Below are positions 1-28,634 of a DNA stretch of 28,634 nt, piece by piece. The position numbers were made by a program, and so were the translations under genes. Within the stretch, counting starts at the first letter, position 1; each line of letters opens with the position of its first letter. Source of the stretch: a virus (lineage: Duplodnaviria > Caudoviricetes); the IMG/VR virus record IMGVR_UViG_3300044641_000723, positions 1 to 28,634 of that record; one strand, 5' to 3'. Below the pieces are notes generated by a model. That model was not told where the DNA came from. It did not search any database and was given only the letters and a program-made list of their open reading frames with translations.

Positions 1-2
1 GC

Positions 3-1121
3 CGTTACACTACTTGAGAATGTAGCAGCACCTCCAACTGCAAAAGATAATTTAGCTGCACCTTCACTCCAAACACTTGTAATTCCTCCTGTTTTGCAAC
101 CTAATTCAGCATCTCCACCTGCCGTTTGGCGAAGAAATGCTCTTGCAATAGAGCCTGTTGTTATTTCTCCTGCTGCTTGAACCGAAGAACTAAATGTAGC
201 TGCGCCTGAAGAATCAAATCTTAAAAAATTAGTATTACCATAAGCAATAGAGAAACCTGTTTGGTCTACGTTTGGATTTCCTGCAACTAAATTTACTGCT
301 TGACCACCTGAACCTGTATTTTGAATAACTAATCTTGAACCTGATTGGTCTGCATTTGTTATTGATAAAGCACCTGTCAATGTCCCACCGCTTAAAGGCA
401 AATAACTACTCAATGCAGAAGATGTAATATATCCTGTTGGATTAGATGCTAAATAATAAGTTGAATTATCATAAGTGATTGAAGTACCTGATGCCTTCAC
501 AAATCCTGTACCATTTAGTGCTTGTTGCTTACCATTAAAAGTATTCCAATCAGTAGAACTTAAAAATCCACTTGTAGATGTATTAGCTTGACTTAAACTT
601 ATAACATTACCTGAAATGCTTAAAGGTGCAGATGCGCCTGTTAGTCTTAAACTATATGCAGTATCTGCATTTGCTCCCTGCGCTGCAGTTGCAAAATCGC
701 CTGTGTTATTATTAGCTGCAGTACCAAATGTTCTATATGCTAAAACATCCGTTCCAATAACTAATCCTAAAGATGTTCTTGCAGTTGCTGCATTTAATCC
801 ACTAGAACCGCCATCCCATTTTAATCTTTCAGCATATCCTGCATCCCATTCTGTTTGTTTAGCCGTTGTAGGGATAGAATACCCTGAAGTAAATGTAACC
901 GCTAAAGTACCACTTGTTGTAATAGGAGAACCTGTTACAGTTAATCCTGTTGGTACAGTCATAGCAACACTTGATACAGAACCTGTTGAACCAAATAAAC
1001 TTGATATTTGACTTAATGTAATCTTCTTTAATTGCCCTGTTGCTGCATCCCCTACCACCGTTAAATCATTGACTGAAGGTGCAACATTAGTTCCTAATTC
1101 GTTTATCTTTTTACTTTGCAT
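3..1121 (-). CDS. Tail fibre / receptor-binding protein, N-terminal part (runs off left edge)
   Basis: Not in ORF track (no stop in window). ATG at 1121 gives MQSKKINELGTNVAPSVND...; open to the edge; G/S/T/A-rich with fibre-like motifs (YLPLSGGTLTG, GFLSSTDWNTFNGKQ, GAATFSSSV twice); last gene of the structural operon. Confidence 0.8.
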   Translation of the reverse strand, partial: MQSKKINELGTNVAPSVNDLTVVGDAATGQLKKITLSQISSLFGSTGSVSSVAMTVPTGLTVTGSPITTSGTLAVTFTSGYSIPTTAKQTEWDAGYAERLKWDGGSSGLNAATARTSLGLVIGTDVLAYRTFGTAANNNTGDFATAAQGANADTAYSLRLTGASAPLSISGNVISLSQANTSTSGFLSSTDWNTFNGKQQALNGTGFVKASGTSITYDNSTYYLASNPTGYITSSALSSYLPLSGGTLTGALSITNADQSGSRLVIQNTGSGGQAVNLVAGNPNVDQTGFSIAYGNTNFLRFDSSGAATFSSSVQAAGEITTGSIARAFLRQTAGGDAELGCKTGGITSVWSEGAAKLSFAVGGAATFSSSVT

Positions 1122-1122
1122 A

Positions 1123-1545
1123 TTATGGTATTTGACAGGTATCGTTTAATGAAGATAATGTTAATGAAAAGTCTATTTTAACACCTGCTAAATAATCAGG
1201 GTCTGATTCCGTATAAAAAGAAACAGTCATATTATCACTAGCAATCCAATTATAAATAGGGTCTCTTAATTCAGCAACCATATCCTGACCTATTAAAGTC
1301 ATATCACTTAATACCTCTGTTTCGTTTGTTTCTTCCATTAACATTCTATCCATACAATAGATAGAAAAATTATATTGTATTTGTTTAGCTAAAATCTGAG
1401 CATCAGTTAAAGTAAAGAACATAGCAGGATAAGTAACTTCGCCATTACTTAACCTTTCCCATACATCCCCAAAATACACAAACTTAATTTGCTCGTGATT
1501 GTTTGCGAATGTTGTTATTGTTTTTACTATTTGATTTAATGTCAT
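1123..1545 (-). CDS. Putative tail terminator / tail completion protein
   Basis: 140 aa, acidic, YPAMF motif and C-terminal beta strand (LAGVKIDFSL); lies after the head-tail adaptor. Confidence 0.5.
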   Translation of the reverse strand: MTLNQIVKTITTFANNHEQIKFVYFGDVWERLSNGEVTYPAMFFTLTDAQILAKQIQYNFSIYCMDRMLMEETNETEVLSDMTLIGQDMVAELRDPIYNWIASDNMTVSFYTESDPDYLAGVKIDFSLTLSSLNDTCQIP

Positions 1546-1612
1546 TCTTTTTTGTTTTTTCTAAATAAACTTTTAGCTTATTTTGATTTTTAATATTTGC
1601 TTCTTTGCTCAT
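1484..1612 (-). CDS. Small basic hypothetical protein (42 aa, MSKEANIKNQNKLKVYLEK...)
   Basis: ATG 1 nt after the stop of 1614..2186; fills the gap and overlaps the next gene; not in ORF track. Confidence 0.4.
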   Translation of the reverse strand: MSKEANIKNQNKLKVYLEKTKKNDIKSNSKNNNNIRKQSRAN

Positions 1613-1613
1613 A

Positions 1614-2186
1614 TTAGCAGCCTATTTTACCTTGATATTTTTGTGCTAGGTTTTTATTCTCATAACAACTATCATCCTCTAAAAACAAAGATGAAGTGTA
1701 ACCTTCTAAATCAGGAACTATTGTATCTATACCACTTGTAAAGTTTAAATATTCAGGGAACATAGTATTGTTCTGTCTTAAATATTTAATCAATCTTTGC
1801 TTATAAAATTCTGCTCTAGTCCTGTATCGGTTTGCCACATCAATCATATCCTGCATTGATGGGTTTTCTTGATTATCGCCACCTTTGCGAAGCAATCCTT
1901 TGTTATAGAACTGATATGATAACCCCATAGGCAATTCACTCATAACATAATAAATAAGGCAATCAGTAACATAGTTATCTAATAAACCTTGTTCATCCAT
2001 ATTTAAGGTGCAGTTATTAACTCCATCTTGTAATCTGTTATATAATGTACTACCCAATGCAGGTAAAATATACATATCCTGTGCAGTCTTGATTTCAGGT
2101 AAAACTAATTTTTCATCTACATTTGCGTGTAGACCTGTTCTATCTTTAATACTCTGTACCGATATGAATAATGTATTTAATGACAT
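1614..2186 (-). CDS. Putative head-tail adaptor/connector
   Basis: 190 aa helical protein directly after portal; AQDMYILPALGSTLY and YKQRLIKYL motifs typical of Bacteroidetes phage connectors. Confidence 0.55.
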   Translation of the reverse strand: MSLNTLFISVQSIKDRTGLHANVDEKLVLPEIKTAQDMYILPALGSTLYNRLQDGVNNCTLNMDEQGLLDNYVTDCLIYYVMSELPMGLSYQFYNKGLLRKGGDNQENPSMQDMIDVANRYRTRAEFYKQRLIKYLRQNNTMFPEYLNFTSGIDTIVPDLEGYTSSLFLEDDSCYENKNLAQKYQGKIGC

Positions 2187-2190
2187 CTTA

Positions 2191-4173
2191 TTATTTTTTT
2201 CTTGTAACTATGTTTGTTTTCCACTCGTGTCTGCAAGATTCGCTATGCTCACCGCTTGGCATTGTCCACCAACCACCTGCTCTATCCCAAACAGAGTATC
2301 CTAATCTTGCTGAAATTTGTTCTATGTCGCTTCTACTATATAGCTTTTTTGCTCTAATTAATTCTTTGCAAAATGGTCTGCTATTTGATATATCCGAATC
2401 ATTAAATCCTGATTTCCAACCATATGAATAACGAACCAAAATTTCAGTAGTCTGTGGTTTTACATTACCAACTGTCTTGCTTAATGGTTGCACCAACTCC
2501 CTAGAAATAATGATATTGCTATTTATTCCCTTCCCTATTTTTTCCTGACTTGTTTTTAATATCTTTCTATCTTCTAAGTCTTTTAAAATAGTATTAATTG
2601 TATCTACGCTTTCATCTAAAACCTCTGCTAATACTTCAGGTGTAATATCCTTTTGTTTAGCAATTTGGTCTAGAATATCAGATTCTAATTGATTAACATC
2701 TGCAAACATATGATAGTCTGATTCTTCGTTAAAACGCTTTTTAGATTTCCATACATTGTATGCATCTTGACTTTCTCCAAACTCGTAAAATACGCTAAAG
2801 TCTTGCGCTGCAAATTCAGCATCTAATTCTGCACCTAACCATAGATTCACTTCTTCATCACTTAAAGCATATCCTGTTTTAAGCATTGCAGTAGCTTGTT
2901 CTCTGTTGATTTTCCCTTTAGAAAATTCACGAATGATACGCTGCATATTTTGCCATTCACGACCTTTTAAGCCTTTGATATGCTCATTAACTGACAATTC
3001 CTGTACAGGTGCAGCAGCATCTGCAACAGGAGCATATTTAGTCATATCAATACCAATCTTTTCTAATATCCATTCTTTAGGCGCATTAGCTGCTATTGTA
3101 GCCTCACTAAATTCAATACCTATTGGTTCTGTAGGGATAATCTTAATTTCACTTGTTACCCCTTTTAATTTAGCTAACATATTAAAGATACTTTCTAAAT
3201 GCATTTGTTTAGCATTCACATAAGTGTTCTTAAATATTTCATAGCCATCACGCATTTCTGTTCTAGTGCCTAACTTACCTGCTTCAGCAATACCCATAAT
3301 AGAAGGGGTAGTTACCTGATGCCCACTAAATATGTTAGTCTGTATCAATTCATCTATCTTACCAAAATCTTCTTTTGTTAAATCACTTGTACCTAAATCA
3401 TCAATAACAGGCTTTCTAGATATATCATTTACAAAGGCAATCATATATTTTTTGCCATCTGCACCGCTATAAGTCTTTCTAATTCTATTATCTACATTGC
3501 GTTTTTCTTCATCATTAGGCTCACCATTTGGTAAGGTAATAAGTTTACTAGCAGAAAACCCTGTCTGTGCATTTCCTAAGATATGCTTAGATACCTCAAT
3601 GTCAGATTCAATATAGTTTAATGCAGCAAAGTATGAAGGCAATCCATAGATACCAATGTTAGGTCTGTATTCCTTAACATATAAAATCTGCTTACCTGTT
3701 GGTAGCTTAGGATTAAATGCAGCAATCACTTCAGGCTTTACCTTGTTATCCTTCCAATCTTCTTTATACCAATACTGCGTATTATCTTTATTTGTGCGTA
3801 TTTTAGTATAATCACAATGCCAAATTTCTGCAAGGTTACCTGATAAATCCCAAATAACCTCCATATAAGAACCACCGAATATTTCAATATCCAATGATAC
3901 CTTTCTAGTTAAATCATTTAAAGATTCAACTCTATTTGCTTTGTCTATGAATGCCTGTGCATCAGGCTGACCTGACCAACCATTGCCTGTAATATAATGC
4001 ACCTTACTTTTAATAATGGCACTATGCTTAGATGACTTATTATATAAATCTACTATGTATTCAGGATAGTCATTGTTTTCGCCATATTTAATGTACCCAC
4101 CATCAATACCTTTCTTCTCTTTGAATTCAGGTTGTTTGGCTTCTGCGAATGTTAATACTCTTAAATCTATCAT
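2191..4173 (-). CDS. Portal protein with C-terminal wHTH-like and MuF-like extensions
   Basis: N-term YGENNDYP..LYNKSSKHSAII, YGLPSY, IFSGHQVTTPSIMGI (portal core); C-term RPFCKEL...GGWW...SCRHEW. Confidence 0.8.
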   Translation of the reverse strand: MIDLRVLTFAEAKQPEFKEKKGIDGGYIKYGENNDYPEYIVDLYNKSSKHSAIIKSKVHYITGNGWSGQPDAQAFIDKANRVESLNDLTRKVSLDIEIFGGSYMEVIWDLSGNLAEIWHCDYTKIRTNKDNTQYWYKEDWKDNKVKPEVIAAFNPKLPTGKQILYVKEYRPNIGIYGLPSYFAALNYIESDIEVSKHILGNAQTGFSASKLITLPNGEPNDEEKRNVDNRIRKTYSGADGKKYMIAFVNDISRKPVIDDLGTSDLTKEDFGKIDELIQTNIFSGHQVTTPSIMGIAEAGKLGTRTEMRDGYEIFKNTYVNAKQMHLESIFNMLAKLKGVTSEIKIIPTEPIGIEFSEATIAANAPKEWILEKIGIDMTKYAPVADAAAPVQELSVNEHIKGLKGREWQNMQRIIREFSKGKINREQATAMLKTGYALSDEEVNLWLGAELDAEFAAQDFSVFYEFGESQDAYNVWKSKKRFNEESDYHMFADVNQLESDILDQIAKQKDITPEVLAEVLDESVDTINTILKDLEDRKILKTSQEKIGKGINSNIIISRELVQPLSKTVGNVKPQTTEILVRYSYGWKSGFNDSDISNSRPFCKELIRAKKLYSRSDIEQISARLGYSVWDRAGGWWTMPSGEHSESCRHEWKTNIVTRKK

Positions 4174-4544
4174 TGTCTAATTGTATAAGTGTCTGTTGTT
4201 GTATATTGGTTATATGTCAAGGTAGAACCTGAAAGCCACATAATCCCTGTTTCTAGCTTATTTAAGCCTGTAATATCTAAATTGGTAGTACTTGCTTGTT
4301 CGTATATTTCGTATGTGTACTGACCTTCTAATGCGTTTTTAAACTTAGTATTTGTAACTATGCTAAACTGATTAAATCTGTCTTTGTATAAACTTGTATC
4401 TGCTGCGTTTAATACTACGAATTTAATGACATTATTACTACTCCTATTCGTGAACACAAATAAATAATTAGGGTTAGTCAATAACTGCTTTTCAGTTAAT
4501 GTCATAACAATAGTATTAGTTTCGCCTTTAGTTAAATGTATCAT
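4170..4544 (-). CDS. Hypothetical virion protein (Ig-like/beta-rich)
   Basis: GQYTYEIYEQ motif; ATG at 4544 preferred over TTG at 4547; ATGA overlap with portal start. Confidence 0.55.
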   Translation of the reverse strand: MIHLTKGETNTIVMTLTEKQLLTNPNYLFVFTNRSSNNVIKFVVLNAADTSLYKDRFNQFSIVTNTKFKNALEGQYTYEIYEQASTTNLDITGLNKLETGIMWLSGSTLTYNQYTTTDTYTIRQ

Positions 4545-4650
4545 CAATTATAAATAGCAATTATATAAATATTTACAAAATGAATCAGTAAAGGTAAAAC
4601 TTGACTTATGTTGTAATAAAGTAAGTCAATAACTTTACTTTTTGACACAT

Positions 4651-4682
4651 AAAAAACCCCCACCTTGTTTAAGGGTAGGGGA
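4651..4682 (-). terminator. Intrinsic terminator after major tail gene
   Basis: Minus strand CCCCTACCCTT-AAAC-AAGGTGGGGG followed by T6. Confidence 0.75.
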
Positions 4683-4708
4683 ACTAAACTATGAAAAACT
4701 ACAAACTT

Positions 4709-5227
4709 TTATCCTGCAGTTGTAAGTGCAGCAGCAACTGTGCTATTTACTTCAGGTGCTAATGCAGGTTCTGCACCTGTAAAAGTCAAAGTGTAACCAC
4801 TTCTATCACCTTCAGCAGTTCCTGATGTTGCGTTTCCTGCAGTCAAATCTAATGCTCTAGTTTTACCTAAGTAGAAAAACTTGCCATTATTATCTTTTGC
4901 AACCGCTACAAGTCTGTTCTGTGCCAATAACAAGATTTCGTTTCTTGTATTAGCTTGTAGCTTATTTAAAATTATTGTTAATTCAGGTGTAAAAAACAAA
5001 GTACCATTTTGAACATTTGATGCTACATTCTCTGTGAACATAGATGTTCCTTTTGTTAATTCGTATTTATAGAATCTTTTACCTGCAGCCTTTGTTAAAG
5101 CAGTAATTACACCACTAGCTTCGGTAGTAGAAGTTACATCTGAACTTGCAATAAAATAAACTTCCGTAATGCCACCTAGTGAATCACGGCAATCTAAGGT
5201 ATATCCTTGTGTTAATGCGCACGGCAT
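4709..5227 (-). CDS. Major tail (tube) protein
   Basis: 172 aa, MPCALTQG..DCRDSLGGITEVYF start, SGTAEGDRSGYTLTFTG end; follows MCP, flanked by terminators. Confidence 0.65.
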   Translation of the reverse strand: MPCALTQGYTLDCRDSLGGITEVYFIASSDVTSTTEASGVITALTKAAGKRFYKYELTKGTSMFTENVASNVQNGTLFFTPELTIILNKLQANTRNEILLLAQNRLVAVAKDNNGKFFYLGKTRALDLTAGNATSGTAEGDRSGYTLTFTGAEPALAPEVNSTVAAALTTAG

Positions 5228-5248
5228 ATTGTATTATTTTATTGTTTT

Positions 5249-5278
5249 AAAAAATGGGGAGTATATTTCAACTCCCCT
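5249..5278 (-). terminator. Intrinsic terminator after major capsid gene
   Basis: GGGGAGT (5256-5262) / ACTCCCC (5271-5277) inverted repeat, T6 tail on minus strand. Confidence 0.8.
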
Positions 5279-5284
5279 ATATCA

Positions 5285-6235
5285 TTAGATAGTTACCTTT
5301 ACGATTTCATCAGGGAATGCAACGTTCACACCCATTTTGAATTCTGCAGCAAATCTTACTTCATCAGCTTCTTTAGCAAAGAAGATTTCAAATTTTTCTT
5401 CTTCGTTCAATAAGTCTGTACCTAAGAACAAATTGCTTAAACGCATTGCGTAAACATCGTTTGTACCATTAAGACCTTGTAAAGCTACTACTTTAATTGA
5501 AGTACCCGGAAGTACAAATTCAGAATCAGCCTTACCATCAAATGCATAGTTGAACATATTTGCGTTCTTCAATGCAATAGTGTAAGTTCTGAAAGTATCC
5601 ATACCACAAACAATAACCATATCATCAGCAGCTACTACTTTTGCAGGGATTGCTCTGTAAACACCATCAAATAAAGAAATTACGTTTGCAGCAGTAATAG
5701 ATGTCAAAGGCGCACCTGAAATAAATCCTGATACGTTTGCATCAACAACACCTGAAGCAGCACCAATCAATTTGATTAAACCATCAAACTTGTTTAAGTT
5801 ACCGTTTGCAGATGCAGTATCACCCTGCCAAATTGCACTCTCTAATTGAGAAGCAATAGTCTTTGCTTTCTTGTCAGAAAATTCTTGCTCAAAAGGAATT
5901 GAATCGTACTGAGAACCTGTAGGTAAAGCCTTTTGTAAATACTTAGATTCTAATGTCTTAGGACATAAAGCCTCTTGTACTTTGATTTTACCAACTGTTA
6001 CAGTTCTTTGTGTGAAAGAAGTTGTACCTGATGCGTTCCAACCGCAAGTACCACCTGCTTGGAAAAATGCATCTGTGTCCATAATGTTGATTGTCTCTGC
6101 AGACTTTACACCAACCATTACGTTACCTGCGCTTTTAATTAAAGCTGCAGTTTTTGCGCCTAATACTGAAGAAGTAACCAATAATGCTTCGTTCTCTTTA
6201 GTATAGTTTGCTAATGAACTTACTGAAAATGCCAT
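5285..6235 (-). CDS. Major capsid protein
   Basis: 316 aa after scaffold; IASQLESAIWQGD...FDGLIK motif typical of HK97-fold capsids; terminator follows. Confidence 0.85.
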   Translation of the reverse strand: MAFSVSSLANYTKENEALLVTSSVLGAKTAALIKSAGNVMVGVKSAETINIMDTDAFFQAGGTCGWNASGTTSFTQRTVTVGKIKVQEALCPKTLESKYLQKALPTGSQYDSIPFEQEFSDKKAKTIASQLESAIWQGDTASANGNLNKFDGLIKLIGAASGVVDANVSGFISGAPLTSITAANVISLFDGVYRAIPAKVVAADDMVIVCGMDTFRTYTIALKNANMFNYAFDGKADSEFVLPGTSIKVVALQGLNGTNDVYAMRLSNLFLGTDLLNEEEKFEIFFAKEADEVRFAAEFKMGVNVAFPDEIVKVTI

Positions 6236-6246
6236 TGTTTATAAAT

Positions 6247-6852
6247 TTATTTGTTTAAAATTGCGTTTCTATATTTCTCAATTCTTTCGTACTTGCTATC
6301 ATTAGTAGTTACATAAGATTGAAATGCGTTTGCTGCTTTTTGAGTAGGCTCTGCAGTTGGGGTGTTTGAAAGTGCTTCTACTAATTCAGCTACTTGTGCA
6401 AAACCTTGTTTTACTTTGCTCTCTAATTCAGCAATTTTTGCTTCTAATTGACTTTTTTGCTCTGCAAATTCAGCCTTTAATTCTTCAGCCATTGCAGTTG
6501 TGTCTTGTGCAGGTGGAACAGGTGCAGCAGGTGCAACAGGTTCTACTTCTACAACATCAGACTTAGGTGATTCAATTTCTACGATTGCGCCTAATTCATC
6601 AACTACAATAGATGTACCATCCATTAATTGATGCTCACCTGCAGGAGCAGGAGTACCATCAGCCATTTGTACCATACCACCGATTTCTAAAGCAGATATC
6701 ATAATTTTCGTTCCATCTACTAAAGAATATTCAGCCATTTCTACCTTTGTAACTTCAGGTGCAACAGGTGCAACAGGAGCAACAGGCTCAACAACTTGTG
6801 GCATATCTTCAAATAATGCTCTTATTTGTTGTAATGCTTCTTTTGGATTCAT
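6247..6852 (-). CDS. Capsid scaffolding protein
   Basis: Acidic, Pro/Ala-rich, C-terminal coiled coil; PAPAGEHQLMDGT motif; directly upstream of MCP. Confidence 0.7.
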   Translation of the reverse strand: MNPKEALQQIRALFEDMPQVVEPVAPVAPVAPEVTKVEMAEYSLVDGTKIMISALEIGGMVQMADGTPAPAGEHQLMDGTSIVVDELGAIVEIESPKSDVVEVEPVAPAAPVPPAQDTTAMAEELKAEFAEQKSQLEAKIAELESKVKQGFAQVAELVEALSNTPTAEPTQKAANAFQSYVTTNDSKYERIEKYRNAILNK

Positions 6853-6894
6853 AAATATTTTAATATAAATATTAAATATGTGGATATGTTATCA

Positions 6895-6999
6895 CTTAAC
6901 CGCTTATCCTTACTATTTACCGTTCATCACATTTATAAAAAAAAGTCCCCAAATGTTTGGAAAGTGTACAGAACCTGTGTATATTTGTTATGTCATTGA
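6895..6999 (+). promoter_or_regulatory. Early promoter cassette copy A (operator boxes + Bacteroidetes -33/-7 promoter)
   Basis: ATTTACCGTTCATCA 6915-6929 (degenerate copy at 6895), TTTG 6956-6959, 20-nt spacer, TATATTTG 6980-6987, TTATGTCATTGA 6988-6999. Confidence 0.8.
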
Positions 7000-7024
7000 G
7001 AGAGAGCCAACAAAAACTAGAAAT

Positions 7025-7126
7025 ATGAACCACAAAATTTTGCCACCACCATTAGAAATTAAATTGTTCCTTTATTTTATAGGAGCAGCTATTATTAGTG
7101 TTTTAATCCAATTATTAATCAAATAA
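7025..7126 (+). CDS. 33-aa single-TM micropeptide (MNHKILPPPLEIKLFLYFIGAAIISVLIQLLIK)
   Basis: First ATG after promoter A with A-rich leader; C-terminal part of ORF-track 6878..7126. Confidence 0.6.
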   Translation: MNHKILPPPLEIKLFLYFIGAAIISVLIQLLIK

Positions 7127-7135
7127 ATATAGACT

Positions 7136-7711
7136 ATGAAAAATCTAATTGAAAAGTATGAAAGTTTAGGATTCCATCTTTCTATGAAAGAAGAACCAAT
7201 GATTATTGGTTATTGCGTTAGAAAAGTTAGTAAAGCAAGATTTAAAAAGCCTTTATTCAACTACAGATTCAGAAGTGCAGAAAGAATGATTGAGTTCTGT
7301 AATGAATGGATTGAAAGAGTAGAAGCTAATATTAATTCTTTAAACCAAATAAAAGAACAAAAAAAGATTGCTCAACAAAATATGAACCACAATTATAAGG
7401 TTGGTCAGGTTCTTTATAACAGTTGGGGTTATGACCAAACTAACATTGATTTCTATCAGATTGTAGCAGTTAAAGAAAAATCAATAGTTTTGCAAGAAGT
7501 TTGTAAAAGTATTGTTGCAGGGTCTGAAGGTTTTATGTCTGCTCGTGTTAAGCCTGTTGAAAATGCCTTTATTGGTGAACCAATTTTAAAGAAGGTTGTT
7601 GTTTCAGTTAGTTACAATGGTAATGTTAGCTACTACATTAAAGCAAAACACGGTTGCTTCTGCGAATATGCTGCGAATGAAAATGGTGTTTATAGCAGTT
7701 GGTATGCTTAA
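7136..7711 (+). CDS. Hypothetical phage protein with SWGYDQTNIDFYQ motif
   Basis: 191-aa ORF with ACTATGAAA start context, in the + strand insert. Confidence 0.75.
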   Translation: MKNLIEKYESLGFHLSMKEEPMIIGYCVRKVSKARFKKPLFNYRFRSAERMIEFCNEWIERVEANINSLNQIKEQKKIAQQNMNHNYKVGQVLYNSWGYDQTNIDFYQIVAVKEKSIVLQEVCKSIVAGSEGFMSARVKPVENAFIGEPILKKVVVSVSYNGNVSYYIKAKHGCFCEYAANENGVYSSWYA

Positions 7712-7721
7712 TTAAATTAAA

Positions 7722-8246
7722 ATGAATAAAATAAAATATAACTCACTTGCTCTTGCTGCTGAATACCACAAGTATCAGCAGTATGGGGTTAAGCCTTACT
7801 TATACCATTTACTAAATGTATGGTATGAAGCAGAAAATTTCTGTAACGCAAACAATATTAAAGGTATTAAATTAGATGTAATCCTTTCTGTGTGTGCGTT
7901 GCACGATACTTTAGAAGATACTGCATTAGATGAAAATAAAATCAAGCTAATACACAAAGAAGTTTTTAATAGTGTTAAGCTACTGACTAAGAAGCCACCT
8001 TTAAACAGGTACTATATTGAAATTGCTAAAAATGAAATAGCATCTATAGTTAAACTGTGTGATAGAATATGCAATGTCAGAGAATGTATTAAGAACAGAG
8101 ACTACCGTAAATTAAAAAAGTATATAAATGAATCTAAACAATTCAAGATTATATACTCTAAGTTTAACAAGCCATTATCTAATAAATTAGAAAGACTTTA
8201 TTTAAAAGGAAAATTGATTAGTAGCTTTCGTATTCCTCTTTGCTAA
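7722..8246 (+). CDS. Small alarmone hydrolase (Mesh1/SAH-like HD domain)
   Basis: RSH hydrolase motifs in order: AAEYHKYQ, PYLYH, ALHDTLEDT, VKLLTK, VKLCDRICN. Confidence 0.85.
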   Translation: MNKIKYNSLALAAEYHKYQQYGVKPYLYHLLNVWYEAENFCNANNIKGIKLDVILSVCALHDTLEDTALDENKIKLIHKEVFNSVKLLTKKPPLNRYYIEIAKNEIASIVKLCDRICNVRECIKNRDYRKLKKYINESKQFKIIYSKFNKPLSNKLERLYLKGKLISSFRIPLC

Positions 8247-8436
8247 TAATCTTTCCTTCAATAAACGCTTCAGTTAACGGTTTCAAACCAATGTTAACTT
8301 CATAAGGTTTCCCACCTTTTCTTTTAGCCTCATAGCCACCTTCAGGAATACTTCTAAAGACAAATTCTTCAAAAGTGTTTTCAAAGAAAACTTCCTTTCC
8401 ACTAGCAATTTCACTAATTAAGTTCTCATTTCTCAT
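8218..8436 (-). CDS. Candidate immunity/antitoxin protein (72 aa)
   Basis: Small Glu-rich ORF directly after the synthetase domain, with own promoter; ends ISKEEYESY; function inferred from position. Confidence 0.6.
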   Translation of the reverse strand: MRNENLISEIASGKEVFFENTFEEFVFRSIPEGGYEAKRKGGKPYEVNIGLKPLTEAFIEGKIISKEEYESY

Positions 8437-8440
8437 ATAT

Positions 8441-8472
8441 CAAATGTACTAATTATTTCTGATTATCCCAAA
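8441..8472 (-). promoter_or_regulatory. Bacteroidetes-type promoter for the 72-aa gene (probably leaderless)
   Basis: Minus strand TTTG (8472-8469), 20-nt spacer, TACATTTG (8448-8441), ATG 4 nt downstream. Confidence 0.7.
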
Positions 8473-9737
8473 AAATTACTGTAGTATTTTTTAGATTTTT
8501 GTTCTATTTCCTTCATTTTAGCTCCATCTTTTTTAGGGTTTAATACACGATATTGTTCATAAAATTCGTGTCCTCTACCACCTACAAAACCTGTTTGCTT
8601 TTGAATTTGGTTATATTTAGTTTCCCCTAGTATTCTTTTGGCATCTGCAGGCTTTTCCTTAGCATATATCATTTTAGGGGTATTTACCTGTATTTCAGCA
8701 GTTAAGCCATTAGAAGTCTTTATATTGATAATATTGCCACTATATCCCAATGAATTAGAATCGTGTGATTGTACTTTAACTCTGCCATTACCATTTGCAA
8801 CTCTAGGGTCATTACTAAGGTCTTTTATAATATTTTGAATAGCTACAGGGTCATCAGTTATAATTGTATTTCTAACTGAATCTTTGATATTGCCTAAGTT
8901 ACCTTTTTCTTCATCATTTGTTTTTCTTACAATAGAATCGGCTGATTTCATATTAATAGGAGTAACAATAGCACCATACTTTTCAGCTAAGTCTTTACCT
9001 AATTTATCAACTTCAGGTGCTGCAGCTTCTGCCTGTGCAACTAAATCTTTAACCTCTTTATCATCTACTGATACTGTTTTAACTCTACCACCTGTACTTT
9101 CTTTATCACCACCGCCTTCAGGTCTACGACCACTGCCCGGCCCACCTAATTCAACTTCTTCTAGGATTTTATATATTTCATTCATCACCTGTTGTTCTTT
9201 AGAAACTAAAGGTGCATAGTTAAATATTCCCTCAATAGAAAACCCATTAACCATTCCCTGCTTAACCTTATCCCATACTTCATCATTTTCTACTAGCATA
9301 GATACGAACCAACTACCATCAGGCGCATCTTCAAATCCCTTCATTGGTTCAATACCTCTAGACTTATCACTAATGAAACTTTCAAACATTGTAACCCCTG
9401 TCTCAATTTGATTAGGGTCGTGCATTAAGTTAACATTGTTCTGATAGCCTTTTTTAAAGTATTTCTGTACAATCTTTGTAATAGTGTCTTTAGAAAAAGC
9501 AACATAGTAATCCCCAAAAGTAGCATCGCTTCTAAAGATAGGAGTATCAGCCAACATAGCGCAACCACTAATAATACGCTTATCTTCACTAATAATTTGA
9601 AACTTCTGTTCATTTTTAAATGCATTCCAATTCTTTTGAATTGCAGGTCTATCTACTAATGAAACGAACTGCACCTCTGCATCATCGTTTAAATCATCAG
9701 ATATTTCCAACATATATAAAGGTAATTCCATACTCAT
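8463..9737 (-). CDS. Prohead serine protease (XkdF/S78-like) fused to RelA/SpoT-like alarmone synthetase
   Basis: aa 1-~190: RIISGCAMLAD, NVNLMHD, GSWFVSM, GFSIEG; linker GGPGSG at aa 198; C-term KSADSIVRK, DSVRNT, GYSG, EIQVNT, HEFYEQYR. True start may be the ATG at 9731. Confidence 0.85.
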   Translation of the reverse strand: MSMELPLYMLEISDDLNDDAEVQFVSLVDRPAIQKNWNAFKNEQKFQIISEDKRIISGCAMLADTPIFRSDATFGDYYVAFSKDTITKIVQKYFKKGYQNNVNLMHDPNQIETGVTMFESFISDKSRGIEPMKGFEDAPDGSWFVSMLVENDEVWDKVKQGMVNGFSIEGIFNYAPLVSKEQQVMNEIYKILEEVELGGPGSGRRPEGGGDKESTGGRVKTVSVDDKEVKDLVAQAEAAAPEVDKLGKDLAEKYGAIVTPINMKSADSIVRKTNDEEKGNLGNIKDSVRNTIITDDPVAIQNIIKDLSNDPRVANGNGRVKVQSHDSNSLGYSGNIINIKTSNGLTAEIQVNTPKMIYAKEKPADAKRILGETKYNQIQKQTGFVGGRGHEFYEQYRVLNPKKDGAKMKEIEQKSKKYYSNFLG

Positions 9738-9757
9738 AAATAGAATTTTTTAAAATA

Positions 9758-11455
9758 TTAACTAAATCTTGCTCTTTGTCTTATTGCAGTTATTCTTTCT
9801 TGACTGCTAGTAACATCACTTTCAACTACATATGCTCTTACTGCCTGATTGCCAATATCGTTAATTGTCTGTTGATTTAATTGTGTTACCTGTGCAGTAG
9901 GTAATTGTGGTGGGATTGGTGCAGCACTTGACATACTAGGCATACTACCACCACCACCGCCACCTCTAGGAATAGATACAGATGCAATTTGTTTTACCCT
10001 AGCAATACCACCTAAAACTGCAGGAGCAGCCATTAAGTATGGATATGCAGGATTTACAACTGTTATTGGATTTTTAGAAGCCTGTTTAAATATTGTTGAT
10101 GCACTTAGATAAGTATCAATAGTAGCTGATGCAATAGCAATAGCTTTACCTGCTGCAGTTTCTTGACCTATTATATTAGATATACCTGCCGTAATATCAG
10201 CAATTTGATAAGCAGTTTCTATCTTACTTTGTTTTTCTAATTCATCAATTCTTTTTTTAGCAGCAGCAGTATCTTCTGCATCTTTAATAGATTGCAAATC
10301 TGCCTGTGCTTTTATTCCTAATACCTTTCCTAATCCATCTTTTTCACTTTTTTCATTAAACTCTTGCATAGTTTTTTCAGCATCTGCTTTAGCCTTTGCA
10401 TCATCTTCTTCTTTTTTCTTTCTTTCAGAATCAGTCATTCCATCAGAACCAATTGGTTCTCTATTTAGTTTTTTATACTGTTCCTTTCTTTTCTCATAAA
10501 GAATAAGGTCTTGATTTAATAACCATTCATTATATTTTTCTATTTCAGCCTTTTCTTGTTCAATTATTTGTTCTTTCCTTTTTTCTTCCTGAATATCTAA
10601 TATTCTTAACTTAGAATTTAAATCTGCTCTTTCTTCAATTTCTTTTTCTGAATTGCCTTTTATAGCTTGTAATTGATATTCAAGTCTTTGCCTTTTAAGT
10701 TTATATACTTCATCTTCCCTACCACCCTGTGCTTCAAGTTCTGCTATTTGGTTATCTAAAGCCTTAGTAATTTTACCAATAGCATTTGCCCATTCTTCTG
10801 ATTCTCTTTTTGCTTCTGATGTTATACCAACATAATCAGTTATACTTTGTACTATGCCACCTATTGTTTCTCCTAATTTAAATAATGCAGGAAAACTCTT
10901 TTTAATATATTCAGTAAATTCATTCCAATTTGCAATAAGTAATCCAATAGCTACTGCTAATGCACCTATTCCTGTTGATATAATTGCACCTCTTAGTGTA
11001 CTAAAAGCAGTTACAACCTGTGTTCTGATTACTGCGCCTAATTGCTTAAATGAATCTATGCTTTCCCCTACAGATTGCAACCCCTGTGAAAGTGCCATTG
11101 CTGATTGAACCTTTAATAATGTCTTTTGTACATTATCACTTTCTGCGCCAAATAAAGCCATCGCACCCTGTACTGCACTGAATCCACCTGCAACACCTGA
11201 TAGTGAAGCAGTCAATGCCTTGAATTTAGCATCAGGATTAAATGCATCAGTCAATGCTTTAGCATCACCTATCCTATCCCTAAGTTCTGCTGCTTTTGTT
11301 GCAGCTTTAATCGCTTCTGCAGATGTAGCACCAAACTTGTCTGACAATGCGACCACTTCATTCTGCGCTTCTCTAAGTTGCTTTTTAAGTGAACCTATTG
11401 AGCCTTCAGCACCTGATGTATTTACGTTTACATTTAAATTTAAATTCTCTGCCAT
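9758..11455 (-). CDS. Tape measure protein
   Basis: 565 aa helical, Ala/Gly-rich hydrophobic stretches plus coiled coil; C-term RAYVVESDVT. Confidence 0.7.
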   Translation of the reverse strand: MAENLNLNVNVNTSGAEGSIGSLKKQLREAQNEVVALSDKFGATSAEAIKAATKAAELRDRIGDAKALTDAFNPDAKFKALTASLSGVAGGFSAVQGAMALFGAESDNVQKTLLKVQSAMALSQGLQSVGESIDSFKQLGAVIRTQVVTAFSTLRGAIISTGIGALAVAIGLLIANWNEFTEYIKKSFPALFKLGETIGGIVQSITDYVGITSEAKRESEEWANAIGKITKALDNQIAELEAQGGREDEVYKLKRQRLEYQLQAIKGNSEKEIEERADLNSKLRILDIQEEKRKEQIIEQEKAEIEKYNEWLLNQDLILYEKRKEQYKKLNREPIGSDGMTDSERKKKEEDDAKAKADAEKTMQEFNEKSEKDGLGKVLGIKAQADLQSIKDAEDTAAAKKRIDELEKQSKIETAYQIADITAGISNIIGQETAAGKAIAIASATIDTYLSASTIFKQASKNPITVVNPAYPYLMAAPAVLGGIARVKQIASVSIPRGGGGGGSMPSMSSAAPIPPQLPTAQVTQLNQQTINDIGNQAVRAYVVESDVTSSQERITAIRQRARFS

Positions 11456-13518
11456 TAGTATGTTGTTTCAATTACTTTTAATAAACTTATTTTGGTTGTA
11501 TTGTATTCCATAGGATTATATCCTTCTACTGTATTTAATCTGAATAGTACACCATCTATCCAAATGTATTTGCTAAAGTCTAGGTTATTAATGTCTAGAG
11601 TATTTAGCAATGCAGTGCAAGTTAATAGCTTACTATCTTTGCTAGTTATTTCAGCTATGTATTCACTATGATATGCATTAAACAAATTTGTAGTTGGATA
11701 TGATGTAGTATTTATATATACCTCTTTTGGCACACCAAAGTTTATATCTTGGTCAGGAACTCCACTACCATTAAAATGCAAATGTCCTGCGTATCCATAT
11801 ACTGTACCATTATGTAAATCTCCTGTATTATTTTGATTCCTTATTTTCCAACTATGTACACCTGTTATTTTTTGAACCTGCATAATACGAATAACACTAT
11901 CCATTTGGTCTTCTTTAGTATTCTCGTTAGATAGTTTAAATATTTGCGTTACTATTTTTTCTTCTCCTGCTATTTGTACTAATGGACTTGATGCAAATAT
12001 TATTTCAAGTGATTCTGTATCTTTACTGAAATCATAATTAGTATCATATAACCTATCGCCATAGTTTTGATTATATTTCTTTTTATAGCTTTCATTGTAA
12101 AAATCTGAATCATCTTTGTATTTATATTGATAATACCTTGCATTTAATTCACTCATTGGCTTGATGCTTAATGGCTTAGACCTGTCTATTTTTTCAGACC
12201 AATCTAAAGCATTAGCACTTGTATCAGGATAAAAATCAATGTAAGGTTTTATATAAATCTTTTTATCGTTAAATATATCATCATAGACATAAAGATTATA
12301 CATCTTACAAATACTTAAAAAGAAATCTTTTTGAAATATACCTTTTGGTATTGTATCATTAATAACTAAATCATCATTATAATTTAAAGGAACAGGAACA
12401 ATAGAACCTGAAAAAAATGATACTTGAGCATATGTAATTGTAACAGGTGGGTCATCTCTATTTGGTGCAGTATTAGTATATCTAAAAGTTATTGCATCAT
12501 TAGTATTCATTAATATTTCAAATTCTCCATCTACTCCAATACTATTTGAAGTATATACAATCGTGCCATTTTTATAAATATTAAATGTACCACTTGTACC
12601 ATCTCCTTCAAATGTATAAACCATTTTTAAGTTTATAGAAGTTGCGCCTGTGTATGTAAATACACTATTTGCACTACTAGCAACCAATCCTGAACCTGTA
12701 ACGGTATCAAATGTAATTGCGCTTGTACCTGTAATTTCTTGCTCTGTTGTTTTTGTAGCTACATTTAAAGTGCTTGTTGTCTTTGTTAATTTCTTTTGAT
12801 TGTGTGGTATAATTAACCTTTTAAATGGGTCAGTATTTAATAAAGGAAAATCATAAGCATAACCACTACCTTCAAATATTTTTTCTAAATATTCTTTGAC
12901 AAACAATGCAGGTCTAAATGTCATTACACCATAGTCTCTATTATTTGTATTTCTATAAGTTCCATAGTCAATCAATGGGTAGTAATATCCTGAACCATAA
13001 GATAAACTATTATTTACACCTCTATCCCCTGCAGTTGCTCCTGATACTTCCCAACTATCAATTATATTATCGTGATTATAAGTATGATTGTAAATGCTAA
13101 AGTCTAGTTCATCAATTTTTTTATTACCTAATGCAGTAATAAATCCACCTAACTCCCCAAATACAGAACATTGATATTCAATAGCCTTACCATCTACTAT
13201 GATTTCTAGTATTCTTAATGTTCCTTTAAAGACCTGTATTTTATCAATAAAGATTCTACATTGTGCAGCCTTTGCAGCATTGTAATTATAATTGACATTA
13301 GGCAATGTGTCATCTGTAAAGTTGGCATTACCTAAGTCAAATACAAATCCAAATACTCTGTTATTTGTAGAATTACCTGCTATATTGATAGTCTTTGAAA
13401 AGGATGTATTCTTTGAACCGAAATCAGTAATATCATCAATGGCATAATTAAACTCTGTGCTTAATTCCTTTGATAATTCTAACTTATAATCTTCTATGTA
13501 TATTTCTGTACTAACCAT
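11455..13518 (-). CDS. Tail tip / baseplate hub-like structural protein
   Basis: 687 aa; SFSKTINIAG, YYYPLIDYG, IWIDGVLFRLN motifs; Thr/Gly-rich central insert. Confidence 0.55.
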   Translation of the reverse strand: MVSTEIYIEDYKLELSKELSTEFNYAIDDITDFGSKNTSFSKTINIAGNSTNNRVFGFVFDLGNANFTDDTLPNVNYNYNAAKAAQCRIFIDKIQVFKGTLRILEIIVDGKAIEYQCSVFGELGGFITALGNKKIDELDFSIYNHTYNHDNIIDSWEVSGATAGDRGVNNSLSYGSGYYYPLIDYGTYRNTNNRDYGVMTFRPALFVKEYLEKIFEGSGYAYDFPLLNTDPFKRLIIPHNQKKLTKTTSTLNVATKTTEQEITGTSAITFDTVTGSGLVASSANSVFTYTGATSINLKMVYTFEGDGTSGTFNIYKNGTIVYTSNSIGVDGEFEILMNTNDAITFRYTNTAPNRDDPPVTITYAQVSFFSGSIVPVPLNYNDDLVINDTIPKGIFQKDFFLSICKMYNLYVYDDIFNDKKIYIKPYIDFYPDTSANALDWSEKIDRSKPLSIKPMSELNARYYQYKYKDDSDFYNESYKKKYNQNYGDRLYDTNYDFSKDTESLEIIFASSPLVQIAGEEKIVTQIFKLSNENTKEDQMDSVIRIMQVQKITGVHSWKIRNQNNTGDLHNGTVYGYAGHLHFNGSGVPDQDINFGVPKEVYINTTSYPTTNLFNAYHSEYIAEITSKDSKLLTCTALLNTLDINNLDFSKYIWIDGVLFRLNTVEGYNPMEYNTTKISLLKVIETTY

Positions 13519-14744
13519 TATCTGAATTGACTGTTTACATATTTAGATACTTCAATGTCTATTTCAAAATTAAATAGCTTATCTGCACTTTCTAATTTGT
13601 ATTGATAGTTATTGTTACTAATCGTAACAGGGAAGAATGCACCCTGAACCTCCATATAAACAATAGAACTAGACATTAACTGCGCTAACCATTCATAATC
13701 CTGTTGGCTTACCCAATCAGATATTAAATGGAACATATCCTTATGTTGGATGGCATAGTTAACAGTGCTTTCATTGTACTTGTTATAAGCATCAATGTTA
13801 GTCATTGCATTGCCTGATAGCTGATATTCGTTTTTTCTATAGCTTGTTTTTGTGAAGTCACTAGACCTTCTGTTAACTAATGCAAATTTCATTGTATCCC
13901 AACCGCCTAATCTATTTAAAAAGTTAAGGTTGTATTGTCTGTATTTAGGATAACACCTCTGTGTAAATCTTAACTTTCTAGATTCAGCAGCACCCAATTT
14001 TATATATACATCGTATCCATAAGCAGATTCAGTTATTAAACTTCTACCTGCAAAAGTATTAATACTAGCAGCAGAGCAGTTAAATAGGTTCATCTGTCCG
14101 CTAAATGTAATTGAACCACTAGCAGTATCAAGTATAGAACCTGCTTCACTAAGGACATCTATTTTAGCTGAATAAGCACCTGCAGTTACCCTAAAGAATG
14201 TAGCATAAAAATTATCACCATATTCAATCGTAATATTATTTGTATCCCTTTCTGTTAGCCAATCATCTGTAAAGTTTTCTATTAATAGATTGTCATAGTA
14301 ATCAGATAGCACTAATGGGTTATCTTCATTAGTAAACAATATGTCTGCGAATAAAGGTGGATAGTAATTATATGCACTTAATGCACCTGAAGCTAAATTA
14401 GTAAAAGTTAATAGATTGCCACCTGATACATATTCTTCTCCTATTCTTATTTGAGAATCTACCTTTATTTTATCATTTGATGCTACTAGGATTGATGAAC
14501 CTGAAGGCTCAAAGTAATTAGTAACAAAAGACCTAATCATAGGGGAAGGATTAAAAATACCATAACTGCCTTCTGCAGATGGGGATGGGTATACTTTAGT
14601 TCTACTTACCTGTGCGCCATTAACGAACACATCGTACACGAATTTAAATGCAGTGTTATTTACATTAGTTGAACTAGATACATACCATAAGTCATCGTGC
14701 ATACTTGAATAAGGTGCAGGACTACTTTGAATTGTTATTGCCAT
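13518..14744 (-). CDS. Tail structural protein (distal-tail-like)
   Basis: 408 aa; FLNRLGGWDT and WLAQLMSSSIVY motifs common in Bacteroidetes phage tail genes. Confidence 0.55.
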   Translation of the reverse strand: MAITIQSSPAPYSSMHDDLWYVSSSTNVNNTAFKFVYDVFVNGAQVSRTKVYPSPSAEGSYGIFNPSPMIRSFVTNYFEPSGSSILVASNDKIKVDSQIRIGEEYVSGGNLLTFTNLASGALSAYNYYPPLFADILFTNEDNPLVLSDYYDNLLIENFTDDWLTERDTNNITIEYGDNFYATFFRVTAGAYSAKIDVLSEAGSILDTASGSITFSGQMNLFNCSAASINTFAGRSLITESAYGYDVYIKLGAAESRKLRFTQRCYPKYRQYNLNFLNRLGGWDTMKFALVNRRSSDFTKTSYRKNEYQLSGNAMTNIDAYNKYNESTVNYAIQHKDMFHLISDWVSQQDYEWLAQLMSSSIVYMEVQGAFFPVTISNNNYQYKLESADKLFNFEIDIEVSKYVNSQFR

Positions 14745-15390
14745 TGTTTATTTCTTTACCGATTTGTCTTATTTTAATTTGAATATCTTTACCTAGCGCA
14801 GCTTCCATTACCTCATAGAAGTTTTTACCGAATACCTCTTTTTGAGCATTGTCAAAATAATGTGTAGACCTAATACCTTTTCTATGTATAGACCTAGCTA
14901 CAACATAGGCTAAAGACTTTTTAGCATCTATTGCTTTAGCTTCTACCCCTAATTTTCTATATGGCTTTACTGCAGTTGCTTTTAATTTGTTATACCCTAA
15001 CCATCCCTGTACTGCTGATATAGGAATGCTTTTTTTAGATGGGTTAAATTTATAAGGTGTTTTTGAATCAGCCTTAATATTTTTAGTTCCCTTTACACCC
15101 TTATTTATAAAGTCCCAATACTTAGAAGCCTTTTCTGATTTTGGGTAGCCTAAAGAAATACTATAGGTTGTACCAAATTTACTAAAGTACATTCTGATAT
15201 CATCAATAGCACCTGAAGCAATAGACCCATTTGCCCTAAGATTAGCCTGTGCAGTTTTAATAAAGTCTGCACCAAAATCCTTTAGCAACCTTTCAGCAAC
15301 AGGCATTTCTCCCTCTTTCATAGGTTGTTCGCCTAGTGTATTTAGGAAGCCATCTGCTATTGCCTGTGCTTGTGCTTTGGATATGCTCAT
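14722..15390 (-). CDS. Putative neck/tail-completion protein
   Basis: Basic 222 aa; ASG, YWDFINKGVKG, ARSIHRKGI..THYF motifs. Confidence 0.5.
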   Translation of the reverse strand: MSISKAQAQAIADGFLNTLGEQPMKEGEMPVAERLLKDFGADFIKTAQANLRANGSIASGAIDDIRMYFSKFGTTYSISLGYPKSEKASKYWDFINKGVKGTKNIKADSKTPYKFNPSKKSIPISAVQGWLGYNKLKATAVKPYRKLGVEAKAIDAKKSLAYVVARSIHRKGIRSTHYFDNAQKEVFGKNFYEVMEAALGKDIQIKIRQIGKEINNGNNNSK

Positions 15391-15423
15391 ACTAATAAAT
15401 AGTATAACAGGCTTAAAATAACT

Positions 15424-15449
15424 ATCCCCACCTTTTTAGGGATGGGGAT
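15424..15449 (-). terminator. GC hairpin after chaperone gene, homologous to the 4651-4682 hairpin
   Basis: Minus strand ATCCCCATCCCT-AAAA-AGGTGGGGAT; weak T tail. Confidence 0.5.
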
Positions 15450-15476
15450 GTTAACCAAAAAATCCAACTATGAAAA

Positions 15477-15756
15477 CTATCTTACTTTTTTTATCTGCTC
15501 ATTGTCGTAATCTGTCTTAGCTTTTAGATATGCTAATATGTTTAAACATTCTATTGTACTTAATTCATAGGCTTCGCTAACTGTGCAATTTTCGTACTCG
15601 GCAATAAGTTTGGTGCTATATTGCCATCCAAAATAATGCATAAACTTTGAACCACCTCTTTCGCCTGTGCTTCCTGCATCCCTGCTTCCACCATCTTCTT
15701 CTCCAAATAACCCTTTGAAACTTCTATCCAATTTCTGTATACTTGATAAAAAAAAA
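15477..15756 (-). CDS. -1 frameshift extension of tail assembly chaperone (gpGT-like)
   Basis: Frame is -1 relative to 15560..16231 and open from the T9 slippery run at 15756-15748. Confidence 0.65.
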
Positions 15757-16231
15757 CCAACGAATGGTAAACATCTACAAACTTTGCATTTAACATATCA
15801 TCTGAATATTCCTGATGCTTACTAGCATCGTACTTTTCATTAAACCAAATACCAAACTTTCGCTTCTGTGGTATTACCATTGTAGCTGCTAACTTATGCA
15901 GGTTACCGTATAAATCCTCACTAAATACCTTGCTTTCTATATACCTAGCGAATGGCATCTTACTGACATCGTAATTAATCTTGTACCTCTTATTATATGA
16001 TATGCATATATGCTTTTTAGGTGTGCCTTCTATCGGTTCATTTAAGAAAGATATGGTTTTGCTCAACTCTTTATATTCATTCAAAGGTAGACTGTCTATT
16101 TGCATTTCAGTCATATTGTTGACTATCCCTACTAATTTGACTTCTAGGTCTAAATCAGTTGCATCTTTCTCCTTTGTATTTAAAGCATTGTAAATCTGTT
16201 GGTATTGCCATACGTTTATTTTGTCCCACAT
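15560..16231 (-). CDS. Tail assembly chaperone (gpG-like)
   Basis: 223 aa; GTT TTT TTT TAT (VFFY) slippery site with overlapping -1 ORF. Confidence 0.6.
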   Translation of the reverse strand: MWDKINVWQYQQIYNALNTKEKDATDLDLEVKLVGIVNNMTEMQIDSLPLNEYKELSKTISFLNEPIEGTPKKHICISYNKRYKINYDVSKMPFARYIESKVFSEDLYGNLHKLAATMVIPQKRKFGIWFNEKYDASKHQEYSDDMLNAKFVDVYHSLVFFYQVYRNWIEVSKGYLEKKMVEAGMQEAQAKEVVQSLCIILDGNIAPNLLPSTKIAQLAKPMN

Positions 16232-16329
16232 AGCTGCTTGATTTTAGATAAAGATACTGCTATTATATATACTAAACAAGCCAAAGGAACTGAAATAAAC
16301 ATAAACTTTAATAATTCTAATGCTTTCAT
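16216..16329 (-). CDS. 37-aa single-TM micropeptide (MKALELLKFMFISVPLACLVYIIAVSLSKIKQLCGTK)
   Basis: ATGA overlap with 16326..16550 stop; not in ORF track. Confidence 0.5.
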   Translation of the reverse strand: MKALELLKFMFISVPLACLVYIIAVSLSKIKQLCGTK

Positions 16330-16550
16330 ATGTTATAAGTTTTATTATAATGCAATTCTCCACTTGCTAACTTTCTATTAATTTCAAATGCTTCATCTAT
16401 ATCGCAGGACTTATACCCAACTTCAAAAGCGGTAACTATCTGCTCTTTTTCTTTTTCAAGTAACATTTCATAATTATCAATAAACCAATCCGTAAAAGAT
16501 ACCCCATCATTTTTATAGCTTTCTACTGCTATTTGCATTGCTGTTTTCAT
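16326..16550 (-). CDS. Hypothetical early protein (MKTAMQ...EKEKEQIVTAF family)
   Basis: ORF; motif recurrent in Bacteroidetes-phage small genes. Confidence 0.7.
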   Translation of the reverse strand: MKTAMQIAVESYKNDGVSFTDWFIDNYEMLLEKEKEQIVTAFEVGYKSCDIDEAFEINRKLASGELHYNKTYNI

Positions 16551-16551
16551 A

Positions 16552-16800
16552 TTATATTTTTTGATTATGAAAATTAGCCATCATTTGAGCAAGTTTTAAA
16601 TCTATTGCATCCCTTCTATTTATGTAGTCCTGTCTCTTTTGTTGCTCTGTTAAAAATGGTTCTAAATCTTTTTTAAGCATTTTAATAGCTAAATCTTTTT
16701 CTGCAAGTTCTTTTTCAAGTTTAGCTATCTTTTCAATAAGACATTCGTTTTCAAGTCTTATTAAGTATTCCTGACTAATTGTGTAGTTGTTTCCTTTCAT
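16552..16800 (-). CDS. Hypothetical coiled-coil protein
   Basis: Start reassigned to ATG 16800 (MKGNNY) after AAAACAAACACA leader. Confidence 0.6.
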   Translation of the reverse strand: MKGNNYTISQEYLIRLENECLIEKIAKLEKELAEKDLAIKMLKKDLEPFLTEQQKRQDYINRRDAIDLKLAQMMANFHNQKI

Positions 16801-16812
16801 TGTGTTTGTTTT

Positions 16813-16884
16813 AAAAAAACCACCCCAAGTACCCAAATTACTACCTTTGTTATTTTTTAATATTAAAAATTTTCTTGAGGTGGT
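16813..16884 (-). terminator. Long-loop stem with U tract (terminator/structured RNA)
   Basis: ACCACCTCAAG...44 nt...CTTGGGGTGGT then T6 on minus strand. Confidence 0.5.
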
Positions 16885-16892
16885 CTATGCTC

Positions 16893-16970
16893 TTAAATGT
16901 TCTGATATATCGCAACTACTAAGAATGCGAATATAAGAATAATTACGGCTTGTGTGTTTTCTTTTTTCAT
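16893..16970 (-). CDS. 25-aa single-TM micropeptide (MKKENTQAVIILIFAFLVVAIYQNI)
   Basis: ATG 4 nt after stop of 16975..17268; ATGAAAAAA start; not in ORF track. Confidence 0.55.
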   Translation of the reverse strand: MKKENTQAVIILIFAFLVVAIYQNI

Positions 16971-16974
16971 AATA

Positions 16975-17268
16975 TTAATTTAAAATTTCATTAATTAATT
17001 CAGAATGGATTTCCTGATTCTTTTCAGCCAACTCCATCAGCTTAACTAAATTTTCAGGCTGATAAAGTTTCAAGATTAATTTAACTGCTTCTTCTTTGTT
17101 TCCACCATTTGCAACCATTAACATTGCATAGCTATTAGCCATTGCGCTTTCTAATGGACTATTACCTTCCCACTCTAATTGTCTAAGAAAAGATGCTCTT
17201 GCAACTTCATAACCTTTGTGGCTTTTTAAATACTCATAAAGTTCTTCAGGTGATTTTTGGTTTTTCAT
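16975..17268 (-). CDS. Hypothetical early protein
   Basis: First ORF after promoter cassette B. Confidence 0.7.
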   Translation of the reverse strand: MKNQKSPEELYEYLKSHKGYEVARASFLRQLEWEGNSPLESAMANSYAMLMVANGGNKEEAVKLILKLYQPENLVKLMELAEKNQEIHSELINEILN

Positions 17269-17282
17269 AACTTTGGTTTTTG

Positions 17283-17386
17283 TTGGTTATCAATCAATGA
17301 CATAACAAATATACAACCTCTGTACACATTATCCAAATATTTTCCACACTTTGTGATGAACGGTAAATAAATCTGATGAACGGTAA
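17283..17386 (-). promoter_or_regulatory. Early promoter cassette copy B
   Basis: TGATGAACGGTAA at 17354 and 17374; TTTG 17337-17334, 20 nt, TATATTTG 17313-17306. Confidence 0.8.
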
Positions 17387-18538
17387 TTACATCATAGAAT
17401 ACCTGCCATTACCCCTTTTCATATTGAAATTATTCCAAGCTAAAGCCAATGCCATAACGCAGTCATCGTGAAAGCCTGATGGTGCAGAGTACTTAACCCC
17501 ATTAGCCGTGAACTGATATTCAAAGACCTGCAGTTCATTTGTTATTGCGCCTTCAGGGAATCCTATCTTTTGTTGTTGTATGGCAGTTGCAAGACCTTCC
17601 ATAAGTTGCTGCTTACTTGAACTCGTGAACTTTAGACCTTCTATTGCAATACCTTCCCTTTGTAAATCCTCTAGGATAGGGTCGCCTACACCTGTACTAT
17701 CCACCAATATAGGGCATTTAGGCAGCCTCTTTATATTCTCCTTAGTGTTATGCCAATCCATTTGATACCTGTCAAAATAAGCCACATTCCCTGCATTATC
17801 AAGACCTATGATAACTGTATGGTCTACAGACTTAGCAAGGTCAATACCAAATGCAACTATTTGTTGGTTGCTAATTGGCTTAACGCAATCTTGAATAAAT
17901 TTATTACCAAATGGGTTTGCGCTATTCTCTGAAGGATTAGCCATATACTCCTGTTCAAACACTACGTTTGGCAGTTGCATCCTAGCTTCATCAATTTCTT
18001 TTGGGTCTATGAATGGGTTATCATAGCTAGTGAATTTAAAGGATGCCCAATCCTGTTCACCATCTTTCATAAACAGGCTATAGAAATAGTTTTTCCCTCT
18101 AGGGGTAGATAGGAATACTGCCTTCCCTTTATAGTCAGTTAGGGTTGGTCTAATACTATTTTGCCATCCTGCTTCTAGGTCAGGGATAAAGGATGCTTCA
18201 TCTACAATAACCAAATGGAATTTTCTACCTCTTAGATTATCTAATCTTTCACCTGTAAAGAATTCTACCTGTCCGCCATTAGGGAAGTCTATTTTTAAAT
18301 CAGACTTGTTTTTAGGCAATTCTAGGGATTCTGTCAGCTTACTGAAGAAAACCTTCGCTAATCCATAAGTAGGGGTAATATAAGCAACAGAAAGACCTTT
18401 AACTGCATATGTAACAGAAAGTACCTGTGATAGTTCTGACTTACCAAATCTACGACCACACATCACCACCCTGAAACGCTTATCACATTCTAGGATTCTT
18501 TGTTGGTTTGCGTGTGGATTAGGTAAGAATATCTGCAT
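17387..18538 (-). CDS. terL: Terminase large subunit
   Basis: Walker A CGRRFGKS, Walker B IVDEAS, STPRG coupling motif, GIDLAK and HDDCVMALALA nuclease motifs. Confidence 0.95.
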   Translation of the reverse strand: MQIFLPNPHANQQRILECDKRFRVVMCGRRFGKSELSQVLSVTYAVKGLSVAYITPTYGLAKVFFSKLTESLELPKNKSDLKIDFPNGGQVEFFTGERLDNLRGRKFHLVIVDEASFIPDLEAGWQNSIRPTLTDYKGKAVFLSTPRGKNYFYSLFMKDGEQDWASFKFTSYDNPFIDPKEIDEARMQLPNVVFEQEYMANPSENSANPFGNKFIQDCVKPISNQQIVAFGIDLAKSVDHTVIIGLDNAGNVAYFDRYQMDWHNTKENIKRLPKCPILVDSTGVGDPILEDLQREGIAIEGLKFTSSSKQQLMEGLATAIQQQKIGFPEGAITNELQVFEYQFTANGVKYSAPSGFHDDCVMALALAWNNFNMKRGNGRYSMM

Positions 18539-18897
18539 TATAAAATGGTTTTACCATCTACAAAGATAACCTCTATTTTATTATCTGATTTAATATCCAT
18601 CTGCTCCTTTGGTTTTCCATATACTCTAGTTAACAAAGTATCCAAAGAATACAAGCTGCCATTGCTCATAGATTTTAATATGGCTTTTGCTATTGTCTTT
18701 TCTAGTACAGTTGCTTTATCATTTGTGCTAACTGATTTAAGTTCTTCTTCATCCATAGACATTAAAGCCTGAATGCTATCGTTTATTTCTGATAGCTTGT
18801 ATCCCTGTTCCTTCAATAGGCTGACATATTTTCTAGGTCTGCCATTGGGATTACCTGACTGACCTTTTACAAATGGTATCAAATGTTCTTTGCTCAT
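18538..18897 (-). CDS. terS: Terminase small subunit-like protein
   Basis: FVKGQSGNPNGRP N-terminus, RVYGKP motif; immediately upstream of terL. Confidence 0.75.
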   Translation of the reverse strand: MSKEHLIPFVKGQSGNPNGRPRKYVSLLKEQGYKLSEINDSIQALMSMDEEELKSVSTNDKATVLEKTIAKAILKSMSNGSLYSLDTLLTRVYGKPKEQMDIKSDNKIEVIFVDGKTIL

Positions 18898-18913
18898 TCT
18901 GTTATTGTTCTGT

Positions 18914-19267
18914 TTATTTATCTAATTTAGATTTAAAATGCTCACATAATACTTCCATCTTTGCTATGTAATATGTGCTAAAGTCTTTGTACCCCTCGTT
19001 GTTTTGCTGATAGTTTATAAATAAAATACCCCTTAATCTTTGTGATGGGGTCTTATTTGATTCTAAGTCTGTCTTAATACTATCTAGATTATCTAGTTCA
19101 TCCTGTTGAAATGATTCTTCTTTGATAGCTATGTAACAGAATCTTTGATTTAGTTGGAATACCTGTGCAGCATCAGCAGGTGATAGTTCCTGTGTGCCAA
19201 AGGTAACTTTAATGGTTTTATCCTTTCTAGATGTTAAGCCTTCTATTTGTGCAGGTAGTATTATCAT
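18914..19267 (-). CDS. Conserved hypothetical phage protein
   Basis: 117 aa, KTPSQRLRGIL motif. Confidence 0.7.
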   Translation of the reverse strand: MIILPAQIEGLTSRKDKTIKVTFGTQELSPADAAQVFQLNQRFCYIAIKEESFQQDELDNLDSIKTDLESNKTPSQRLRGILFINYQQNNEGYKDFSTYYIAKMEVLCEHFKSKLDK

Positions 19268-19386
19268 TTGCCTTGTCCCCTTGATGGTTTTGGTTTGGGT
19301 GTATGTTTGTTATAAGACTTTTTTGCCTGTCCTCTTTTGCGCTTACCAAATGAAACTTTTGATGAATCGCTTTTACCTTTTGCCAT
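19264..19386 (-). CDS. 40-aa highly basic peptide ending RGQGK
   Basis: MAKGKSDSSKVSFGKRKRGQAKKSYNKHTPKPKPSRGQGK; overlaps both neighbours (ATGA coupling at 19264-19267); not in ORF track. Confidence 0.65.
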   Translation of the reverse strand: MAKGKSDSSKVSFGKRKRGQAKKSYNKHTPKPKPSRGQGK

Positions 19387-19630
19387 TTAATTTCTCTTTA
19401 TGTTTGCTTTTTAAATATTCCATATGTGTCTTAGTATCCCCCATAACTAAATGACATTGCCTACATAATGCCATCAGGTTATTTATATTGTCTGCCTTTT
19501 TATCACCGCCCATTCCCCTAGCTTCTATATGGTGTATGTCAACTGCCTTTGCACCACAGGATTCACAAGGGATAAAATCTTCTATGCCATACCCAAAGTA
19601 ATCTAAATATAGTTTAGTGTGTTTCTTCAT
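19373..19630 (-). CDS. HNH endonuclease (terminase-associated)
   Basis: CESC, DIHHI, NLMALCRQCH. Confidence 0.85.
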   Translation of the reverse strand: MKKHTKLYLDYFGYGIEDFIPCESCGAKAVDIHHIEARGMGGDKKADNINNLMALCRQCHLVMGDTKTHMEYLKSKHKEKLNGKR

Positions 19631-19796
19631 TCATTATTATAAAGTTTAAAGATACGAATACAAATCCTATGTTTAAACTCTTATGTAATTGTGCAAATTC
19701 ATCTACTGAATACCCTATTGAAATACCTAATTGTATTGTTTCTGTTAATACCCCTAATGATATTCTGAATCTGCCAAATTGAATATGGTATTCCAT
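19614..19796 (-). CDS. Hypothetical small hydrophobic protein
   Basis: 60-aa ORF tightly packed between neighbours. Confidence 0.5.
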   Translation of the reverse strand: MEYHIQFGRFRISLGVLTETIQLGISIGYSVDEFAQLHKSLNIGFVFVSLNFIIMNEETH

Positions 19797-20215
19797 TATT
19801 TATCTATTTGCTTTAGCTTATTTATTGCCCATTCAATGCCTGAAGTACCACCCCAAGCATCCCACATTAACCCACCACATCCTTCAGAGTATGGTACATC
19901 TTTACTTTGTTGATGCCTTTTGAATGATGCCATCCTAGCTATGGTATCCCTAGATATGTTTTCTTTATTCGCTAATTGGTTTGCCCTAGCTTTACCTACT
20001 GCAGTTCCACATTCACCCCATCCGTTTTCTTCTGCCCATTTTAATGCCCTCTTTGCATTGTTACTAGCTGATTCAGGATAGTCATTATAAGTTTCTTCAT
20101 ATTTACCACTAGCTATAATTGCTGCCCATACTTTAGCAGCTTTTTCTTCTGTGTCATATATGCAACTACCTGTACCTATTCTGTACTTACCATTGCTACA
20201 TTTGTATATCGGCAT
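19796..20215 (-). CDS. Putative head-associated protein
   Basis: YNDYP..ASNNAKRAL, GT.VG..RANQLA, TIARMASF.RH, LMWDAWGG motifs. Confidence 0.6.
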   Translation of the reverse strand: MPIYKCSNGKYRIGTGSCIYDTEEKAAKVWAAIIASGKYEETYNDYPESASNNAKRALKWAEENGWGECGTAVGKARANQLANKENISRDTIARMASFKRHQQSKDVPYSEGCGGLMWDAWGGTSGIEWAINKLKQIDK

Positions 20216-21206
20216 TACCTATCAATTTATTATAAATAGCAAATCTTTTATTATTTATGGTGTGCAGGTTAAAGTTAGTATTGCAGTAATCAAATAGCTT
20301 CTGCCCATATTCAATCCTAGCTGCTTCATCAAATGTCAGTAGCTTAATCCATTTGTACCAATCCTGTTGATTGTTTACATAGCATACAGGCATATCCTTA
20401 TAAGGGTGTACGTTGCTAACTATAGCAGGGTTTTTCTTTGCTGCAGTCTCTAATACCTTCAGGTTTGATTTCATAGCACCAAACTTATTTTCTACTAAAG
20501 GAATGATACTTATATCAGAATCAGCATAAGCACCCATATAATTACTAACATCTGCATAGTCATAAATAGTTGGGTTCAGCTTTAATCCGTTTGTAAATAC
20601 TCCAATCATTCTATCCCATAAATGTTTTTCCCCTAGATTATAACCTGCAATAACTGTTCTTACAGGGAAATTAATCTTCTTCATTGGATTCCTAAGAATG
20701 TCTAAGTCAGGAACGTGAGTACCTGAACCTGCCCAAAATAATCTAACCAAATCAGATTCTAATTTATTATCCTGAAATTGTTCTTCACCATATGGTAAAG
20801 CATTAGGAATTATTTCTACATTAGGATTTAACTTATATATTTCTTCAGCCAATCTTTCGTGCGTACAGGTGCATAGGTCTGCCACCTTCATATACTCTGT
20901 AATGATTTCAGCAATATTACTTTCTCTATATCTTTGTGCAAGAACGTGCGAAGGTGGTAAAATCCAATAGTCATCATTATCTACTATCAGTTTGAATTTA
21001 TATTTTATCTTCATCTTTACTAATAGTTTAGCATCTGTTGAAGCTAAAAACCTATTAAATAAAACAATGTCATAGTTATTATCAAATACTGCTTCATTAA
21101 TTGTATCGGTTATCATACAATAGTCTTTGCGCATATTAACCAAAGGCATCATAATCCTATGATATCCTACCCCACTAAATTTGTTTGTAATTGCTAGTAT
21201 TCTCAT
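20196..21206 (-). CDS. Glycosyltransferase, GT-B fold (GT4-like)
   Basis: SGVGYHRI..P, DNDDYW, IIPNAL, WAGSGTH, KSNLKVLE, SNVHPY. Confidence 0.8.
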   Translation of the reverse strand: MRILAITNKFSGVGYHRIMMPLVNMRKDYCMITDTINEAVFDNNYDIVLFNRFLASTDAKLLVKMKIKYKFKLIVDNDDYWILPPSHVLAQRYRESNIAEIITEYMKVADLCTCTHERLAEEIYKLNPNVEIIPNALPYGEEQFQDNKLESDLVRLFWAGSGTHVPDLDILRNPMKKINFPVRTVIAGYNLGEKHLWDRMIGVFTNGLKLNPTIYDYADVSNYMGAYADSDISIIPLVENKFGAMKSNLKVLETAAKKNPAIVSNVHPYKDMPVCYVNNQQDWYKWIKLLTFDEAARIEYGQKLFDYCNTNFNLHTINNKRFAIYNKLIGNADIQM

Positions 21207-21784
21207 AAAGGAATATAATATGCTTTAGTTCCATTTGAATAATCAGATACGTTTTTAGTGTGCAAGTCCCAAGTCTTTTTAACTAAATCCATTTTATTAT
21301 ATCCATAAACATCACTACCATTCTGTTCAATATGAGTAGCTTTAGTTAATGGTATGAACTTTGTATGCAATCCTGCTGCCCTGCATCTAGTACAGTAGTC
21401 TAAGTCTATTGCTCCGTATGGGTCTAGTTCTTCATTAAATGCACCTAGCCTGTTTATTGTTTCTTTTGATATTGTAAAGTTCCCAATTAAATCTAATGAA
21501 TCACCATCAAATCCTGCTAATGGTGTTGAGCATATTCCAATCGTAGTATCTTGCATAAATTCATTTCTACTCTGTAACCAATTATCAGGCTCTAGTATAT
21601 CATTTCCCATAATCGTAACATAGTCAAAATTATTTAATTGCATCAATCCTTTATTGATTGCATAAGCTATGCCTGTTTCATCTACAATGCTGATTAAGTC
21701 TATATGCTTACCTGCATTTTTAATGTTATGAAACAAAGTTTCAATGTTTCTATTTTGATAGTTTAAATATATTACTGCGTTCAT
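21203..21784 (-). CDS. Glycosyltransferase, GT-A fold (GT2-like)
   Basis: AINKG, GND (DxD-like), GAFNE..YGAIDLDYCTR. Confidence 0.75.
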   Translation of the reverse strand: MNAVIYLNYQNRNIETLFHNIKNAGKHIDLISIVDETGIAYAINKGLMQLNNFDYVTIMGNDILEPDNWLQSRNEFMQDTTIGICSTPLAGFDGDSLDLIGNFTISKETINRLGAFNEELDPYGAIDLDYCTRCRAAGLHTKFIPLTKATHIEQNGSDVYGYNKMDLVKKTWDLHTKNVSDYSNGTKAYYIPL

Positions 21785-22263
21785 CTAGGTTTATTTTCTC
21801 CTAATTTTCTTGCAGGTACTCCTGCATATTTTGTAAATGGTTCTGTCTTACCTTTTATAAATGCACTTGCTCCAATCATACAACCTTCTTCAATATGTGT
21901 GAACTGATGCAATACTGCGTTTAATCCTATGTTTGAATTTTCTTCTATAATAGAATGTCCACCAATCTTTGCACCGCAACTTATTGTAACATTATTAAAA
22001 ATTGTACAATCGTGTCCTATGTGTGCGTGTTTCATTATAAAACAATTATCCTGAATATAAGTAATATCTTCAGTACCTGCATCTATTGTAACAAATCCTG
22101 TAATAATATTATTATCCCCTATGATTACATTACCTTTTTGCTTACCCCAATACTTTTTATGTTCTGCAGGGTCGCCTATAATACAATAAGCACCTATGTA
22201 ATTGTTGTCCCCTAGTACAACATTGTCCCCTATTATTGCAGTTGGATGTATAAAATTAGCCAT
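21781..22263 (-). CDS. Left-handed beta-helix acyl/acetyltransferase (LpxA/NeuD-like)
   Basis: IHPTAII, hexapeptide repeats, HIGHDC, AGVPAR; ATG at 22263 preferred over GTG 22284. Confidence 0.85.
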   Translation of the reverse strand: MANFIHPTAIIGDNVVLGDNNYIGAYCIIGDPAEHKKYWGKQKGNVIIGDNNIITGFVTIDAGTEDITYIQDNCFIMKHAHIGHDCTIFNNVTISCGAKIGGHSIIEENSNIGLNAVLHQFTHIEEGCMIGASAFIKGKTEPFTKYAGVPARKLGENKPR

Positions 22264-22549
22264 TTGTCTTTGGTTTGCGACCACGCTTTTTTGGTTCTAT
22301 AATTTGTGTTTGCATCAATAAATCATCTTGATTTAATACTTTTTCATAATGCTTATATAGTCTTAACACCATATCCATTCTACAGTTACCACACCAAATA
22401 GTTAAAATGAAATTAGGGTCTATGTATGTTCTGTAGATATGCTCATACATTTTCATTATACTTAAATCTAAGTTTCTAATAAACCCACTTTGTGCAGTTT
22501 CATAGTTGTTATAATGCTCTTTTAAATATTGCCTATGTTCTAGTTCCAT
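22256..22549 (-). CDS. Hypothetical protein (WCGNC motif, basic tail)
   Basis: ORF, overlapping neighbours. Confidence 0.65.
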   Translation of the reverse strand: MELEHRQYLKEHYNNYETAQSGFIRNLDLSIMKMYEHIYRTYIDPNFILTIWCGNCRMDMVLRLYKHYEKVLNQDDLLMQTQIIEPKKRGRKPKTNG

Positions 22550-22779
22550 ATCTTATAAATTAAAGTTTCTACAATAGATGCCAAAAAACCTGATATGAAT
22601 AAAACACTAGCTATGTTTAAAATCAGTTCAGGTGTGAAATATAATACAACTGCAATCCATGAAGCCAAGCAACTTCCGCAACTGAAAGGTTTGAAGTTGA
22701 TTCCCCATTTACGATGTAGGTTGTGGATAGTATTAAAAAATAATGATGCACAGATACTTGTTAAGATTATTTGAATCAT
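22540..22779 (-). CDS. Small membrane protein with KPFSCGSCLASW motif
   Basis: Hydrophobic segments plus CxxC. Confidence 0.65.
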   Translation of the reverse strand: MIQIILTSICASLFFNTIHNLHRKWGINFKPFSCGSCLASWIAVVLYFTPELILNIASVLFISGFLASIVETLIYKIWN

Positions 22780-23258
22780 TTCCGTATGTGTTTTTTTAGT
22801 TCAGTTTTAGTTTGTTTTAAAGTTCTTATGATTGACATATAAGGTATTCCTGTCTGTCTGCTTAATTCCTTTGCGTTCTTATTAAAATCAAAAGTGTATA
22901 GCCTTAATATTTCCTTTTGATACCAATGCAGTTTCTCAATTCCCTGTTCCATTACATCTATCACACTATTGTTTTCTACCTCTGCAACTTCCTTACCATT
23001 AAATTCTGTATAGTTCCTGTACTTTTTCCAAAATTGGCTTCTATCAGATTTAATCATATTTAGCATAGTTCTAACTATGTAAAATCTAATTTCATTTCTT
23101 TCGTATAGTCCACCTAGCTTCGCATCATCCATTTCCAACAGAACCATAAATACTTCTACCTTTAAATCATATTGCAATTCTTCAGGCTGCATCTTTGCAA
23201 ATGCCTGATTGACTTCATCATTAAGCCAATATTGCTCTATAATTTTATTTTTATCCAT
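22776..23258 (-). CDS. Sigma-factor-like (ECF-type) transcription regulator
   Basis: Region-2-like DLKVEVFMVLLE..FYIVRTMLN; region-4 HTH KELSRQTGIPYMSIIRTL; lies at early/late boundary. Confidence 0.65.
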   Translation of the reverse strand: MDKNKIIEQYWLNDEVNQAFAKMQPEELQYDLKVEVFMVLLEMDDAKLGGLYERNEIRFYIVRTMLNMIKSDRSQFWKKYRNYTEFNGKEVAEVENNSVIDVMEQGIEKLHWYQKEILRLYTFDFNKNAKELSRQTGIPYMSIIRTLKQTKTELKKHIRK

Positions 23259-23551
23259 TCAATTAGTACAGGCTGATTATCTTTTTCAGTACAAATATAT
23301 ACTAATCCCTGACAATTATGGATATCTTCTAATCTTTCTTTTTGTTCAAGACTTAACTTATCACCTATTTTTTTTACTTCAACTGCAACATACCTTCCTT
23401 CTGATGTGTAACCTTGCAGGTCTGCCCATCCTTTTTGTATTGTTCCTTTACGTTTCCCGTATGGTATATTGTTTACTCTATTAAGCCTGTACCCAATATA
23501 TTCTAAATTTTTCTTTGCCCATTTAGTTAGGTCGTTAGCCGATATGTCCAT
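23237..23551 (-). CDS. VRR-NUC family PD-(D/E)xK nuclease
   Basis: KGWADL...AVEVK...LSLEQ. Confidence 0.8.
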   Translation of the reverse strand: MDISANDLTKWAKKNLEYIGYRLNRVNNIPYGKRKGTIQKGWADLQGYTSEGRYVAVEVKKIGDKLSLEQKERLEDIHNCQGLVYICTEKDNQPVLIEWIKIKL

Positions 23552-23709
23552 AGTAAATCATAAAATTGTTTTTTAAATTTAAGTCTATTAGTTCCATCAA
23601 TGGCATCCTGTCTAGTTGGGAAACAGTCAAAAAAGTTAATCGTGTAGCAATATTTTAAACTACCACAGTAGGTATATTTAACCTGAAAGACCCTCAAAGT
23701 ATTTGACAA
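23527..23709 (-). CDS. Hypothetical protein
   Basis: 60-aa ORF bridging two genes; start uncertain. Confidence 0.35.
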   Translation of the reverse strand: MSNTLRVFQVKYTYCGSLKYCYTINFFDCFPTRQDAIDGTNRLKFKKQFYDLLWTYRLTT

Positions 23710-24418
23710 GTGCTAATTTTTTACATTGTGTATCAATAAAATCATCATCTTTTAGTTTTTTACTAAACTCTTTTGCATCTAATCCAATTAATTTATTCAT
23801 TTTCATTAGGTTATCTTCCCTAACCATCCTGATAATTTGTAACATTTCGTGTTCCTCAAATTTTAATTTGCCCTGCTTTAGTAATATTGCGAATACCTTG
23901 TTAGCATTAAATACCCTGTTAAAGTCATTTTTAGGCGATTCTAGCCATTCTTTCTGTGTGAATGATACAATGTCATCATCTGATAATTTTGGCGGCTCAA
24001 TTTCGTTTATAATCGGTTTTATCATTTTTCTTACTTCTAGTGCTTTTTTTGTGTAGGCTGACATAACCTGACCAATAAATTTTGGACTGAACTTTTCATA
24101 GTGTTCTGTGCTACAATCTAACTTACCCTGTACTGCCATCTTGAATGCTAACCTGAATTCTTCAACTGTGAACAATGGGTAGCTAGTTCTGATGAAATCT
24201 TCAATCACAACCATTTCCTGTGTATCAGGATATTTTGTGAATCCTAGCAAAGTAAAGATGTAAGCTAAATTTTCCTTCAATGTAACAGGTGAAACTAGAT
24301 TTAGTTTGTTCCCTTTGAATGCTTCAGCTATTTCATTATCAGCTATGTACCCACTTTGCAAGGGCATCCATTCGTTCCCTGCTTGTGGCAGTTGGGTTAA
24401 GTGTTTTTGAATTTCCAT
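23678..24418 (-). CDS. Putative helicase loader / replication protein
   Basis: Follows initiator; EEFRLAFKMAVQGKL..HYEKFSPKFIGQVM motif. Confidence 0.5.
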   Translation of the reverse strand: MEIQKHLTQLPQAGNEWMPLQSGYIADNEIAEAFKGNKLNLVSPVTLKENLAYIFTLLGFTKYPDTQEMVVIEDFIRTSYPLFTVEEFRLAFKMAVQGKLDCSTEHYEKFSPKFIGQVMSAYTKKALEVRKMIKPIINEIEPPKLSDDDIVSFTQKEWLESPKNDFNRVFNANKVFAILLKQGKLKFEEHEMLQIIRMVREDNLMKMNKLIGLDAKEFSKKLKDDDFIDTQCKKLALVKYFEGLSG

Positions 24419-24974
24419 ATCTTAGTTTGTTTTTAGTCCAAGTATTAATTCTTCTTTTTACATCAAAGAACTTTTCTAATTCATATCGCAATTTACCATT
24501 TTTATTTGGTTCGCACCAATAGTCAACAAATTCTGTAAATGAATCACCTAAAATTTCTTGATACTCTTTTATATTATTTATAAATAAATCTTTAGTATTT
24601 ACATTTATATTTACATTTTCCATATGACCTGTCATATGTTTGGTCATATGACCTACTTCTTTTTCTTTGTTTTTAGTATGTTGATTTTTACCTAAAACGT
24701 TGTTGCGCCTAGATTCCGTGAAAGTTTTCCTACGTTCTTTTTCCATATCTAACCTTTCATTATACCATAGACCATCAGCATCTTTTACAAATTTGTCCTG
24801 TATCTTGACCCAAATTTGACCTACCGTTTGACCTATCATATGTGTGGTCATATGACCTCTATTAAATTGCAACATTAGCAGTTCCATATATGCACCTTTT
24901 TCTTCAAAGGTCATACCCATAGTTCCCCCTATGTAATCATTAGGGTAGAATAAAAATGCAGGGTCTTTTGACAT
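24339..24974 (-). CDS. Replication initiator (YdaU/DUF1376-like N-terminus)
   Basis: PAFLFYPNDY..MTFEEKGAYMELL..WYNERL; internal iteron-like repeats; C-term FVDYW..EKFFDVKRRINTW. Confidence 0.75.
   Translation of the reverse strand: MSKDPAFLFYPNDYIGGTMGMTFEEKGAYMELLMLQFNRGHMTTHMIGQTVGQIWVKIQDKFVKDADGLWYNERLDMEKERRKTFTESRRNNVLGKNQHTKNKEKEVGHMTKHMTGHMENVNINVNTKDLFINNIKEYQEILGDSFTEFVDYWCEPNKNGKLRYELEKFFDVKRRINTWTKNKLRYGNSKTLNPTATSRERMDALAKWVHS
24560..24857. repeat. Candidate replication origin: CATATG/GGTCATATGACC iterons plus AT-rich tract
   Basis: CATATG at 24621, 24633, 24645 and 24837, 24849 (12-bp period); perfect 12-bp palindromes at 24642 and 24846; AT-rich 24560-24620. Confidence 0.6.
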
Positions 24975-24980
24975 AAAATA

Positions 24981-25064
24981 AAAATGGGGTTCAGATTCCC
25001 TGCTAGTCGCATTAGCAGTTCATCATCCCCCCAATATTGTTTATAAACTAAATGCGACTTAGTT
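24981..25064 (-). ncRNA. Candidate cis-regulatory kissing-loop RNA in the initiator 5' UTR
   Basis: Two 6-bp hairpins with perfectly complementary 7-nt loops GTCGCAT/ATGCGAC. Confidence 0.6.
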
Positions 25065-25069
25065 CTTTG

Positions 25070-25498
25070 TTATTTAGAAGACAAATATAAAGCATATTTA
25101 TCCATTTCCTCACAAAGTTGTTCTATTTTTTCTTTGAACCAATATTCAGTAGTCATTATATCCCTACACTTAGTGATTGAATATAATACTGTTGTATGGT
25201 CTTTAACTCCAATATATGAAGTTATTTCTGATAGGCTTAACCTTGTATACATTCTTAACATATAAGCTGCTGCCTGTCTGCCAAAGATTGTTTTTTGCTT
25301 TCTGTTATTTGCTTTAATGTCTGTACTAAATACTTCTTCAACTAACTGAACAATCTTTTCAGGCTTAATAGTTTTATCAGTAACAGGTATTCTAACATCA
25401 TCTAAAATAACTCCTTCTTTAATTAAAAGATTTTGAAGGTAATTAAAGCTATCTTTTTGCATCACATATGCTGCGTATATTTCTTCTTTATTTGTCAT
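25070..25498 (-). CDS. DnaA C-terminal-like (domain IV) HTH protein
   Basis: RQAAAYMLR..LSLSEI...KDHTTVLYS. Confidence 0.8.
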   Translation of the reverse strand: MTNKEEIYAAYVMQKDSFNYLQNLLIKEGVILDDVRIPVTDKTIKPEKIVQLVEEVFSTDIKANNRKQKTIFGRQAAAYMLRMYTRLSLSEITSYIGVKDHTTVLYSITKCRDIMTTEYWFKEKIEQLCEEMDKYALYLSSK

Positions 25499-25500
25499 AA

Positions 25501-25695
25501 TTAAAATTCTAAATCTTTGTTTTCGTTTTTCATTTCATATAAATCTTCATAAATCTGATAGTCAGGATGGGAATTTTTATCTTTGTATTTGTTTTCCCAC
25601 ATTGAATATCTTTTACCTTCTATCGTAAAACTGATTACAATACCTTTGGTTGTTTCTTTTTTCCAAGCACCATACTTCTTTTTTTCTTCTGCCAT
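25501..25695 (-). CDS. Small putative ssDNA-binding-like protein
   Basis: GAWKK...NKYK..HPDY motif with acidic tail ending DLEF; near ERF. Confidence 0.45.
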   Translation of the reverse strand: MAEEKKKYGAWKKETTKGIVISFTIEGKRYSMWENKYKDKNSHPDYQIYEDLYEMKNENKDLEF

Positions 25696-25696
25696 T

Positions 25697-25906
25697 TTAT
25701 TTATTTTTAATTAGTGAATATTTAGCTACAAATTTAGGGTTCTTTTTACTACCTACGTTTACTCTTTCTGTAATAATATTATGCCCTTCATCTTTAAGGT
25801 TAAATACTAATGCGGCTAGTCTTAATGTCCCATACTTTCTTAATGCCACTAATGGGGTTAATGGTTCTTTTTTAAGGTGATTAAGCACCTGCGTTTGTTG
25901 GCTCAT
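25697..25906 (-). CDS. Small winged-HTH DNA-binding protein
   Basis: QVLNHLK..LTPLVAL..YG..RLAALVFNLKDEG. Confidence 0.7.
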   Translation of the reverse strand: MSQQTQVLNHLKKEPLTPLVALRKYGTLRLAALVFNLKDEGHNIITERVNVGSKKNPKFVAKYSLIKNK

Positions 25907-26084
25907 ACTGTTTGTTTTTAATTTTTGAGAAATTGTATTGATTGTTTAAAGATACTGCATTGTGGATTAGCTTTTTATCAGCATATTGACTAGATACATT
26001 TAACCTTTTAACCCATTCATTAAAGTCTAATCTTTCATCAGGAAAAGCAATTCTGCTTATTTTAATACCCCATTTATTTTCCAT
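25881..26084 (-). CDS. Hypothetical protein
   Basis: ORF; FNEW motif. Confidence 0.55.
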   Translation of the reverse strand: MENKWGIKISRIAFPDERLDFNEWVKRLNVSSQYADKKLIHNAVSLNNQYNFSKIKNKQYEPTNAGA

Positions 26085-26085
26085 A

Positions 26086-26631
26086 TTATTTAATTTGATT
26101 TTCGTTAATACTTTTTAATGCTTTCTTATACTGCTCTAAGGTAGTATATTGGCTTATTCTATTTGCTATTGAATCTTTGGTTGTACTATCATAAGTTGTA
26201 TTTTCTAGTAGTACAATCAGTTCCAATCTTTTTTCTTCACCTAATTCATCCTTATGCTCATTTGTAGCATCTGAATCCTTTGTATCATCTATTGCAAATA
26301 AACCATTTAAAGCATACTTCCTAGCATAACTAGATGTACTACCTGTAATCTGTGCAGCATCCATACCTTTTTTAACTTCTTCTTCCCTAGCCCAACCGCT
26401 AACACTAATACTGTCATCAGTTCCATCAAGTAGTGTTGCAGTAGCTTTAATGTAGATTCTATCACCTACCTGTACTACTTCATCACTTATAACTAATGCA
26501 GTTCCATATTTATTTAGAATAGGCTTTACTGCTTCTACAATATCTTCTGCGCTTCTGTACTTATACTTACCAAACGAATTTGTTTGGTTTTTAGGTGCTT
26601 TTAATTCAGCTTGAATTTTTACTAAGTTCAT
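26086..26631 (-). CDS. erf: ERF-family ssDNA annealing protein
   Basis: IQAELKAPK..FGKYKYRSAEDI; AQITGSTSSYARKYALNGLFAI. Confidence 0.92.
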   Translation of the reverse strand: MNLVKIQAELKAPKNQTNSFGKYKYRSAEDIVEAVKPILNKYGTALVISDEVVQVGDRIYIKATATLLDGTDDSISVSGWAREEEVKKGMDAAQITGSTSSYARKYALNGLFAIDDTKDSDATNEHKDELGEEKRLELIVLLENTTYDSTTKDSIANRISQYTTLEQYKKALKSINENQIK

Positions 26632-26649
26632 TGTTTGTTTTTTTTAAAG

Positions 26650-26928
26650 TTACTCAATTTCTGCCATTTTATTATATTCTATTTCTGCTTGATGCTGCAT
26701 CCATTGTCCGAATGTAAAAGCATCATCTTCATAGTCATACCCTGCAAATAAGGTTGGCTTTTTGTTATAGAATTTAAAATAATCTTCTACAGATACTAAT
26801 GTATTATTTACATTAACTCTGCCTTTGTATTGCATTTGCCAATAGATAAAAGTATCTAAAGCATCAATAGTTTCTGTACCATATTTGGCACATAGTTCTG
26901 TGTAGGTGTGTAGTTCTTTTTGCATATG
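26650..26928 (-). CDS. Hypothetical early protein
   Basis: Start likely MQKELH (ATG near 26925) after AAAAACAAACAT leader rather than the ORF-track start at 26985. Confidence 0.55.
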   Translation of the reverse strand, partial: HMQKELHTYTELCAKYGTETIDALDTFIYWQMQYKGRVNVNNTLVSVEDYFKFYNKKPTLFAGYDYEDDAFTFGQWMQHQAEIEYNKMAEIE

Positions 26929-26935
26929 TTTGTTT

Positions 26936-27154
26936 TTAATTAATGAAATGTTCCCAACCATTATTTGGTAATCTATTAAAAGCACATAGAAAATAAGTAT
27001 CTAATTGTACGATATCCCCATATCTAACATCAATTACATAATATAACTTTTCTAGTTCTTGTTTTAATTCCATAACTGCTAATGGATATTTACCAACAGA
27101 TTTTTCAATTTCGTTTAAAACTTCAGGTTTTAATCTTTCTAGTAAATTTTTCAT
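26936..27154 (-). CDS. Hypothetical early protein
   Basis: MKNLLERLKPE; A-rich leader. Confidence 0.7.
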   Translation of the reverse strand: MKNLLERLKPEVLNEIEKSVGKYPLAVMELKQELEKLYYVIDVRYGDIVQLDTYFLCAFNRLPNNGWEHFIN

Positions 27155-27174
27155 ATTTGTTTTATTTTTGGTTA

Positions 27175-27384
27175 TTATGAAGTTTTTAATATTAATTGAT
27201 ATCTGTATTTACCTTCAGTAGAAGTAGTCAATTTAACGAATATATCACTTGATTCAAATAGTTCAATTTCGTGTGGTGTAGGAATCCAATGTTCTGCCTG
27301 ACCCAATGCACCTAATGGTACATAACCCACAAAGTACAATTCTTCATTTGTTTTCTTGTTAGTTCTTTTAATGTAACTTTTCAT
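27175..27384 (-). CDS. Hypothetical early protein
   Basis: Start reassigned to ATG 27384 (MKSYIK), first ORF after cassette C. Confidence 0.65.
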   Translation of the reverse strand: MKSYIKRTNKKTNEELYFVGYVPLGALGQAEHWIPTPHEIELFESSDIFVKLTTSTEGKYRYQLILKTS

Positions 27385-27397
27385 AGTTGTTTTGTTT

Positions 27398-27514
27398 TTG
27401 GTTATCAATCAATGACATAACGAAACTACAACTTATCTACATACTATCCAAGTATTATGTACTAAATTTCTAAAAAATGTGATGAACGGTAAATGGGACT
27501 GATGAACGGTAAAT
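27398..27514 (-). promoter_or_regulatory. Early promoter cassette copy C
   Basis: TGATGAACGGTAAAT at 27480 and 27500; CTTG-20 nt-TAGTTTCG; 24 bp identical to copy B. Confidence 0.75.
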
Positions 27515-27549
27515 TGTCCGATATTTTGTCCGGACAGAAAACCGGACAA
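27514..27549. repeat. 36-bp symmetric element with four TGTCCG half-sites
   Basis: TTGTCCG-atattt-TGTCCGGACA-gaaaac-CGGACAA. Confidence 0.7.
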
Positions 27550-27562
27550 GCTAAAAAATTAG

Positions 27563-27832
27563 CTATTTGCTACCATCCTGTAGGGGTAAATGCTTACTAT
27601 TATCTACCTGTCGGTAGCCTAAAGACCATAACATTTTGGTAAGTGTAATGCTTTTTTCTATGACCTGTTCCTCTGTATCTTCAGGATTTAACAGGTGGAA
27701 AATTTCGTGTATTAAAATTTCCATTTTCTTTCTACCCTTTAATCTAGGGTCAATATATATAATACCATCACTTTCAGCAATGCCGTGTGCTTGTTCTCTG
27801 CCTAATTTCTTATATATAATTTTAATCTTCAT
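27563..27832 (-). CDS. Small zincin-like metallopeptidase-fold protein
   Basis: IYIDPRL...ILIHEIFH (HExxH). Confidence 0.65.
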   Translation of the reverse strand: MKIKIIYKKLGREQAHGIAESDGIIYIDPRLKGRKKMEILIHEIFHLLNPEDTEEQVIEKSITLTKMLWSLGYRQVDNSKHLPLQDGSK

Positions 27833-28013
27833 CTTTCATTAAAGCCAAATCAGGTCTGTCTATTTCTTTAAATATTAATACTTCGCCACCTCTTATCTTT
27901 CCAAGTGTTAATTTAATTTCGCTTTCTAATTGGTATAATTCTTGTAGTTTATTTACCAACCATTGTTCTTGTTGTAGTGTTGTCAATTTTGAAAAGTTTT
28001 TTGGATATCTCAT
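27822..28013 (-). CDS. Hypothetical protein
   Basis: ORF packed between neighbours. Confidence 0.55.
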   Translation of the reverse strand: MRYPKNFSKLTTLQQEQWLVNKLQELYQLESEIKLTLGKIRGGEVLIFKEIDRPDLALMKDED

Positions 28014-28014
28014 T

Positions 28015-28212
28015 TTATTTAGTTTTTATTTTATTCTTTATTGTAATTATTTTTTTAAGATAAATACTTAAATCAAGACTTTCCTCGTATGCGTGTTGCA
28101 GCCAATCCTGTTCACTTAAATCAGTTCTATCCATTGTAGTACCGTATTCCTTTAAACCTTTGTCTTCCCTAGATAAAAGGTCATCTATGATTGAGTATAA
28201 TATTCTGCTCAT
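28015..28212 (-). CDS. Small all-alpha protein, possibly MazG-like NTP pyrophosphatase-related
   Basis: GLKEYGTTMDRTDL..WLQHAYEESLDLSIYL. Confidence 0.5.
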   Translation of the reverse strand: MSRILYSIIDDLLSREDKGLKEYGTTMDRTDLSEQDWLQHAYEESLDLSIYLKKIITIKNKIKTK

Positions 28213-28634
28213 TATTTGTCAGTTTTTGAATGGTACTTATTACAGGTGTTACATTTGTACTGTATTCTAGTTAACCCTGTTGCAGTTATTACCTTATTGT
28301 TTCTTATCAGGTCATCACTACCACATTCAGGACAAGTACCCCTATCGTGTCCAAATACTACTCCATAATGCGTTTTAGGTTCTATGTGCAAAGATAAAGC
28401 CTTATGCACTTGCTCCAACAATACTACATCTTTTTTGCAGTATTTAATCATTTTCTCCATTGCTATCTTATCCTTTTTTAATAGGATATCCTTCCACAAT
28501 GAATACTCTGTTTTAATCTTTTGCCCTAATCCTAAATAATCTGCAATGTAGTTAAGCCTGTTAGAATTAAATCTAAACTTTTGTCTAGCTACCTTTAATG
28601 TATCTATGGTTGTGTATTTAGGAAACATTTCAAT
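28212..28634 (-). CDS. RNase H-like (YprB-type) exonuclease with C-terminal Zn ribbon, 5'-truncated
   Basis: IDTLK..SNRLNYIA..LG, YCKKDV; CPEC...CNTC; runs in from right edge. Confidence 0.75.
   Translation of the reverse strand: MEMFPKYTTIDTLKVARQKFRFNSNRLNYIADYLGLGQKIKTEYSLWKDILLKKDKIAMEKMIKYCKKDVVLLEQVHKALSLHIEPKTHYGVVFGHDRGTCPECGSDDLIRNNKVITATGLTRIQYKCNTCNKYHSKTDK

Follow-up and report, generated by a model that had tools for sequence, protein, structure and literature searches.

The closest described systems are the Apk2 toxins of MuF proteins, in which a synthetase of the Apk family forms the C-terminus of a phage head protein and is accompanied by an IapK/Tis1 immunity gene and the hydrolase Aph1, as far as the accessible parts of these reports describe them (PMC10083569, PMC12226406). 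RelA/SpoT and zeta domains have been described on MuF proteins, and Nudix domains on MuF proteins, portal proteins and a capsid-processing serine peptidase, with the proposal that they are packaged and injected (Iyer et al.; PMC5512222, PMC9503650); the accessible parts of these reports describe neither a swappable protease-toxin family nor cognate antidotes nor a rule for linker or cleavage. Tas1/Apk1-Tis1 (PDB 6OX6), the closest solved structure for both the toxin and the immunity protein discussed here, is a type VI secretion effector system, and toxSAS modules are encoded in a prophage or chromosome, with the synthetase stand-alone or fused to the antitoxin. What head-borne phage toxins do biologically is described as unknown in the accessible text of two reports (PMC10083569, PMC11699363). 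The current model relies on lysogeny and, in the accessible text of its source, no MuF toxin is reported in virulent phages and MuF toxins are tied to temperate ones (PMC5576092).

Here, we describe a locus in a window of 28,634 nucleotides (the whole stretch of DNA analyzed; IMGVR_UViG_3300044641_000723), which is a tailed-phage genome whose late genes occupy the minus strand, i.e., terminase, tape measure, a 424-aa ORF, a scaffold-like gene, capsid and portal. The 424-aa ORF (8463-9737, minus) holds an S78_2 prohead protease and a Tas1-like synthetase in one frame. As in the Apk2 MuF toxins, a synthetase of the same family sits at the C-terminus of a head protein, a Tis1-like gene and a hydrolase gene lie downstream, and the C-termini of the carrier vary. 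Unlike in those toxins, the N-terminus is Peptidase_S78_2 rather than a MuF domain; the hydrolase is not of the Aph1 type, and its gene, preceded by a repeated promoter-like element, runs on the other strand; the immunity gene carries a leaderless-type box of its own; and lysogeny genes were not found in five relatives. In contrast to Tas1/Apk1, there is no PAAR domain and the phage head would replace the secretion system; in contrast to toxSAS modules, the synthetase is fused to a head protein; and in contrast to the phage hydrolase, PaSAH and Mesh1 are stand-alone cellular enzymes with no link to phage toxins. In this locus, a known kind of toxin system has a new carrier. In the literature searched (texts outside subscription journals and supplements), no description of a protease-borne toxin family was found, and an earlier note on this DNA had likewise named no characterized version. 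The idea of such a carrier has a one-line precedent in the Nudix-peptidase fusion (accessible part of PMC9503650). Our findings suggest that lake phages inject a poison with their DNA and then neutralize it from their own genome. The presence of this toxin logic on the maturation protease of lytic-looking phages points to a role during infection itself. The features of the locus are as follows:

9147..9737, minus: prohead protease domain, aa 1-197 (Pfam, T4 gp21 fold match, invariant H106 and S167, position before scaffold and capsid genes)
9081..9149, minus: Leu197 junction and GGPGSG linker; the junction is a predicted self-cleavage site, and the linker is modeled with low confidence and likely flexible (linker motifs, junction residues, pLDDT)
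8463..9080, minus: likely Tas1/Apk-like (p)ppApp synthetase domain, aa 220-424 (Tas1 E 3.5e-30, Z 22.6, invariant residues)
8441..8472, minus: predicted Bacteroidota-type promoter (TTTG, 20 nt, TACATTTG) with predicted leaderless transcript (position of the TAnnTTTG box)
8218..8436, minus: predicted 72-aa Tis1/IapK-like immunity protein (profile match to 6OX6_B, locus conservation)
7722..8246, plus: 174-aa small alarmone hydrolase (HD), PaSAH/Mesh1-like (PDB profile matches, HD motif)
7136..7711, plus: 191-aa two-domain protein, PHROG 37844 (island member, kept with both toxin types)
7025..7126, plus: 33-aa hydrophobic ORF (re-start of a listed 82-aa ORF)
6873..7037, plus: ~160-bp repeated promoter-like element with TTTG at 6956-6959 and TATATTTG at 6980-6987 (three copies in the window)
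6247..6852, minus: scaffold-like protein (PHROG 24921; many distant relatives carry it as a C-terminal extension of the protease)
5285..6235, minus: major capsid protein, for context (weak family matches and gene order)
17255..17417, minus: second copy of the promoter-like element (ahead of small genes that follow the terminase gene)
27379..27532, minus: third copy of this element (also ahead of small genes)

A prohead protease and a Tas1-like synthetase share one ORF

The earlier note had read the 424-aa ORF as a protease joined to an RSH-type synthetase; this ORF, the 72-aa ORF and the hydrolase ORF are present at the coordinates listed above and contain the motifs that it quoted. The toxin unit is larger than first described, extending to ~6873 and adding the promoter-like element, the 33-aa ORF and the 191-aa ORF. 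The same fused ORF is present in 18 complete loci among the best 80 of at least 597 protease relatives, and the fusion junction is spanned by independent contigs from two studies (X3, 7947-9314; X6, 6757-10200), ruling out the assembly chimera that the note had raised against itself. Five runs holding at least half of the window are lake-water metagenomes, and none of the runs listed is an RNA dataset.

The N-terminal part matches Pfam Peptidase_S78_2 at aa 49-171 (E 6.3e-16, above the cut-off), and the profile, the conserved His and Ser residues and the position in the head module are all as expected for a prohead protease of the S78_2/XkdF family. H106 and S167 are invariant in 32 aligned fusions and are likely the catalytic residues. 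The alignment of these 32 fusions was used to model the chain (mean pLDDT 75), with low confidence at aa 18-43 and 170-218 and pLDDT <50 for aa 185-218. The modeled aa 24-179 match T4 gp21 (Z 8.0, rmsd 3.4, 116 residues aligned, identity 14% or less), supporting the protease fold anticipated for aa 1-195; this score is at the edge of common scores, which we count against our preferred reading. A PDB sequence search with the protease profile gave no match, and NCBIfam profiles gave no match above the cut-off.

The resemblance of the C-terminal domain to Tas1/Apk, also proposed in the note, is clear in sequence and fold. Tas1 (6OX6_A) is the sole PDB match to aa 198-424 under E 1 (E 3.5e-30), and the model aligns with Tas1 over 193 residues (Z 22.6, rmsd 2.5, 36% identity), ahead of the next-best fold match in both Foldseek (3e-16 versus 3e-6) and Z (22.6 versus 13.2). 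By both measures, the domain resembles Tas1 more than it resembles (p)ppGpp or tRNA synthetases; Pfam RelA_SpoT matches aa 263-362 at E 2e-4, below the cut-off. K264, K285, D286, R289, R319, E348 and Q350 are invariant in the 32 fusions. The active-site residues given for Tas1 are R330, E382, Q384, K353 and N370, with E382 printed as Q382 in the list in the accessible part of the source (PMC12691689). Placed with a single offset of 21 onto the Tas1 alignment, R330, E382 and Q384 correspond to the identical R289, E348 and Q350, K353 to R319 (a conservative change), and N370 to Ile336, with an invariant Asn (N338) two residues further. We suggest that the domain is likely a Tas1/Apk-type (p)ppApp synthetase, and its closeness to Tas1 points to ATP/ADP rather than GTP as the substrate. 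In a tree with some long branches, 25 protease-borne synthetases lie on one side of a branch (97/95) and 17 from other carriers on the other; because of this grouping, the protease-borne synthetases fit one old recruitment.

The neighboring genes encode a predicted immunity protein and an alarmone hydrolase

The 72-aa gene directly follows the synthetase and is real and conserved. The top PDB match of its profile is Tis1 (6OX6_B) at the weak value of E 0.005. Among the best 80 of at least 597 protease loci, the Tis1-like gene and the hydrolase gene are present in 18/18 complete Apk loci and 0/48 bare loci. We predict that the 72-aa protein is a Tis1/IapK-like immunity protein.

The TACATTTG box ends 4 nt ahead of the ATG of the immunity gene, preceded at a distance of 20 nt by a TTTG, which we take to be the second promoter element. 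The box lies 3-5 nt before the ATG in 25/25 immunity genes and at exactly 4 nt in 22; these genes have 13 distinct upstream sequences and include three that were assigned by position and by eye. The same box position was found for 0/198 other minus-strand ORFs in four genomes and for 1% of all ATG triplets; the box had been spotted before the test was fixed, so that the count is not blind. A generic sigma-70 scan and the genome-wide count of TAnnTTTG were at chance level, and only the position of the box is therefore informative. The Bacteroidota promoter box, TAnnTTTG or TAnnTTGY, sits at −12 to −5 according to the accessible part of PMC9723704. Based on this spacing, the immunity mRNA is predicted to be leaderless. 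We read the boxes as indicating that the antidotes could be made by the host polymerase as soon as the DNA enters.

The hydrolase gene, likewise real and conserved, converges with the immunity gene (overlap 29 nt) and lies in a separate reverse operon behind the repeated promoter-like element. The protein belongs to the small alarmone hydrolase family by PDB matches, and H61 and D62 of its HD motif are invariant in 11 sequences. The signature residues of Aph1 are D24, R96, D116, R119, K133 and Y134 (accessible part of PMC10083569). In a hand alignment on shared motifs, the hydrolase has Y21, E100, R120, I123, K133 and Y134 at these positions. Because it keeps 2/6 signature residues, and its HD profile matches PaSAH (E 1e-14) better than Aph1 (E 6.5e-5), we ruled out that it is Aph1; as a control, the hydrolase beside a non-protease Apk (L123) matches Aph1 at E 5e-58. 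Its apparent lack of the Aph1 specificity residues counts against our preferred reading. The gene is present in 3/3 complete Apk genomes, 0/1 zeta genome and 0/5 bare genomes, and it is a candidate for recruitment independent of Aph1. The three-part MuF-like logic suggested in the note is supported for the protease carrier, the synthetase, the Tis1/IapK-like neighbor and the presence of a hydrolase, but not for the identity of the hydrolase, which is not Aph1 and belongs to a separate reverse operon.

The C-termini of the protease are interchangeable

The protease query matched at least 597 related stretches, of which the best 80 were kept; this set is biased toward close relatives and includes near-copies. 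Within it, 48 loci are bare, 19 carry the Apk synthetase (one cut by a contig end, leaving the 18 complete loci), 12 carry a zeta kinase and one has another tail of 110 aa. Bare proteases are 179-198 aa long, and the scaffold gene follows at a distance of 37-50 bp. The zeta form has 480-486 aa, and its tail matches the Pfam zeta toxin (E 1.3e-29) and the PDB zeta toxin (E 6.7e-7). With Apk, zeta, ART-like (see below) and 110-aa tails, the family has a conserved N-terminus and interchangeable C-termini, in agreement with the idea that the tails on homologous proteases are swappable. The 48/80 bare loci, among the best 80 of at least 597, indicate that the cassette is dispensable, which again counts against our preferred reading.

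On a capsid-protein tree with 67 rows, the four tail states require 25 changes versus a shuffled mean of 25.5, and identical capsid proteins occur in Apk and bare phages in two cases. Among the first 48 of 63 usable loci, 19 pairs have capsid genes ≥97% identical; four of these pairs differ in Apk versus zeta and one in bare versus cassette. Mosaicism is general among the head genes, with a gene-to-gene rank correlation of ~0.6. A joint skipping the cassette (X4, 6828 to 9210) was found in a run that also holds the cassette.

In the zeta loci, a convergent 56-57-aa gene takes the place of the hydrolase gene (12/12). The 57-aa protein gave no real Pfam match and no match to the epsilon antitoxin; its PPR matches were rejected as artifacts, with no stretch passing. 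Modeled together, the zeta kinase and the 57-aa partner scored 0.93 versus 0.00 for the best control, with 94% agreement of contacts and partner pLDDT ≥88; the mark used was reached by 116/157 solved and 2/215 mismatched pairs and is roughly applicable to these alignments. The modeled contacts include the P-loop residues 73-74 of the kinase, supporting that the partner may bind the kinase, and the protein is a candidate new zeta-toxin inhibitor. Published promoter motifs match 2/13 zeta partners, and 13/13 only with a variant fitted afterwards. Each toxin type is likely paired with its own cognate immunity gene (18/18 Apk, 12/12 zeta).

The protease chain resembles a polyprotein

PHROG 24921 matches both the protease and the separate scaffold-like ORF. 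Of 150 representative protease homologues, including 16 that have no catalytic motif and were left unscored, 58 extend >60 aa beyond the catalytic motif, and these tails are mostly scaffold-like, as judged by BLAST or by eye. The toxin thus sits where many relatives carry their scaffold. A 349-aa member of this protease family (38% identity) is encoded directly ahead of the likely capsid gene by the cultured Nonlabens phages P12024L/S (~35.7 kb); in these phages the C-terminal slot is likely scaffold, whereas in the phages described here the scaffold is separate and the slot holds a toxin or nothing. In protein P0268, a cargo lies between protease and scaffold in one chain.

All of the 141 extended proteases have one of two linker motifs, 21-31 aa past the catalytic motif. 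The linker is preceded by F, L, M or Y at 64/64 distinct junctions, which are related sequences, compared with a background of 16%; many bare protease alleles end without such a residue. Of 72 scorable homologues, 21 have an insert of >40 aa between the positions that correspond to F40 and F46. P0175 ends in an ART-like cargo (Atlas lead 0.92) that has the same linker, and the chain of P0219 contains this cargo internally, with Phe at its boundaries; the two are 40% identical. We infer that the protease chain is a polyprotein cut after large hydrophobic residues. Because F, L, M or Y precedes the linker at all 64 junctions, self-cleavage after Leu197 is judged likely, which makes the release of the toxin by self-cleavage, raised as a possibility in the note, plausible. 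Alternatively, the hydrophobic junction residue could merely end an amphipathic helix. It is common for prohead proteases and scaffolds to be broken down and to disappear from the head. A freed domain may not be retained in the head or may not pass a long tail, and we count this against our preferred reading.

Lifestyle and host

Five complete relatives have genomes of 34.9-36.3 kb. Profiles for tyrosine integrase, resolvase, HTH_3 and ParA matched 0/5 of these genomes versus 12-14/14 controls; divergent genes could escape these profiles. The MuF profile PF04233 had no match in the five genomes, but this null is weak because PF04233 also misses Apk carriers that are MuF-like by position and are not proteases. 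The phage also encodes an Erf recombinase and replication genes of the initiator type, as temperate phages commonly do. A pattern-limited scan of GTDB gave two bare phage-like contigs, both from one Chitinophagaceae metagenome bin, with only phage genes in the fetched flanks, and no prophage copy of the cassette. The promoter type, the Nonlabens relatives, the GTDB contigs and the lysogeny genes that were not found point to Bacteroidota as hosts and argue that the phages are probably lytic. Since the phages look non-temperate, the MuF lysogen-competition model does not carry over.

A packaged toxin neutralized by early antidotes, and its alternatives

Our preferred reading, to which we assign a probability of roughly 0.6, is that the predicted toxin is packaged in the virion, injected with the DNA and then neutralized by early antidotes. 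The fusion would be made late, with the Tis1-like protein restraining the enzyme in the producing cell, and would be built into the prohead, where the toxin domain would be cut free after Leu197. The freed domain would be ejected into the next host and deplete ATP/ADP by converting them into (p)ppApp, until the incoming DNA expresses the leaderless immunity gene and the hydrolase of the reverse operon; the hydrolase would turn the (p)ppApp already made back to ATP/ADP. Cells taking up the protein would be poisoned unless they express the cognate genome. This reading joins the observed architecture, tail swapping, toxin-partner pairing and promoter-like boxes through presumed enzyme activity, cleavage, packaging, ejection and timing. 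With bare, Apk and zeta alleles available in nature on near-identical backgrounds, a predicted cleavage rule and antidote promoter boxes, delivery, timing and purpose can be tested directly.

The same delivery steps could serve a different selective force, i.e., the cassette could be a selfish poison-antidote element, with the toxin packaged whichever genome fills the head. In mixed infections, toxin-loaded heads with a bare or non-cognate genome would poison the next host and give no progeny, resulting in spread of the cassette and diversification of toxin types. The host-type promoter boxes of the antidote genes agree with this, as do the genome-wide absence of the hydrolase and 191-aa genes from five bare genomes (in searches that included controls), the unclustered cassette state on the capsid tree, the two cases of identical capsids in Apk and bare phages and the cassette-skipping joint in run X4. 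However, just one of the 19 near-identical capsid pairs differs in bare versus cassette, bare alleles remain common and frequent co-infection would be required; moreover, because the genomes are mosaic in general, mobility alone proves no drive. We consider a selfish element unlikely. Tentatively, and with slightly more confidence, we propose that lytic phages load a toxin by way of a self-processing protease and rescue only antidote-expressing infections, making the cassette a heritable poison-antidote drive; if this is true, the drive would kill DNA-destroying hosts and antidote-free siblings from mixed infections, and the Apk, zeta and ART-like forms would be competing types.

It is clearly improbable, in our view, that the enzyme acts in the producing cell, where it would be freed at head maturation and tune nucleotide pools or, alternatively, shut down a co-infecting element late, with early antidotes providing advance protection. 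The toxin is indeed encoded in the late head module, early antidotes fit as well and head cleavage products may leave the head, but the shared carrier and linker of unrelated toxins and the cargo in the scaffold slot would be left unexplained, the phage itself would pay for a late ATP drain, and a co-infecting phage would share in the protection by a diffusible immunity protein. Least probable of all is a prophage toxin-antitoxin or anti-phage defense module of the toxSAS type, or a lysogen weapon, in which the promoters would keep the antidotes on. The constitutive-looking boxes on the antidote genes, the replication and recombinase genes and the association of MuF toxins with temperate phages (accessible part of PMC5576092) speak for such a module; against it, 0/5 relatives have integrase, resolvase, HTH_3 or ParA matches, both GTDB contigs are bare and PADLOC gave no match for the four proteins scanned. 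Among these readings, we favor virion delivery followed by early neutralization.

Other genes of the reverse island

Among the best 80 of at least 597 protease loci, the 191-aa gene is present in 18/18 Apk, 12/12 zeta and 0/48 bare loci. In phages that lack a neighboring toxin, it is also found after a terminase gene; its presence with both toxin types and at toxin-free sites led us to reject it as a toxin-specific antidote. The model of the protein (pLDDT 88) had no Foldseek match at E 0.001, and the Atlas gave only unnamed clusters; the best VIA match is T7 Gp1.2 (Z 7.2, aa 1-66), and the C-terminal half has Tudor-like matches at Z 5.4 or less, both within common scores. The listed 82-aa ORF starting at 6878 is probably mis-started, overrunning the promoter element, and we prefer the 33-aa ORF.

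The ~160-bp element with TATATTTG lies ahead of small genes in each of its three copies in the window, and one copy heads the reverse island; it is likely an early promoter, with "early" read from its position alone. An element profile, made partly from three island copies, matches between protease and scaffold in 18/18 Apk, 12/12 zeta and 0/48 bare loci, again among the best 80 of at least 597.

Cargo and inserts of the prohead protease

ART-like cargo occupies two different slots of the prohead protease behind the same linker (aa 198-375 of the homologous protease P0175 and aa 94-270 of P0219). A fourth protease allele (locus L071:5001-5915; proteins P0097 and P0105-P0107) shares this linker and continues behind it into a helical tail of 110 aa; this allele is found without the reverse island, i.e., the plus-strand genes between the protease and scaffold genes, and without a partner gene, and its tail had no match in Pfam. 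In P0177, P0181, P0182, and P0221, the N-terminal slot of the protease holds a series of inserts, one of which contains what we take, by eye, to be a DxD phosphatase-like motif.

An insert module also occurs in the window as a gene of its own:
19796-20215, minus strand: stand-alone ORF of 139 aa (PHROG 2859)
In the relatives P0126, P0128, and P0265, the same module forms a Phe-bounded insert in the protease. The product of the stand-alone ORF is likely an internal head protein.

Apk domains on other carriers

Apk synthetase domains are also found away from the protease. At L125:3216-7216, the domain is borne by a 791-aa carrier of a different kind, and its gene is followed by a 59-aa ORF and, farther along, by a hydrolase of the window's type. 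Short Apk proteins that lack a large carrier are encoded at L122:4869-6309 and L132:4971-6151; in both cases, a small ORF and a hydrolase come next.

Small genes and the reverse island

The 97-aa gene at 16975-17268 lies behind the second copy of the promoter-like element, and a homologue with 73% identity lies within the reverse island of the relative G003 (L136:10480-10770), indicating that small genes move between promoter copies. The N-terminal domain of the 7136-7711 product weakly resembles T7 Gp1.2 (Z 7.2), which is a dGTPase-binding protein, and its C-terminal domain is Tudor-like; we regard these likenesses as a lead only.

Other genes and repeats

2191-4173: portal, 660 aa, with a C-terminal extension
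9758-11455: tape measure protein
20196-22284: run of three genes, two of them glycosyltransferase-like and one for a hexapeptide acetyltransferase
24620-24858: pair of 35-nt direct repeats within the replication initiator gene

The portal extension matches a winged helix weakly at aa 492-545 and contains several Phe-small-residue joints; portal length ranges from 591 to 704 aa between relatives. Among close relatives, the tape measure protein differs greatly, spanning about 560-771 aa with identity down to about 35%, whereas the protease is >85% identical. The repeat pair is a possible origin.
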